In this document: in pieces, positions 1 through 64,000 of the stretch | Layout of the letters: every line of letters starts with the position of its first letter | How positions within the stretch are numbered: the stretch's first letter is position 1 | DNA from: Octopus vulgaris | Taxonomy: Eukaryota | DNA: 64,000 bases | Direction of reading: 5' to 3' | Assembly (NCBI GenBank): GCA_951406725.2 | Contig: OX597821.1 | Location: 91,450,001-91,514,000 of the forward strand | Notes under the pieces: generated by a model | Database searches by the model: none | The model's input: only the letters and a program-made list of their open reading frames with translations | What the model was told of the DNA's origin: nothing | Made by a program: the position numbers and the translations under genes

Positions 1-12
1 TGTCTCTTTGAG

Positions 13-51
<39 letters not shown>

Positions 52-58
<7 letters not shown>

Positions 59-159
59 AAATTAAGAGGAATGACCACTAAAGTGGACACCTAATATGCT
101 AAACATAGACATCAAATCGCCATTACCATGAAGAAAGTGTGGGTGAACAAACAGACACA

Positions 160-208
<49 letters not shown>

Positions 209-375
209 TCTTCATGGTAATGGCGATTTGATATCTATGTTTAGCATATTAGGTGTCCACTTTAGTGGTCATTCCTCTTAATTTTGTATGTAACGCAATT
301 TTTAATCTTCAGATTTTTTAAAATACTGCTAAACCACTGGTTTTAATTCATTAATATCAATTTCTACCCTTATTA

Positions 376-380
<5 letters not shown>
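52..380. mobile_element. (TA)n-embedded foldback element with ~84-bp inverted arms (52-135 / 208-292); probable non-autonomous Penelope-like derivative
   Basis: 52-135 is the near-perfect reverse complement of 208-292. The arms are separated by a short spacer and (CA)n, and both outer flanks are (TA)n. Confidence 0.6.
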
Positions 381-415
<35 letters not shown>

Positions 416-880
416 TATAGGTTAGAGGAAGGTGTATTTTTCTATATAGAATACACTTTGAAGTGCTCAAGAGATTTGATGAGTAAATGTAATGATAAGT
501 ATGTTAAGCAAGTCGATCTACACAAAATATTAAATGCATTTAATAGAAAAAAATGTACATGTGTACAGATATATTCCATCTTTAAACTCCATCCTGTCAA
601 CACCTCAAATGTAAAAGTCTCCAATGTAAAATTATCCCCTGAAGATGGAGGCAGTATCATCCAATAATGTATTCAAGTAACAATCATTATTCCTAAGCAC
701 AAGCCCCCAGACACAGCTGTTGGGCTCCTAAACCTCTACTCGTTTAACTACTAATATTACTTATTGTTTGTAAGTTCAACTATTTTATATCCATACACAT
801 ATACATTTTTTTCTATGAAATATATTTAATATTCTGTGTAACTCGACTCACCCAACTTGCTTGTCATTACATTGGATCAC

Positions 881-1282
881 AGGCGCAGGAGTGGCTGTGT
901 GGTAAGTAGCTTGTTTACCAACCATATGGTTCCAGGTTCAGTCCCACTGCGTGGCACCTTGGGCAAGTGTCTTCTACTATAGCCTCGGTCCGACCAAAGC
1001 CTTGTGAGTGGATTTGGTAGACAGAAACTGAAAGAAGCCCGTCGTATATATGTATATATATGTGTGTGTGTGCGTGTATGTTTGTGTTTGTCCCCTTAAC
1101 ATTGCTTGACAACCGATGCTGGTGTGTTTATGTCCCCGTCACTTAGCGGTTCGGCAAAAGAGATTGATAGAATAAGTACTAGGCTTACAATGAATAAGTC
1201 CTGGGGTTGAGTTCCTTGATTAAAGGCGGTGCTCCAGCATGGCTGCAGTCAAATGACTGAAACAAGTAAAAGATTAAAGAGT
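881..1282 (+). mobile_element. tRNA-derived SINE, family A (full length)
   Basis: Head ggcgcaggagtggctgtgtggtaag with B-box-like ggttcagtccc, internal (TA)/(TG) tract and 3' gaaacaagtaaaaga; more than 10 homologous copies in the window. Confidence 0.9.
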
Positions 1283-1610
1283 ATATATATATGTATCAAT
1301 AGATAAAGAGATATAGATAGATAGACAATTACATCCATCCATCCATACATACATGATGATGGCCATCCACTCGTGACCAAGGAAGACCATTGCTGACTTT
1401 CAGGAACATTGCGTGCTCTAGGATTAACTTATATTTTGCATTTGTGGCCCTCTTGGTTATTAATGAGCCCTACTCTTGACAAGTATACATGACTACAAAC
1501 ATTGGAAAGCGAGCTTTCCCCATTCCCTACACCAGCAATGCACTTTCGAGTAGGACATTTAAGTTCTTCAAGCAGAATACGTGCTCTCTCAAAGGTGTCG
1601 ACCCCACCTC

Positions 1611-2003
1611 CTTAACCTGCTTCCCAACCACAAGGTTTTGGGTTCAGTCCCACTACATGGCATCTTGGGCAAGTGTCTTCTACAATAGCCTCAGGCCAAC
1701 CAAAGCCTTGTGAGTAGATTTAGTGGACAAAAACTGAAAGAAACCCGTCGTATGTGTCTGTGTGTGTGTGTATGTGTGTTTGTGTGTGTGTGTGTATTTG
1801 TGTTTCTGTTTGTTGTTCCACCATCACTTGACAGCCGATGCTGGTGTGTTTACATCCCTGTAACTTAGCGTTCCAGCAAAAGAAACTGACAGAATAAGTA
1901 CTAGGCTTACAAAGAACGAGTCCTAGGATCGATTTGTTCAACTAATGGTAGTGCTCCAGCAGAGCCACAGTCAAATGACTGAAACAAATAAAAGAATAAA
2001 AGA
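1611..2003 (+). mobile_element. SINE family A, 5'-truncated
   Basis: Homologous to 881-1282. Confidence 0.85.
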
Positions 2004-2013
2004 GATTGGCTAC

Positions 2014-3379
2014 AAGGCAGTGAACTGGCAGAATTGTTAGCATGCTGGACGAAATGCTTAGCAGTAGTTCACTTGTGGCTATGATCTGAGTTCAAATTCT
2101 GCCAAGATCAACTTTGCCTTTCATCCTTTCAGGGTCGATAAATTAAGTACCAGTTGTGTACTTGGGTCAGTCTAATCGACTGACCCCCTCCCATCAAATT
2201 TCAGGCCTTGTGCCTATAATAGAAAAGATTATTACTATAGGTTACAAATTTTGGCACAAGGCCAGCAATTTCAGGGGAGGGAATAAGTTGATTATATCAA
2301 ATCCTGTGGCGAGCTGGCAGAACCGTTAGCACGCCGGGCGAAATGCGTAGCCGTATTTCGTCTGCCGTTACGTTCTGAGTTCAAATTCCGCTGAGGTCGA
2401 CTTTGCCTTTCATCCTTTTGGGGTCGACAAATTAAGTACCAGTTACACACTGGGGTCGATATGATCGACTTAATCCGTTTGTCCTCTCTATGTTTAGCCC
2501 CTTGTGGATAGAAAAGAAACCTATATCAAATCCTGTATTTAACTGGTACTTCTTTTTATCAACCCCAAAAGAATGACAGGCAAAGTTGACCTTCGTGGAT
2601 TTGAACTCAGAACCTAAAGATTTATGAACAGCCACAAGGCATTCAGCCTGGTGTGGTAACAATTCTGCCAGCTCGTTATTTTATTATAATTATCAACATT
2701 AAAATCATTCTCATTATCAGGTGGTGAGCTGGTAAGATCATTAGCACAATAGGCAAAAATCTCAGCAGCATTTCATCCATCCTCACGATCTGAGTTCAAA
2801 TTCCACCAAAGTCGACTTTCCCTTTCATCCTTTTTGGGGTCGATAAAATAAATACCAGTTGAACACTGGGGTTGATGTAATTGACTCACCCTCTTCTCCA
2901 AAATTGCTGGCCTTGCACCAAAATTTTCAATTAATATCAAAGTCATTATGAAGGCAATTGAGCTGGCAGATTAATTAACATGCTAGATAAAATTCTTAGT
3001 AGTACTTCATCCACCTCTTTATTTCCTGAATTCCAACCTTTTATGTCTTGAGTTCAAATATACCTAGGGTTAACTTTTCCTCTCTGAGGTCAACTTTGCC
3101 GTTCATTCTCTTGGAGTTGATAAAATAAGTAGCAGTTGAGTACTGGTATTGATGTAATTAATTCACCCCCTCCTCAAAGTTGCTGGCCTTGTACTTATGA
3201 ATTTGGGTCTTTGTAACATTTCTTCTGTCTGACATGGTTTACTGTTTACACTTATATTTTTAAAACACCATTGTAATAATTTTATTATTATCGTCTTATG
3301 CAGAGGGAAGAAAAAAATTTGAACCCAAATATATATATATGCTAGAATAATAATAATAATAATTATTATTATTATTATA

Positions 3380-3416
<37 letters not shown>

Positions 3417-3650
3417 TAATAATAGTAATAATTGCTATCATTATTAAGTCAGCAAGCTGCTAGAATCATTAGCATAGTGGGAGAAATGCTTAGCAGCATT
3501 TTGACTATCTTTACATTCTGAATTCAAATTCTACTGTGGTCCACTTTGCATTTCATCCTTTCGGGGGTTGATAAATTAAGTACCAGTTGTGTACTGGGGT
3601 CGATCTAAGCGACTGTTCTCCTCCCGCCAAATTTCAGGCCTTGTACCTAT
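2014..3650. mobile_element. Cluster of about 6 SINE family B copies (tRNA head plus Meta-like central domain), both strands, partly nested
   Basis: Recurrent gagctggcagaa..gttagc (A box), gagttcaaattcc (B box) and gtcgactttgcctttcatcctttcggggtcgataaattaagtaccag at ~2014, 2308, 2720, 2950 and 3445; a minus-strand copy at 2230-2680 is split by the 2308 copy. Confidence 0.85.
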
Positions 3651-3672
3651 TATTATTATCATTATTATTATT

Positions 3673-3727
<55 letters not shown>

Positions 3728-3751
3728 GTATTAGTATTATTCTTATTATTA

Positions 3752-4222
3752 TTTTATGTTTGACTTTTGCTTTACATCTGTACAAGTTGGTGCCAAGCCT
3801 CACCCAGAGACCTCAAGAGACAACAAGTTGGAAGTTCATGTTGGTGTTATGCCTAGGAAGCCATATATTTGGTTTTGTACTTAGTGTTGTACTAGTGAAT
3901 GCCTAAAAAACCATACGAAAATTATGTTTGTTTTAAAACTTGTGATTACATAGAAAGTATTTTGCGTAGGATATGAGCAGTTCCCATGAGCACTGTCTTT
4001 TTAATTTCTACCATTTTGGGATTTCCTGGTATCTGAGCTAAGTAGCAATCAGCCCCTTTTGCTATCATTCCTAGGACACCTATCACAACAGGTATTGTTT
4101 TAGTCTTCAGGTTCCACATTTTGGTAATTTCTATTTCAAGATCTTTATATTTGCTCAGTTTTTGGTAGGTCTTGACAGATACGTTTATATCGATTGGCAC
4201 AGTCATATCAATGAAGGGGCAT
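3752..4222 (-). mobile_element. 3' end of an R4/Dong-like non-LTR retrotransposon (restriction-enzyme-like endonuclease C-terminus plus 3'UTR) inserted in (TAA)n
   Basis: ORF 3946-4206 reads (LID)MTVPIDINVSVKTYQKLSKYKDLEIEITKMW...IPVVIGVLG...GTAHILRKIL, a typical REL endonuclease tail; both flanks are (ATT)n. Confidence 0.8.
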
Positions 4223-4267
4223 GATTATTATTATTAGTATTAGTGTTGTTATTATTATTATTATTAT

Positions 4268-4325
<58 letters not shown>

Positions 4326-4492
4326 GCTATTGTAGTTGTTGCAGTTATCACCACTACTACTATTATCACAATTTCTACTACTACTACAACCACCACCACC
4401 ACCACTGCTACTACTACTATTATTTTTGATTCTATTATCGTTATTATTATTAATATTATTATTATTGTTATTATTATTATTGTTATTATCAT

Positions 4493-4565
<73 letters not shown>

Positions 4566-4681
4566 GTAGTTGTTGCAGTTATCACTGCTGCTATCACCAC
4601 TACTACTATTATCACAATTTCTACTACTACTACAACCACCACCACCACTGCTACTACTATTATTATTATTTATACTATTAC

Positions 4682-4726
<45 letters not shown>

Positions 4727-4925
4727 CATTATTATTATTATTATCATTATTATTATTACTATTATTACTATTATTATTATTATTACTATTATTATTATTA
4801 TTATTATTATTACTATTATCATTATTATTATTATCATTATTATTATTACTATTACTATTATTATTATTACTATTACTATTGTTATTATTACTATTATTAC
4901 TATTATTATTATTATTATTATTACT

Positions 4926-4958
<33 letters not shown>
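4223..4958. repeat. Compound (ATT)n/(ACT)n/(ACC)n microsatellite with an internal duplication
   Basis: Trinucleotide tracts; the block gtagttgttgcagttatca...caatttctactactactacaaccaccacc occurs at ~4333 and ~4566. Confidence 0.9.
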
Positions 4959-5448
4959 TCTAACAATATTAAAAGAACCAGAAAAGGTGGAGAAATAAAA
5001 TAAAAAAAAACTAAGACAAAAGACAAACACAAAAACAACAACGTAAGGCTTTTGGTAGACTGGCTGCTGGAAAGTAACAAGCACTCTTGATAAATATTGT
5101 GGTTTTCACAAATGGAAAGCAAACCGTTTCTGCCTGGCTTGCACGGTGCATGAATTACCTCACACCTCGCACAGCTCTCTGCACCTCACTACATCGCTCT
5201 GCCCCGCAGTGCTTGAAGGATTTATTGCAATCTGTCTTGAGAAAAATGTCCACTCTGGATGATCAATTTCTCAAATATGTTTGCTACAATACATTTATCA
5301 TTTTCACGCTCCGCCGGTCAACACCAGACACAGTGCTTTTATTGAAAAACGAGCCAAATATAAGTAAATAAATAACTAAATAACTAAATAACTAAATAAA
5401 AAAAATAAAAACTTTCCAGGAACGCTGCAAAGGAATAAATGGCAAATA

Positions 5449-5449
5449 C

Positions 5450-5497
<48 letters not shown>

Positions 5498-5527
5498 TAA
5501 TAATAATTAATGATGATGATGATGATG

Positions 5528-5582
<55 letters not shown>

Positions 5583-5724
5583 CATGAAAAGAATTCAAGA
5601 AGATAAAGAATGAGTGAAAAAGTGGTCTGCGTAGGGGCTGAAGTATGGTGTGGTTGCGATGGTGGTGATGGTGACCATGGGGTGCAAGACTTGAAGAATG
5701 GTAGAAGTAGTAGTAGTGGTGGTT

Positions 5725-5810
<86 letters not shown>

Positions 5811-5903
5811 GGTGGGGTTGATGGTGGTGCTGATAATGACGGCATTGATGATGGTGGTGGTGGCGGTGGTGGCAGCGGTGGTAGTGGTGGTAGTGGTGGT
5901 AGT
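5449..5903. repeat. (AAT)n, (GAT)n, (GTA)n and (GGT)n microsatellites
   Basis: Direct reading. Confidence 0.9.
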
Positions 5904-5984
5904 GGATTTGACAGGAAAGAAAATCCTGTTAGATATCACTCTTTGATAACGGATCAGATACCTTGTTTGTTATGAGTTTATAAA

Positions 5985-6136
5985 TGTGTGTGTGCATATG
6001 TGTATGTGTGTGCGCATGTGTGTGTATGTGTGTGTGTGTGTTCACATGTGTGCATGTGGATATAAATATATAACTATATACTCAAACAGACATACATACT
6101 CATACATAAGCCCACTCACATTCATATATACATGTT

Positions 6137-6201
<65 letters not shown>

Positions 6202-6206
6202 GCATT

Positions 6207-6241
<35 letters not shown>

Positions 6242-6775
6242 GTATGTATGTATATATATATATATATATATACATATATATGTAAGTATATATATATATA
6301 AATACATAAATATATATACACACGCATATGCATGTGAGTGTGTGTTAGAGTGAGTATATGGGAATATATAAGTGTGTATATATGTGTGTGTGTGTGTGTG
6401 TGTGTCTAGATAGTTTACCTGATTTCATTTTATATGCATACTTGCACACACACACACACATAAATATATATGTGTGTGTATATGTACATATATATATACA
6501 CATTTATACACTCACACACATGCACATATATACATAGATACAGACATATACATACATACATATATATATACATACATACATACATACATACATGCATACA
6601 TACATGCATACATACATACGTACATACATACATACATATACCCACACTCACATATATATATACTTATATGTATACATTTATGTATACACTCACACACCGA
6701 TACGTATGTATACTTGCACATGTGCACATATATGCATATATATATATATATATATATATAAGCATGCCTATATGT
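5985..6775. repeat. (TG)/(TA)/(CATA) compound microsatellite
   Basis: Direct reading. Confidence 0.9.
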
Positions 6776-8042
6776 AATTTTTTTTTATATTTAGTAGTCT
6801 CACCATTGATATTGGCTTAAATCTATTGAAATAGGTTTAGGATTACGGGTCAGATGCAGCACATGATGAAGTAATACTTTGATGGTTGTGGCTGTAAACT
6901 GTATTACTTACACATCACTTGACCATTACGTCCTGCAGCTTTTATCGGTCAGTTTAGTCCAAAGTTATATATATGCTTATTATTTACAGAGAAAAATTAA
7001 CCAAAAGGAGAAAAAGAATAAAAAGTGAGTTAAGAAAATGATAATGAAATATAGCATTAAAGGAACAGGAAATATGAAAGAAAAAGAAGAAGGAAATAAT
7101 AATATTAAAGAATATATAATAATATGAAAGATAGGCATGACAATATTATGGCTATGATATTAAACTTTGATAATCTTTAAGAAAAAGCTGCATAAATATG
7201 ATTGATACCTCTGCACGAATGACTTCTGAAAGTAATATTCACACGTTTCAGATATTTGTCCCAGCATGCATCTAACAGATGCATTCTGGGACTAGACTGG
7301 ACTAGAGAGAGATTGTTTCATGTTTTTTTGTTGTTTTTTTTTTTTATTCTTCTAGTTTTTGTTCTTGTCAACCTTCAATAAGTTATAGCTTTGAAGTTTG
7401 ATAATGTATATTTATAAAACTTTGATGCTGGTAGTTGTTGCTGTTTTAAACTAATAAAGAATTGATGGATGGATGGATGGATGGATGGATGTTAGTTATT
7501 ATTGTTGTCGGTAAAGGATTGTCCAAGATTTAGGGATCTTATATTTAAGTGGACATTTCCCATGCATGACTGTGTATGAATGCATGGAAATGTATGTGTG
7601 TGGTGGGAGGCAGAAATATATTTTGATATTGAACAAGAATAAAAGCTTCTGCCAGACAGCTGCTCCATGGATTAGACTGAATCAGATTTTGAGAGGAGAA
7701 CAGGAATAATGGTTTTCTATGCATATAAACAAAAGTCAAGAATACAATTTGGTTTCAATATCCAGTGGAAACTATTTCATAAATCTCATCTCGATAATGA
7801 CATTTGGAAAGGCATGAATGACACTGCAGTACTTACCATGCTCTATAAAATTATTGTCTCATGTCTTGGGAAGGAAAATTCTTGTTGTAATAGCAGAGTG
7901 CCTATAATGAAACAGAGTATCACTGTAAGGTTATGGTTGCATGAGAGGAAAGTGATGATAGCAATGTCATTGTAAGATCACCGTCTTGTTATAAGTTGAT
8001 TGCAGTGTGATTGTAAAAAGATAGCCATATCATGACAAAGAT

Positions 8043-8300
8043 AGAAGCCTGTCGTATATATGTATATATATATATATGTGCGTGTGTGTATGTGTGTGTG
8101 TATGTCTGTGTTCGTCCCCCTAGCATTGCTTGACAACCGATGCTGGTGTGTTTACGTCCCCGTCACATTGTGGTTTGGCAAAAGAGATCGATAGAATAAG
8201 TACTGGGCTTACAAAGAATAAGTCCCGGGGTCGATTTGCTCGACTAAAGGCGGTGCTCCAGCATGGCCGCAGTCAAATGACTGAAACAAGTGAAAGAAAA
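8043..8300 (+). mobile_element. SINE family A, 3' half
   Basis: Homology to 1030-1270. Confidence 0.85.
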
Positions 8301-8848
8301 AAAATATCACAGTAATGTGATAATATTATGACTGGTGACAGCAGTGCTAGAGTAAGATTAAGTACTGTCTCATTAACAGGATAATAGTATGACTAATTTG
8401 ATAGCAGTACCACAGTAAGATGAAGTAACCTTTTTACATTGATTCTATTTATTCATTAGAATCAGATGGTTGTCTAATCACCAGTGATACTAAAACTCCT
8501 CTGCTCTACTATTAATTTGTTATTTTGTTCCTTGTGTCCCCACCCCCACCATTTCTGGAGTAAAAGGTAGACTGATGAGTGAAAGAAAAGAACCAGAGTG
8601 ATAGGATAAAGAACGTTTCTGCCAGCTCGCTGCCTATAGTGTATTAGTTCTGGCAGAGTGTCAAAACCTAACTTGTGGGCACATATGGCTAAAAGGTTAC
8701 TGCTAAACTACAACCTGCCCCTGCATATGTCAATGCATACACATGCATATGCACAGACACAAACACATATAAACACACATATGCATACACTTAAAATCAT
8801 TGAAATATTGACTGTGAATTTGTGAGCGTATTATATATATACATATAT

Positions 8849-9063
8849 AAGGCAAGCTGACAGAACCGTTAGCATGCCGGGCGAAATGCGTAGCCGTATT
8901 TTGTCTGTCATTACGTTCCGAGTTCAAATTCCGCCGAGGTCGACTTTGCCTTTCATCCTTTCGGGGTCAATAAATTTAGTACCAGTTACACACTGGGGTC
9001 GATATAATCGACTTAATCCTTGTTTGTCCCTTCTGTGTTTAGCCCCTTGTGGGTAGTAAAGAA
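8849..9063 (+). mobile_element. SINE family B
   Basis: A/B boxes, Meta-like domain, and the tail gccccttgtgggtagtaaagaaa. Confidence 0.9.
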
Positions 9064-9064
9064 A

Positions 9065-9095
<31 letters not shown>

Positions 9096-9104
9096 TAACA
9101 TCCC

Positions 9105-10420
9105 CATCATCATCATCATCATTTAACGTCCATTGTCCATGCTGGCATGGGTTGGACAGTTTGACTGGGCTGGCACACTGGCAGTCTGCGCCAGACACCA
9201 GTCTGATTTGGCATGGTTCTCCATGGCTGGATGCCCTTCCTAATGCCAACTACTTCAAGAATGTAACTGGTGCATTAAATGCCATTGGGAAGGGTGCCAT
9301 TTGCATGACACCAGGGTGTTTCAACATGCCACCAGCATGGGTGCCAATTTGCATGACACCAATATTTGCCATGACTGCAATTTTGCTCAGCTTGATGGGT
9401 CTTTTTTTCAAGCATGACATAAGGCCAAAGGTCTTGAACATTGCCTCCATCAGGCCCAACACTCGAAAGGAACTCAGCCACTTTGCCTCTGTGAAACCCA
9501 ACACTCAAAAGGAACTCAGCCTCTTTGCTTCCGTGAGGCCCAACACTTGAAAGTATTTCAGCCACTTTGCCTCCATGAGGCCCAATGTCCTAAAGATTTT
9601 CTTTATGTGCTACCATCAAGGGTGCACTTGGCTTGATGGGTCCTCTCAAGCACAGTACATCGCCAAAGGTCTCAGTCACCTGTTATTGCCTCTGTGAGGC
9701 TCAAAGTTCATAGATCATGTATTACCACATCATATCATATGTTCCTGCATCTACCTCTGCCACAGGTTCCCTTCATAGTTAGAGATCGGCACTTCTTTAC
9801 ACCACTGTTCTCATCCATATGTAACACATGACCATACCAGTGCAGTCATCTCTCTTGCACACTACATCTGATTCCTCTCATGCCACATTTTTCTCTCAAG
9901 ATGCTTACCCTCTGTCGAACATGCACACTGACATTGCACATCCAGCGAAGCATACTGGCTTCATTTCTTTCAAGCCTATGCATGTCCTCAGCTGACTTAG
10001 CCCATATTTCACTGCCATGCAACACAGGCATCAAATAATCTGCCTTTTACTCTGAGAGAAAGGCCCTTTGTTGCCAGCAGGGGTAGGAACTCGCTGAACT
10101 TTACCCAGCCTAATCTTATTCTCACAGCTACACTCTAGGTGCATCCACCTCCACTACTAACTTGGTCACCTAGATAATGGAAGCTATCTATTACCTCTAA
10201 CTTGATCCCCCTGGCATCTATTTGGAGTCTATTATCTGTGCATTTTCAGCATTTATTATAACTATGGACTTTCCACATACAAAAGTTAGTTTCCCTGATA
10301 ACCTTCTTCTGATGTTGCTGCACCTTTTATGTGTGCAAAGCTTACACTGGGTGCATCTTGTGGAGTTTCTGTCAATATTTTTTCTACAGATTGATCAGGG
10401 CCATCTACCTGAAAGGATTT
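9105..10420 (-). mobile_element. Decayed RTE-clade LINE 3' portion with (GAT)n tail
   Basis: ORF 9846-10034 reads LHGSEIWA...RLERNEASMLRWMCNV...LREK, followed by a WYGHV motif. The 3' end on the minus strand runs into (GAT)n, and the 3'UTR has ~42-bp tandem repeats at 9443-9583. Confidence 0.8.
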
Positions 10421-10643
10421 GTGATTTGTCTGTATATATATATATATACACACACCTCACATACTCATTTGCTTCTGTATATATATATATGTATGCATGT
10501 ATGTATGTATGAATGAATGTGTATATATATTATATTATATTTATATATATATATGTATGTATGTATGTACATATGTATGTATGTGTGTGTATATATCTAT
10601 GAATGTATGTAAGCATGGGCATTCATATGTCTGGGTGTGTGTG

Positions 10644-10695
<52 letters not shown>

Positions 10696-11035
10696 CATAT
10701 ACATACACACACATACACACACACACACACACAATATTAAAGATTCAAAAGAATCAGGTACTTAAATGATAGGTACCAAGTCGGGGTGAATTATCTTGTA
10801 ACAGACACCTTTAGCCAAATAAATATCACCAGTACGGAAGTGCATCCAGTGAAATATTCAGGTTATGCATACAGAGAATTTAACCTTTATGAGTATTTTA
10901 ATAGAGTAAGGGTTGTTAATCCAAAAACTTATGTTGTACTGGACATAAGGTATTTGGTACATTCAAGATAATCCAATGGATTGGGATTCCAGTAAGGTGC
11001 ATTATGAACAAATAACTAAATAAACAACAAAATGA

Positions 11036-11730
11036 CGGATACGTGTCACTTCCTTACAGCTGTTTCGAATGGATTTCTTTATTAGATTAATGAGTACATT
11101 ATACCATAACGCCCCACCAAAAAATGAAACGCTTTCTTCTGATGATACATACATTTCAAACGATGTAAGAACAACGTTTGGCCACAGTGGGCGAGCTGTA
11201 CCTGATTCCGGCTGACGCTGATCTGGAATGAAAGAATGTAGCAAAGTTACAAAGACATTAAGTGGTTAGTTAGAGGGTAGTTAACCTCTTAATGTCTTCC
11301 TAACTTTGCTATGTTTTCTCATTCCAGGCCAGCCTCAGCTGGAGTCAGGTTCAATTCACTCACTGTGGTAAAGTGTTGTTCTTATATTGTTTGAAATGCT
11401 ATGTGTCATCTGAAGAAAGTGTTTTTTTTTAGTGGGGTCATGATGTAATATACTCATTATCCCTTTCGTTACCAACCCGGCTGAAACCGGCCCTGGCTCT
11501 GAGTACAAATGTCTTGTTTTCATAAGTTTTGAACTAAAATCTTCCACCAAACCTTAGTCACAATTTATGTTCCTAACACTAGTTGAATGATAACTAAGTT
11601 ATTTTACTAAATTCTTTGTTATATTTAAAATAATTGAGAGAAACACAGAGCATCTCAAAATAGAGACAGTAACGAAAAGGTTAATCTAATAAAAAAATCC
11701 ATTGGTAACAGCTGTAATGAAGTGATGTGA
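11036..11730. mobile_element. Old foldback element (diverged ~235-bp inverted arms, centre ~11275) with a degenerate hammerhead motif
   Basis: 11036-11270 is the diverged reverse complement of 11281-11459 plus 11685-11730. CTGAAGA lies at 11410, and (G)AAAC-agct-GTA at 11705-11716 (+) and 11055-11066 (-). Confidence 0.7.
11457..11684. mobile_element. piggyBac-like MITE inserted into the right arm of the foldback element
   Basis: Termini ccctttcgttac / gtaacgaaaagg are flanked by TTAT / TTAA; the uninterrupted left arm reads cattaatctaat across this site. Confidence 0.7.
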
Positions 11731-12050
11731 AGGCAATGGCTCTGTGGTTGGAGCATCGAGCTTACGATCGTGAGGTTGTGAGTTTGATTCCTGGACCGGG
11801 CTGCATGTTGTGTTCTTGAGCAAGACACTTTATTTCACATTGCTCCGGTTCACACAGCTGTAGAAATTAGTTGCGACGTCACAGGTGCCAAGCTGTATCA
11901 GCCTTTGCCTTTCCCTTGGTGGCGTGGAGAGGGAAGGCTGGTATTCATGGGCAACTGCCGGTCTTCCATAAACACAACCTTGCCCAGGTTTGTGCCTGGG
12001 AAGGTAACTTTCTAGGTGCAATCCCATGGTCAGTCATGACCGAAGGGGAT
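11730..12050 (+). mobile_element. tRNA-derived SINE, family C-type head
   Basis: aggcaatggctctgtggttggagc...gagtttgattcc followed by ttcttgagcaagacacttt. Confidence 0.7.
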
Positions 12051-12322
12051 CTCAGCTCAACACACACACACACACACACATACAGAGTTTGATTCAGTTT
12101 CATGTTACTTGATGTTTTGTAGGCTTCCAACATAAATTCAGCTCATTCAGGCTCAGGTACCTAATTCAGGAATCTGAGCCTGAAAAAGCTAGGTTTCTGC
12201 TAGAAGCCTGTGAAACTTTAAGTTACATGGAACTGAATGAAGCTGTTCTAAAGAATAATATATGTAACTTCTACTAAAAGTGTTGAGTGCCTTCTTCATT
12301 CACTTGTCCACTCACTTGTGTG

Positions 12323-12356
<34 letters not shown>

Positions 12357-13218
12357 TGTATGTATGTATGTATATGCATACACTTGAACCTATATATAAA
12401 CATACATGCATTAAAATATATATATACATAGACGCATACATGTGCACAGATTGTACTTATATCAGTGTGTATGTGTGTATGTGACTATGTGTGTATGTAT
12501 GTGTGTATATATATGTATATTTATATATTTATATATATGTATAGATATATATATATATATATATACACATACATATGGACACATTAGATAACTTCAACAG
12601 AAAAATCAACCATGCTGCCAATCATAAACACACACACACACACACACACTCAGACAGACACACTTACATGCACACATACACACTCACACACACCACACAA
12701 CACAACACATACCAATCCATTAATATTTTTCAAGAACACAATGGCAAATAATGGAATTCAAACACTGAAGAAGATGGTTCCGCCAGAGAACCTTTCTAGG
12801 GTGTTCCTGTTATCTCGGAAGATAAAGCAAGAGATGAGGAAAAGGTTTTATCTTCTGTTAGGTTTGTGCTTTGTTTGACTGTGTATTTATTTTTGTTTTC
12901 GGTTTTAAGAGAAGGCTTTTATCTCAACTTAGCTATTAAGCTTGATCAAAACCAACAAAGAACCAAAATACAACAACAAAAACAAGATCACAAACACTAC
13001 AAAGAACAATAGAACAAAATACAAACATAAATATAATAAAACACAACAAAACTAGCATCAACAAAATGCAAACTAATTTGGGTATACTTACGTACTAATA
13101 AAACACAAAAGGAATTTCAGAGACATAATGAAAATATTCCATTTACATCAAGTACAGCGAAACAAAATTTCGTAAGCTACAATAACAATAAGAAGAACAC
13201 CGACCATAATAATGATGC

Positions 13219-13281
<63 letters not shown>

Positions 13282-13448
13282 TTTTTGTTCTATTTAACTT
13301 ATGCACAAGTTCATAAATTTATATTGAAAGATTATGTGATGTTTATGCCATTCCCAAGGGCAGCAGTAGAGTAAATGGAATTGAAAATAAAATTGTGCTT
13401 TTGGTTCACAGAGGACTTAACACTTAAAATAGCAATTGACGTAATGAT

Positions 13449-13485
13449 GATGATTATGATAATAATAACAACAACAACAACAATA

Positions 13486-13541
<56 letters not shown>

Positions 13542-13657
13542 GATAATAATAATAATGATAATAATGATAATAATAATGATAATAATAATAATAATAATAA
13601 TGATAATAATAGTAATAATAATGATAATAATAATGATGATAATAATAATAATAATAA
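13449..13657. repeat. (AAT)/(GAT)n microsatellite (also (ATT)n at 13220-13281)
   Basis: Direct reading. Confidence 0.9.
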
Positions 13658-13901
13658 TTTCTAACATCAGTAATAGGCCATATATTTTGCACAGTTTATA
13701 TGTATGTAGATGGTGAGTCATTCCAATGCATTGAACAAATAGCAATAGTCAATCCCCAGCTTCATACACAAGCATACTTACATCCACAGACACACACACA
13801 AATATTTATATATGTTGTCATATATGTATATATGCTTATGTGTAAGTGTGTGTGTGTGTGTATACATAGATTTGTATAGACATAAATATATATGTATATA
13901 T

Positions 13902-14320
13902 ACTCTTACTCTTTTACTCTTTTACTTGTTTCAGTCAGTTGACTGTGGCCATGCTGGAGCACCGCCTTTAGTCGAGCAACTCGACCCCGGGACTTATTCT
14001 TTTGTAAGCCCAGTACTTATTCTATCGGTCTCTTTTGCTGAACCACTAAGTAAAGGGGACATAAACACACCAGCATCGGTTGTCAAGCAATGCTAGGGGG
14101 ACAAACACAGACACACAAACACACACATGCATATATATATATATATATATATACATATATACGACGGGCTTCTTTCAGTTTCCATCTACCAAATCCACTC
14201 ACAAGGCTTTGGTTGGTCTGAGGCTATAGTAGAAGACACTTGCCCAAGGTGCCACGCAGTGGGACTGAACCCGGAACCATGTGGTTGGTAAACAAGCTAC
14301 TTACCACACAGCCACTCCTG
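13902..14320 (-). mobile_element. SINE family A (full length)
   Basis: Reverse complement of 881-1282. Confidence 0.9.
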
Positions 14321-14690
14321 CTTTTGGATGTCATACATGTAGCAGTAGAATTTGGTTCCTACTCAGTCAATGTTCAGATGTTATTAAAAAAACTGTATTA
14401 AAATAATAACTGACACTGTGGTCATCGAAAAGGATACAGTAGAAGTTCTGTCTGTGGCTGGAAGCCAGAGTTCCCCACTTCATATCTTTGAGCGGGGTTT
14501 TAGGCTCAATTCAGATAGCTCTGTGAACCCGCTTGAGACTCATCAAACCAGGGTGGGAAATGTTTGCTTTTGGAAGGCCATATATGTGGCAGCAGAATTT
14601 GGCTCCTACTCAGTCAATGGTCAATTGTTTTTCATAAAACTTTATTAAAATAATAACTGCACACATCAGGTATAACTCAGGTTATATATA

Positions 14691-15180
14691 AGGCGGCAAG
14701 CTGGCAGAAACGTTAGCATGCCGGGCGAAATGCTTAGCGGTATTTCGTCTGCGTTACGTTCCGAGTTCAAATTCCGCCGAGGTCGACTTTGCCTTTCATC
14801 CTTTCGGGGTCGATAAATTAAGTACCAGTTACGCACTGGGGTCGATGTAATCGACTTAATACCTATGTCTGACCTTGTTTGTCCCCTCTGTGTTTAGCCC
14901 CTTGTGGGTAATGAAGAAATAGGTATAACTCAGGTGTGAACACAAATTTAAATATACAGAATGTATTAAAGTATTTCAAAATACGAACAGCTGAAAGTAG
15001 TGAGCTGGCAGAACTGTAAGCAAGTCTTTACATGCTGAGTTCAAATTCAGCCAAGGTTGACTTTGACTTTCTTAATTTCAGGGTTGATAAAAATAGGTAC
15101 CAGTTTAGCACTGGGGTAAATGTAATTACTGTACCCCTCCCCACAAACTGCTGGCCATTTGCTAATATTTGATTTGAAAC
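14691..15180 (+). mobile_element. Two SINE family B copies (14691-14923, 14997-15180)
   Basis: Family B consensus; aggtataactcagg occurs on both sides of the first copy. Confidence 0.85.
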
Positions 15181-15300
15181 CAATATACACATAACTATGT
15201 GTATACTCATAGAAGCATATAACATAATGTATATGATGACTGTGATACAAAATAATTCTTTAATAATCTTTATACATAAATATATATATATATATATATA

Positions 15301-15620
15301 GGCGCAGGAGTGGCTGTGTGGTAGGTAGCTTGTTTACCAACCACGTGGTTCCGGGTTCAGTCCCACTGCGTGACACCTTGGACTAGTGTCTTCTGCTATA
15401 GCCCTGGGCCGACCAATGCCTTGTGAGTGGATTTGCTAGACGGAAACTGAAAGAAGCCTGTCGTATATATGTATATATATATATATATGTGTGTGTTTGT
15501 GTGTCTGTGTTTGTCCCCCTGGCATTGCTTGACAATCGATGCTGGTGTGTTTATGTCCCCGTAAATTAAAGGTGGTGCTCCAGCATGACCGCAGTCAATT
15601 GACTGAAATGAGTAAAAGAG
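15301..15620 (+). mobile_element. SINE family A with an internal deletion
   Basis: Homology to 881-1282. Confidence 0.85.
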
Positions 15621-15899
15621 AAAAAGAGAGAGAGAGAGTATACATTTCCCGTCATGGTTTGACCATTCTCAATACATCCCTTCTCAATGACCAGTGTCGT
15701 AGTCTCCATTACAGCAGTCTGTGATACATGTTACAGGCTTTGTAGTGTTCACAGAACATTGAGCAGCAGACAAGATATTGGCATTTTGATACCTGGAGCA
15801 TATCATCACGATACAGGTAAATTAGTTCGAATATCAGATGGCATTCCATCCAATAAACCAGCTAACATCTTCTCAACGAGAGCTTTAATCTTTATGCTC

Positions 15900-16417
15900 T
15901 CTAGTGCCATTCACTGATCACCAATACATCTCCTCAAAGACATACATCATCTCGAAAGAGTCCAGAAGCTGGCTACCCACATGGTTCTTGGTCTCAAGCA
16001 TTTGTCTTATGAAGAAAGGCTGAAGATGCTCGACCTTTATTCTCTAGAAAAATGACGACGCCGTGGTGATCTCATTCTTGCTCCCAACATCATAAGCAGA
16101 AAGTGTAACCTCTCGAAAGAGCTGTTCTTCACTCCTGCTCCAGAGCGTCAGCTGCGGGGTCACTCCAAAAAGTTCTATCTGTGACGATTTCATCTCAATC
16201 GAAGGAGAGGGGCTTTCTCCGTCCGGGTTGCAGATCCGTGGAATAAGCTGCTGGACGCGATAGTGAAGATGCCGAAGACCGCTCGGTTCAAAGTCTCTCT
16301 TGACCAGAAATGGCCTGAACTCTTTGCATGAATACCCTCCTTGTATATAACTTCATGTCCCCCTACATGGCCTTGCTTTTTGCATTTTGAGCCAAAAAAT
16401 TAACTTAACTTAACTTC
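15900..16417 (+). mobile_element. CR1/L2-type LINE 3' end (decayed)
   Basis: Translates to LDLYSLEK*RRRGDLI ... LRGHSKK ... FS.RV...WNKL; ends in a (TAACT)n tail. Confidence 0.75.
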
Positions 16418-16975
16418 AGCTTTTCAGGCAAAAAAACACGTACAATATCATCAAATTTATTCTGAATTCCCTGTATACCAGTACAAGCTGAATAACGGAA
16501 GGCAGATTACAAAGTTACCACCATCGAAATTTTAACATTTCTAACTTTATCACAAAATAATTCATTATATTGAGTCTGTGATTTTTTTTTTAAAGATTCT
16601 AACACCAACTTTCACACAGAGTATAGAACTGGTATTAATTTTATCAAAGCCAGGACAGTGGAAATATGAAGTCCGAATTCATATTCGTATGCAGCCTGAT
16701 AATGAAAGGAGATAAAATCTAATATTGCCAGATATTTAGTTTGATGTGTGAGTATGTTTGAAAATTTAAATTCTAATGGCCATATGTGATGTGTCAATAT
16801 ATTTACGTGTGTGTACGTATGAGTGTGAGTGCACTAGGCTGTTTATTTATGTGGAGTTTATAAGCCATAATGGTGTTGTACAAATAGCATGGAATATAGT
16901 TTAAGATTTTTCAAATGTAATTTTATAAAATGAACTATGCGATATTAAGATTTAATATCATTTGAAAAGGAAAAG

Positions 16976-17181
<206 letters not shown>

Positions 17182-17580
17182 ATATTTTTATATATGGTGT
17201 GTATACATATGATCATTGAAATGGAAAATAGGGAATAAGTTATAAGAACATTTATTAAATTATAATTTCAGTATACAACTCTAAAATTAGCCTAAAACGT
17301 ACATATAAATACATAGCAGAACATAGCTATAACTGCTTGCATGTATGCCCGTCTTATCAAGTGCAGTATATATTTTTATTTAACATATATAAGTGCAATA
17401 AATTTAATGTAAATCTATATTGATACATTTTAAACTAAACATATATACAGTATAGTAAGCTGGTATTTTAAGTAATATTACTTAAATTTCTTTCAGCCTG
17501 TATATGTGAGTATGTGCAAATTGGAAACCTCGTATACATAACTAAATAAGGGCATGCACAATACAGTCAGGTTTATAGTA

Positions 17581-17620
<40 letters not shown>

Positions 17621-17917
17621 TATACACACATATGTGTATGCAAACACACATAAAAATATATATGCCCATACTCAAACATACAATTGTGTGTGTGTATGAG
17701 AGAGAGAGAGAGAGTATGAATATATATGAATATAACATGCTTAGCCTCTGGCTCTTCAACTACAAACATACATTAAGTATGTTGTATTGGTAAGTTTTTT
17801 TTACTACAGAGCTGCATGTATGGCATAATTTCAAACACAATAATATATGTATGTGTGTGTATATATATATATGTGTGTGTGTGTATATATATATGTATGC
17901 ATATATATCTGTATATA

Positions 17918-18037
<120 letters not shown>

Positions 18038-18187
18038 GTGAAATAGAAAGATGAATAATCTTGTTGCAGATTAATCAAAAGTTTAACCGATACCTTGGTA
18101 GCAAAAATCACAACAGAAGACAGCACGGTTGGAGGTACAAACATATGGTGTTGCAACCGTGCGTTGGTGCGGATAATTGAATATTAA

Positions 18188-18652
18188 TATTATTAGTGAA
18201 TTGAAGAAATGGAGTTGAACGAAGATTGAACAGAAATCGTTTTATTTCATTCTACACGCCCCATATAATACACCTAATATTCTTTAAATAGTCAGAACTT
18301 TACTCTCGGTCACAAAGAACATCTACGCACCCCGTGCCCTCACCCACCGGAATGACCGCTGCCTGACCCGTTAAAATCTTCAACGCACCCACCACCCGTT
18401 TTCAACATACACTGATAAACAGTTTGGCCATGGGCTCTTAGGAGCCTCGTTCGATTTGTTTTGCTCCGCCTCTGTTCTGTTTTTGTTTTTTCCAACGGAT
18501 TTCCTATTTCTTCCTGAAGAGAAAGACACAATATGGTCTCATTATTCAATCGGAATTTGGTAAATTGTGCCTTTCGAAACACGTGTAGAATGAAATAAAA
18601 CGATTTCTGTTCAATCTTCGTTCAACTCCATTTCTTCAATTCACTAATAATA
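18188..18652 (+). mobile_element. Non-autonomous Penelope-like element with a perfect 71-bp inverted repeat, ending in (TA)n
   Basis: 18188-18258 is the exact reverse complement of 18582-18652; the element contains a hammerhead motif. Confidence 0.75.
18505..18597 (+). ncRNA. Type I hammerhead ribozyme (minimal palindromic stem III)
   Basis: Stem I tatttc-ttc/gaa-t-gaaata; core CTGAAGA 18514-18520; stem II gaaagacacaat/attgtgcctttc; GAAA; stem III within the palindrome acacgtgt; GUA triplet 18585-18587. Confidence 0.85.
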
Positions 18653-19849
18653 TATATATATATATATATAGAACAATCTTACTTAGAAATAGATGTGTGC
18701 GTTCCGTCATATAATAAATTAATAAATAAATAAACTTATGCATATATATATACATATATATACGTACCTACCTCTACATGTATATATACATGCATATATG
18801 GGTACAGGACACCAAAAAAACGTCGAACTCAATGAGAATCGAAAACATAAACACAAAACCAAGGAAATGGACATTTTTCTTAAACAATGAAAAAATAGAG
18901 TACAGGACATACAAAACAAGGAAAATTCCTCTTCTTCAGTCGCCTTTGTTTCATCTACTCCACGTTTCGAAGGTCAAGGCGATACATGACTTTAATGAAA
19001 CAATCCTTCCCATGAAAATTAAATTAAATAAAATTTGAGATTTTTTTGCGGAGGGGTAAAAATGGTAACAAAAACAGGACAGTAACGACAGTACAAATTA
19101 TAAACAGTAAAAGATAGGACAAAGAGAATAACAGTAACACAAACAAGAAGGGCTGTTAAGCCAAACGAGATGAAATTTTTTACGAATGCTATTTTTGAGA
19201 AGGGCGAAGGAGCAACAGAAAGTACCGTCTCTACTTGAAGGCAGTCAGGACAGAAAGACAGTAGCAGAGTTCTCATCGTGGGTCAACGACGGGAGGGAGT
19301 AAGGGGAGTAAGAGAAAGGGAGACAAAACAGGGAGTGGTTGTAGATATATATATATATATATCAGCCGAAATTACTACGATGATCCGGTTCTTGACTGAA
19401 GACTGAGGGTTTCGAATGTCCTGTCCGTGTTTATTGTATCGTCTTCTAAGAGTTATACGTTCTTGTCCATGTTGTATTTTTCTACATACCTTAATATATA
19501 TATATATATATATACATATACACATATATGTATTTATGTGGCTATAGATACATATGAATATCGACATATATGAAATTTTGCCCATCTGTATATAAGCATT
19601 TGCATCAATATATATTTTCATAAACAAACCCAGTTACAGGCATATATAATGCAGGAATGCATGTAAATATACATATACAGTAATATCTATACTCACACAA
19701 ATATATAATATAGTATGTTTAATAATTATGGAACTAGTTATTTACTATATGAAGAAAAGATCAAATGCATTATATAGATACATGAACACGGTTTTGTAAC
19801 CTAGTAAATGTAGACATAGTAACTATCATGTTGGAATTGATGGGAGAAA

Positions 19850-21000
19850 TGGAAAATTTGTATGTTTGTTAATTTTAAGGTTATAGTGTATTTTTCGATT
19901 TTGTAAGATTGGAACCTGTTTGGCAGAATTAGTTCATAATGTTTAATAAGCAGATTTTTAAAAATAAATTTTCATAAGACTCAGTGGTACAAGGTAGACA
20001 AAGTTTTGTTGTGTTGAATTGCTTTAGCATAGGAGAGACCTTCGTAAGATGTTATACAGGATATTGGAAGTTTTCAGTTTTCATATGTATTCAGATGTGT
20101 TTTATGATTATATTGAGTAAGTGTGCATTTCTGCTGGTTATATCTGCTTTTGAAGTTTTTTACAGTTTTTCATTATATAAGAAAATATGTACAGGAGTGG
20201 TTTTTAAAAGAAGAATTGCCTGAGGAATATTTCAGTAGATTGCAGGGTTGGGAAGGATAAGAAATGTAGTTTACATAAAGTGCTTGCCTTAACACAATAA
20301 ACACTGTCCTACATATAACATTTTCTACTGTACTAGTTGCAGTTATTTGAATTGAAGTTATACTCTTTTACTTGTTTCAGTCATTTGACTGTTGCCATGC
20401 TGGAGCATCGCCTTTAGTCGAGCAAATCGACCCCAGGACTTATTCTTTGTAAGCCTAGTACTTATTCTATCATCCCTTTTACCGAACCGCTAAGTTATGG
20501 TGACATAAATGCACCAGCATTGGTTGTCAAGTGATGTTGGGGGAACAAATGCACACACGCATATATATACATATACATATATACGATGAGCTTCTTTCAG
20601 TTTTTGTCTACACAATCCACTCACAAGGCTTTGGTAGGCCCGAGGCTATAGTAGAAGACATTTGCCCAAGGTGCCACACAGTGGGCCCAAACCCAGAACC
20701 ATGTGCTTGGTAAGCAAGCTACTTACCACACAGCCGTTCCTGTGCCTAGCTATTTACTGGATGTTCTATTAGTTTTATTTGTTTGGAAGAATCTATGATT
20801 TGTGAAAAGCTTTGTGTGATGAATAACAAAATGTTTTTGATATTTAAGAGCCGGTGGCATATGTGATTTTTTGGGAAATGTTTTTCCAGATGCTGAATGA
20901 ATGTTTATGCTATAAAGGTTTTTAAATGTCCTTTATATGGTGAATTATACCAGATCATGCTTCTCTTACAATTTCTGTCTTATGAGTGAGGTTCTGTTGT
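19850..21000 (-). pseudogene. Heavily decayed Penelope-like retroelement (RT thumb plus GIY-YIG C-terminus), split by a SINE
   Basis: Minus-strand fragments MIWYNSPYKG (~20960), FIQHLEKHFPKNHICHRLLN (~20900) and KLCLPCTTESYENLFLKICLLN (~20005) match the IWFNPP / LIDKHFP / CxLCxxE..LLN pattern; the last of these is also seen at 62550-62804. Confidence 0.6.
20362..20747 (-). mobile_element. SINE family A
   Basis: Reverse complement of the family A consensus. Confidence 0.9.
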
Positions 21001-21327
21001 TTGTTTTCATTAATATTTTATTTATTTTGTGGACCCACTTATTTAGATTTTTATCACAATGATCTGAATGTTTTTACTTAGATTAATTCGAAGGAGTGAA
21101 TACTCTCACATTCATATTTCTTACTTTGTTCTTCTTTGATCTTCCTTCATCACTGATTTATTTTATTTATTTTTCTCATTTACTTCTTTCTTTTACTCCT
21201 TGATTTCACTGTTGTGATTTTTACCTTTTCATGCATGGTCACTTACGAATCTTGAATAAAATAGTTTACTCAAACATTAAACATTTCATCTCTAGTTAAA
21301 TAAATCAACTATATTTGTATGTGTGTA

Positions 21328-21359
<32 letters not shown>

Positions 21360-21417
21360 CATGTATATAGTTACTAGATGAGATCCAGACATTCTCTGTA
21401 TAATTTGCTTATCCCTT

Positions 21418-21800
21418 AATAGGAAATAGTGCAAGTCTAGCCACAGAATCACTCCAAAACAAGTTAGTGACTGAAAAAACATGCAGAAGATGGTTTTTGC
21501 ACTTCAGAAACGGGGACTACAACCTGCAGGATAAATCAAGAGAAGGACATGCAAAGGGATTGGATACTAATGCAATGGAAGCCACTGTTGAAGCAAGCCT
21601 GACTGTTACATTTTGAAAGCTAGGCACGGGTTTTAACATGAGCTATACCATCACTCATTGTAAATTGGGTCCCACATGATCTCTCTGCAGACAATTGTAA
21701 GGAACATGTTGACTACTGTCCATCCTTGTGATCTTGTGAGATGCAAATGCCTTTTTTGAATATAGTGGATTTGGCAAATGCGTGTGCATGTGTGTGTATG
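21418..21800 (+). pseudogene. Mariner transposase N-terminal remnant, copy 1 of a local duplication
   Basis: RRWFLHFRNGDYNLQDKSREG (HTH region) and NWVPHDLS (WVPHEL linker motif). Confidence 0.75.
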
Positions 21801-21804
21801 TATG

Positions 21805-21863
<59 letters not shown>

Positions 21864-21868
21864 ATACA

Positions 21869-22255
21869 TGGTGGAAGCACTCCGTCGGTTACAACGATGA
21901 GGGTTCCGGTTGATCCGAATCAACGGAACAGCCTGCTCGTAAAATTAACGTGTAAGTGGCTGAGCACTCCACAGACACATGCACCCTTAACGTAGTTCTC
22001 GGGGATACTCAGCGTGACACAGAGAGTGACAAGGCCGGCCCCTTGAAATACAGGTACAACAGAAACAGGAAGTAAGAGTGAGAGAATGTTGTGGTGAAAG
22101 AGTACAGCAGGGATCACCACCATCCCCTGCCAGAGCCTCGTGGAGGTTTTAGGTGTTTTCGCTCAATAAACACTCACAACACCCGGTCTGGGAATCGAAA
22201 CTGCGATCCTATGACCGTGAGTCCGCTGCCCTAACCACTGGGCCATTGCGCCTCC
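21869..22255 (-). mobile_element. tRNA-derived SINE family C
   Basis: Minus strand starts ggaggcgcaatggcccagtggttagggcagcggactc...gtttcgattcccagacc. Confidence 0.85.
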
Positions 22256-22796
22256 ATATATATACATATATATATAGTATCAACTGGGACACTTACACAT
22301 ATACATACATACTTATATACATGCATAACGCACATATAAACATGATCAGTCTTTGCTTGGAGATAGCAGTTGTGTGAGGTTCAAGTCATGAGACAAACTT
22401 TGAGCTTTGATAAAACTGTATGTGTGTGTGTGTGTTAAGTATGTATATAAAAGCTCTATTGTATATTAGATAAGAAATTGAACACATTTTTTTGCAACAC
22501 AAATGATGTAAAGAGAATGGGAGAAGGTATCTCAGAAGACAAACCCAACTGCCTTCAAAATGATTGTATACAATGATTAAACTTTGTTTTATTTCAAACA
22601 ATTTTAAAATTTTTGCATGAACATAAAACTCAAGTATCAGGTTGTAACAACAGTTCTTTCTGATTCTTTTTTTTTTTTTTTTTTTTTAGTAAATATCTAA
22701 TTAGATTTAAAGGTCCTTAACTTCTTGATTCTATTTGAAATATGACGAAATCATTAATATATTATTTTCTTTCAGATTTTGTCAATTTTAACATAA

Positions 22797-23102
22797 TCGA
22801 ACGTGGTCGTTGCGAACGTGGCCATTGCCAGCGCCGACTTGGCTGGCTTCCGTGCCGGTGGCACGTTAAATGCTCCAACTGATCATGGCTGATGCCAGAC
22901 TTCCCTGGCACCTGTGCAGGTGGCACGTAAAAAGCACCCACTACACTCGCGGAGTGGTTGGCATTAGGAAGGGCATCCAGCTGTAGAAACTCTGCCAGAT
23001 CAGACTGGAGCCTGGTGCAGCCCCTGGCTTCCCAGACCCCGGTCGAACCGTCCAACCCATGCTAGCATGGAAAGCGGACGCTAAACGATGATGATGATGA
23101 TG
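22797..23102 (+). mobile_element. RTE-tail-related short element (family D), (GAT)n tail
   Basis: gttggcattaggaagggcatccagctgtagaaac...gtccaacccatgctagcatgga..taaacgatgatgat, shared with the 3' end of the RTE at 9105; further copies at 24098-24250, 34355-34730 and 34817-35077. Confidence 0.8.
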
Positions 23103-23164
23103 AAGTTGTATCGGCACTATGTTTTTTCTAAGCAAAGAACATATTCAACAAGTTATTCTTTATG

Positions 23165-23550
23165 AATAGGAAATAGTGCAAGTCTAGCCACAGAATCACT
23201 CCAAAACAAGTTAGTGATTGAAAAAACTTGCAGAAGATGGTTTTTGCAATTCAGAAACGGGGACTACAACCTGCAGGATAAATCAAGAGAAGGACATGCA
23301 AAGGGATTGGATACTAATGCAATGGAAGCCACTGTTGAAGCATGCCTGACTGTTACATTTTGAAAGCTAGGCACAGGTTTTAACATGAGCTATAACATCA
23401 CTCATTGTAAATTGGGTTCCACATGATCTCTCTGCAGACAATTGTAAGGAACATGTTGACTACTGTCCATCATTGTGTTCTTGTGAGATGCAAATGCCTT
23501 TTTTGAATATAGTGGATTTGGCAAATGTGTGTGCATGTGTGTGCATGTAT
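23165..23550 (+). pseudogene. Mariner remnant, copy 2 (direct repeat of 21418-21800)
   Basis: Near-identical to 21418-21800. Confidence 0.75.
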
Positions 23551-23552
23551 AT

Positions 23553-23632
<80 letters not shown>

Positions 23633-23840
23633 ATGTGACCTCCTGTGTACTGTTGGCAATTTTTTTTTCCTCTGTTTTCCATTTTCTGGATCTTTCCTTC
23701 TCCTATGTTTCCGACGAAGAGCTCCGCTCGAAACGTTAAACCCTCCTTCTTTCCTTCTTTCCTGAGCGTCCAATAATACTATATTTGTTCCACGTCCTCG
23801 CGTTGTTGTGTTTTTTTGTGTTTTCTTGTTTGGATGAACT
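23633..23840 (+). mobile_element. ~205-bp short element with a minimal hammerhead-like motif, ending in (TA)n (copy 1)
   Basis: Starts atgtgacctc; gttt-CCGACGA-a-gagc-tcc-gctc-GAAACGTT-aaac at 23707-23741; copies at 33982 and 48359. Confidence 0.75.
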
Positions 23841-24044
23841 ATATATATATATATATATACACGTACTGTTGGAGATTTCTTTTCCTTCTTTGAAATTTGA
23901 ACTTTTTCCTTTCCAATGAAACATGAAACCCTCTCCTTTTACCAAGTGTCAAGCTAATACATTCTTTGTACATGTTCTCGTGTTGTCCATTAATTTTATC
24001 ATTCATTTTCTTTTATTGATTTTTTTATTTGAATTGACTATATA

Positions 24045-24099
<55 letters not shown>

Positions 24100-24254
24100 T
24101 GGCGTTAGGAAGGGCATCCAGCTGTAGAAACATTGCCAGATGAGACCAGAGTCTGGTGCAGCCTTCTGGCTTCCCAGATCCCCGGTCGAACTGTCCAACC
24201 CATGCTAGCATGGAGAACGGACGTTAAACGATGATGATGATGATGATGATATAC

Positions 24255-24308
<54 letters not shown>

Positions 24309-25078
24309 GTTTAAATATTTGTTGTGCAAGATTTTTTATGTGAAGTCGTGTGTTGAAACAGATATTGTTATATTTCGGATTGGTAATTTTGCCAGTTTAG
24401 ACAATAAAAACACACGCACTATATATTTGGTGTTATTTTGCTTCAGCGTTATTTATTTTTTACATTAATCTTAATCTTATTTCGGCCAGAGTTCTTTCGT
24501 CACACTCCTGTTTCTTCTTTCTTATTTGTGTCTCTCCTTACTAACCGTCAGCCATTTTGTATTTCTATTGTATGTCTTCATTTGCGCATGCTTATATCTC
24601 TATGTGCGTCTATGTTTATTTAGTGTGTGTGTGGGGGATGCCTGTAATATTTGTATCTTCTGTTTATATACATTCATGTAATTTGTTTTTGTTGTTGTTG
24701 TTTTTGTTTTTTCTTATTTTCTTCACGTGTTTACATCCACTTATTATTATTATCATTACGTATACTTGTATGTATATATAACAACAATACTAGTAATAAT
24801 AATATTAATAATAAATTTAAAAAAATCTTTTAAATTAAATAAATAAATAAATAAATAAGGATAAATTATTAGCTGCTCAGTTATAGATATAAACTCTATA
24901 GAGAAAGCACTTAGTGCTCTTTATGTATTGAGCACTAAGAAGTAAAATTGTAAATATTTTCCACATACATAATTTTTCTGAGCATGCTAACTACATGCTG
25001 CCAATATTCATTTATATGTGTTTATGTATATTCATGTATATGTGTGCACATATACACACACACACACACACTCACACA

Positions 25079-25105
<27 letters not shown>

Positions 25106-25111
<6 letters not shown>

Positions 25112-26487
25112 GTCCCGGGTTGATTCGGGGTTAACCACAGTAAGTAAGGTACTCAATACATAGCAGAGTAAAATTAATTTATTATATAGAAGGAGCTTCT
25201 ACAGGACTAGTACTGTTTCATTCAAGAGAAATCTTCAGGAAGCTATTTAACAAGAATTGTATTAGCATTTATACATTTAGGCAGGTTTAGTAATGTTCTT
25301 CAGGGAAGTGTCGAGGTCGATTCTTGTCAGCATTTTTCTTGGTGATGGTTATAAGGGCACTAGGGTGTGCTAGGATATGTAGGTCCCGGGTTGATTCGGG
25401 GTTAACCACAGTAAGTAAGGTACTCAATACATAGCAGAGTAAAATTAATTTATTATATAGAAGGAGCTTCTACAGGACTAGTACTGTTTCATTGAAGAGA
25501 AATCTTCAGGAAGCTATTTAACAAGAATTGTATTAGCATTTATACATTTAGGCAGGTTTAGTAATGTTCTTCAGGGAAGTGTCGAGGTCGATTCTTGTCA
25601 GCATTTTTCTTGGTGATGGTTATAAGGGCACTAGGGTGTGCTAGGATATGTAGGTCCCGGGTTGATTCGGGGTTAACCACAGTAAGTAAGGTACTCAATA
25701 CATAGCAGAGTAAAATTAATTTATTATATAGAAGGAGCTTCTACAGGACTAGTACTGTTTCATTCAAGAGAAATCTTCAGGAAGCTATTTAACAAGAATT
25801 GTATTAGCATTTATACATTTAGGCAGGTTTAGTAATGTTCTTCAGGGAAGTGTCGAGGTCGATTCTTGTCAGCATTTTTCTTGGTGATGGTTATAAGGGC
25901 ACTAGGGTGTGCTAGGATATGTAGGTCCCGGGTTGATTCGGGGTTAACCACAGTAAGTAAGGTACTCAATACATAGCAGAGTAAAATTAATTTATTATAT
26001 AGAAGGAGCTTCTACAGGACTAGTACTGTTTCATTCAAGAGAAATCTTCAGGAAGCTATTTAACAAGAATTGTATTAGCATTTATACATTTAGGCAGGTT
26101 TAGTAATGTTCTTCAGGGAAGTGTCGAGGTCGATTCTTGTCAGCATTTTTCTTGGTGATGGTTATAAGGGCACTAGGGTGTGCTAGGATATGTAGGTCCC
26201 GGGTTGATTCGGGGTTAACCACAGTAAGTAAGGTACTCAATACATAGCAGAGTAAAATTAATTTATTATATAGAAGGAGCTTCTACAGGACTAGTACTGT
26301 TTCATTCAAGAGAAATCTTCAGGAAGCTATTTAACAAGAATTGTATTAGCATTTATACATTTAGGCAGGTTTAGTAATGTTCTTCAGGGAAGTGTCGAGG
26401 TCGATTCTTGTCAGCATTTTTCTTGGTGATGGTTATAAGGGCACTAGGGTGTGCTAGGATATGTAGGTCCCGGGTTGATTCGGGGTT
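25106..26487 (-). repeat. 271-bp tandem repeat, left arm (5.1 units, hammerhead on the minus strand)
   Basis: aggtcccggg recurs at 25110, 25381, 25652, 25923, 26194 and 26465 (exact 271 spacing). Confidence 0.97.
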
Positions 26488-29400
26488 CTTACTTACTGTG
26501 GTTAACCCCGAATCAACCCAGGACCTACATATCCTAGCACACCCTAGTGCCCTTATAACCATCACCAAGAAAAATGCTGACAAGAATCGACCTCACACTT
26601 CCCTGAAGAACATTACTAAACCTGCCTAAATGTATAAATGCTAATACAATTCTTGTTAAATAACTTCTGAAGATTTCTCTTGAATGAAACAGTACTAGTC
26701 CTGTAGAAACTCCTTCTATATAATAAATTAATTTTACTCTGCTATGTATTGAGTACCTTACTGTGGTTAACCCCGAATCAACCCGGGACCTACATATCCT
26801 AGCACACCCTAGTGCCCTTATAACCATCACCAAGAAAAATGCTGACAAGAATCGACCTCATTACTCCCTGAAGAACATTACTAAACCTGCCTAAATGTAT
26901 AAATGCTAATACAATTCTTGTTAAATAGCTTCCTGAAGATTTCTCTTGAATGAAACAGTACTAGTCTGTAAACTCCTTCTATATAATAAATTAATTTTAC
27001 TCTGCTATGTATTGAGTACCTTACTTACTGTGGTTAACCCCAGATCAAAGGGACTAGCATATCCTAGCACACCCTAGTGCCCTATAACCATCACCAAAAA
27101 ATGCTGACAAGAATCCACCTCGACACTTCCCTGAAGAACATTACTAAACCTGCCTAAATGTATAAATGCTAATACAATTCTTGTTAAATAACTTCCTGAA
27201 GATTTCTCTTGAATGAAACAGTACTAGTCCTGTAAACTCCTTCTATATAATAAATTAATTTTACTCTGCAATGTATTGAGTACCTTACTTACTGTGGTTA
27301 ACCCGAATCAACCCGGGACCTACATATCCTAGCACACCCTAGTGCCCTTATAACCATCACCAAGAAAAATGCTGACAAGAATCACCTCACACTTCCCTGA
27401 AGAACATTACTAAACCTGCCTAAATGTATAAATGCTAATACAATTCTTGTTAAATAGCTTCCTGAAGATTTCTCTTGAATGAAACAGTACTAGTCCTGTA
27501 GAAGCTCCTTCTATATAATAAATTAATTTTACTCTGCTATGTATTGAGTACCTTACTTACTGTGGTTAACCCCGAATCAACCCGGGACCTACATATCCTA
27601 GCACACCCTAGTGCCCTTATAACCATCACCAAGAAAAATGCTGACAAGAATCCACCTCGACACTTCCCTGAAGAACATTACTAAACCTGCCTAAATGTAT
27701 AAATGCTAATACAATTCTTGTTAAATAGCTTCCTGAAGATTTCTCTTGAATGAAACAGTACTAGTCTGTAGAAGCTCCTTCTATATAATAAATTAACTTT
27801 ACTCTGCTATGTATTGAGTACCTTACTTACTGTGGTTAACCCCGAATCAACCCGGGACCTACATATCCTAGCACACCCTAGTGCCCTTATAACCATCACC
27901 AAGAAAAATGCTGACAAGAATCGACCTCGACACTTCCCTGAAGAACATTACTAAACCTGCCTAAATGTATAAATGCTAATACAATTCTTGTTAAATAGCT
28001 TCCTGAAGATTTCTCTTGAATGAAACAGTACTAGTCCTGTAGAAGCTCCTTCTATATAATAAATTAATTTTACTCTGCTATGTATTGAGTACCTTACTTA
28101 CTGTGGTTAACCCCGAATCAACCCGGGACCTACATATCCTAGCACACCCTAGTGCCCTTATAACCATCACCAAGAAAAATGCTGACAAGAATCGACCTCG
28201 ACACTTCCCTGAAGAACATTACTAAACCTGCCTAAATGTATAAATGCTAATACAATTCTTGTTAAATAGCTTCCTGAAGATTTCTCTTGAATGAAACAGT
28301 ACTAGTCCTGTAGAAGCTCCTTCTATATAATAAATTAATTTTACTCTGCTATGTATTGAGTACCTTACTTACTGTGGTTAACCCCGAATCAACCCGGGAC
28401 CTACATATCCTAGCACACCTAGTGCCCTTATAACCATCACCAAGAAAAATGCTGACAAGAATCGACCTCGACACTTCCCTGAAGAACATTACTAAACCTG
28501 CCTAAATGTATAAATGCTAATACAATTCTTGTTAAATAGCTTCCTGAAGATTTCTCTTGAATGAAACAGTACTAGTCCTGTAGAAGCTCCTTCTATATAA
28601 TAAATTAATTTTACTCTGCTATGTATTGAGTACCTTACTTACTGTGGTTAACCCCGAATCAACCCGGGACCTACATATCCTAGCACACCCTAGTGCCCTT
28701 ATAACCATCACCAAGAAAAATGCTGACAAGAATCGACCTCGACACTTCCCTGAAGAACATTACTAAACCTGCCTAAATGTATAAATGCTAATACAATTCT
28801 TGTTAAATAACTTCCTGAAGATTTCTCTTGAATGAAACAGTACTAGTCCTGTAGAAGCTCCTTACTTACTGTGGTTAACCCCGAATCAACCCGGGACCTA
28901 CATATCCTAGCACACCCTTGTGCCCTTATAACCATCACCAAGAAAAATGCTGACAAGAATCGACCTCGACACTTCCCTGAAGAACATTACTAAACCTGCC
29001 TAAATGTATAAATGCTAATACAATTCTTGTTAAATAGCTTCCTGAAGATTTCTCTTGAATGAAACAGTACTAGTCCTGTAGAAGCTCCTTCTATATAATA
29101 AATTAATTTTACTCTGCTATGTATTGAGTACCTTACTTACTGTGGTTAACCCCGAATCAACCCGGGACCTACATATCCTAGCACACCCTAGTGCCCTTAT
29201 AACCATCACCAAGAAAAATGCTGACAAGAATCGACCTCGACACTTCCCTGAAGAACATTACTAAACCTGCCTAAATGTATAAATGCTAATACAATTCTTG
29301 TTAAATAGCTTCCTGAAGATTTCTCTTGAATGAAACAGTACTAGTCCTGTAGAAGCTCCTTCTATATAATAAATTAATTTTACTCTGCAATGTATTGAGT

Positions 29401-32400
29401 ACCTTACTTACTGTGGTTAACCCCGAATCAACCCGGGACCTACATATCCTAGCACACCCTAGTGCCCTTATAACCATCACCAAGAAAAATGCTGACAAGA
29501 ATCGACCTCGACACTTCCCTGAAGAACATTACTAAACCTGCCTAAATGTATAAATGCTAATACAATTCTTGTTAAATAGCTTCCTGAAGATTTCTCTTGA
29601 ATGAAACAGTACTAGTCCTGTAGAAGCTCCTTCTATATAATAAATTAATTTTACTCTGCTATGTATTGAGTACCTTACTTACTGTGGTTAACCCCGAATC
29701 AACCCGGGACCTACATATCCTAGCACACCCTAGTGCCCTTATAACCATCACCAAGAAAAATGCTGACAAGAATCCACCTCGACACTTCCCTGAAGAACAT
29801 TACTAAACCTGCCTAAATGTATAAATGCTAATACAATTCTTGTTAAATAGCTTCCTGAAGATTTCTCTTGAATGAAACAGTACTAGTCCTGTAGAAGCTC
29901 CTTCTATATAATAAATTAACTTTACTCTGCTATGTATTGAGTACCTTACTTACTGTGGTTAACCCCGAATCAACCCGGGACCTACATATCCTAGCACACC
30001 CTAGTGCCCTTATAACCATCACCAAGAAAAATGCTGACAAGAATCGACCTCGACACTTCCCTGAAGAACATTACTAAACCTGCCTAAATGTATAAATGCT
30101 AATACAATTCTTGTTAAATAGCTTCCTGAAGATTTCTCTTGAATGAAACAGTACTAGTCCTGTAGAAGCTCCTTCTATATAATAAATTAATTTTACTCTG
30201 CTATGTATTGAGTACCTTACTTACTGTGGTTAACCCCGAATCAACCCGGGACCTACATATCCTAGCACACCCTAGTGCCCTTATAACCATCACCAAGAAA
30301 AATGCTGACAAGAATCCACCTCGACACTTCCCTGAAGAACATTACTAAACCTGCCTAAATGTATAAATGCTAATACAATTCTTGTTAAATAGCTTCCTGA
30401 AGATTTCTCTTGAATGAAACAGTACTAGTCCTGTAGAAGCTCCTTCTATATAATAAATTAACTTTACTCTGCTATGTATTGAGTACCTTACTTACTGTGG
30501 TTAACCCCGAATCAACCCGGGACCTACATATCCTAGCACACCCTAGTGCCCTTATAACCATCACCAAGAAAAATGCTGACAAGAATCGACCTCGACACTT
30601 CCCTGAAGAACATTACTAAACCTGCCTAAATGTATAAATGCTAATACAATTCTTGTTAAATAGCTTCCTGAAGATTTCTCTTGAATGAAACAGTACTAGT
30701 CCTGTAGAAGCTCCTTCTATATAATAAATTAATTTTACTCTGCTATGTATTGAGTACCTTACTTACTGTGGTTAACCCCGAATCAACCCGGGACCTACAT
30801 ATCCTAGCACACCCTAGTGCCCTTATAACCATCACCAAGAAAAATGCTGACAAGAATCGACCTCGACACTTCCCTGAAGAACATTACTAAACCTGCCTAA
30901 ATGTATAAATGCTAATACAATTCTTGTTAAATAGCTTCCTGAAGATTTCTCTTGAATGAAACAGTACTAGTCCTGTAGAAGCTCCTTCTATATAATAAAT
31001 TAATTTTACTCTGCTATGTATTGAGTACCTTACTTACTGTGGTTAACCCCGAATCAACCCGGGACCTACATATCCTAGCACACCCTAGTGCCCTTATAAC
31101 CATCACCAAGAAAAATGCTGACAAGAATCGACCTCGACACTTCCCTGAAGAACATTACTAAACCTGCCTAAATGTATAAATGCTAATACAATTCTTGTTA
31201 AATAGCTTCCTGAAGATTTCTCTTGAATGAAACAGTACTAGTCCTGTAGAAGCTCCTTCTATATAATAAATTAATTTTACTCTGCTATGTATTGAGTACC
31301 TTACTTACTGTGGTTAACCCCGAATCAACCCGGGACCTACATATCCTAGCACACCCTAGTGCCCTTATAACCATCACCAAGAAAATGCTGACAAGAATCG
31401 ACCTCGACACTTCCCTGAAGAACATTACTAAACCTGCCTAAATGTATAAATGCTAATACAATTCTTGTTAAATAGCTTCCTGAAGATTTCTCTTGAATGA
31501 AACAGTACTAGTCCTGTAGAAGCTCCTTACTTACTGTGGTTAACCCCGAATCAACCCGGGACCTACATATCCTAGCACACCCTTGTGCCCTTATAACCAT
31601 CACCAAGAAAAATGCTGACAAGAATCGACCTCGACACTTCCCTGAAGAACATTACTAAACCTGCCTAAATGTATAAATGCTAATACAATTCTTGTTAAAT
31701 AGCTTCCTGAAGATTTCTCTTGAATGAAACAGTACTAGTCCTGTAGAAGCTCCTTCTATATAATAAATTAATTTTACTCTGCTATGTATTGAGTACCTTA
31801 CTTACTGTGGTTAACCCCGAATCAACCCGGGACCTACATATCCTAGCACACCCTAGTGCCCTTATAACCATCACCAAGAAAAATGCTGACAAGAATCGAC
31901 CTCGACACTTCCCTGAAGAACATTACTAAACCTGCCTAAATGTATAAATGCTAATACAATTCTTGTTAAATAGCTTCCTGAAGATTTCTCTTGAATGAAA
32001 CAGTACTAGTCCTGTAGAAGCTCCTTCTATATAATAAATTAATTTTACTCTGCAATGTATTGAGTACCTTACTTACTGTGGTTAACCCCGAATCAACCCG
32101 GGACCTACATATCCTAGCACACCCTAGTGCCCTTATAACCATCACCAAGAAAAATGCTGACAAGAATCGACCTCGACACTTCCCTGAAGAACATTACTAA
32201 ACCTGCCTAAATGTATAAATGCTAATACAATTCTTGTTAAATAGCTTCCTGAAGATTTCTCTTGAATGAAACAGTACTAGTCCTGTAGAAGCTCCTTCTA
32301 TATAATAAATTAATTTTACTCTGCTATGTATTGAGTACCTTACTTACTGTGGTTAACCCCGAATCAACCCGGGACCTACATATCCTAGCACACCCTAGTG

Positions 32401-33388
32401 CCCTTATAACCATCACCAAGAAAAATGCTGACAAGAATCCACCTCGACACTTCCCTGAAGAACATTACTAAACCTGCCTAAATGTATAAATGCTAATACA
32501 ATTCTTGTTAAATAGCTTCCTGAAGATTTCTCTTGAATGAAACAGTACTAGTCCTGTAGAAGCTCCTTCTATATAATAAATTAACTTTACTCTGCTATGT
32601 ATTGAGTACCTTACTTACTGTGGTTAACCCCGAATCAACCCGGGACCTACATATCCTAGCACACCCTAGTGCCCTTATAACCATCACCAAGAAAAATGCT
32701 GACAAGAATCGACCTCGACACTTCCCTGAAGAACATTACTAAACCTGCCTAAATGTATAAATGCTAATACAATTCTTGTTAAATAGCTTCCTGAAGATTT
32801 CTCTTGAATGAAACAGTACTAGTCCTGTAGAAGCTCCTTCTATATAATAAATTAATTTTACTCTGCTATGTATTGAGTACCTTACTTACTGTGGTTAACC
32901 CCGAATCAACCCGGGACCTACATATCCTAGCACACCCTAGTGCCCTTATAACCATCACCAAGAAAAATGCTGACAAGAATCGACCTCGACACTTCCCTGA
33001 AGAACATTACTAAACCTGCCTAAATGTATAAATGCTAATACAATTCTTGTTAAATAGCTTCCTGAAGATTTCTCTTCAATGAAACAGTACTAGTCCTGTA
33101 GAAGCTCCTTCTATATAATAAATTAATTTTACTCTGCTATGTATTGAGTACCTTACTTACTGTGGTTAACCCCGAATCAACCCGGGACCTACATATCCTA
33201 GCACACCCTAGTGCCCTTATAACCATCACCAAGAAAAATGCTGACAAGAATCGACCTCGACACTTCCCTGAAGAACATTACTAAACCTGCCTAAATGTAT
33301 AAATGCTAATACAATTCTTGTTAAATAGCTTCCTGAAGATTTCTCTTGAATGAAACAGTACTAGTCCTGTAGAAGCTCCTTCTATATA

Positions 33389-33393
<5 letters not shown>
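26488..33393 (+). repeat. 271-bp tandem repeat, right arm (~26 units, hammerhead on the plus strand); retrozyme-like array
   Basis: Reverse complement of the left-arm unit, near-identical copies; two units carry a 45-bp deletion. Confidence 0.97.
27997..28047 (+). ncRNA. Type I hammerhead ribozyme (representative copy; one per 271-bp unit)
   Basis: Stem I AGCTTC/GAAGCT; core CTGAAGA 28003-28009; stem II t-TTC-tctt-GAA-t; GAA; stem III ACAG-tactagtc-CTGT; predicted cleavage after GUA (A28041). Confidence 0.85.
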
Positions 33394-33440
<47 letters not shown>

Positions 33441-33451
<11 letters not shown>

Positions 33452-33640
33452 TATAGAAGGAGCTACAGGACTAGAACTGTTTCATTCAAGAGAAATCTTC
33501 AGGAAGAGCTTCCTGAAGATTTCTCTTGAATGAAACAGTCCTAGTCCTGTAGAAGCTCCTTCTATATAATAAATTAATTTTACTCTGCTATGTATTGAGT
33601 ACCTTATTTACTGTGGTTAACCCCGAATCAACCCGGGACC

Positions 33641-33645
<5 letters not shown>
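33441..33645. mobile_element. Terminal module: inverted partial unit plus direct partial unit of the 271-bp repeat, between (TA)n tracts
   Basis: 33441-33506 is a minus-orientation hammerhead region and 33507-33645 is plus orientation ending gggacctacat(at)n; it carries private SNPs. Confidence 0.85.
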
Positions 33646-33678
<33 letters not shown>

Positions 33679-33683
33679 CATAT

Positions 33684-33970
33684 GGCGCAATGGCCCAGTG
33701 GTTAGGGCAGCAGACTTGCAGTTGTAGGATCGTGGTTTCGATTCCCAGACTGGGCTTTGTGAGTGTTTATTGAGCGAAAATACCTAAAAGTTCCACAAGG
33801 CTCCAGTAGGGTGTAGTGGTGATTCACCACAACTTTCTCTCACTCTTTCTTCTGTTGGCCTGCTCACTTAGCCAGCGGGGTGGCGTCATTTGAAGGCTAA
33901 AACAATGCGAAGCACATTGTGACAAGCGATGTGTAGCAACATCTCATGGCCTGGTTGGTCATGTGATCAT
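33684..33970 (+). mobile_element. SINE family C
   Basis: ggcgcaatggcccagtggttagggcagc head. Confidence 0.8.
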
Positions 33971-33981
33971 GTGCGTGATAT

Positions 33982-35077
<1,096 letters not shown>

Positions 35078-35937
35078 TTGCACATATACATAAATAAATA
35101 GATCATGCTCATGCAGTGAAATAAAGTTTTCATCAAGTGTGCATACATATACATATGTGTGATATACATACACTGCAATACACATAGGCAGACAGACACA
35201 CACACTCACACATACACAAAGACAAACTTACATATGCACACACACACATACATAGACCCATACACAGACGCATACATAAATCATGTAATAATTGGGTGGC
35301 TTATTTGGTATTGTAACCAGAGATTTGGCAAATACTTTCACAAAACTGTTAATCCCAAAATGCCACTGTCCTTCCTATTCATCACATCTGAAAACTGGTC
35401 TGGTCAACTTCCTATAACAGCCTGCCTTGTGCAGTGACGAATCTTATTCCTACCAGCACCTTCTCTCCTTCCTCTTCTTCTTCTTCTTCTCCTCCTATTC
35501 CTTCTCCATCCCCTCTCTCTCTTTCACACTCTTGAAACAGTATCATTGCTTGCTATTACACCACGTTAATTCCATTATATTAATATAGTCCTCTTCTTCC
35601 CTTCCACACCCAGTTGCAGTCCATGAATCTGGCATCGGCATCAAGGGTAGACATGTCGATAAGGCAGTCAGTCCAATGTTTAACTGCTTTCAAAGTTAAC
35701 CACAAATCCCAATCGAATATCTGCAGAAAGATTAATCATTCAAAATGATCCTTTCGGAAGATACTTGTGGACAACTAGAAGTACAAAGTACAGTTTTGTG
35801 ATTTGGTGCAGACTAATGGTACATGGCATGACTAAAATAAATATATTCAATGATTATAGAAACCAATAAACAAGTGAGAAAGACGTTAAGGACTCTCCTT
35901 GTTCCCCCCATCACCCAGTCTCTTACTCTCTCTCTCC

Positions 35938-35999
35938 ATGTACATATATATACATATATATATATACACATATATATACATATATATACATATATATAC

Positions 36000-36037
<38 letters not shown>

Positions 36038-36274
36038 ATATATACATATATATACATATACATATATATACTTATAAATATATACACATATATATATACA
36101 TATATATATACACATATATATACATATATATACACACATATATATACATATATATACATATATATATATATACATATATATATAAATACATATACATATA
36201 AATATATATATATATATATATATACATATATATACATATATATACATACATATATATATATATACACACACATA

Positions 36275-36305
<31 letters not shown>

Positions 36306-36427
36306 GCATACATATATATATATGATGTATGTATGTGCATATATATATATCTATATATATACGCACACACACACACATTATATATATATATACATGTATA
36401 TATATATACATATGTATACATGCATAT
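35938..36427. repeat. (TA)/(TACA) degenerate microsatellite
   Basis: Direct reading. Confidence 0.9.
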
Positions 36428-37132
36428 GCCCGGTGGAAGTTAGAAACACTAAGTAATCTTTAAACCCAGCATAAACATAAAACAATTAATTACCAAGTGA
36501 TTGTCTTATTTGACAAGAGGCTGACAGTTATTCTGTAGTGAATGATTTACAACTTACAACAACACAGCCTGGTGGGGACACAAGATGGCAAACAGATACG
36601 AGGTGGAACATTTGTGCAGTGGTGTTGAAGAAGTCATCACTGATATTTTGGCGTAGGTGTGTCTGTAGATGAGATGACTTCTTCGTGGTAGCCATAGCTA
36701 TTTCTGTGTGAGGAATCTAAGCATATTGACATACTAGAGGTTGATAAATTGGGAAGCACTGTTTAAATAAGTTGAGGATTATGAATTAATATCTATCAAG
36801 TAAGAGATGTTGTACTGATAACCTCAAATTCTTCCTTGAAATTTCTTGTATATTGTATAATTTGAGGCAAAATTTTTATGTCCACATTGTCCTCTCCAAC
36901 ACACAAACATAATCACACACAATCACACACACATACTCACAATCACACACACACAGTCACACGCACACATATACACACAAGCTTATATCACAAATACTTG
37001 CATTGAAGTAAATATTTGTAAAAGTGGAGCCCCAGAACAAGGTCAGCTCTCATGAATATAAGGGTTTAAAATAAGGTTTGTTTCAATTTCCAGTTTTGAA
37101 ATTGTGTGGTAGACCTACCAATACTAACTTGT

Positions 37133-38025
37133 GGAGGTACATAGCCAAGTGGTTACAGCAGCAGACTCACGGTCGAGGGACCGTGGGTTCGAATCTCAGA
37201 TCGGGCGATGTGTGTGTTTATGAGCGAAACATCTAAGCTCCACGCAGCTCCGGCAGAAGGTAATGGCGAACTTCTGTTGACTCTTTTGCCACAACTTTCT
37301 CTCACTCTTTCCTCCTGCATCTTGCAGCTCATCTGCGATGGACCGGCGTCCCATCAAGGTGGGGAACCTATATGCCAAAGAAACCGGGAAACCAGCCCTT
37401 ATGTGCCAGGCATGGCTCGAGAAGGAACAAACAATACTAACTTGCTTTGCAATCACTTGGCCATTGGGCTCAGTTTTACAGTGTGGCAACTTGGGCATGC
37501 CTTGTGTACTTTAGTTCAAGTCTGACCAATGTCATGTGCATGAATTTGGGAGACAAAATATTTTTGCATTTGTGCTTGCTACCACATTAATCCTGCTAGC
37601 ATCTGGTCCTTGCAAACCTTTAACAGAATCCACTTTATTTTCAGAATTCAGTCTGTATTTATAGTCTCACAATAATATAATAGTTTATGGCGGCAAGCTA
37701 CCAGAATCATTAACATGCCAAATGCTTGTTCCTACTCGAGCCATGCCTGGCTCATAAGGGCTGGTTCCCCGGTTTCCTTGGCATATAGGTTCCCCACCTG
37801 GATGGGACGCCGATCCGTCGCAGGTGAGCTGCAAGATGTAGGAGGAAAGAGTGAGAGAAAGTTGTGGTGAAAGAGTCAGCAGAAGTTCGCCATTACCTTC
37901 TGCCGGAGCCGCGTGGAGCTTAGGTGTTTCGCTCATAAACACATATATCACCCAGTCTGAGATTCGAACCCACGATCCCTCGACCGTGAATCCACTGCTC
38001 TAACCACTAGGCCATGTGCCTCCAC
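37133..38025. mobile_element. Two SINE family C copies in opposite orientation (37133-37432 +, 37725-38025 -)
   Basis: Mutually reverse-complementary, with a tRNA-like head (gggttcgaatctc B box). Confidence 0.85.
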
Positions 38026-39011
38026 CTTTAACATGCCAGACAAAATGCATAGTGGCATTTCATCCATCACTATGTTTTAAGTTCAAATACTTTGCCTTCC
38101 GTTCTTTCAGGGCCAATAAAACAAGTACCAGTTGAGTATGGAGTGTCAACTTGCCCTCTCTCCTGAAATTGCTGGCTTTGTGCCAAAATTTGAAATCAAT
38201 AATATGATATTTTAATTTCTTCAGTCTACGAGTTCTGGATTATTTATTCTCGCCAACATAGTTTCTCTCACTGGAACGAGTTGTCACAACTACCCGTTTT
38301 CTCATCCTTTCATCTCTACCAGTTTCACTTACTGTCTTAATGCTCTCTCTGAAATGTTTTGTAAAACAAATCCATTCACAGAACATCTTGTGACATGTAG
38401 CTCACAATCCATCTCTCGGGCTCTCGCCACTTCCACTCCTCGAACCACTCAACACTCCAATTTACTATATATATAGTTTGGCCTTTCACAATGGACCTAC
38501 TAACTCTGGGTTTAATAGAGAGAAGCGTTCTATGTTTCCCATTCAAATCTACATTCTTTTTGGCCTTTGATACATCCACTTACACACACACACACACACA
38601 CACACATCCGAAAATCTATAATCCTCACACATACGAAAATCAACCAAAATAACCTAGTTACATTTTAACACGTCCTTCCATAATATCCACTTGGATACAC
38701 ACTATGCATACACATACCACACATGCTACACTTTTACACATGTTTGCATTTGTTCTTCACAGCATAAAACAACGCTTTAATACATACGAGTATGCACGTA
38801 AGCATGTGCACTAATCCATACAATACGTGATTAACCATTAAGCACATCATTGCTTTTTTAAAAATCAAATACACGAACATATTAATCACAAATTTTCATT
38901 ACAGTATAACAGACGCATTTTTGTTTCCATGCACATGCACACACAGATCTATAGACAATAAGCATGCACATAAATATGCAGTCACATTCACTCAACACAT
39001 GAAACATCGAT

Positions 39012-39800
39012 AAGGCGACGAGCTGACAGAAACGTAAGCACGCCGGGTGAAATGCTTGCCGGTATTTCGTCTGCCGTTACGTTCTGAGTTCAAATTCCGC
39101 CGAGGTCGACTTTGCCTTTCATCCTTTCGGGGTCGATTAAATAAATACCAGTTACGCACTGGGGTCGATATAATCGACTTAATCCGTTTGTCTGTCCTTG
39201 TTTGTCCTCTCTGTGTTTAGCCCCTTGTGAGTAATAAAGAAATAGGTATTTCCTCTGCCGCTACGTTCTGAGTTCAAATTCCGCCGAGGTCGACTTTGCC
39301 TTTCATCCTTTCGGGGGTCGATTAAATAAATACCAGTTACGCACTGGGGGCGATATAATCGACTTAATCCGTTTGTCTGTCCTTGTTTGTCCTCTATTTG
39401 TGTTTAGCCCCTTGTGAGTAGTGAAGAAATAAGTATTTCCTTTGCCGCTACGTTCTGAGTTCAAATTCCGCCGAGGGCGACTTTGCCTTTCATCCTTTCG
39501 GGGGTCGATTAAATAAATACCAGTTACGCACTGGGGGCGATATAATCGACTTAATCCGTTTGTCTGTCCTTGTTTGTCCTCTCTGTGTTTAGCCCCTTGT
39601 GAGTAATAAAGAAATAGGTATTTCCTCTGCCGCTACGTTCTGAGTTCAAATTCCGCCGAGGGCGACTTTGCCTTTTATCCTTTCGGGGTCGATTAAATAA
39701 GTGCCAGTTATCCACTAGGGTCGATATAATCGACTTAATCTGTTTATCTGTCCTTGTTCGTCCCCTCTGGGTGCAGCTCTTTGTGGGTAGTAAAGAAAAA
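39012..39800 (+). repeat. Tandem array of 4 SINE family B bodies (~185-bp period)
   Basis: tacgttctgagttcaaattccgccgagg...gccccttgtgagta repeated 4 times; only the first copy has the A-box head. Confidence 0.9.
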
Positions 39801-40297
39801 AGGAACATCGATAACTACGCATGCACACTGAATGATAACTCTTTCACATCCCTCGCACACAAACACACACATACACTTACAAGCAATTGCATAGACACGT
39901 CCACCCATTAGCCAGCTTTCCAGACATCGAACTTCTATCACTCAACATATGCACATGCACAAACACACACTGATATAGAAACACACCCACACACATACAA
40001 ACACGCACGCACGCATGCACACACACACAAACACACCATATGCAAAGTACGATGCATACATAGAAACTACTTCACCACATCCCTCATGCATATATACACA
40101 CATGCACCAACGTGCACATGGAAACACATCTGTCCTAATATCTACTCTTATGTCTTAAAACGCTCTATGTAGCCCACCAACCAGATTCTAGTCAGTTGAT
40201 GGCCTGTACGTAGACCATCTCCACATGTCTGTTTTCACAAAGATTGCACTTTTATTTTGCTATTTTCACTTCCATTTAACAATTTCTCTTTATCGTT

Positions 40298-40412
40298 ACG
40301 GGTTCAGTCCCACTGCGTGTCACCTTGGGCAAGTGTCTTCTGCTATAGCCTCGGGCCAACCAAAGCCTTGTGAGTGGATTTGGCAAACGGAAACTGAAAT
40401 AAGACCGTCGTA

Positions 40413-40469
<57 letters not shown>

Positions 40470-40689
40470 TATGTCTGTGTATATGTTTGTGTGCCTGTGT
40501 TTGTCCCCCCAACATCACTTGTCAACTGATGGTGGTATGTTTACGTCCCCGTAACTTAGCGGTTCGGCAAAAGAGACCGATAGAATAAGTACTAGGCTTC
40601 CAAAGAATAAGTCCTGGGGTCGATTTGCTCGATTAAATGCGGTGCTCCAGCATGGCCGCAGTCAAATGACTGAAACAAGTAAAAGAGTA
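40298..40689 (+). mobile_element. SINE family A (5'-truncated)
   Basis: Homology to 881-1282. Confidence 0.85.
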
Positions 40690-41019
40690 ATTTTTCCTCC
40701 TTTTCCACTGTCCAAAGAAGGATAACATCTGAAATGTTACTGCGCTTAATTCTTACCATTTCCCTAAGCAACAAACTTATATTATTGATGGTAAACTTAT
40801 TTCACCTATACATGATTGTGTATGTATGTATGTACGTATGTATGCATGTATGTATGTATGTATGTATGTACCAAGTTGTCAAAAGATTTTTCGTATTTCA
40901 AGCTTTAATTAAAAATTCAAAGAAACTAGATCCGAAAAGCCTTTAATCATCAAAATATAACTCATCATATTTTATTCTCTGATGCCAATAATGCAGAGGG
41001 GACAAACAATGCATAGTGG

Positions 41020-41867
41020 TGTTTCGTCTGTCATTACGTTCTGAGTTCAAATTCCGTTGAGGTCAACTTTGCCTTTCATCCTTTCGGGGGTCGATTAAAT
41101 AAGTGCCAGTTACGTGCTGGGGTCGATGTAATCGACTTAATCCCTTTGTCTGTCCTTGTTTGTCCCCTCTGTGTTTAGCCCCTTGTGGGTAATAAAGAAA
41201 TAGGTATTTCGTCTGCGAGCTGGCAGAATCGTTAGCACGCCGGACGGAATGCTTAGCGGTATTTCGTCTGTCTTCACATTCTGAGTTCAAATTCCGCCGA
41301 GGTCGACTTTGCCTTTCATCCTTTCGGGGGTCGATTAAATAAGTGCCAGTTACGTGCTGGGGTCGATGTAATCGACTTAATCCCTTTGTCTGTCCTTGTT
41401 TGTCCCCTCTGTGTTTAGCCCCTTGTGGGTAATAAAGAAATAGGTATTTCGTCTGCGAGCTGGCAGAATCGTTAGCACGCCGGACGGAATGCTTAGCGGT
41501 ATTTCGTCTGTCTTCACATTCTGAGTTCAAATTCCGCCGAGGTCGACTTTGCCTTTCATCCTTTCGGGGTCGATTAAATAAGTACCAGTTACGCACTGGG
41601 GTCGATATAATCGACTTAATCCGTTTGTCTGTCCTTGTTTGTCCTCTCTGTGTTTAGCCCCTTGTGGGTAGTACAGAAATAGGTATTTCGTCTGCCATTA
41701 CGTTCTGAGTTCAAATTCCGTTGAGGTCAACTTTGCCTTTCATCCTTTCGGGGGTCGATTAAATAAGTGCCAGTTACGTGCTGGGGTCGATGTAATCGAC
41801 TTAATCCCTTTGTCTGTCCTTGTTTGTCCATTCTATGCTTAGCCCCTTGTGGGCAATAAAGAAAGAA
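41020..41867 (+). repeat. Tandem array of 4 SINE family B bodies (periods 240, 240, ~184)
   Basis: ctgagttcaaattccg at 41041, 41281, 41521 and 41705; two units include the A-box head. Confidence 0.9.
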
Positions 41868-42083
41868 ATATAATGGTGTAAAGTCTGAACTGTAACTTTT
41901 GTCGTATAAATTCACACATAACAATAAAATTAAATGGAATAATATTCATGTAGACTTGAGACTAAGTGCAACTTTAAATATAGTTTTAGCCATTCTTAGA
42001 AATATTATGTATTTCTTAAAATAAATCTGGAAAGTATCTTCAAGCTTGTATTAACTGCATTTACTGCTCTATAACTTAATATA

Positions 42084-42522
42084 TCTCTCTCTATATAAAC
42101 GGCAGTTTGTCTGTCTGTGTGTGTGTGTGTCTGTCAGGTTGTACCCTCACCCTGACCACGGCTTTCAACCGATTCTGATACACTTGACACACACATAGCC
42201 CAATGTCATAATTCAAAACTAACGCAGCGAAAATTTTGAAAAGTTCCCTCAGTTCTGAAAAAAATCGATAAATTCGACATGGGGTCGAGAATCTAAGCCT
42301 TTTATATGCAACACATTTTCTGTCTAGGGGACGCAACTCGACCTTTTTATCGCCCAAAGGGACAGCTAGGAACATCGTATATACAGAAGTATTCGAGTGA
42401 AGAGAAGACATTGCAACCTACACATGCGCCTTCATTCCCTAGAGGGAAAGGACTAGATTGGGATTAGTCGTTGCCTACTAGGGGCTCTTACATACCCGGG
42501 CAACGCCGGGCTATGCTGCTAG
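42084..42522 (+). mobile_element. Non-autonomous Helitron
   Basis: 5' TC after A, subterminal hairpin cccgggcaacgccggg (42495-42510), 3' CTAG followed by T; no TSD. Confidence 0.75.
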
Positions 42523-43090
42523 TGTTGACATAAAAAGCACAGTAGTCTGTCTTGGGTCAACAATTGGTATACGAGCTTTCACTTTGAAGAGTACGTTTTT
42601 TAATCCACTGAAAACAAATAGTAACAAAATATCTGATACACAAAACGGATAGAGATGCAGGAAAATACGTAGACGTGACAACTGATGCAGACTTGGGAAT
42701 AATAACCTACATCATTTAGAGCAGCAAGCTGGCAGAATTGTTGGCAAGCCAAGCAAAATGCTCAGCGGCATTTCATCAGTCTTTAGGTTCTGTGTTCAAA
42801 TTCTGGTGAGGCCAACGTTGTCTTTAATCTTTTCTTGGTCGATAAAACAAGTACCAGTTGAGTACTAAGGTCAATGTAATTGACTAAATTAAAACCTTCC
42901 TCCGAAATTTCAAGTTAGTTTTTTTCCCAAACACCAACATAATATTGATAGTTATTTTAATAAATTTATTATTATTTTCTAAAATTAATTGAAACAGATG
43001 CAGTGTAGTTCAACAGAGATATGTTAACAAAAGGGTTATGATGAATGTAATATAAAACATCTATGTAAGATTAGCAAAAAATTTACAGAT

Positions 43091-43492
43091 AGGTGTAGGA
43101 GTGGCTGTGTGGTAAGTAGCTTGCTTATGAACCACATGGATCCGGGTTCAGTCCTACTGCATGGCACCTTGGCCAAGTGTCTTCTACTACAGCCACAGAC
43201 CGACCAAAGCCTTGTGAGTGGATTTGGTAGACAGAAACTGAAAGAAGCCCATCGTATATATGTATATATATATATGTGTGTGTGTGTGTGTTTGTCCTCC
43301 CAATATCGCTTGACAACCGATGCTGGTGTGTTTACATCCCCGTAACTTGGCAAAAGCAGCTTGGCAAAAGACACCGATAAAATAAGTACTAGGCTTACAA
43401 AGAATAAGTCCTGGGGTCGATTTGCTCGACTAAAGGTGGTACTCCAGCATGGCCACAGTCACATGATTGAAACAAGTAAAAGAGTAAAAGAG
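43091..43492 (+). mobile_element. SINE family A (a decayed family B copy lies at 42720-42915)
   Basis: Homology to 881-1282. Confidence 0.85.
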
Positions 43493-43910
43493 ATACTCTA
43501 ATGACTAGAGTAAATTTGAAATTCATACCTTTAATTATTGAAACACCTGCTGCATCTAAGCGCCACAAAATCGAGATGGTCACTGATGACTAAGAAACTA
43601 CAGTTGCAATCCATGTGTGGAATTGTGAAAATATGTAAAGCATATCAACAAAATATATTCATATGTAAACATACATAAATCAAACTATACAGATTCACGT
43701 ATGCACTGACATGTATGCACACATATATATATAAATGCACAGATACATATGCACAAAGTTACATAGATGCATACATGGTTACGAAGTACTTGGTTGTGTT
43801 TCATTTCCAGTGGCAATATCTTATTACTGGGATGGAAACCCACTCTTTCTCTGTTGGGGGAAATGTTTTAAATTAAATAAGAGCATAAATAAATGAATGT
43901 GTGTGTGTGC

Positions 43911-43941
<31 letters not shown>

Positions 43942-43977
43942 CATCTATATATATTTATATCTATATATTTATATATT

Positions 43978-44031
<54 letters not shown>

Positions 44032-44321
44032 GATATAAATATATATAGATGTATATATATATATATATATATGTATACACACACACATATTTATGTATAA
44101 ATGGTCATATCATACATACAAATATATATATATATATATATATATTCATATATTCGTGTGCATCTTCTGCTTATGTCTTTACAAATTTATCCTATAAAAA
44201 CACATGAACTGAAAATAACATTTCTTTTTAAAATAAATTCCATTTTATAACTTTTGATATAAACACAGCAACAATAGGATTGATGATGATAATAATAATA
44301 ACGAGAATAACAGAAGTATAA

Positions 44322-44373
<52 letters not shown>

Positions 44374-44614
44374 GCAAACACTGACAACATCATATTTCCT
44401 TTATGCTTATATTAAATATCAAGTTTGGTTTACATTTTTCAATTTATTCGTAATGACATTTAGTTTTGAACTGAAGGAAGTATACAGTTTTTCTTCATTA
44501 TTTACATTACATATTTATTATTGTTATTGTTTTTTATTTTATTATTGTTGTTATTCATGTTGTTGCTATTATCATCATCATTATTATTATTATTATTATC
44601 ATTATTATTATTAA

Positions 44615-44668
<54 letters not shown>

Positions 44669-45347
44669 CCTTTATTTCTTGTACATTTCCACTGACATGA
44701 ACTAAATTTTCCACCTACTGTTTTCTAACACCAACCAGTTCCTGATTTGTTCCGACTTCTTCTTCAATGATTTTTTTTGTTTTTTCCACTTTTCTCCCCC
44801 CCCACCTCCTTTTTTCCTTGACTTCTGGAAATGTCTAACATTTTCTTCACTTTTTTTTTTTCATTGTTATTGACTAATATTTCTTTTTTCATATATTTTT
44901 CTATCAGTTTATTTATTTAAAAATTTTTCCTTTATTTTATTCACTGATCCATTTTTTTCATACATCTCTCTCTTCATTCAATTTTTCTCACATTTTCCTG
45001 GAAGTTTTCTTAAATATATTTGCCATGAAAGTTTTCTGACATTTTTCATGAATTTTCCTTGTTTGTCATCCATCTTTCTCTTCCCTTTTCATTAAATTCT
45101 ATTTCATTTCTAACCATATATTTTAAAAATAATATCCCTTTCTTACTTTCATGTCTTTCGATAATATTATTTTTTTTGTATTTGTTGTTTTAATATAAAC
45201 CTAAACCAGATATTAAGTTTGCAATCATGGCGGCATATTTATTACATTGCCTTTTTCCTCTCTCATCCCCTCTTGATCCAAATATGCATACAGACATGTA
45301 TACATACAAATACACACACATATTTGTACATATATAAATATACATAC

Positions 45348-45378
<31 letters not shown>

Positions 45379-46395
45379 CATACATATACAAATACATATG
45401 TATACAGACATGTATGTATACATATGTATATATATATATACATGCACACAGATGCACACACATTTATATCATCATTCAAATGCAGATACATTTATATTTG
45501 GGCATCTATGTGAGTGTACATATTAAATTATAATATAAATAAAGGATAACTATAACTAAATATTTTACAATGTAGATTTATTTCACTGTATGTGTACATA
45601 TATATGTGTGTGTATCCACATGCACACACACACATATACAAGCCTACACATATATGTTTGTGTGTATATATATGTATGTATGCATGTATGTATGTATGTA
45701 TATAATAATGTCTGTTTGCCCATGTTAACATATGCAAATACATGTGTATGTATGTGTGTGTGTGTGTGTGTATTTACTGTGGTTGAATTATATTAAACAA
45801 CCCAAGAAACGAATTGGTTGCTTTTTGTATCTATATAGTTTGCTTTAGCTTTTGTTGTAATATCCAAACTGAGCCTAACATACAAAAACTGACATACAGA
45901 AAAGAGCATGTGGCAGAGCAAGGTGGAAGAGAGCAGGAGAGGGAGAGAGAAGCAAGGAAAAAGAGTAAGAGCATGCATGAACTTAGAAGAGAGAGAAATT
46001 GAGTGTCCAAATAAAAGTTACCAAAATATTCATGGAAAGAAACATGTAAATTATTTACTAACCCGCATTTCACACAAAATAATCTCTTCTAATTTTGTTG
46101 TATAAGCATGTGTGTGCGTGTGTGTTTGTTGCACAGCTTAATTTGCATGTAAGAAAGGATGTAGGAGAAGTGTAAGTAGAAGTATGATAGATAAAAGGAA
46201 TACAAGTGAATGAGAGAATTGAAATTGAGTCATAGATATGCATTGCTATATTTTATACCATATGTTGTACGATGGTGTTAGTTTAAAGTGTACACTAATG
46301 ACCAAAATTAGTTCCAGTTATTCCTTTACAATTTAAGCTATTTCCGGGATGTGATGGGTAAATTGGCGCCATTTTATATTTTTCATTTTACGCAT

Positions 46396-46885
46396 ACTCT
46401 TTACTCTCTTTTACTTGTTTCAGTCATTTGACTGCGGCCATGCTGGAGTACCGCCTTTAGTCGAGCAAATCGACCCCAGGACTTATTCTTTGTAAGCCTA
46501 GTACTTATTATATCGGGCTCTTTTGTCGAACCGCTAAGTTACGGGACGTAAACACACCAGCATCGGTTGTCAAGCGATGTTGGGGGGACAAACACAGACA
46601 CACAAACATATACACATATATACATATATACATATATACATATATATATATACATACATATATACGACGGGCTTCTTTCAGCCACAGCAGGAAATGTATC
46701 AGGACATGAAATGTAAAAGCCGAACTAGACTACTTTATGCGCAACTCCATTGTCTCCCGAGACAAAAAGGATGCCAACCAACATATATATATATACATAT
46801 ATACGACGGGCTTCTTTCAGTTTCCGTCTACCAGATCCACTCACAAAGCTTTGGTCGGCCCGAGGCTATAGTAGAAGATACTTAC
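46396..46885 (-). mobile_element. SINE family A, rearranged or two partial copies
   Basis: tatacgacgggcttctttcag occurs twice (~46661, ~46800). Confidence 0.8.
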
Positions 46886-46889
46886 CCTT

Positions 46890-47530
46890 TGTCGACTACA
46901 CAAATAGTAGGGTCAGTTGGGCTCTGTCAGTGAGAAGAACAGTACCATGACGCAATTCACTCTGCCACTGGTGATTGCAACGTTATGTCACCATTCATCT
47001 TCCCACACAGCCTCACACTCAACACGGAGGCCTACATCAAGTGCCTGGAGGAGGTGTTGCTGCCCTGGGTCAAGAGGATGGTAACTGGAAGACCCTATGT
47101 CTGGCAACAGGACTCTGCCCCATGCCACACAAGCAGGAGAACCCAGTCATGGCTGTCACATAATTTTTGCGACCTCATAACATCTGGCCACCTAATTTCT
47201 CAGATTGCTGCACCTTTATTATTGTGTGGGGTGCAGTTGAGCGAGAGAGACCAAGAAAACTTCTTGTAACACCAAAGATGAACTGAAGGCAAGGATTATG
47301 ACAGCATTCACCAACTTAAACAAGGAAACCGTCCAGAAGAGTTGCAGGAGATTCCAAAGTCATCTGGAGGCCATGGTTGAAGCCAACGACGATTTTAATG
47401 AATAAATTTACTCTTTAGTATTTCAGGATATTTTTATGTGATTTTGGTAAATATAATTGTTGAAATGAGATGTCAGTGTTATTTTAATTTTTATGAAACT
47501 TAGACGACAGTTTATTCACGGTATCCTGCG
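46890..47530 (+). pseudogene. Tc1/mariner-superfamily transposase C-terminal remnant with right end
   Basis: ORF 46985-47269 YIKCLEEVLLPWV...YVWQQDSAPCHTSRRTQSWL (second catalytic D), then a frameshifted WPPN-like region and ...CRRFQSHLEAMVEAN. Confidence 0.8.
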
Positions 47531-47536
47531 TAGTCG

Positions 47537-48265
47537 AACACACACGCACATATATACATACATTCACTCGCACGCACGTACACACACACACACATATATA
47601 TATACACACACACGCACACACACATACACACGTACAAACACACACACCAGCACAGATGCCCACATATACCTCCAACAAACAATACTCATACAGATACGCA
47701 CACATTTATACACACATGGGCACAGACACACACACACATACACATACACGCACGTAAGCGCACACACGCACTTACGCCCACACAACTACATGCACATACG
47801 ACACGCACGCACATACATACACACACACACAAATGAACCCACACATACATCCCATACACATGGCACACAATTATGCATACATATATACACACATACGCAC
47901 GTACAAGCACACACGCACACATACACTAAATATAGCACCGTTATTCGCCACATACCCAAACTCTACGCATACACACATACATACACACACACACTACAGA
48001 CAAAACACACACACGATACATATACATACACGCACACACACACATACTTCAAAGTAACAGGACTGACCTGTGGCAGGGACAAAAACACCACTCATTATTC
48101 TACTAGCCCTACAAACTAGCCCTTTGTTTACGGCTACAACCACACACACATACACACACACACATGCACACACAAACACACGTGTCATCATTGCACACAT
48201 ACACACACACACACACGCACACGCAGACCTCCACGCACGCACATATCCACGCTTACACACACACA
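47537..48265. repeat. Degenerate (CA)n low-complexity region
   Basis: Direct reading. Confidence 0.85.
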
Positions 48266-48358
48266 TTCCCCCTCCTACCATTCTGATGTCTTTGACAATA
48301 CTACTCTTCTGTCTTAGAAAACATTCTTCTTCACCCTTTTCCTTCCGGTCTTTCAAAA

Positions 48359-48557
48359 TGTGACCTCGTGTGTGCCGTTGGCGATTTTTTTCCTCTGTCT
48401 TCCCTTCTCTGGATCTTCCCTTCTCCTATGTTTCCGACGAAGAGCTCCGCTCGAAACGTTAAACCCTCCTTCTTCCCTTCTTTCCTGAGCGTCCAATAAT
48501 ACTATATTTGTTCCACGTCCTCTCGTTGTGTTTTTTTGTGCTTTCTTGTTTGGATTA

Positions 48558-48560
<3 letters not shown>
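48359..48560 (+). mobile_element. ~205-bp hammerhead-like element (copy 3)
   Basis: Homologous to 23633-23840; motif at 48430-48464; followed by (TA)n. Confidence 0.75.
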
Positions 48561-48634
<74 letters not shown>

Positions 48635-48636
<2 letters not shown>

Positions 48637-50208
48637 TCTTTTTACTCCACTCTTTTACTTGTTTCAGTCACTTGACTGCGGCCATGATGGAGCACCGGCT
48701 TGTAGTCGAGTAAATCGACCCCAGAACTTATTCTTTGTAAGCCTAGTACTTATTATATCGGTCTCTTTTGCCTACAGAATTGTTAGCATGCCGGTCAAAA
48801 TGCTTAGTCGCATTTTGTCTGTCGTCTGTCTGTACGTTCTGTGTTCAAATTTTGTCAAGGTCGACTTTACTCTTCTTCCTTTCGAGGTTGATAAAATAAG
48901 TACCAGTTACATACTGAGGTCGACGTAACCGACATAGTCCCCCCTCGAAATTACTGGCTTTGTACCAAAATTTGAAATCAATATATAATCCAAATAAAAG
49001 CTTAATAATGACAAAATTATTTTACGAAATACTTTATTGTTTTCAGAGTTAATTGAAGCAAACGCAGATTTTTTTCAATGGAAATATTCTTTTCTACTCT
49101 AGGCACAAGGCCCGAAATTTGGGGGAAGGGGGCCAATTTGTAACTGGTACCTAATTTATCAACCCCGAAAAGATGAAAGGCAAAGTTGACCACTGTGGAA
49201 TTTAAACTCAGAACATAAATCAGACGAAATGCCACTAAGTATTTCGCCCAACCCGCCAACGTTTCTGCCTACTCGCTGTCTTTTTCTCAATAGAAATATT
49301 GTAACGCCACAAGGATTAAATGACGGACTGATGTATTCCTTGTTCGTTAATGTAAAAAAAAAACTGGCTGTCATTAAAATTTTTTAATTATGCTTGACAG
49401 AACTACATAAAGATTGCTTCACTAATATCAAAATTAATAAAGCCAGTTGTGTAAGTGACATATGTTATATATAAAGTAATGTGGACATTTGTTTGAAAAA
49501 GCAATGTGCTTTCATTTAGTTACCTTAGGCTTTGACTGCTAAGAATACATGTGAAGTCATACAGTAGAAATGTTTCAATCAGAAAGTTTGAATCTGATAC
49601 TTGAACAGTGTGGTGACAATGTTGTGATTTAGAAATACATATCTGTGAAAAGGCCAGTCCCATAATTACTAGGAACAGCAGTTCTGACCAAAAAAGGAAA
49701 GTTCAAGGGTACTGTAAACATAACAGTTTATCTGGAGATCTTAGAAATGACCATACATACTTCCATATACCAGATGTATTTTTGATGGGTCGTAAGTTTT
49801 TCAACTAGAAATTTACCTGAAGCCTACTCCAGAAATAATCAGGGAATTCTTCATTAAAAACAAGAAACTTTGAGTGTTACAATACCCAGGAGAATACTTG
49901 GATTTTAATCCAAAGCGAAACTAGTAGAAACGATTTCACATGAATATCCAGCAAAAGAAATTAAAGAAATTAAGTGAATTACATGATTAGATAACTCTAA
50001 ACTGGGGCTAAACATAGAGGGGACAAACAAAGGGATTAAGTCGATTATATCGACCCCAGTGCGTAACAGGTACTTAATTTATCGACACCGAAAGGATGAA
50101 AGGCAAAGTCGACCTCGGTGGAATTTAAACCCAGAACACGTGACAGCAGATGAAATACGGCTACGCATTTCGCCCTGCGTGCTAACGATTCTGCCAGCTC
50201 GCCGCCTT
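48635..50208. mobile_element. SINE fragments: A (48635-48771 -), B (48772-48980 +, 49090-49280 -, 50000-50208 -)
   Basis: Homology to the family consensus sequences. Confidence 0.75.
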
Positions 50209-50989
50209 ATAATTATGGTATACATATAATTGGTATACATATAGGTTCGTCGTCACGCAGACAGGATTCTGTTTAGAGAATTTTATATTGAAATACTAGT
50301 GTCATATGATTTTATAATTTCTGGTCTTTAATACTTAATTTGTTGGGAAAAATTTTATGCTTCCCTTTTTCTTGAATTAAATGTCATTTATTTATTTATT
50401 TATTCTTTTTTGGTAAAGTTTAGTTTTTGTTGGTAATTGCATTAGGATAATTTAGAAGTTTCTTTAAAATAAGGGATGTTACGCAAGCATCAGCTTCAGG
50501 CAGATATCGCAGCAGTAGTTGTAGAAATAAATTTCCATAACATGCTTGAAGCAGCCTTAGTAGTAGTACTCAATTTCGTCTACGAAAACTTTAAATTAGC
50601 AGCTCTTTCGCAGTGACAATGAAACTAAGCCTGTGTATTAGATTAACGATTGGAGAGCCGATAAATTATAAGCTTTCAGGGATACAAATTCAGTACTACT
50701 TTTACAGCTATTTTAAGCTAACCAAACAAATTTAACACCACTCAGATCACAAGAATAAGGACACCTTTAAATATATAGAATGTTGATATAAATGATTAAA
50801 AATGATAGGTGTAGGTGTGGCAGTGTAGTAAGTAGCTGATTTACCAACCACATGCTTCCGGGTTCAGTCCCACTGCGTGGCACTTTGGGCAAGTGTTTTC
50901 TGCTATAGCCACAGGCCGACCAAAGCCTTGTAAGCGAATTTGGTACACAGAAATTGAAAGAAGCCCGCTATATATATATAGATAGATAG

Positions 50990-53361
50990 ATATATACACG
51001 TAATATAGATCCCGTTCTGTGTGTGCGTAAAAGAATATAATGGCCATATTTTTCAACTGATTTTCTCCACACTGGGAACATACATTATTTATGTTCCAGG
51101 GATGGTTTTAGACTCTTAAAATTTTCACATAATGAGTAATGGGCCACCTGGGAGCAGAAAACACCCGTTCCTGGGTTACGTGGAGAAGGGAGATAACTAT
51201 TTGCGAAATAAATTTCAGAAATTTATTGTCTCCCTTACACCCATTGGTCATTAAAGAAATAAAAAATATTGCTTTTTATATTAGATTAAAGTCTTTGAAA
51301 CTTTAAAAAAATATTTACTTCTGATTTTCTAGCGTCAGTGACGTCTTTATCTCTCTATCTATATCTCTCTATCCATCTCTCTCTATCTATCTCTAACCCC
51401 AAATATCTCTTTATCTATATCTCTCTATCCATCTCTATCACTATATTTATCTATATCTCTGTATCTATCTATTTATATGTCCTATTTGTCTAACTAGCTA
51501 GCTCTTTCTCTCCCCCTCTCTCTCTATCTCATTCAGTCTCTATTGTTTTCACTGTAAGTTTTCAATCGTTATTTACAAACAATGACAAATTACTGACAGA
51601 AAGAAGTTCACAGTTAACGATGAAAGTAATTTCATACATAATTTACTGACAGAAGTAACTTCATAAATTTCACTTCAATCCGTACACTTCGTTAAATTTG
51701 TCTACAAATTTCATATTTAATTTTGCCATATATTGTGTTTTTTTGTTGCTGATGGAATTACTGATAAAAATAAGTTTATAATTTACTGACTAAAGGAACT
51801 ACAAAAATTTTACTTAAATCTGAACATTTTGTCGATTTTTCTAAAAATGTCTTATTTACTTTTGCAACGGTTTTGTGATTTTCTGTTGTTAACAGCTTTT
51901 TTCTGTTTCCTTCGATACTGGCTCTTTGGTTCACTGATAAATTTCGCTTCAACCCGTACAATTCTTTATTTTATATAAAAATTTCTTATTTACTTTCTGC
52001 CCGTTGTATTAAGAAATATAACTTCCGTTACCTACATATATTAACATGCCTAGAAGGAAACTGTCAAATTTGTCTACAATGTTAAGGTCACCCAAAAGAA
52101 TGGCTCTGTCTAGGGGAAAGGGAGAAAGCTGCTGAAAGAGAAGCATACAAAGAAGCGACAAGACTGTGCACTTTAAAAGCCAGAGCATCTCAAAATGATG
52201 AACAGAGGTATGCACAGCTGACAAGGAATAGGATCTCCACTGCAGAACGAAGAGCAGTTGCAACAATTCAGAGGCGCAAGAGTGGCTGTGTGGTAAGTAG
52301 CTTGTTTACCAACCACATGGTTCCGGGTTCAGTCCCACTGCGTGGCACCTTCGCAAGTGTCTTCTACTATAGCCTCGGGCCAACCAAAGTCCTTGTGAGT
52401 GGATTTGGTAGACGGAAACTGAAAGAAGCCTGTCGTATATATGTATATATATATATATATGTGTGTGTCTGTGTGTTTGTGTGTCTGTGTTTGTCCCTCT
52501 AGCATTGCTTGACAACCGATGCTGGTGTATTTATGTCCTCGTTACTTAGCAGTTCGGCAAAAGAGATCGATAGAATAAGTACTGGGCTTACAAAAGAATA
52601 GGTCCTGGGGTCGAGTTGCTCGATTAAAGGCGGTGCTCCAGCATGGCCGCAGTCAAATGACTGAAATAAGTAAAAGAGAAAGAGTATCTACTACTATGAA
52701 GCAGCTTTAAACTATGAACCAGTAGTTCATTATGCAGATGACACTAGAGCTTCCATTGGTGCAATGACAATTGTGCTTACATTTTAAAGCAAGTGGCCTG
52801 GAAAGACACCTGCACTATGCTGCCGTGGTGGAAAGGTTAAACACCCTGCTATCCCCCATACCTCCAGAGCCATTGAAGAAATTGTTGTCATCAACTAACC
52901 AAGATTCCAAGCACTTCCAAAGCAAAATTAGACAATACAATGCAGCACTACAGCTGACATCATTTGGAGCCACCAAAGATTTAACTGAGCCAGGATTCAT
53001 ACAAATTTTTAAGATCCTATGTCAGATTTATCATCGGATTACCTCCCTACTATGTTAAATGAATCACCAAAGCTGGCCTTTCATTGTTTATAATCTGTAC
53101 CAGTTTTTTTTTTGGTTACGAAAAAGCTACACAAAACGTGTTTTTGAATTACGTGTAGTTACCTTATATACATATATGAGTTGAAAACTTTCTTTTAACA
53201 TTTCACTGAACGTCTATGTTCCATGTTCGCATGGGTTGGAGAGTTATTAATGTAGAATGTTGGTATCTCAGTTACTAGCAGTTGAGACCTGCATAATATA
53301 GACAGCATTTTAAAATTGACTTATTCTCCTTAACCCGGGCAACGCCGGGTATTTCTGCTAG
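50990..53361 (+). mobile_element. Internally deleted Helitron with a RepHel N-terminal remnant
   Basis: 52771-53058 gives (CCRGGKV)...PPEPLKKLL...SKHFQSKIRQYNAALQLTSFGA...FKI..QIYHRI.SLL; 3' hairpin cccgggcaacgccggg and CTAG at 53358-53361. The 5' boundary is uncertain. Confidence 0.75.
52272..52684 (+). mobile_element. SINE family A nested in the Helitron
   Basis: Full-length family A copy. Confidence 0.9.
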
Positions 53362-53973
53362 CGTGTATGTGTGTGCGTACATGTTTGTGTGTCTGTGTTT
53401 GTCCCCCCAACATCGTTTGACAACCAATGCTTGTGTGTTTACATCCTCATAACTTAGTAGTTTGGCAAAAGAGACCAACAGAATAAGTACTAGGCTTCCA
53501 AAGAATAAGTCCTGGGGTCGATTTGCTCGACTAAAGGTGGTGCTCCAGCATGACCACAGTCAAATGACTGAAACAAGTAAAAGAATAAAAGAATAAAGGA
53601 ATAATCCTTATCATCCTTATTATCATCGTGGTCATCATCATCATTTTAACGTCTACTTTTCCATGCTTACATGAGTCACACAAATGGACATCAGGCAGAG
53701 GTTTTGCAGATGGAATCCCACCCCCTTCACACAGTTCCAAGCATGATAATAATTTCCAAGTCTATCACACAGCAAACATGTTTTATGCTGAGAACTGAAA
53801 ACAAAATGGCACTGGTTGAATGACCGGTTCTATTTACCCAGATTGCACAACATAGCAAGAGATGTGAGGAAGCCTACATATGCTTTCATGGTAGACTGCA
53901 AGTAAATAACACCATCAGAAAGTCATTGTTTATAAACCAGCACACATGAGGGAAGTACAAACTCAGTTATACG

Positions 53974-54012
<39 letters not shown>

Positions 54013-54802
54013 TCACTTACGCACATAGACACATATGGGATTTTTACTACATTCTCATATGCAAAGTACATTCCAGAAGTTTTGAGACTTTTTCTGGAGG
54101 GACATTTGTTAATTTCAATGAAGTACAACATCTATTGCTGTTCTGAGCTGAAATCCTACCAAACTGTACCTTGCATTTTTCCATGACCAATCAGTAAAAT
54201 CAATAAAATAAATAAGAATCAAATTCTGTAAGTGGTAGGTAAGGGTCCTTTACCCATTCACCAAATATCTTTTTATTTTTACTTCTTTCAGTCACCTGAC
54301 TGTGGCCAATCTGGAGCACCACCTTAAATGTTTTTTTTCAAACAAATCAACCCCAATATTTATGACCCCATAATTGCTAATGTTATGGGGACATAAACAA
54401 ACCGAAAGTGGTTGGCAAATGATGGTGGAGATACAAACACTATGCCAATTACATACATACATACATATATGTATGTGTGTGCATGCATGTGTGTATGTAT
54501 GTTTATATAGTAGTGTTCATAAGTATTCATAATGTGTAAGATAAAATTGATCTTTTTTTTAAAGTTCTTCTCACCACTAATCAGTTTGCAATATCTTTTG
54601 TATATTATTTATACTTTATTAATATACACAATTTCATCTAATTATTAGTCTATTTTTATAATGTATATCAATTTTGCACCAATAGTCAATATGTGAGTTT
54701 CTCTCATGGTATCTCCCACAGTATAGTTTGCTCTGCCAAAACATTCACATGTAAGTGAGGATAAATATTACCTCTTGGTAATAAAACTACTTCAGTTACT
54801 AA

Positions 54803-55206
54803 TCTCTCTTTTACTTGTTTCAGTCATTTGACTGCGGCCATGCTGGAGCACCGCCTTTAATCGAACAACTCAACCCCAGGACTTATTCTTTTGTAAGTCC
54901 AGTACTTATTCTATCGGTCTCTTTTGCCAAACCGCTAAGTAACGGGGACATAAGCACACCAGCATCGGTTGTCAAGCAATGCTAGGGGGACAAATACAGA
55001 CACACAAACACACACACGCATATATATATATATAATTATATACGACGGGCTTCTTTCAGTTTCCGTCTACCAAATCCACTCACAAGGCTTTGGTCGGCCT
55101 GAGACTATGGTAGAAGACACTTGCCCAAGGTGCCACGCAGTGGGACTGAACCCGGAACCATGTGGTTGGTAAACAAGCTACTTACCACACAGCCACTCCT
55201 GCGCCT
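54803..55206 (-). mobile_element. SINE family A (full length)
   Basis: Reverse complement of the consensus. Confidence 0.9.
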
Positions 55207-55654
55207 AGCTACTTACCACACAGCCACTAACATATATTTCTTATCAAGCTCACTTGCTAATCATGACATCAGTGTCTGTTCTGGCACAGTTTTGCAATAT
55301 ATTGCTGGGGAGGAGATGAGTAACTTCTATCTCTAGTGGTTGAGTGTCCACCATTGATGAGACCAAGAAAGGTTGAAATCACTGGATCTGGTAGTCTCAA
55401 CACTGGAGATTGCAGGAATTTGTCTCTCTGCTAGCGATATAAGCAAGAATTTATTTTGTACCAAAAGCCAGTATGACAGTTTCTCTCATGTTATCTACTA
55501 CAGTATAGCTTGTTCTAACAGAACATCCATGTTTAAATGGGAACAAATATTACCTCTCAGTGTTAATATTGCTTCTATTGTTAATATATATTTGTCACCA
55601 AGGACATGTGTGATGTATAGAAGAACCAAATATGTTGCCTTTTGCTATAGTAAA

Positions 55655-55922
55655 GTTAAAGTAAAGGTAAAGGTTACCTTCTTGAGTCATACTGACTCAT
55701 AAAGGCCAGTTTCCTGGTTTCATGGCATATAAATTCCCCACCTGGATGGGATGCTAGTCCATCACAGGATTGCTCACTTTTGCCAGCTAGGTGGACTGGA
55801 GCAACATGAAATGAAGTGTGTCGCTCAAGAATACATACATGTAACTTAGTCCAGGAATTAAAACCACAATCTTGATCATGATCATGAATAAAAACACTCT
55901 TACCACTAAGCCATGCACCTCC
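55655..55922 (-). mobile_element. Decayed tRNA-SINE (family C-type head)
   Basis: Minus-strand head ggaggtgcatggcttagtggtaagag; shares ttccccacctggatggga with 37790-37808. Confidence 0.65.
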
Positions 55923-57204
55923 AGTTTTGATGTAGTGGGTTAAGGGAAGTGAAGTTTGATTACATTAAGAAATATTGGCAGTATCTCTGTCAGTAGAAAT
56001 TATCAATCAAATCATTTCATTAACAATGGCTTTTTATTCTTCCACTGGAAAATAACTCCTTGCTTTTACCCCATAAGCCTAAATAGCCAGAACAAGAACT
56101 GACATTATTAGCAATTAATAATAAGTACCAGCTGAGTGCTGGGGTCGATGTAATCGACTTAACTCCTTCCATGAAACAGCTGGCCTTCTGCCAAAATTTG
56201 AAATCATTATTAGAAATTAATTTGGCATGAGAGAATTTTAGGAACCATTCTTTTGTAGTGTAAAAATAATTTTGTTACAATATTTTTGTTGAAACACAGT
56301 CTTTAATTTAGATGATTTTGAAAACGAGTAATTTATTAAAATAGTCTTGACATAATTAAACTGGTGTTTGGAATATAGATTAACACGGGATTTTGATGGA
56401 AAGCTTTAATAGCAATCATTTTAAAACAGGGAGCTTGTATCATAGAGACAGGAATGGCTTCAGGGAGAGCTGCTATCAAAAAATATTCATACGAAACATA
56501 AAGGATCATCAAAACATGCTTATTTCACAAATATTAGCAGAGTAGAAATATCATCATCCATGATGCAACAACAAGCATTGTTAGGTTATATACCCAAAGG
56601 GTTAAGAACCATGCGACAACTACCAGCACATGAGCACACCTGTCTCAGACCTCCCAACCAATAAACGATTCACCTTGCAACTTGGGAATAAATTCTATGT
56701 TGGTATCCCCACTCAAATGAATCGACAATTAGGCTTGACTTTGAAAGCGAGCAACAGCATCACACAATTCGGTACCGCTAATAATAGTCTTTTATATTCT
56801 GCAGGCAATATATCGCTTTAGATACACATAATATCAATGTCCTCTATATTGCATAGACATTAATTCTCCATAAATAACAGCACCATTATCAGACTTCTAC
56901 ACAATCCGTTAAGCCCATTATCTCAATCTTTTGCTCTTGCTAAAACTTTTTTTTTTCTTCTGTAGCCTTATAATGTCATTCATATTGTAATGGCTATATC
57001 TATGTTCTATAAATACTAAACACCCTGTATATATATATTTTTTTCTTCATTTATTCTTTGTTTGCTTCAGAAACAATATACTATCTCTCCATTTATTATT
57101 ACACCTCTATCAGATCTCTCAAATCTCTTCATATCAACATTATTAACAATATCTCATATTCCACTTTCCACTGAAATATTCAACAACAAAAGAGGACAGC
57201 TTCT

Positions 57205-60960
<3,756 letters not shown>

Positions 60961-61189
60961 TACATGTTAAATTTGAAGCTAAATATTTTAAAGCAAGTTT
61001 TAGAACAACAACGGAAATTTTATAGTTGGAAAGGGATTTCACTATCAGTAAATGTTGTGATGTTAAGCTTCAATTTGTGACAAAATTGTTATAAAATTCA
61101 TTTTGAGAACGATATTTCCTGGTGAGTTATTTGGTTGAATAAGTTGTGGCCCAAAAAATAAAGTTCCAGAAAACAGAAATTAAGTTCGT

Positions 61190-61221
<32 letters not shown>

Positions 61222-61331
61222 TGTGTGTGTGTTGATAGAAATGGCAAAACAACAAAAGAATGAAAAATATCTCAATATTATGTAAATAAATGAATTTATC
61301 TGTAAATACGATACGTTTACAATTATTCGGT

Positions 61332-61403
61332 GGCCATGACAAAACTCTGAGTTTTTGATGTTAAGGCGGAAACCCACGCCCGCATCTCTTCAGTTATCAG
61401 GCC
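61332..61403 (-). ncRNA. Degenerate Type I hammerhead motif in a microsatellite-flanked short element (61210-61427)
   Basis: Minus strand: ggcc-t-gataa CTGAAGA gatg..ggcg-loop-cgcc..catc AAAAA ctc-a-gag tt ttgtc-at-ggcc; G12 is replaced by A at a would-be CpG. Confidence 0.55.
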
Positions 61404-61454
61404 GTCGAAAAAATGCTATGATAAAGATATATATATATATATATATTCACTAGT

Positions 61455-61684
61455 GTCTAGGGAGAGTCATTCTCTTTTAGTGCCTGGTAATTTAACACAC
61501 TCATCCTCACCAGTAAAATTTCCACTTATTTCAAAACTATTGCAAATGTTGCAAGAAATAAGTGGAAATTTTACCGGTGAGTTTGTTAAATTATAAGGCA
61601 CAAAAAGAGAATGACTCCAGACACAACAGAATATGCTTCAACACACGAACTCATAAAGAATCTTGCAAAACAAATCCCAAAACG

Positions 61685-61690
<6 letters not shown>
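61455..61690. mobile_element. (TA)n-embedded palindromic element; outer part related to 24308-24370
   Basis: 61464-61531 is the diverged reverse complement of 61555-61617; 61635-61680 reversed resembles atttgttgtgcaagattttttatgtgaagtcgtgtgttgaa at 24318. Confidence 0.6.
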
Positions 61691-61754
<64 letters not shown>

Positions 61755-62029
61755 GTATCTTTGTATAAATGTAAGTTCACTTATAAAAGCTCATTGGAAA
61801 CAGCTGTAGTGAATGAACGCGCGAAATACAAATGGACGGTGCGCGAGCGCGCGCCGTTGTATGGGATCACTACAACTACTAGGAGTTGTTACGCATGCTG
61901 TAATTTCCTGCAATGGAGAATTTTGCGTTCACATTACTTGATGGTACTGTTATCTGGGGTGTATATTATAAATAACTATTACAGTAGAGAATACTAGGAC
62001 TGATGCATACCCCAAATTTATTTCATTTT

Positions 62030-63350
62030 ATTTTAGGATGTCACGCAGCGTATTGTTATGGTTACGATGACTTACACACGTTTCCCTTCTCATAGTATAA
62101 GCAGTTGAATTCAGTTAGTTGTTTATTGGTTCAGGTTCAGTAAGAAGTGAGGGGAGGTTGTTTTAAATCTGAAATCTGATTTGTTTGTAAACTTGTCTGG
62201 TTGACCTTGGCTTTACACCAGTTCTTGGCCGAAGTCAGGATTCTATCTAATTAGGTCAAAGTTTGCAAAACTCTTTTGGCAGGCTTCTTTGGGAATTGAA
62301 GTAGATGGGTACTAAATAAGGTTACTTTCGGGTATAGTTCTTGTAATGCATTTTATTTTGGGATGGTTCAGTTCCATGTTATGTTCTTAGTTATTCAGAT
62401 ATGTTTGTGGCTGTGGTATTTATTATACAGGACAGTGGAAATGAAAAGCAATATATATTACGTTAGTTTAGAAAAAGGTCATGTATTTGGGGAGTCCGGG
62501 ACGTGCTTGTATCGCTTCTTTCCCACCTATCTGTGTGTGGGATATTGATTTATCTAGAACGTGTTTTAAATTTCTTACAGGTTTTGGTATGTTTATGTAA
62601 GCATCTTAAGGCCTGTTTCAGCCTTCTATTAAGTAGTTTGTGTCTTGACGTAAAGATTTGATATATTTCTTCTACACATAACTCACATGTATTTCCCCCT
62701 GTTCCACACAGCTTAGCCGTATGAATTACATCCCAACCTGTGGTAAAGCTATGGTTCCTATCTTTAAAGTACCAGATTAATCTACATAAGCTCATGTTGT
62801 CCATCTTATTTCTATCCCTAAATGAATTTAAATGATTTTCAAGAATATGTTTTTGTTCTTTTTAAATTAAGCGAGCTGGCCTCTATTGAGAAGTACGTCC
62901 TTCCCCCAGCTATGAACTTACATCGATATACAAGGTTTTGCATTAAACATCTAAGGTTTAAGGGGCATACTTTATTGCTAACACAATAACATATACTTAA
63001 TTCCTTGTTCTTATTATCTATTGTGCTGTAATTCTTGCTACATGTCTCTGCTGCCATCATTCCTATCGATCTCATAGTTTTCCTAAGCTTTCTATCCATA
63101 GGTGTTTGGGAGCTGCTATTTTTAGCAATTTCTCCGCTCTGTCTTGTGGAGGTAGAGGCTTGTGTTGGAATTGTCTTCCTTCGATCCCTGCTGTATTATT
63201 ATCATCCACTACATTGCGAAATAGGAATAACATTTAGTGGAAACCTATATAGGTCGTCATAACCATAAAAATATGCTGTTTGGCATTGTTAAATAAAAGG
63301 AAATGAATTTTGAGGATGCACCAGTCTCGATATTCTCTATCGTTATAATT
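62030..63350 (-). pseudogene. Penelope-like retroelement 3' part: frameshifted GIY-YIG endonuclease domain plus 3' region
   Basis: ORF 62839-63099 (CYCVSNKVCPLNLRC...VYRC...TYFSIEAS...KR) and ORF 62550-62804 (SLCRLIWYFKD...W...CELCVEE..I...LLNRR...CLH); a partial hammerhead GAAACgtgtGTA lies on the minus strand at ~62073-62084. Confidence 0.8.
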
Positions 63351-63389
63351 ATTGCGTATATATAGCATGCCTTGTGCTTATATATATAC

Positions 63390-63432
<43 letters not shown>

Positions 63433-63653
63433 GAAATTAATGAAAATCAGAAGAACGCAGATTTGCACATTCACATTTTATTATACAACAATTGACATCA
63501 TTCTTCACTTGGATCTATGCATGTTTCGGCTGCAACCACTGCACAGTGTTGTGTGCAACTTTGCGTTAACTGTCGGTGCATCTTCCTCTAAGGTCTGTCA
63601 TTCACTGTCCTTTAAAAGACCATCTGAAGATGTCTATGAGACTCACCGAATAG

Positions 63654-64000
63654 GGGTATCCAGAATGTAAAAATCAGAATAGTGTAAATAACCAAGTAAA
63701 AATAGGGGATAATGGAGGAATAGGTAGAGGGAATAATTACGATTATGCAAAACGAAAATTATGCCAATTAAAACTGAATTGCAAAATGAAAGATATGGTT
63801 TATATGTGCAAATCCGTTTCAGAAGGAGAGATATATTTCTACATGGATACTAGCTCTAGTTTTATAAAACGTAGAGTAGCTAATCACGAACTACCGTTTA
63901 GGAACAAAAATAAGAAGAATGATATGAGTTTAAGTAAATTAATTTGGTTGCTAAAAGATAATAATAAAACATACACAGTTACCTGGGAGATAATTAGTAG
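63654..64000 (+). pseudogene. Second Penelope-like GIY-YIG fragment, frame open to the window end
   Basis: Translation ...KLCQLKLNCKMKDMVYMCK...IYFYMDTSSSFIKRRVANHELPFRNKNKKNDMSLSKLIWLLKDNNKTYTVTWEIIS is homologous to 62550-63099. Confidence 0.8.

Follow-up and report, generated by a model that had tools for sequence, protein, structure and literature searches.

The window analysed here is a stretch of 64,000 nucleotides of the Octopus vulgaris genome (contig OX597821.1, positions 91,450,001 to 91,514,000 of the forward strand), and window positions are counted from its first base. The feature under study is a 5'-truncated insertion of a young Hydra-like Penelope-like element (PLE). The whole insertion is about 620 bp long (18033/36-18652), truncated, arranged head to head, and flanked on both sides by (TA)n target tracts (17860-18034 on the left, 18651-18670 on the right). 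Element coordinates (+/-) are counted from the predicted hammerhead cut, with +1 at window position 18588 (the first base after the cut) and 0 at 18587; family-wide positions use the natural copy L112 as a reference, which is separated from the window copy by small indels. The long arm (18033-18258, reverse strand) holds element sequence from -5 to about +217/+220, and its 3' end is the fixed long end of the family. The short arm (18257-18652, forward strand) holds 3' UTR/pseudo-LTR sequence from -330 to +65 and ends at the fixed short end of the family. The arms meet in a head-to-head junction at 18257-18258, where the dinucleotide CG is common to both (2-nt microhomology).

A perfect 71-bp inverted repeat had been described for this locus and is exact, 18188-18258 (reverse strand) being the reverse complement of 18582-18652 (forward strand) at 71 of 71 positions; the inverted copy does stop inside the palindrome of hammerhead stem III, as had been stated, with six bases 5' of the predicted cut included. 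Two points were missed in the original prediction: the element sequence in the left arm (18033/36-18258) spans about 223 bp instead of 71 bp, and the family to which both arms belong numbers thousands of copies. The left half of the repeat is that part of the long arm which is repeated in the short arm, and the 71-bp repeat is simply the overlap of what both arms happened to cover. Taken singly, the locus is an ordinary truncated copy.

The short arm contains a predicted type I hammerhead of a retroelement family at 18505-18597 (forward strand), with core and three stems located where they had been placed before. Stem I (18505-13/18588-97) consists of 3 bp, a bulge and 6 bp, the core CTGAAGA lies at 18514-18520, and stem II (18521-18532/18564-18575) pairs at 11 positions with a single A-C mismatch, in agreement with the 12 bp with one mismatch described originally. 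These are followed by GAAA at 18576-79 and by the stem III palindrome ACACGTGT at 18579-18586; the cleavage triplet is GUA, with a predicted cut after 18587. Conserved core, G10.1-C11.1 pair, NUH triplet and three stems are all present, and the motif was the sole match of a generic hammerhead scan of both strands of the window, whereas an Rfam scan of the window yielded no match at the gathering score. Stem III has just 2 bp in the monomer, and the self-duplex of the 8-nt palindrome was calculated at -10.3 kcal/mol. The hammerhead-constrained fold reached -11.9 kcal/mol vs a free minimum of -14.2 kcal/mol, and the pairing probability of stems I and II was 0-0.1 when folded with the leader from 18421. 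A palindromic stem III with a weak monomer fold is like the dimer-type hammerheads of animal PLEs (PMC4209133). An alignment of the stems from 93 arms (45 distinct) contained sequences too alike to covary.

Regarding the family as a whole, a search of the 2.8 Gb genome yielded 2,877 candidates, of which 40 were scored, the top matches being 95-99% identical. Exact-pattern counts across the genome gave 1,574 long-end copies and 1,539 intact cut-site 23-mers, and 2,826 arms genome-wide carry the core just downstream of the hammerhead (2,334 + 492, see below). The unit in tandem is 3,625 nt (tandems 3,624-3,625 nt) with an ATG at +268. The ORF, reached upstream in longer copies, comprises 895-904 aa and is unbroken in five sampled loci. 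Unbroken full-length ORFs were seen in L034 (5390-8116), L083, L112, L131 and L136. A single ORF carries the reverse transcriptase (RT) motifs FDIASFYPSI and YRDD along with a GIY-YIG region at the C terminus (AVY..YVG; conserved R, H, E and N), the domains being named from a reading of the motifs; a Pfam search with the ORF and three relatives gave no significant match, and a PDB sequence search with the protein alignment gave no match. Protein homologues numbered 417 at E<=0.001 among 8,000 scored candidates, and among the matches listed the homologue with an informative source name was from the cephalopod Argonauta hians. Between subfamilies dN/dS was about 0.2, both in the RT and in the linker plus endonuclease (EN) region (L034 vs four others), which indicates past selection on the ORF. 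The protein is enlarged by about 200 aa through two Asn/Ser-rich inserts; these evolve faster than the RT in this family, as reported for rotifer PLEs.

The element shows partial-tandem pseudo-LTRs (pLTRs), an inverted 5'-truncated copy and a tail at one end, as PLEs do, and also a type I hammerhead with a palindromic stem III in the pLTR (compare PMC4209133). Insertion into (TA)n is as in the Hydra clade, and the markers RIRWL (RW; the K of RWK is not kept), SDKTRN (DKT), CNLC (CxxC) and CPH (CxH) of that clade are present in most copies. The CCHH motif is absent from the element protein in an alignment with eight relatives, made up of the element, seven of 120 listed homologues and one other element of the same genome. 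The linker motif CxCX5C is reduced to its first Cys in the peptides of the element (the 12 commonest of 54 matches, one row being unrelated sequence), whereas CxC is kept in seven of the eight aligned relatives and the eighth keeps C..C-P. Because this Hydra-clade linker motif is lost, the element is called Hydra-like, a derived variant; the assignment was made from motifs, architecture and target. Identity as Neptune was dropped, since CCHH and CX2-5CxxC are absent and Hydra markers are present, and a non-LTR retrozyme was rejected, since the unit is 3.6 kb and coding, not a short non-coding tandem. A second Hydra-like ORF was seen in tandem in L035 (4106-6289 and 7460-9298, reverse strand); its open frame of 727 aa is 36% identical to the protein of the main family and its linker is more typical.

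The ends of the insertions were studied in 109 loci, which comprised 90 loci from the first 100 listed long-end places, all on one contig (tandem neighbours merged, the last four places left out), and 20 further hammerhead-bearing loci outside the long-end list, less one duplicate. Two 3' ends are fixed: short stops (+57 to +70) adjoin (TA)n in 72 of 73 cases and long stops (+216 to +220) in 94 of 95, while six long-site matches continue into the ORF. The tail between the short end (about +60) and the long end (about +218) is about 155 nt. Inverted pairs nearly always carry one end of each type. The partners of 88 long-end arms were an inverted short arm in 56 cases and a long arm in none; for 23 no partner was detected (some of these arms carry tiny short-arm remnants), eight had another end and one lay at the locus edge, and a three-arm structure (L094) also contains one short-short pair. 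Among 88 loci chosen regardless of end type (L171-L258), 67 long-short, one short-short and no long-long pairs were found, with five other pairs and 17 unpaired cases. The overall tally of inverted pairs is 123 long-short, one short-short and no long-long. An apparent fixed start at query position 218 in the genome search was an artefact of the window copy's own junction. Other sequence of 240-550 nt was seen between the arms of the inverted pairs in L065, L114, L094 and L133, and in L114 near-identical foreign sequence precedes both arms, each of which starts at 0. The (TA)n targets are frequently at the ends of other repeats. Beside the insertion in L011 lies a helicase-like coding stretch (600-1370), which we take to be PIF1/Helitron-like.

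The 5' ends of the arms are variable, with one sharp hotspot. A pattern for breaks within -161 to -182 gave 192 matches; of these, 100 were listed, and 81 were tallied by hand after removal of 19 that were indels or subfamily variants (the first 30 rows agreed with a script). Position -167 takes 33 of the 81 breakpoints, among 22 positions (p about 1e-21), followed by -163 (10), -166 (7) and -168 (5), the remainder being scattered. At -167, 22 of 33 breaks have an extra G as the adjoining base, read on the RNA strand; for breaks at neighbouring positions the figure is 10 of 43 (p=2e-4). Genome-wide, copies departing at -167 have the extra G in 93 of 142 cases and A or T in 49, counts to which substitutions in copies without a break may contribute a few. 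Short arms also stop at -167, not long arms alone (L146, L162, L163, L166 and L170). In the window, the A at -167 lies at 18421 (forward strand) within CAGTT, which in our estimation resembles the initiator consensus; the window copy reads through it. An untemplated G at complete 5' ends is interpreted as a reverse-transcribed cap in L1 and SVA (PMC4859970), and in Penelope of D. virilis the transcription start is inside the pLTR, as cited in PMC8557442. The hotspot and the extra G thus suggest that Pol II starts a capped transcript at position -167 (18421), which lies 167 nt upstream of the hammerhead, and this position is likely such a start, as judged from sequence patterns. The templates would have been uncut when copied. 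That short arms stop at -167 as long arms do indicates that the short arms are RNA-templated.

We consider the best explanation, and a probable one, to be that reverse transcription starts at two internal sites on a capped, uncleaved sense RNA and that the cDNAs are joined head to head. The endonuclease of the element would likely cut both strands of a (TA)n tract; the reverse transcriptase would likely start twice, at two fixed internal sites at about +60 and about +218, on a template that is likely capped, uncleaved sense RNA from one source copy. There would be one priming per target end, both fixed ends thus being putative priming sites, and the two cDNA ends would be joined via microhomology of at least 2 nt or by snap-back. 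We infer, rather than observe, that the endonuclease makes these cuts, in what order the primings occur and what the ribozyme really does; the ribozyme would likely act outside integration (e.g., on multimeric or read-through RNA, as a dimer via the palindrome) or cut rarely. If double priming is the explanation, the end of the 71-bp repeat inside the palindrome would be due to chance.

Mismatch between the arms of a pair was 0.45%, vs 1.55% between loci of the same subtype; subtypes agreed within 41 of 42 pairs, and of the rare variants 10 were common to both arms and 28 were not. The low mismatch and the subtype agreement indicate that both arms derive from one source, although conversion after insertion could also have made the arms similar; likewise, the partner arm could be the origin of some extra Gs. 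Regarding the 56 long-short pairs, the junction overlap was at least 2 nt in 34 (BLAST end points). Both arms reach past the start site in seven of the 56, so a single pLTR-ORF-pLTR transcript providing one arm per end cannot explain all pairs.

A different route to the same structure would be a single priming at +218, fold-back of the cDNA and a DNA-templated second strand, after which the endonuclease cuts at the A/T-rich +60 and joins the other target end. The arms start no more than 10 nt apart in 14 of the 56 pairs (2.8 expected by permutation), often at natural palindromes, and the short arm lies wholly inside the long arm in 10 more; these pairs fit cDNA fold-back as well as double priming. 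Fold-back would also account for the recurring snap-back-like junctions at -167/-163 and the near identity of the arms, and resolution of the tail by the endonuclease is suggested in PMC8557442. However, in 28 of the 56 pairs (hand count), and in the window copy (-330 vs -5), the short arm has upstream sequence absent from the long arm and so could not have been copied from the long cDNA, unless the latter was trimmed later; in addition, short arms end at the cap-like site independently. Without such trimming, fold-back would explain only part of the pairs, and as a general account we consider it unlikely.

The original prediction tied the inversion breakpoint to the ribozyme-processed end and suggested testing whether breakpoints in genomic copies cluster at the cleavage site; in a model of this kind, hammerhead cleavage would make the RNA end and the inversion would form at RT run-off. 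A pattern selecting departures from the element within +27 to -30 matched 492 arms vs 2,334 arms keeping the expected base, so that the hammerhead is intact in most arms. The loci behind 100 listed of the 492 matches were rebuilt by script; five flagged indels and three breaks beyond -26 were removed, leaving 92 breakpoints, of which three are small indels or substitutions scored at the first mismatch, and a separate hand tally of 93 gave the same picture. No clustering was found: nine-nt bins over -26 to +27 held 13, 15, 15, 18, 17 and 14 breakpoints (chi-square p=0.95), two breakpoints were at +1 vs 1.7 expected, and -4 to -6, where the window copy breaks, held two vs 5.1 expected. The interval +1 to -1 held 10 vs 5.1 expected, some in symmetric junctions, a weak excess (uncorrected p=0.03, both arms of symmetric loci counted), and a minority of templates may be cleaved. 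The stop rate over +27 to -29 was 0.49% per nt in 88 long arms and 0.43% per nt in 59 short arms, which exceeds the immediate neighbours; over -144 to -200 it was higher (0.55% and 0.87% per nt, respectively). An apparent cluster near -92 was in fact spread over -88 to -102. The flat distribution shows that the cut is not a hotspot, while a minor contribution is possible. The window copy breaks 3-6 nt from the cut, as such a model would have it, but its arm keeps at least four bases (TGTA) 5' of the cut, which a cleaved 3' product would be without. The dominant fixed 5' end instead lies 167 nt upstream, with its extra G, and no 3' ends at the cut were found in 20 genome-wide rows (one 18-mer anchor, covering only some subfamilies). 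A breakpoint set by cleavage is therefore largely refuted as the rule and highly improbable as the general origin of these junctions.

Self-priming of an antisense transcript, as modelled for rotifer PLEs (PMC3846280), would also give head-to-head palindromic junctions, which are common in the octopus family too, with -167 as an antisense RNA end, but it has very little likelihood here, given that in every arm the sense 3' end is fixed on (TA)n and the sense 5' end varies, and that the hotspot falls on an initiator-like A in sense orientation, with one extra G.

Double priming on sense RNA, as favoured above, can be compared with known systems. Canonical hammerheads, (TA)n targets and inverted truncated copies have already been described for Hydra PLEs, one of these elements (Hydra-1_Obim) being from Octopus bimaculoides (Craig et al. 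2021, PMC8557442). The family described here is like this clade of C-terminal EN+ PLEs in its single ORF with RT and C-terminal GIY-YIG, its RW(K)-type and DKT motifs, the absence of CCHH, the CxxC and CxH around conserved E and N, the palindromic stem III of its canonical hammerhead, its (TA)n targets and its inverted 5'-truncated copy. It differs in a unit of 3.6 kb (under 3 kb in the Hydra clade as described there) with two Asn/Ser-rich inserts, in a linker with one Cys in place of CxCX5C, in a tail of about 155 nt vs 30-40 nt, and, compared by eye, in hammerhead stems other than those listed for Hydra-1_Obim in the supplement of PMC8557442. PAc/Poseidon of Anolis carolinensis (Frangieh et al. 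2024, PMC11167929) is alike in having two internal RT starts downstream of the hammerhead that define the tail, seen in vitro, and in its A/T-rich targets; cleavage is not needed for insertion, ribozyme mutants inserting normally there. Double priming as proposed here would extend this in vitro finding. The start sites of PAc are adjacent, inside the ORF and without strand preference in vitro, whereas the putative ones described here lie upstream of the ATG (+268), separated by about 155 nt, with one used at each insertion end. Penelope of Adineta vaga (Arkhipova et al. 2013, PMC3846280) shares inverted pLTRs with palindromic junctions, a tail on one inverted pLTR, an initiator-like motif in the pLTR and Asn-rich ORF inserts; there antisense self-priming and a tail of 31 bp are given, whereas the extra-G hotspot of the octopus family points to a capped sense template. 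The double-priming reading also disagrees with the ribozyme-defined unit ends of PMC4209133.

Features of this variant are thus the tail of about 155 nt, the strict long-short end pairing, the cap signature and the lost linker zinc motif. The arms produced by twin priming of L1 are not known to overlap. LINE-1 twin priming with a cap-derived untemplated G (reviewed in PMC4859970) is alike in 5' inversion by a second primer and in the extra G at complete 5' ends, but the first primer of L1 uses the poly(A) end, whereas here both ends are fixed and internal and the arms usually overlap. In the literature consulted, mostly papers outside subscription and in their available sections, no report of a cap-G hotspot, of strict long-short pairing or of such a tail length in a PLE was found. 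That the element still targets (TA)n after losing the linker motif is at odds with the association proposed in PMC8557442. The formation of inverted pLTRs and tails in PLEs, the strand copied and the role of the hammerhead are stated to be open in PMC8557442, PMC3846280, PMC11167929 and PMC4209133. The present family is young, has unbroken ORFs and numbers thousands of copies; it provides base-level coordinates for a likely start site, two putative priming sites and a predicted ribozyme, which makes these questions directly testable, and for this family it argues against the antisense and the ribozyme-defined-end models. For Hydra-type PLEs at large we give an even chance to an obligatory two-site reaction, in which one RNP would prime once at each fixed internal site on capped, uncleaved sense RNA, one priming per target end, in which the hammerhead would have no part in the inserted ends and in which the linker zinc motif would not be needed for (TA)n targeting, a rule perhaps general to PLE-mobilised RNAs.

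The window also contains a repeat with a 271-bp unit, which had been regarded as unrelated to the hammerhead-bearing sequence; a comparison with the PLE family detected no similarity, the best local score being 28 vs a maximum of 30 in 100 shuffles. The 271-bp repeat (25104-33394 and 33443-33645) has its own hammerhead-like motif, and each of its two insertions is inverted head to head and lies between (TA)n tracts, one arm ending, by eye, about 25 nt and the other about 95 nt past the predicted cut. As the same long-plus-short rule is seen in this unrelated non-coding family, it may be general to PLE-mobilised RNAs. Tandem arrays with 185-240-bp units of a related short repeat occupy 39061-39798 and 41008-41864.

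Follow-up and report, generated by a model that had tools for sequence, protein, structure and literature searches.

What kind of element a short repeat with a hammerhead-like ribozyme motif belongs to, and whether a motif with a changed core letter still serves that element, are the questions raised by a stretch of 64,000 nt of the octopus genome (C8:91450001-91514000 of 2.8 Gb; hereafter the window). A preliminary description had recognized in it three copies of a dispersed element of about 205 bp, carrying what was called an ultra-minimal hammerhead variant.

The repeats in the window and the element they belong to

The three copies are present, all on the plus strand, and each ends in GGAT(G/T)AACT followed by (TA)n, Table 1; a 20-mer of the motif has three matches in the window against 0.00 expected. 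Their pairwise identity is 90-92%. The third copy does not start at atgtgacctc, as had been stated, and continues upstream to about 47538 through a CA-rich 3' UTR common to the 29 other loci fetched with that stretch; together with this UTR it is 79-81% identical to L064, L296 and L063 over about 1.07-1.10 kb (81% over 1087 bases for L064). A more decayed relative suspected behind copy 1 can be aligned there, with weak matches to a 79-copy profile of the same family (family A; nhmmer E 0.011) and to a profile of a distant one (family C; E 0.015), and it has neither the core nor stem II. The motif had further been said to be identical in all copies while the flanks diverged. Its identity stands, as 34 consecutive columns around it are the same in the three-copy alignment, but the flanks have hardly diverged, with 179 of 208 columns identical across all three. 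Since a run of 34 identical columns arises in 10% of shuffles (p 0.10), we rejected the three-copy identity as proof of conservation.

Rfam gave no match at the gathering score. A tRNA-derived SINE, already dismissed in the preliminary description, is ruled out, as ARAGORN, run for whole tRNA genes, found none in the window and the whole unit is explained otherwise. Two more abundant short dispersed repeat families, of about 400 and about 210 bases, occupy 881-1296, 2011-2519, 8830-9074, 39004-41874 and other places in the window. Two broken frames with Cys-rich motifs lie on the minus strand at 62550-63195, and may be remnants of a Hydra/Naiad-like endonuclease of Penelope-like retrotransposons (PLEs); a further broken frame on the plus strand at 46934-47400 contains the motif WQQDSAPCH, and resembles the remnant of a Tc1/mariner-type transposase. 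Pfam returned nothing for either region.

The unit is not an independent element of about 205 bp. It is almost certainly the pseudo-LTR (pLTR) of a Neptune-type PLE: a PLE with a matching terminal repeat, for which a search had been suggested, was found, and in its full-length copies the same 205 bases stand on both sides of an ORF encoding RT and GIY-YIG domains. Among 30 loci selected on the 5' part of the ORF, 14 have the unit upstream, running via GGATTAACT-TTATATAC into the 5' UTR and then into the ORF, while 15 of 20 loci extended to 7-7.5 kb have the ORF followed by the unit, and 5 of the 20 have it on both sides. It is because the unit is found upstream, downstream and on both sides of the ORF that we regard it as the pLTR. 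The 3' end of the unit, where reverse transcription is proposed to start, lies within the 5' UTR, some 330 bases ahead of the ATG. At L064 a decayed frame for RT, linker and GIY-YIG is followed without a break by a CA-rich UTR of 1.8 kb, then by the unit and (TA)n, and at L044 the CA-rich stretch is joined to a reading frame. Pfam found no family in the L044 fragment; a search with the peptide of this locus, in which 150 of 10,563 candidates were scored, led to a young relative, family B, of which 12 places were chosen for their long frames. Within the window, tblastn found no PLE ORF of this family.

Table 1 Features of the window with their most probable readings
Feature	Position	Strand	Description
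Copy 1	23633-23840	+	Solo pLTR (3' end) of Neptune-type PLE family A, within a (TA)n array; full-length copies have this sequence next to their ORF
Hammerhead motif of copy 1	23707-23741	+	Minimal type-I motif; stem I 23707-23710/23738-23741; core CCGACGA from 23711; extra A; stem II GAGC/GCTC; GAA-ACGT-T; cleavage predicted, from hammerhead numbering, to follow 23737
Probable older, decayed pLTR of the same lineage	23862-24040	+	Head to tail behind the (TA)n of copy 1; core and stem II missing; weakly matched
Copy 2	33982-34187	+	Solo pLTR
Hammerhead motif of copy 2	34058-34084	+	Stem I lacks its fourth pair
CA-rich 3' UTR of the same PLE	47538-48357	+	Continuous with copy 3; longer 5'-truncated insertion
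Copy 3	48358-48560	+	pLTR; fixed 3' end 100 bases downstream of the predicted cut site
Hammerhead motif of copy 3	48434-48460	+	C4 at 48435; predicted cut after 48460
(TA)n array	48561-48636	+	Adjoins the fixed 3' end of copy 3; target microsatellite

Exact matches of a 28-base anchor in the 3' flank place at least 10,957 copies of family A in the genome, with a large excess of 205-bp solo pLTRs; the element itself has a CA-rich 3' UTR of 2-3 kb. For the statistics below we used the first 90 anchor matches listed, all on C1; the anchor lies outside the motif, and these copies were picked regardless of it. A TA-rich tail, as expected from insertion into microsatellites, follows 78 of the 90. 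At L296:5586-6400 (C3:157.54 Mb) a full-length element is followed by two solo pLTRs about 330 bases apart, each after a (TA)n run, which suggests that the tails of older copies serve as targets for newer ones, so that hammerheads come to lie in tandem. Inverted 5'-truncated pLTR pieces are found beside the 5' ends of insertions at L295, L275, L288, L274 and L324/L325, a head-to-head arrangement typical of PLEs.

The related family B forms head-to-tail arrays with a period of 6159-6209 and a mean identity of 99.7% among 11 chosen copies. Counted from the first ATG that fits, its frames reach 949 aa, and a few copies have a frameshift near the beginning of the ORF. Direct pLTR repeats from tandem or partial-tandem insertion are thus present in both families, at 5 of 20 family A loci and as arrays of 3-4 units in family B, and in both the hammerhead motif lies within the pLTR, on the sense strand. 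Three young family B arrays (C10:97803001-97830000, C16:15978001-15998000 and C3:155077001-155097000; period about 6.2 kb, identity 99.5% or more) have intact or nearly intact 949-aa ORFs, and are candidates for an active PLE. The 949-aa protein has RT motifs and a C-X4-C-X2-C linker before a C-terminal GIY-YIG domain of CCHH type, with two Cys inside the domain and the His residues after it. Its match to RVT_1 in Pfam is weak (E 0.0018, below the cut-off); the top ones of its 822 homologues carry PF00078, PF26215 and PF01541. By eye, its thumb resembles that of Neptune1_Ap and its linker has the length of that of Neptune1_Nv, unlike the Poseidon and Nematis rows in the supplement of PMC8557442. 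The linker (CX2-5CxxC) and the CCHH pattern point to a Neptune-type element, although both are also found in Nematis, and the choice of Neptune over Nematis follows the by-eye comparison. Compared with the published Neptune clade (Craig et al. 2021, PMC8557442), we see no structural difference: a single ORF with RT, CX2-5CxxC linker and C-terminal CCHH GIY-YIG, pLTRs from tandem insertion, a hammerhead in the pLTR and microsatellite targets are common to both, to which octopus family A adds its 2-3 kb CA-rich 3' UTR and its many 205-bp solos. The motif had no match in the text of the supplement of that paper. A third, distant and likewise apparently Neptune-type family, family C (e.g. L061:5386-5413 and L316-L345), has 16,659 exact pattern matches and an ORF 66% identical to that of family B.

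Build, conservation and history of the hammerhead motif

The reading of the motif as a minimal type-I hammerhead with U4 changed to C and a palindromic remnant of stem III is borne out by its predicted build and by counts of its pairs. All three window copies have the core CCGACGA in place of CUGANGA, and the extra nucleotide after A9, the G10.1-C11.1 pair, GAAA, the palindromic 15.2-16.2 and the NUH triplet are all present, with a stem II of 4 bp. Stem I, described as gttt/aaac, has this form in copies 1 and 3, whereas in copy 2 it is tttt/aaac, with three pairs. The term ultra-minimal variant overstates the novelty, since the build is that of the published min-HHR of metazoan PLEs (PMC4209133) and U4C has been published in viroids (PMC3088659, PMC9608096). 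As reported in PMC4209133, the min-HHR likewise has a short stem I, the extra nucleotide after A9, G10.1-C11.1, the palindromic 15.2-16.2 and no helix III, occurs mostly in solo copies of truncated PLEs, and is predicted to act as a dimer with low activity. The octopus motif differs in its core, which falls outside the CUGANGA descriptor, and in a shorter stem II (4 bp as against 7-8); among PLE core variants, that paper names U3-A8.

A conservation profile, which had been proposed as a check, gives a graded answer. Between families A and B the motif is identical at 26 of 27 positions against 64 of 95 in the 3' flank (p 0.002). Within family A (the 79 of 90 copies that cover the region) mismatches amount to 3.6% in the motif against 5.2% in the flanks, or 1.0% against 2.1% outside CpG and subfamily columns, and 43 of the 79 keep the 27-mer intact. 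The motif is thus conserved between families, and within family A only modestly above its flanks. Each of the four stem I pairs is held in 74 of 76 family A copies; pair 4 is G-C or G-U in family A and C-G in family C, as counted in part on 12 hand-picked rows. Position 17 is U in 65, C in 6 and A in 5 of the 76 copies, never G, and in family C it is G in 1 of 30; the catalytic G8 and G12 are unchanged between families. The fold of the motif is probably under selection, and its variation follows the rules of a ribozyme. In the predicted fold of the monomer, a helix closing the core (GACG/CGUU) is preferred over the hammerhead.

At two loci, L183 and L184, the motif has a common 21-base deletion between short direct repeats (CTCC), by which one half of stem II is lost along with GAAA and the cut site; it may mark a variant that has spread without its ribozyme, or a deletion that has arisen more than once. 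Further motifs resembling hammerheads, in which stem II is longer and the core canonical, are found in the flanks at L189:-740, L002:-262, L206:+2138, L193:-1300 and L274:-2805, and one with a CCGAAGA core at L021:-2582; these probably belong to other PLE families.

The changed core letter is common but not universal. Genome-wide, exact 27-mers number 5,866 with C4 and 2,513 with U4, compared to 198 with the mirror CpG decay CCAACGA, and in the 90-copy set position 4 is C in 63, T in 19 and A in 1, with 7 uncovered. U4 is linked to one flank letter (17 of 19 copies against 1 of 59, p 5e-14). Since mirror decays are so few and U4 copies have flank letters of their own, we rejected mere CpG decay of C4 as their origin, and consider them mostly true subfamilies. 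C4 is found in the main subfamilies and in the youngest intact tandem arrays; in family B it is held by 96 of the first 100 copies listed of 1,542. One family B element with a long open frame, C1:93329423-93335351, has the canonical U4 in both pLTRs, and is a natural revertant. Contigs from sequencing runs labelled organisms A-D have both C and T at position 4, with T at about 18-27% of depth, which is not copy number.

The U4 subfamilies, mostly sisters of the C4 ones, look older: their private substitutions amount to 2.3% against 1.2% (p 0.004, biased by the smaller sample) and their CpG decay to 16% against 12%. A tree of pLTRs with position 4 masked (20 of the 79 family A rows hand-picked, three short family B rows dropped, family C as outgroup) forms a ladder from the U4 subfamilies through the main C4, the C17 and intermediate (B2) copies to family B; its terminal branches are longest among the U4 subfamilies and have almost no length in B. 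Branch lengths and ladder shape suggest that U4 changed to C4, followed by U17 to C17 and then by the stem I mismatch, a U-U at pair 2 present in 20 of 20 family B copies. Rooting gives no preference for this direction: with family C in the pLTR tree, the midpoint root falls near B and C4 rows as a single clade are not rejected (p-AU 0.56). An unrooted tree of pLTR plus 5' UTR has one U4/C4 split, and the ORF tree contains one U4-linked ORF only, on a long branch. Family C followed another path. By hand count of the first 100 copies listed, 96 have A6U (CUGUNGA) and 97 keep U4, with all four letters at position 7. With U4C in the A/B lineage and A6U in family C, two lineages have thus fixed different core changes.

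How the short copies may have been made

The 3' end of the copies is fixed, and their 5' ends are not random. In the 90-copy set, 75 end at GGATTAACT, followed by (TA)n, and 55 begin in a zone of 17 bases at -86..-70 (5' positions are counted from C3); two extend beyond -95, one of them through a spurious CA-repeat alignment. The predicted cut site is spanned by 86 of the 90, and one ends at it, in line with chance (0.44). In full-length copies the letters that follow the fixed 3' end are TTATATA. The 5' boundary is common to the U4, C4 and C17 subfamilies, and a homologous boundary, CACCATG/CGCCATG, is used in 2 of 9 true family B copies and in several of 30 copies of family C.

We propose that target-primed reverse transcription is the likely route by which the element inserts into (TA)n microsatellites. 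Its endonuclease would nick the (TA)n, and UUAUAUA in the RNA would pair with the nicked target. Synthesis would likely begin at an internal site of the RNA, some 100 bases downstream of the hammerhead, and end by run-off where the RNA has its fixed 5' end, some 80 bases upstream of the motif. The zone of piled-up 5' ends would then be the transcription start inside the pLTR, the template RNA would be uncut, and the hammerhead would be weak, acting only as a dimer and/or with the assistance of protein. Such weakness would explain how substitutions in the core and stems (U4C, later U17C and the stem I U-U, and A6U in the distant family) became fixed even though selection went on acting on the remainder of the motif. 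That the copies were made from uncut RNA is likely, and we are fairly confident in the mechanism as a whole, which we derive from the distribution of ends in the sequence.

Several of its steps have counterparts in other PLEs. PAc, a Poseidon element of Anolis carolinensis (Frangieh et al. 2024, PMC11167929), also has AT-rich targets and begins reverse transcription inside the RNA, downstream of the hammerhead, at 111-118 bases into the ORF and 85-92 past the cut site; uncut RNA is its dominant substrate, and cleavage was seen only with the protein. It differs in belonging to another clade, in its canonical core and in having its start sites in the ORF, where those of the octopus element would lie in the 5' UTR. 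In Drosophila Penelope, transcripts begin within the pLTR, upstream of the hammerhead; the start site precedes by 46 bases an intron whose end lies at the hammerhead (PMC2377424; PMC4209133).

The run-off reading has difficulties of its own. Of the nine true family B copies, unlike those of family A, 7 extend beyond -200 and only 2 end at the boundary, so that run-off from the first pLTR cannot account for everything; and the boundary lies in an AT/GT patch, which could favour microhomology joins to (TA)n. One could also speculate that the boundary is a hot spot of truncation, where cDNA of the 3' pLTR stalls, or anneals to (TA)n or (TG)n, on reaching the first AT-rich patch (AAAATGTG), which lies above a long pyrimidine tract. 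Many junctions indeed share 1-4 letters with the flanking TA or TG repeat, and minor clusters of ends occur at other TA-like patches (TATG at -7, TGGAT at -24). Longer cDNAs would, however, meet many CA and TA patches, yet 2 of 90 copies pass -95; several ends at -82..-86 include TCTTTC or TTC, with no homology, and the site used in families B and C collects ends although it is not AT-rich. We consider such a hot spot rather unlikely.

Still less probable to us is that the short copies are a self-propagating, non-autonomous element, in effect a PLE-dependent SINE, with its own promoter and 5' boundary, copied in trans by the Neptune protein. The boundary is very sharp, there is one real long copy among the 90 of family A against 7 of 9 in true family B, and solos cluster head to tail, as with the two extra solos at L296; but flank letters of solo subfamilies recur in full-length copies, the homologous boundary is used independently by several subfamilies and by families B and C, and in the pLTR tree a single ladder runs up to family B, which is autonomous. 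A non-LTR retrozyme is ruled out. The metazoan non-LTR retrozymes (bioRxiv 10.64898/2026.07.22.740005) are similar in being non-coding, pLTR-related, short hammerhead-bearing repeats, but they are tandem hammerhead units, whereas the window copies are dispersed monomers, letter for letter the pLTR of an autonomous, coding element.

Cleavage and what the motif may be for

Run-off copying of uncut RNA leads back to the question of whether the motif still cuts. As the changed core letter is also kept by the youngest intact relatives, the motif is likely weakened, and we lean towards a ribozyme that is weak or assisted by protein. Hammerheads in PLE pLTRs, their solo copies and a low activity of their dimers have been published (PMC4209133; PMC6765202; PMC6155905), and the role of the PLE hammerhead is called unclear in PMC8557442. 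The closest parallel for the core change is in viroids, where the U4C hammerheads of peach latent mosaic viroid and CtaHVd-LR1 have lower activity in vitro but still allow cleavage and infectivity (PMC3088659, PMC9608096); there the change is rare and sits in an extended hammerhead that makes tertiary contacts, while in the octopus retrotransposon lineage it is the majority state, in a minimal hammerhead without helix III.

It is possible, if on the doubtful side, that the motif no longer cuts in the C4 and A6U families, and is kept as a binding or folding element for the RT, or as promoter DNA, being a ribozyme by descent. The youngest family combines U4C with the stem I mismatch in all 20 copies, family C has A6U in 96 of its first 100 listed, and no excess of copies ends at the cut site. 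Moreover, C4 lies in a CpG, where the commonest mutation restores U4, as it has in both pLTRs of an intact family B element, yet C4 stayed; and the anole PLE inserts in vitro with no need of cleavage (PMC11167929). On the other hand, the free position 7, the absence of G17 from 76 family A copies and its single occurrence in 30 of family C, the compensated pair 4 of stem I and the constancy of G8 and G12 across families all argue against a loss of cleavage, as does the cleavage by U4C hammerheads of viroids (PMC3088659, PMC9608096). That the ribozyme is efficient we judge to be quite improbable.

More tentatively, one lineage may have lost catalytic features stepwise (U4C, U17C, stem I U-U) and stayed active, with a distant family of 16,659 copies doing likewise via A6U, since insertion would use the uncut RNA as its template. 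The motif would now be mainly switched by protein or non-cutting, and the 205-bp solos would be the exact span from transcription start to internal priming site; we hold this broader account to be possible rather than probable.

Minimal hammerheads of PLEs and rare U4C variants of viroids are already known; for fixation of U4C or A6U in an amplifying PLE family we found no report in the literature searched, which did not take in Lunse et al. 2017 or the supplements of PMC4209133. The element of the window itself is ordinary repeat debris of a known class. Tens of thousands of PLE motifs escape descriptors based on CUGANGA. Lunse et al. (2017) reportedly list some 150,000 variants linked to PLEs. 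The octopus genome holds a graded natural series on near-identical scaffolds, made up of U4, U4C, U4C combined with a disrupted stem I in a young element that is intact, and A6U, along with an intact protein that could be used to test it. If the lineage did trade away catalysis, this would be a natural series for asking what the hammerheads of PLEs are for.

What the first reader, a model, noticed from the sequence alone, without database searches (positions are those of the whole stretch)
25106..33645. 8.5-kb satellite in which every 271-bp unit encodes a hammerhead ribozyme (retrozyme-like array)
Seen: each unit contains AGCTTC-CTGAAGA-tTTCtcttGAAt-GAA-ACAG-tactagtc-CTGT-A-GAAGCT. That gives a 6-bp stem I, the exact CUGANGA core, a short stem II, GAAA, a 4-bp stem III and a GUA cleavage triplet. 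There are about 31 near-identical tandem copies plus 2 in the terminal module. Established: tandem short repeats with Type I hammerheads (newt satellite 2, schistosome Sm-alpha, metazoan non-LTR retrozymes) are transcribed, self-cleave to monomers and can circularise. Inference: this is a young, probably cephalopod, retrozyme family that yields 271-nt linear or circular RNAs and is mobilised by a Penelope-like RT. One atypical feature is the U-U pair at the base of stem II.
Basis: partly seen in the sequence, partly recalled or inferred. Interest (0 to 1): 0.95.

Follow-up and report, generated by a model that had tools for sequence, protein, structure and literature searches.

The report
Ribozyme array born from Penelope transposon
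This 8.3-kb stretch is a one-off, two-armed insertion of 31 copies of a shortened Penelope-type jumping gene that carries a self-cleaving RNA motif; its ends suggest that such elements are copied from circular RNA, an idea proposed years ago and not shown in the papers I could search.

Summary
The hammerheads are real: 31 type I motifs in the array, 25 intact, with a GUA site at 28041. But this is neither a plain tandem satellite nor a dispersed retrozyme family. It is one head-to-head insertion into (TA)n, with 5 units on the minus strand and 26 on the plus strand, next to a separate 206-bp mini-insertion. Each unit is an internal deletion of a young 5.2-kb Hydra-clade Penelope-like element (PLE) in the same genome. 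All 31 copies of the deletion junction lie here; two other loci have their own deletions (277, 333 nt). U·U at stem II is the usual Hydra form. Family-wide, paired ends are one long plus one short (25 of 25). Short copies stop at the ribozyme's first base with an extra, cap-like G; about 1% stop at the cleavage site. Full-length copies almost never stop at that first base on a second pass (1 of 25, against 34 of 49). Best reading: one circular RNA primed twice and rolled, then duplicated as DNA (0.55). Cleavage, expression and circles are inferred, not shown. The scan noted a similar ribozyme-free array elsewhere (e1-7881736).

The parts
25078..25107 (.). (TA)n target, left flank
25104..26487 (-). 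Inverted arm, 5.1 units. Its 3' end is at unit position q96 (q1 = first base after the cleavage site), the long RT start site, joined to (TA)n
26488..33394 (+). Forward arm with 26 hammerheads. Its 3' end is at q23, the short RT start site, joined to (TA)n. It holds a higher-order duplication (units 18-13 repeat units 8-3, counted from the 3' end)
26488..27500 (+). First four units after the inversion centre, rich in 1-4-nt deletions. The C5 array shows the same just after its centre, so a hairpin-related sequencing error is likely (inference)
27997..28047 (+). Representative type I hammerhead: stem I 6 bp, CUGAAGA, U10.1·U11.1, stem II 3 bp with tetraloop, GAAA, stem III 4 bp with an 8-nt loop holding the palindrome ACUAGU, GUA. 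Cleavage predicted at 28041/28042. First base (-45) = inferred capped 5' end of the parent's transcript
28042..28224 (+). q1-183 of a unit = positions 1-183 of the parent monomer: both RT start sites and the start of the parent ORF (ATG at 28179; 18-residue peptide)
28223..28312 (+). Last 90 nt of the parent monomer (5104-5193), ending in the 5' part of the next hammerhead. The deletion junction has a 2-nt TA overlap at 28223-28224
28854..29080 (+). 227-nt unit (q7-50 missing), followed by A110T; the same pair recurs at 31519-31745
33077..33077 (+). G248C, which breaks stem II. The same change lies at 25494 in the other arm; in both arms it is in the second ribozyme from the 3' end and nowhere else
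33383..33455 (.). (TA)n between the array and the mini-insertion
33442..33647 (.). Separate palindromic mini-insertion: a q25 arm on minus and a q96 arm on plus, both stopping near -45. Older genotype (q56 T). One of thousands in the genome
33644..33683 (.). (TA)n right flank

Best explanation
The array is the fossil of one retrotransposition event by a Hydra-clade PLE, lengthened afterwards by DNA duplication. (1) Shown: the unit is the parent's RNA with nt 184-5103 removed, keeping the ribozyme, both RT start sites and the ORF start. (2) Inferred from copy ends: the parent is transcribed from the first base of the hammerhead, as a capped RNA. (3) Shown as a pattern, mechanism inferred: (TA)n is cut on both strands and each strand primes cDNA on the same RNA, one at q96 and one at q22-27, giving a head-to-head pair. 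(4) On the linear capped RNA both cDNAs run off at -45, giving the roughly 220-bp palindromes. (5) Inferred: cleavage at two hammerheads plus ligation gives a circle without that end, from which full-length and more-than-unit copies come. (6) Inferred: a 271-nt deleted circle was rolled several times from both primers. (7) Shown by repeated variant blocks: part of the 26-unit arm was duplicated later (or mis-assembled).
For: The unit maps to parent 1-183 plus 5104-5193 at 99-100%; the C2 and C5 arrays have other breakpoints (194/5111, 201/5061). The junction is unique to this locus, present in both arms and identical 31 times, whereas the tandem units of L061 have non-identical joins, as template jumps would give. 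End pairing among the first 100 q96 ends and 39 exact q23 ends on C1: 25 outward q96/q23 pairs within 16 kb, 0 q96/q96, 0 q23/q23. Sister arms share subfamily markers in 31/31, 31/31, 38/39 and 43/43 pairs, against 0.53-0.63 between loci; the sister is the closest long arm for 9 of 10 arms. 19 of 65 q96 arms end exactly at -45. 21 of 27 clear cases carry a G before -45, where the genomic base is T, A or C in 51 of 51. Full-ORF copies stop at -53..-37 in 1 of 25, first-pass arms in 34 of 49 (p 4e-8). Arm ends peak at the cleavage site: about 27, 74 and 35 at -1, q1 and q2, against about 2 at -3 and 3 at q4 (hand-checked). L070 is a tandem of a 125-nt unit that starts at the cleavage site. Recurrent variants hit 0 of 38 constrained and 4 of 13 free ribozyme positions (p 0.003). 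Two internal start sites and extension of both strands are known in vitro for another PLE (PMC11167929).
Against: G248C sits in the second ribozyme of both arms only. A monomeric circle cannot give that without gene conversion between the arms or a polishing error; a multimeric linear template can. Higher-order repeats here and at C5 show that DNA duplication made part of the copy number. 10 of 24 second-pass arms (9 of 23 after dropping the false hit L073) end in a U-rich zone at about -200 to -330, against 10 of 39 first-pass arms (p 0.27; about 6 of 39 by eye), so some templates may start upstream there. The hammerhead fold is 3-4 kcal/mol above the best fold in unit context. The whole of -45..q96 is conserved (3 of 90 positions in q7-96 vary), not only the ribozyme. 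9 of the 30 sampled q1 ends could be 6-nt microhomology joins, and an RT pause before stem III could mimic cleavage. In vitro, an anole PLE used mainly uncleaved RNA and no RNA-seq reads ended at its cleavage site; 8 of 9 Xenopus retrozyme dimers did not cleave.
Confidence: 0.55

Rival explanations
1. Second-generation copy: an older array with the same deletion, absent from this assembly, gave an uncleaved multimeric linear transcript, which the Hydra RT primed twice in one unit. The unit would then already behave as a propagating retrozyme.
For: Explains G248C at the same ordinal place in both arms. Uncleaved RNA is the main PLE substrate in vitro, and about 98-99% of arms here run through an intact cleavage site.
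Against: No donor in 2.8 Gb. Each of the three large arrays is a single locus among the 108 matches to two 24-mers. It still needs an origin for the first multimer.
Confidence: 0.2
2. No circles: linear read-through transcripts of tandem PLE loci plus RT template jumps gave a seed of one or two units per arm, and unequal crossing-over built the rest. This is the local-amplification model of bioRxiv 10.64898/2026.07.22.740005; the ribozyme is then a passenger.
For: Higher-order repeats. Template jumps are common in this family (9 of 18 partial heads end near -45). Penelope is transcribed from the upstream copy of a partial tandem (PMC2377424). There is a U-rich stop zone upstream.
Against: Both arms are multimeric in all three arrays. 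The same junction is in both arms, so it existed in the template. 14 of 24 second-pass arms run past -380, which needs donors of three or more units or outside promoters; only L033 showed two full units among the fetched loci, most of which are cut at 10 kb.
Confidence: 0.2
3. The insertion is real but its size and symmetry are largely an assembly artefact of a long palindrome.
For: Error-rich units just after the inversion centre, here and at C5; exact recurrence of variant blocks; the shared G248C.
Against: Head-to-head structure with q96 and q23 ends is the rule for this family at dozens of unrelated loci. The two arms have different, family-typical ends.
Confidence: 0.05

Closest known systems
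Hydra-clade Penelope-like elements (Craig et al. 2021, PMC8557442; includes Hydra-1_Obim)
   Same: The parent ORF has RWR (for RWK), DKT, CxCX5C, CxxC and CxH, an RT and a C-terminal YIG nuclease motif; (TA)n target; hammerhead with U·U; inverted 5'-truncated copy; a tail on one end.
   Different: The monomer is 5.2 kb (described ones are mostly <3 kb) because of a 2.9-kb microsatellite-rich 3' region. The tail is 73 nt, not 30-40. The ribozyme sequence differs from Hydra-1_Obim, so it is another family. The array itself has lost nearly the whole ORF.
Metazoan non-LTR retrozymes (Cervera and de la Pena 2020, PMC7229834; newt satellite 2, Sm-alpha)
   Same: Tandem 150-450-nt units of low GC (38%) with one type I hammerhead each; no protein; PLE proposed as mover; rolling RT on a circle proposed.
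   Different: Single locus rather than a family; a PLE-type ribozyme that probably needs a dimer or a protein; weakly self-paired circle; head-to-head arms with fixed ends and no visible target duplication; expression untested.
Retrozymes as PLE derivatives (Li, Clavereau, Pollet 2026, bioRxiv 10.64898/2026.07.22.740005)
   Same: Same conclusion on origin; the array meets their operational definition.
   Different: They show homology to pLTRs in Xenopus and favour local amplification of a terminal sequence. Here the unit is an internal deletion of the whole monomer, seen as three independent arrays, each with both insertion ends of the parent.
Poseidon PAc of the green anole in vitro (Frangieh et al. 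2024, PMC11167929)
   Same: Two internal RT start sites that bound the tail; both target strands cut and extended; sequence at the ORF start needed in the RNA; ribozyme inactive without protein.
   Different: They saw no strand difference in start site and no RNA ends at the cleavage site. Here each insertion uses one site per strand and a small share of cDNAs end at the cleavage site.

Membership tests
Type I hammerhead ribozyme | CUGANGA...GAAA core, three stems, NUH site, open stem I | tested here: met
   25 of 31 array motifs; 0 of 3000 shuffles
Type I hammerhead ribozyme | Match to an Rfam hammerhead model | tested here: not met
Type I hammerhead ribozyme | Core and stems conserved, loops and N7 free | tested here: met
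   0 of 38 against 4 of 13 positions, p 0.003. No compensatory changes were seen, and the downstream 90 nt are conserved too
Type I hammerhead ribozyme | Self-cleavage at GUA | not testable with these tools
   Indirect only: peak of cDNA ends at -1..q2 and L070
Metazoan non-LTR retrozyme | Tandem repeat with at least two consecutive complete hammerheads, fold below -5 kcal/mol (Li et al. definition) | tested here: met
   (-7.3 to -8.5 kcal/mol)
Metazoan non-LTR retrozyme | Multi-locus family that propagates itself | tested here: not met
   Junction found at one locus only
Metazoan non-LTR retrozyme | Highly self-paired circle in which the ribozyme can fold freely | tested here: not met
   Prediction only: z about -2, 52% paired, stem I probability about 0
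Metazoan non-LTR retrozyme | Abundant linear and circular monomer RNA in vivo | not testable with these tools
   Needs stranded raw reads, Northern blot or RNase R
Metazoan non-LTR retrozyme | Loop 1-loop 2 tertiary contacts of canonical motifs | not tested
   No extended stem I was apparent in the folds
Hydra-clade PLE (parent) | [quoted passage not shown] | tested here: met
   713 aa from Met with YRDD and YIG; model pLDDT 93.8 whose five best PDB hits are TERTs; look-alike clusters carry GIY-YIG and RVT_1. The sequence alone has no informative Pfam or PDB hit
Hydra-clade PLE (parent) | RWK, DKT, CxCX5C linker, CxxC and CxH motifs | tested here: met
   RWR38, DKT116, CNCHDKTTC567, CDLC667, CMH695
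Hydra-clade PLE (parent) | (TA)n target, hammerhead in the pLTR, inverted 5' copy, tail at one end | tested here: met
Hydra-clade PLE (parent) | Length generally under 3 kb | tested here: not met
   5193-nt monomer
Hydra-clade PLE (parent) | Placement in the Hydra clade on an RT tree | not tested
   No tree was built; compared by eye with the printed Hydra-1_Obim protein

The most novel reading that the evidence does not exclude
This family records the whole PLE cycle in its copies. The capped transcript starts on the hammerhead's first base. One protein dimer primes both strands of a (TA)n break from two fixed sites of one RNA. Ribozyme cleavage and ligation make the circle that alone yields full-length and tandem copies. 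Deleted mini-circles integrate directly as retrozyme-like arrays, caught here three times at birth.
Probability: 0.45. Interest if true: 0.8.

Novelty: new variant of a known kind. Interest (0 to 1): 0.62.

Why it matters
Three questions are left open in the papers read: what the PLE hammerhead does in vivo (called unclear in PMC8557442, dispensable in vitro in PMC11167929), how pseudo-LTRs and tandem or inverted insertions arise, and how retrozymes are born. Circular templates were proposed in 2014 (PMC4209133) without a test. This family gives countable genomic evidence on all three and a small test system: a 271-nt circle, two start sites 73 nt apart, a (TA)n target and a 713-aa protein. 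As a locus alone the array is a new example of a known kind.

Tried and rejected
Rfam: no hammerhead model matched. Expression: no RNA holder listed; four runs laid as contigs, three guessed RNA and one guessed DNA, showed no joints and cannot show RNA ends, so this says nothing either way. A dispersed 271-nt family was rejected. The terminal module as part of the array was rejected: it has its own (TA)n flanks, its own q25/q96 ends and an older genotype. Splicing as the cause of the deletions was rejected: the three junctions have 2, 0 and 1 nt of overlap and lack donor-acceptor ends. A spliced 5' exon as the cause of the -45 stop was considered, because a branch-like CTAAT and a YAG precede -43 and the D. 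virilis intron ends at helix I; rejected because no constant exon precedes -45, only a G. The AGCT palindrome as sole cause of the -45 peak was rejected: it accounts for 31 of 84 cases, and ends joined to unrelated sequence stop there too. Pfam and PDB sequence searches of the ORF were uninformative. A direct genome-wide search for all mini-arrays could not be run; two exact 24-mers were used, so diverged arrays would be missed. No tRNA genes in the window. No cross-family covariation test and no RT tree were made. Literature: eight searches found no paper with this locus, the one-site-per-strand rule, the cap signature or cleavage-site cDNA ends; subscription journals, Repbase and Dfam were not searched.
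Full report
Numbering. q1 is the first base after the predicted cleavage site (28042 in a reference unit); -1 is the A of GUA; -45 is the first base of stem I.

1. Observation. The motif is as described. Of 33 motifs, 26 meet a full descriptor; none lies elsewhere in the window and 0 of 3000 shuffled units has one. The six failures in the array are two stem II changes (G248C), a stem I change and three error-rich units. Rfam does not recognise the motif. U·U before stem II is found in 14 of 25 Hydra-clade families in File S2 of PMC8557442 (my count). Loop III holds a palindrome, so two ribozymes can pair through it: -15.2 kcal/mol against -1.4 for the hairpin. In unit context the hammerhead fold is 3-4 kcal/mol above the best fold.

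2. What it is. The genome has 2.80 Gb in 227 contigs; this fits an octopus from recall, and was not determined. Dispersed matches to q1-183 are the heads of a 5193-nt element in tandem at L033, with an ORF open throughout in L039. The protein has the Hydra-clade motifs (against section 11 of PMC8557442), at least 1081 relatives at E<=1e-20, and a model whose best PDB matches are telomerase RTs. The unit is parent 1-183 joined to 5104-5193. That junction occurs 31 times in the genome, all here. Two exact 24-mers in the head gave 61 and 47 matches and only two other large arrays: C2 (277 nt, arms 1697 and 2204 bp) and C5 (333 nt, arms 6576 and 1271 bp), each with its own deletion. Small cases have breakpoints at q200 (L050) and q204 (L058). 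Left breakpoints thus fall at q183-204, so all keep the ORF start. This parallels the anole PLE, whose minimal RNA needs the start of the ORF.

3. The family's ends. The q96+(TA)n end occurs 4368 times and the exact q23 end 1454 times. Among the first 100 and 39 on C1, 25 outward pairs are q96/q23 and none is q96/q96 or q23/q23; 14 q23 ends had no listed partner. In 66 loci from the first 68 q96 ends (two long ones, L078 and L079, were fetched apart and are not in the tally), short ends lie at q21-27. Sister arms share markers in 31/31, 31/31, 38/39 and 43/43 pairs; conversion between arms or shared age could add to this. Two internal start sites and extension of both strands are known in vitro, with no strand difference reported (PMC11167929). 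One site per strand in each insertion is what I did not find in print (searches).

4. 5' ends. 19 of 65 q96 arms and 9 of 43 short arms end exactly at -45; alignments under 25 nt were not counted. Of 84 arms that begin there without upstream element sequence, 57 were set aside as explicable by the partner arm; 21 of the other 27 have a G in front (p 1e-8 against 0.25), while the genome has T, A or C at -46 in 51 of 51. An untemplated G is the known mark of an RT copying a cap (recalled), so transcription probably starts on the ribozyme's first base. Near the cleavage site, first-mismatch counts were 67 (q4), 260 (q2), 117 (q1), 68 (-1) and 47 (-3). I classified 20, 30, 30, 20 and 20 of them. 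True arm ends: 1, 4, 19-20, 8 and 1. At q4 the script gave 10, of which 9 are unrelated sequence by eye; at q2 it gave 5-7. Scaled, this is about 3, 35, 74, 27 and 2. Nine of the q1 cases could be stem I microhomology joins, leaving about 40, and two sampled pairs are both arms of one insertion. q3 and -2 were not examined. About 1-1.5% of arms thus end at the cleavage site. In L153/L154 both arms end at q1 with filler between them, and L070 is a tandem of a unit that starts there. An RT pause before stem III is the alternative. Recurrent variants (5% or more of 216 aligned segments) fall on N7, loop II and loop III only.

5. Circle or line. A linear RNA from -45 predicts that full-length copies also stop at -45. 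Read-through from tandem or host promoters remains possible (PMC2377424).

6. History of this array. The same junction in both arms means that it was in the template. Thirty-one identical joins, against the non-identical ones of L061, point to a covalent circle or DNA duplication rather than repeated jumps. Variant blocks repeat (units 18-13 match 8-3; a 7-unit period at C5), so duplication added copies later or the assembly did. G248C in the second ribozyme of both arms is unexplained by a monomeric circle and is the main support for the donor-array rival.

7. Comparison and verdict. It works like the proposed retrozyme pathway (PMC7229834; PMC4209133) and meets the operational definition of Li et al., who already conclude that retrozymes derive from PLEs. 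It fails the family and circle-structure tests, so I file it as a non-autonomous Hydra-PLE deletion array, a retrozyme in the making, not as a retrozyme family. Novelty: new variant of a known kind. Interest 0.62, carried by the mechanism that the family's ends make testable.

Papers seen. bioRxiv 10.64898/2026.07.22.740005: parts 1-3 of 5, abstract to discussion; supplements not seen, and they may list similar arrays. PMC8557442: passages, outline, sections 6, 11, 15 and parts of the supplement. PMC7229834: part 2 of 6, passages, discussion. PMC11167929: parts 1-2 of 4; supplements not seen, and Fig. S1-S2 bear on start-site pairing. PMC4209133: outline and parts 1-2 of 4; it already notes opposite-strand hammerhead pairs 100-700 bp apart in Schistosoma. 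PMC2377424: passages.

Noticed in passing
L070:6317-6628 (G000:C15): About 2.7 tandem copies of a 125-nt unit running from the cleavage site to q125, with identical joins and no ribozyme: a possible circle of the cleaved 3' product.
   Followed up: partly
L061:3299-3818 (G000:C7): Tandem units from -45 to q111 whose two joins differ, as repeated template jumps from a capped 5' end would give.
   Followed up: partly
L031:3312-7212 and L032:1421-9267: Two further head-to-head arrays with 277-nt and 333-nt units and independent deletions; C5 has a 7-unit higher-order repeat.
   Followed up: yes
window 27974-27998 and each unit: A branch-like CTAAT, a pyrimidine stretch and YAG just before -43 look like a 3' splice site at the 5' edge of stem I, as reported for D. 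virilis Penelope; no spliced exon was seen in cDNA arms.
   Followed up: partly
L033-L049: In many assembled parents the ORF is split into 506 + 225 aa at one place, while L039 is open throughout; real variant or assembly error was not settled.
   Followed up: no
L033:2260-5110: The parent carries about 2.9 kb of microsatellite-rich 3' sequence, which doubles the usual Hydra length.
   Followed up: no
ribozyme position -12: The subfamily of the array lengthens the loop III palindrome from 4 to 6 nt, which strengthens the predicted dimer from -12.8 to -15.2 kcal/mol.
   Followed up: partly
L034, L072, L084 and window 33383-33683: Separate insertions pile up in the same (TA)n tract.
   Followed up: no
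window 39061-39798 and 41008-41864: Short tandem arrays (187 bp x 4; 240 bp x 2.9; 185 bp x 2) of another, SINE-like repeat; no hammerhead by my descriptor.
   Followed up: no

Follow-up and report, generated by a model that had tools for sequence, protein, structure and literature searches.

Insertions of Penelope-like elements (PLEs) that are inverted and tailed and lie in (TA)n are already known (PMC8557442). The inverted 5'-truncated pLTR insertions described for EN-bearing PLEs have two head-to-head arms, one of which is extended by 30-40 nt, lie in (TA)n and carry a hammerhead in the terminal repeat (PMC8557442, PMC3846280). The Hydra clade of these elements is characterized by a C-terminal GIY-YIG nuclease, the motifs RW(K/R), DKT, CxCX5C, CxxC and CxH, a lack of GxKF/Y and a (TA)n target, and its members are generally below 3 kb (PMC8557442). 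Animal non-LTR retrozymes form a second group, which consists of ~300-bp tandem non-coding units of low GC content (<45%) with a type I hammerhead motif each (PMC7229834). They are related to the terminal repeats of PLEs (PMC7229834, 10.64898/2026.07.22.740005) and have been proposed to be PLE derivatives (10.64898/2026.07.22.740005). How the inverted tailed PLE insertions originate, and how retrozymes arise from PLEs, are open questions (PMC8557442, PMC11167929, 10.64898/2026.07.22.740005). An array of Octopus vulgaris shares the head-to-head arms with one extended end and the (TA)n target with the PLE insertions, and has a predicted hammerhead motif in the terminal repeat as well. However, its extension comprises 71 nt and its arms are made up of a non-coding deletion unit in tandem. 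Moreover, a near-strict pairing of long and short ends was counted here for this family, as against the insertions of PMC8557442 and PMC3846280. The class of layout is known, and the array is an informative example of it.

The window analyzed here is a stretch of 64,000 nt of the O. vulgaris genome (GCA_951406725.2, contig OX597821.1, positions 91,450,001 to 91,514,000 of the forward strand) with 0 N. The locus consists of two insertions, namely the array and a neighboring hairpin (Table 1). The array comprises 31 copies of a 271-base piece with a ribozyme motif in two arms that point outward. The unit-by-unit alignment bears out what a sequence-only reading of the window had claimed, i.e., that the strand flips at 26487/26488 and that the strands with the hammerhead motif are directed outward. 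The mini-hairpin at 33442-33645 has a B arm on the minus strand (33442-33506, 94% identity to the unit) and an A arm on the plus strand (33504-33645, 98% identity), and is more diverged from the unit than the array.

Table 1. Positions of the features of the locus within the 64,000-nt window.
Feature	Positions	Strand	Remark
Left (TA)n target tract	25083..25107	none	
Left arm, 5 units + 27-nt partial unit	25106..26487	-	1382 bp; unit-by-unit alignment
Inversion junction	26487..26488		blunt, 16-nt offset
Right arm, 43 nt + 25 units + 200 nt	26488..33394	+	
Indel-rich zone, 15 small deletions in 1377 bp	26488..27864	+	likely consensus errors
One clean 271-bp unit	27865..28135	+	
TATAAAT at unit position 104, putative promoter	27968..27974	+	inferred
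Predicted type I hammerhead motif, one per unit	27997..28047	+	motif letters
Ten-unit block, two copies (units 5-14 and 15-24)	27595..32923	+	
(TA)n tract between array and second insertion	33395..33441		
Separate mini-hairpin insertion of the same family	33442..33645	both	204 bp
Right (TA)n tract	33646..33683		

Judged from its sequence, the unit derives by deletion from a ~5.2-kb Hydra-clade PLE. It corresponds to the element positions 3-87 and 5008-5191 with 100% identity, so that the first 87 nt of the element are joined to its last ~184 nt via a 2-nt microhomology. The start codon of the ORF is located at unit position 44, and the unit, which has a GC content of about 0.37-0.39, is non-coding with 15 ORF codons left. 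The genome search found the exact 271-bp joint 31 times, and all 31 copies lie in this window; a master copy of the unit elsewhere in the genome was considered, and none was found. With one unit as query the genome search gave many partial matches, with 40 of 67 candidates scored. Twenty fetched stretches have the ORF start within the unit, and one of the fetched loci (L035:211-8970) carries tandem full-length copies with a period of 5193 bp. The ORF is broken into frames of 506 and 225 aa in several fetched copies, whereas it is open throughout, for 713 aa, in L049. This single ORF encodes an RT followed by a C-terminal GIY-YIG, as in the Hydra clade, and contains RWR (38), DKT (116), YRDD (347), CNCHDKTTC (567, CxCX5C), YIG (603), CDLC (667, CxxC) and CMH (695, CxH), but no GxKF/Y. 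Its neighbors in the protein atlas include GIY-YIG and RVT_1 clusters, and a Pfam scan of the 713 aa gave nothing above the cut-off. As the element also inserts into (TA)n like the Hydra clade does, the parent is, by its motifs, a Hydra-clade PLE; the Naiad clade was rejected, because the nuclease is C-terminal. Compared to the Hydra clade as described in PMC8557442 the element has RWR instead of RWK, and with 5.2 kb and a long microsatellite-rich 3' region it exceeds the usual size. The Penelope-like nature that the sequence-only reading had suggested thus holds, since the unit comes from such an element and inverted arms are normal for the family, which is young.

The predicted hammerhead motif of the unit has a 6-bp stem I, CUGAAGA, GAAA, a 4-bp stem III and a GUA site. 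Its stem II is weak, with 3 bp, a U-U at the base and the usual G10.1-C11.1 pair absent. Shuffled sequences fold as well as the motif does (z -0.26), and the Rfam hammerhead models gave no match on one unit at E up to 10, nor did Rfam at gathering score find a match in the window. Self-cleavage by a type I hammerhead is therefore putative.

Insertions of this family end at two fixed sites beside (TA)n, which we named A (unit position 271) and B (unit position 200) and which are 71 nt apart, and as a rule an insertion pairs one long end (A) with one short end (B). The exact pattern of end plus (TA)n is present genome-wide 2351 times for A and 1355 times for B, with 0 matches for the reversed controls. 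Furthermore, among the loose contig ends listed from other samples, (TA)n is reached at A in four of four runs and at B in three of four. The pairing was counted over the listed places on C1 1-106 Mb with 100 A and 63 B ends. An outward A partner is present for 36 of the 63 B ends within 10 kb and for 37 within 15 kb, the extra pair being two separate hairpins (L079, L080), whereas random placement gives a mean of 0.43 pairs at 15 kb. Outward pairs of the same type were found once for A|A and never for B|B on C1 1-106 Mb, and the lone A|A pair (L068) turned out to consist of an A|B insertion and a second piece behind it, a compound layout like that of the window. Of the A ends left without a partner, the first 20 were inspected: an inverted B arm that ends inexactly accompanies 11 of them, six are without an inverted piece within 5 kb and three are ambiguous. 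In the array the left arm extends from site A at its outer end to unit position 245 at its inner end, and the right arm from unit position 229 to site B. The A|B rule is followed by the array, with A at 25106 and B at 33394, as well as by the hairpin, whose B lies at 33442 and whose A lies at 33645, each being an inverted 5'-truncated copy with a tail of 71 nt at one end, as is typical for PLE insertions. Therefore, the identical outer ends that had been assigned to one giant palindrome are an accident of adjacency. It is correct that 25106 and 33645 both correspond to unit position 271 and have (TA)n directly beyond them, but they are not the ends of one insertion: the main right arm already stops at 33394, at unit position 200, and 33645 belongs to the hairpin.

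The inversion at 26487/26488 is very probably biologically real. Unit positions 245 and 229 are joined bluntly and without microhomology, and the 22-mer that spans the joint occurs a single time in the genome assembly. This single occurrence, together with the error-rich zone adjoining the junction and the likewise garbled segment at the junction of a second array on C5, would also be in accordance with an artefact of the assembly caused by a long read that was chimeric or folded back, a reading that we nevertheless regard as very unlikely. The unique left flank is present once in the window and has no mirror copy, whereas a foldback read would have mirrored it. Moreover, the two sides of the junction are offset by 16 nt, the outer ends of the arms are at A and B as the family rule requires, whereas a foldback read would not stop at site B, and the same layout is found in an array on C2 with nearly clean arms. 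The noisy zone itself points in the same direction. There are 15 small deletions in 26488-27864, compared to two in the other 5530 bp of the right arm and none in the left arm (p 3e-9), and the left arm, if mirrored at the junction, would extend to 27869, so that the zone is coextensive with this mirror image. This match suggests long-read errors in a true palindrome, which are likely the cause of the indels. Nanopore reads of a true inverted duplication lose quality from the junction onward and regain it after approximately the length of the first arm (PMC7229812), and an error zone of this length starting at the junction is exactly what is seen here. By analogy, the errors here may be of the nanopore type. 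Hence, of the indel-rich stretch that the earlier reading had noted right of the junction, the observation stands (with an extension over 26488-27864), but its use as a sign against the inversion does not, since the zone matches the mirror span of the left arm; the foldback reads it had considered are unlikely in view of the unmirrored left flank and the end rule. Consensus errors can in this way flag true palindromes in long-read assemblies. Among the contigs of six public runs (X1, X2, X4, X5, X6, X16) no listed piece spans 26487/26488, and none spans the 31-copy joint either. Therefore, the array itself did not show up in the sampled runs, and their lack of the junction does not bear on its reality. 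No empty allele of the insertion was found, its target being (TA)n.

Both arms derive from one source. Of 28 hairpins examined, 25 could be scored, and 23 of these have a subfamily letter common to both arms (expected 49%, p 6e-6). The closest A arm of a B arm is its own partner in nine of 13 longer insertions, with the partner being third closest in the other four, and in all three arrays (271, 277, and 333 bp) the two arms have one deletion joint in common that is private to the locus. The two sibling arrays are palindromic with A|B ends and a joint of their own, and consist of 277-bp units on C2 (L032, G000:C2, ~64,628,314-64,632,212) and of 333-bp units on C5 (L033, G000:C5, ~37,481,421-37,489,267). 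The family has at least three arrays, the search for those with larger units having scored 40 of 1004 candidates and given the C5 array alone. The TATA motif, the predicted hammerhead motif and the end sites A and B are retained in all three units. The variants of the C2 and C5 arrays are arm-specific, and some recur within the C5 array. Right of the C5 junction (L033:7598-7960) there are short pieces of the opposite arm, which look like a blended consensus. The arms of the C2 array stop at unit positions 212/238 (L032:4509/4510) and those of the window at 229/245 (26487/26488), both between B and A. These inner stops in two of three arrays possibly reflect a stall at a protein-bound region.

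The left arm of the window is invariant except for one base, G154C at 25494, which is found once in the right arm as well, at 33077, and the mirrored rare SNP of the sequence-only reading is thereby confirmed. In both arms it falls in the unit next to the terminal one, with the two positions displaced by the A-B distance of 71 nt. G154C is the only mirrored variant, as left unit 2 lacks a counterpart of the G59C+T204C seen in right unit 23. The mirrored G154C supports a common source of the arms, and a multimeric template, fold-back or conversion between the arms would fit it better than a monomer circle. That the array variants are family polymorphisms was considered and rejected, since none of 60 further fetched stretches has A16T, G59C, G134A, G154C, or T204C; each of G181A, T215A, and C261A is present in a single one of them. 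Units 5-14 and 15-24 of the right arm differ by one mismatch and three gap columns in 2664 bp. This ten-unit duplication is either a later expansion of the right arm or an assembly duplication, and the copy number is therefore not due to rolling synthesis alone. A deletion of 44 nt (unit 184-227, with CCTT microhomology), which removes site B, is present at 28677-28903 and 31343-31568. As claimed before, the right arm starts at the point where these deletion variants (units 9 and 19) resume, unit position 229, which is possibly one pause site.

Inner limits of both arms were resolved for 56 insertions (L090 was dropped as a duplicate of L035, and L078, L093, L101, and L109 as unclear). They are symmetric within 10 nt in 33 of these, B reaches more than 10 nt further 5' in 13 and A further in 10, and three insertions have arms without shared sequence. 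Both arms stop at -146 to -130 relative to A in 26 of the 56, and one identical perfect palindrome center at -140 is found at 246 loci genome-wide. Hairpins of ~205 bp with both arms stopping at -140 are distributed over the whole genome (e.g., L052, L061, L089). The TATAAAT motif sits 29 nt upstream of this stop point of most short insertions, which would be in accordance with a transcript start at -140, where both cDNAs would run off. Alternatively, the limit could correspond to a splice acceptor, as an AG is preceded there by a pyrimidine tract.

In the twin priming of L1, two ends of the target prime on one RNA, which leads to an inversion. Different from L1, both priming sites are fixed here and the arms usually overlap in sequence. 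We hold with moderate confidence that the array is one insertion by twin priming on one, probably circular, RNA of the Hydra-clade deletion derivative. The GIY-YIG nuclease of the element would cut (TA)n on both strands, and the two 3' DNA ends would prime at A and B, 71 nt apart, on the same RNA. On an ordinary promoter-initiated RNA both cDNAs would run off the 5' end at about -140 and give the ~205-bp hairpins, while on a 271-nt circle they would roll round and give tandem arms, before the cDNA ends are joined bluntly at 26487/26488. The ten-unit duplication would have been gained later by the right arm or added by the assembler, and the palindrome would cause the long-read errors right of the junction. 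That the arms of the array run past -140 is expected of a circular template. Circles have also been proposed as templates of more-than-unit copies, and hammerheads on opposite strands 100-700 bp apart have been noted as well (PMC4209133). A splice-made circle was rejected, as no GT donor is present at the 271-bp joint and a microhomology of 1-2 nt is visible by eye at each of the three joints. Another PLE, Poseidon of Anolis, likewise uses two adjacent internal start sites in vitro, which set the tail, and both target strands are extended (PMC11167929). However, the sites of Poseidon are located within the ORF, and the in vitro data of PMC11167929 revealed no strand difference or preference in the choice of the start site, whereas the sites here are upstream of the ORF and paired as A|B. 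Therefore, the strict pairing is not explained by that work.

Two other mechanisms have to be weighed against twin priming on a circle, which itself has the mirrored G154C, the weak hammerhead motif unmatched in Rfam, the ten-unit duplication, the strand-neutral starts of Poseidon, the failure to find a bridging contig and the six of 20 unpaired A ends without an inverted piece against it. Fold-back was proposed for Penelope inversions (PMC3846280); a strand from A would self-prime and be copied back to B, and later deletions in the center would produce the asymmetry. It accounts for the common source of the arms as well as for G154C being mirrored in register with the outer ends, and the symmetric junctions (33 of 56) and the 246 perfect centers are in accordance with it. 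Palindromes can undergo later deletion, but such a deletion would be required in 13 of the 56 insertions and in all three arrays, with more than 5 kb lost from the A arm here. The arm asymmetry among the 56 insertions, together with B being the longer arm in all three arrays, thus speaks against simple fold-back, whereas twin priming explains it without an extra step. Moreover, fold-back predicts the short-ended arm to be nested in the long-ended one, but three insertions have non-overlapping arms, the other variants of the three arrays are unmirrored, and a center with zero spacer would fit two annealed ends better than a loop. Altogether we consider fold-back unlikely. Somewhat more doubtful still is twin priming on a short linear template of one or two units followed by satellite-type expansion through unequal exchange, for which a circle would be unnecessary. 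The ten-unit duplication and the recurring variant combinations in the right arm fit such an expansion, as do the recurring variants of the C5 array, and local amplification is discussed in 10.64898/2026.07.22.740005. However, the six arms of the three arrays would each have to expand independently, none of the ordinary hairpins fetched contains an array, and the units of the left arm vary at a single base.

Assuming twin priming on a circle, the array may also be seen as a retrozyme at birth, a view that we put forward tentatively and to which we give slightly less than an even chance. The active element would repeatedly shed circles (271, 277, and 333 nt) that keep the promoter, the ribozyme and both priming sites, and an asymmetric enzyme pair on one RNA would copy every circle into the two target strands, starting at A for one strand and at B for the other. 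If this is true, one rule covers the Penelope "tail," the inverted terminal repeat, the ~205-bp hairpins and the palindromic arrays. Like the animal retrozymes, the array consists of tandem non-coding units of similar size and GC content and is related to the terminal repeat of a PLE, and a type I hammerhead motif is predicted in each unit; different from those of PMC7229834, its unit is found at a single locus, is 100% identical to the parent and has no dispersed family. The term "inverted" is absent from the main text of PMC7229834. Neither paired A|B ends nor locus-private or palindromic arrays are the subject of any paper that we found in the open-access literature, although the supplements of PMC8557442 may list the family, nor is twin priming of Penelope, judged by title and the start of the abstract. 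As the locus supplies a parent with an intact ORF, an identical minimal template of 271 nt and two mapped start sites, twin priming can be tested against fold-back.

Outside of the two insertions, the sequence past the right (TA)n tract (33684-33760) resembles by eye a tRNA-derived SINE head, which neither ARAGORN nor Rfam called; no tRNA genes were called, and Rfam over 33640-42200 gave microsatellite-driven miRNA matches only. Further downstream there are two related tandem arrays with units of 187 bp (39061-39798) and 240/185 bp (41008-41864), which are SINE-like by eye and unrelated to the PLE.

Follow-up and report, generated by a model that had tools for sequence, protein, structure and literature searches.

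The near-palindromic hammerhead stem III of an octopus tandem array: a probable inheritance from a Hydra-clade Penelope-like element

Cleavage by hammerhead ribozymes acting as dimers through a palindromic helix III has already been published for Penelope-like elements (PLEs), as the preliminary description of the locus treated here had rightly stated (PMC4209133, PMC6765202). Namely, Cervera and de la Pena (2014) described palindromic helices III, dimers and low activity (PMC4209133), a 2019 review holds that a tandem layout may aid dimer formation (PMC6765202), and Lunse et al. and Forster et al. are cited among the work on dimer-acting hammerheads (PMC4209133, PMC6765202). In the portions of this literature at hand, the dimer-acting PLE hammerheads have a helix III of 1-2 bp with a loop of 2-4 nt or none, and because of these dimensions the monomer cannot form (PMC4209133). 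In Xenopus, 8 of 9 dimers failed to cleave (bioRxiv 10.64898/2026.07.22.740005), and the available passages of the published work call the function of hammerheads in PLEs unclear and without in vivo evidence (PMC4209133, PMC11167929). As for animal retrozymes, the evidence that they stem from Penelope elements consists of co-occurrence and trees (bioRxiv 10.64898/2026.07.22.740005), and copying of a circular template has been proposed for them (PMC7229834; bioRxiv 10.64898/2026.07.22.740005). Finally, two reverse-transcription start sites have been shown for a lizard element, Anolis Poseidon PAc, for which cleavage is dispensable for insertion in vitro (PMC11167929). In other words, the idea that Penelope hammerheads work as dimers is textbook knowledge and adds little on its own; what may matter is the setting in which it is met.

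The window analysed here is a 64,000-nt stretch of Octopus vulgaris DNA (assembly GCA_951406725.2, contig OX597821.1, positions 91,450,001 to 91,514,000, forward strand), and plain coordinates refer to it. At 28025..28040 (+) the window reads ACAGTACTAGTCCTGT, which is self-complementary but for one T/C pair, so that the near-perfect 16-nt palindrome initially noticed is indeed there. It is also, as had been proposed, stem III of the repeat's hammerhead, since a full type I motif can be read from the sequence at 27997..28047 (+). In particular, stem I is formed by AGCTTC/GAAGCT (27997-28002/28042-28047), the core CTGAAGA lies at 28003-28009, stem II at 28011-28020 comprises just 3 bp and a basal U-U, a trait also of several published Hydra rows (PMC8557442), the GAAA box follows at 28022-28025, and the 16-mer supplies helix III with an 8-nt loop, while the hammerhead consensus predicts the cut after GUA, between 28041 and 28042. 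The CUGANGA box, the GAAA box, the NUH triplet and helices I-III are thus all present in the hammerhead of the 271-bp unit; an Rfam scan at gathering thresholds gave no match to the curated hammerhead model. Because the outer 4+4 nt of the 16-mer are the hammerhead's own obligatory helix III, only the 8-nt loop is informative about the palindrome. Among all loops whose ends are unpaired, 1.6% have a centre of three pairs and 4.7% one of exactly two pairs, and the homodimer energy of the 16-mer is equalled by 6.7% of 3,000 random loops. The palindrome is beyond chance only moderately, and the preliminary description, which counted in the 8 of 16 nt that belong to the obligatory stem, overstated it.

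Where does this hammerhead come from? A genome search found the parts of the repeat unit at many loci, and the fetched loci carry a 5,193-nt unit in tandem. This unit has just one open reading frame (ORF), of about 712 residues with RWR, DKT and YRDD motifs, a CxCx5C linker and, at the C-terminus, a GIY-YIG-type segment with flanking CxxC/CxH and no CCHH, a set equal to the marks listed for the Hydra clade of PLEs (Craig et al. 2021, PMC8557442), whose published alignment the ORF follows when compared by eye. Pfam returned only sub-threshold, unrelated matches for this ORF, with none to a reverse transcriptase, and a comparison with PDB sequences returned none. The element also shows a (TA)n target, tandem and inverted insertions and a tail at one end. 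The 271-nt unit of the array, taken from cut site to cut site (28042..28312, +), consists of nt 1-183 of the element joined to nt 5104-5193, at 99-100% identity, and this mapping makes it the element's two ends with the ORF deleted. Indeed, the start codon and first codons of the reverse transcriptase-endonuclease ORF can still be read at 28179..28224 (+), where they are cut off at the deletion junction 28223/28224. Judged from these letters, what had been called a satellite is a Hydra-clade PLE copied in tandem, with an internal deletion and two inverted arms. A Naiad element was considered as the parent and rejected, as Naiads carry an N-terminal endonuclease. A second Hydra-type family was also observed (L077-L081, L087, L089, L090), with many 727-codon open frames, 44% protein identity to the first and a hammerhead loop III of 1 nt, i.e. 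of the obligate-dimer type. A third type of hammerhead occurs at two loci (L077, L088); its helix III is ACGTACGT and its stem II is long.

As far as the available text of the Hydra-clade report goes (PMC8557442), the octopus element shares with that clade the C-terminal endonuclease, the RW[K/R] and DKT motifs and the CxCx5C linker, the (TA)n target with inverted and tandem insertions, the type I hammerhead near the 3' end with an extra T on either side of stem II, and the ACAG/CTGT helix III, which occurs there as ACAG-nn-CTGT in four published families. It differs in its unit of 5.2 kb versus less than 3 kb, in its hammerhead and protein start, which are unlike those of the listed Hydra-1_Obim, and in its 8-nt loop III versus 1-3 nt in all 26 listed rows (25 families). 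The octopus 16-mer consists of AC, the hexamers AGTACT and AGTCCT, and GT, a near-exact duplication of a hexamer, and a clean loss of one hexamer was seen at 3 of 7 short-loop loci checked. From these patterns we infer that the 8-nt loop arose when a hexamer AGTnCT was duplicated within the clade's usual ACAG-nn-CTGT. Such a duplication makes the self-complementary CTAG centre automatic, without selection, although selection may have retained the centre once it was there; it would keep dimer pairing and newly permit a marginal monomer hairpin.

The loop can be followed across the whole family. Searched with a flanked stem III pattern, the genome yields 4,472 exact matches, i.e. there are at least 4,472 hammerhead copies, and their loop is TTCTAGTC in 2,440, the window's TACTAGTC in 1,884 and another one in 148. 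The commonest subfamily, with TTCTAGTC, breaks the outer loop pair and retains the 4-bp CTAG centre; the window-type loop, with a 6-bp centre, accounts for about 42% of copies. In a comparison of 154 copies, from loci chosen by earlier searches, the flanks of TTCTAGTC copies are more varied and those of TACTAGTC copies more uniform, which suggests that the latter are younger. No compensatory change appears in the 25 copies that vary at the fourth loop base or in the 47 that vary at the fifth. Compensatory loop variants had been hinted at by differences between contigs and were dropped, as the genome holds none in these 25 + 47 copies.

Does the ribozyme then act as a dimer? Folding was tested on a 361-nt stretch with two ribozymes, in which stem III pairs between units with a probability of 0.985-0.995 and within a unit with about 0.001. 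With the window loop, constrained folding places the double hammerhead 7.3-7.4 kcal/mol below two monomers, and with the loop of the commonest subfamily the double form is favoured by 5.0 kcal/mol; shuffled loops (n = 150) have a mean of +0.36, 4 of them reaching the gain of the window loop and 9 that of the commoner one. The active folds lie above the free ensemble, by 8.8 kcal/mol for the double form and 16.0 kcal/mol for two monomers, and stem II in the two-ribozyme fold has a probability below 0.1 and inner stem I one of 0.10. In folding, then, the palindromic helix III and loop are able to pair between two copies. Compared with the published dimer PLE hammerheads, with which the octopus ribozyme shares type I topology, a palindromic helix III and loop, a predicted double fold and a pseudo-LTR location (PMC4209133, PMC6765202), it has three Watson-Crick pairs and an 8-nt loop that can close as a monomer. 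The monomer stem III hairpin is worth +0.3 kcal/mol at 37 C and -1.0 at 20 C. It follows from the loop that the ribozyme is less bound to the dimer than those of the 25 published Hydra-clade families, and the double hammerhead is a plausible, not an obligate, mechanism for a tandem transcript. The expectation that neighbouring units pair stem III in trans is, in this sense, borne out by the folding, whereas the stronger notion that they must do so is not.

One could argue from the same closable loop that the duplication enabled a monomer ribozyme, and that the palindrome came along as a by-product that plays no part in cleavage, serving solely as an annealing site at the DNA level. Namely, three Watson-Crick pairs and 8 nt can close where loops of 1-3 nt cannot, a short isolated context forms stem I at 0.44 and stem III at 0.37, the ribozymes of full-length copies are 5.2 kb apart, the larger subfamily has to make do with the 4-bp centre, and neither set of central-base variants contains a compensatory change. 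However, even the weaker loop still favours the double form by a margin that few shuffles reach, CTAG is retained in the sampled subfamilies, the most uniform of them having the longer 6-bp centre (which counts as a single event), and in a longer context the monomer fold falls below 0.03. Weighing both sides, we regard the by-product explanation as rather improbable. Our preferred reading, which we call probable, is that the 16-mer forms helix III and its loop in a predicted hammerhead inherited from the Hydra-clade element, and that neighbours on an array transcript likely pair and cut as a double hammerhead.

The array itself is made of two inverted arms. The right arm (26488..33393, +) holds 26 hammerheads and includes two 227-bp units, and the left, inverted arm (25104..26487, -) holds 5, which gives 31 hammerhead stems in total, one per 271-bp unit. 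The right arm terminates about 22 nt and the left about 96 nt past its last cut site, each at (TA)n. In the (TA)n at the end of the array there is a separate short inverted insertion of the same family (approximately 33442..33646), with loops unlike those of the array. The first four units adjoining the inversion point (26488-27500) contain many small indels, possibly errors of sequencing or polishing at a long palindrome. Folding also predicts that the ORF start (about 28179-28192) pairs with 28250-28270, just upstream of the ribozyme; in the full element, such pairing would bring the 5' and 3' ends together near the junctions of the three arrays described below.

Two further arrays were found in the genome. 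A pattern of two ribozymes 256-286 bp apart gave 39 matches and one of 306-336 bp gave 25, and together these comprise three arrays plus seven isolated matches at six loci. The isolated matches are a dimer of a single unit, an insertion of three copies whose units measure 154/157 bp, and nested insertions. The arrays have units of 271 bp (the window), 277 bp (C2) and 333 bp (C5), with 31, 14 and 23 ribozymes, respectively, and each has its own deletion junction, identical in both of its arms. In all three, two inverted multimeric arms run on beyond the last cut site for about 22 and 96 nt, and the dispersed copies (n = 185) stop at the same two places, with the nearer cluster being inflated by subfamily indels. 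Two insertion ends, arising from two reverse-transcription starts downstream of the ribozyme and seen as a tail, are also a property of PAc, as are the AT-rich target and the predominance of uncut templates (PMC11167929). The 3-copy insertion (L215, G000:C7:106788000-106790000) has three tandem ribozymes whose junctions differ by 3 nt, which suggests repeated imprecise template jumps and not a circle.

These observations fit a sequence of events in which a deleted copy with two ribozymes would have released a 271-nt monomer, the monomer would have been closed into a circle, around which the element's reverse transcriptase would have copied from both target ends, and unequal exchange would later have lengthened the right arm. 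The last step is indicated by the variants, which in the right arm recur at intervals of 8-10 units and thereby point to later amplification at the DNA level, and the preceding one by the two inverted arms, since, with both being multimeric and sharing the same junction, a circular or multimeric RNA template is easier to imagine than two expansions. That said, one private variant that breaks stem II is shared by the second-last ribozyme of both arms (33056-33106, +; 25465-25515, -), and a monomer circle leaves it unexplained. What is more, a two-ribozyme precursor with the 271-bp junction was not found elsewhere among the genome matches listed, and most insertions read through the ribozyme, from which it follows that most templates are uncut or re-ligated.

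The competing possibility is that the array grew solely by DNA-level amplification of a short deleted insertion, with no RNA circle and with the ribozymes as passengers. The periodicity of the variants, which in the C5 array recur every 7 units, is typical of unequal exchange, and suitable starting points exist, as single-unit copies with two ribozymes measure 247, 332, 547 and 925 bp. A weak point on the same side is that no contig bridging the array junction appeared among the matches listed for eight runs (four guessed to be RNA, four DNA or unlabelled), whose contigs are blind to ends, strand and circles. Against amplification alone stand the multimeric state and common junction of both inverted arms in 3 of 3 arrays, and the fact that both outer ends coincide with the element's two normal 3' ends. 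For these reasons we think it unlikely that amplification did everything, and we retain the copying of a circular or multimeric RNA, followed by unequal exchange, as the working model.

How far does the array resemble a retrozyme? In the available text on metazoan non-LTR retrozymes, these are tandem units of 170-400 nt with a GC content below 45% (PMC7229834; bioRxiv 10.64898/2026.07.22.740005), each with one type I hammerhead, no intact ORF and kinship to the PLE pseudo-LTR (PMC7229834). The octopus unit shares all of this, being tandem, non-coding, 271 nt long, 37.6% GC and provided with its own type I hammerhead. Unlike the retrozymes described there, it matches, at 99-100% identity, the ends of a family in which ORFs are still open, and it keeps the first codons of the ORF (PMC7229834). 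Moreover, in genome searches each of the three array junctions occurs at one locus only, the 271-bp search giving a lower bound, which means that the unit is not yet a spreading family. As known here from the genomic letters, the array matches the retrozyme description in anatomy and not in dispersal.

The same census bears on the suggestion, made when the palindrome was first noticed, that it could explain selection for tandem arrangement, which we read as the palindrome being maintained because tandem units need it. All three arrays do carry the stronger loop with the 6-bp centre, although that loop is present in less than half of the copies, and of the single-unit dimers sampled, the three with the weaker loop (247-547 bp) stayed unexpanded. 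However, the chance of three out of three is near 0.07 and is confounded with subfamily age, and the unit lengths covered are 256-286 and 306-336 bp. Only some 68 of the at least 4,472 hammerhead copies (about 1.5%) lie in arrays, and among the first 100 window-type copies listed there is one same-strand pair less than 1 kb apart, which consists of two nested insertions. Add to this that the palindrome has been inherited unchanged from the autonomous element, that the larger subfamily has the weaker palindrome and that no compensatory variant is seen, and the suggestion loses its footing; we hold selection for tandem arrangement to be very improbable. The palindrome is an inherited precondition of the array and was not selected for by it.

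A different kind of evidence comes from short inverted insertions. A pattern for inverted arms whose junction lies no more than 30 nt from the cut site matched 83 loci, of which the first 50 listed were examined. In 12 of the 50 (G000 loci L173, L175, L180, L182, L185, L189, L199, L203, L205, L207, L212 and L213), an arm ends 0-2 nt from the predicted cut, and in seven both arms do so, a count that has no downstream control, given that the pattern is blind to arms ending at +2 to +11 and that element positions +1 to +11 are themselves a small hairpin. Two loci with false stops from point variants and four with microhomology that blurs the ends were set aside. Once three variant loci are excluded, 13 loci combine filler bases with unambiguous ends; of their 26 arms, 16 end 0-2 nt from the cut, 8 of these at exactly 0, and none ends at 3-6 nt. 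Stops of this kind fit a cut RNA as the template and may be a record of cutting inside the cell. For PAc, the available text reports no RNA-seq reads ending at the cut site (PMC11167929), while here some genomic insertion arms stop there. At one locus (L203, G000:C8:5403302-5403652), both arms stop at the cut and then continue into the same foreign stretch of at least 14 nt, which is absent from the other fetched loci; ligation of another RNA to the cut end, or a fold-back, may account for it.

The palindrome leaves a mark of its own, in that 9 of the 50 insertions join in register at it, with an 18-nt spacer (P about 3e-5 if lengths are uniform, and 2e-4 for 9 of 19 among spacers of 15-22). 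A further 8 of 50 have a 29-nt spacer, mostly at another self-complementary spot, which makes joining at the palindrome a general microhomology effect. Such joining destroys the ribozyme, and it may also arise after insertion. In the open-access literature we found no account of arms joined at a palindrome, nor any of insertions that end at the cut site, and among the papers listed for octopus and hammerhead the Hydra paper alone was relevant by its title. Taken together, it is conceivable, and we propose it tentatively as falling somewhat short of probable, that the insertions stopping at GUA are copies of cut RNA, that each of the three arrays arose independently as a deletion circle of one active element, helped by the stronger palindrome, and that the palindrome was reused at the DNA level to anneal the two cDNA arms of inverted insertions. 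If true, the genome would record both a Penelope ribozyme working in vivo and the birth of retrozymes. In any case, the parent occurs beside single-unit deletions and arrays at 99-100% identity, the loop is present in two natural alleles and a collapsed form, and the whole makes up a ready-made set for testing monomer versus dimer cleavage and the start of a retrozyme.

Other limits of the copies were also noted. In a sample of one subfamily, biased by the search patterns, 15 of 48 window-type copies (L021-L163) lose element identity at the 5' edge of stem I (-44/-45), and the single-unit dimers L033, L035, L039 and L084 also restart at or near this edge; AGCT microhomology or a pause site may be responsible. 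Classes of tail length were excluded, as subfamily indels stop the match early.

The preliminary description extended the palindromic feature to other motifs of the window (acacgtgt, aacgtt and acagctgt), which turn out to be a mixed set. Namely, acacgtgt at 18579 belongs to a solitary hammerhead-like motif (18506..18596, +; core 18514, long stem II, GAAACACGTGTA) unrelated to the array, and aacgtt lies in a minimal-hammerhead-like dispersed repeat at 3 of 6 GAAACGTT sites. This repeat (23707..23743, +), of which there are further cores at 34058 and 48434, has a CCGACGA core and an ACGT helix III. Upstream of the two GAAACAGCTGT sites there is no intact core. All of these motifs are solitary and none stands in a tandem array. 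Cores with C replacing U4 (CCGACGA or CCGATGA) occur in more than one repeat family, at 23711, 34058 and 48434 and in L084 and L087. One more solitary hammerhead-like motif, with a UUGAUGA core, lies at 55350-55392 (+). Finally, tandem repeats of 185-240 bp are found at 39061-39798 and 41008-41864, and these seem to resemble a tRNA-derived octopus SINE.
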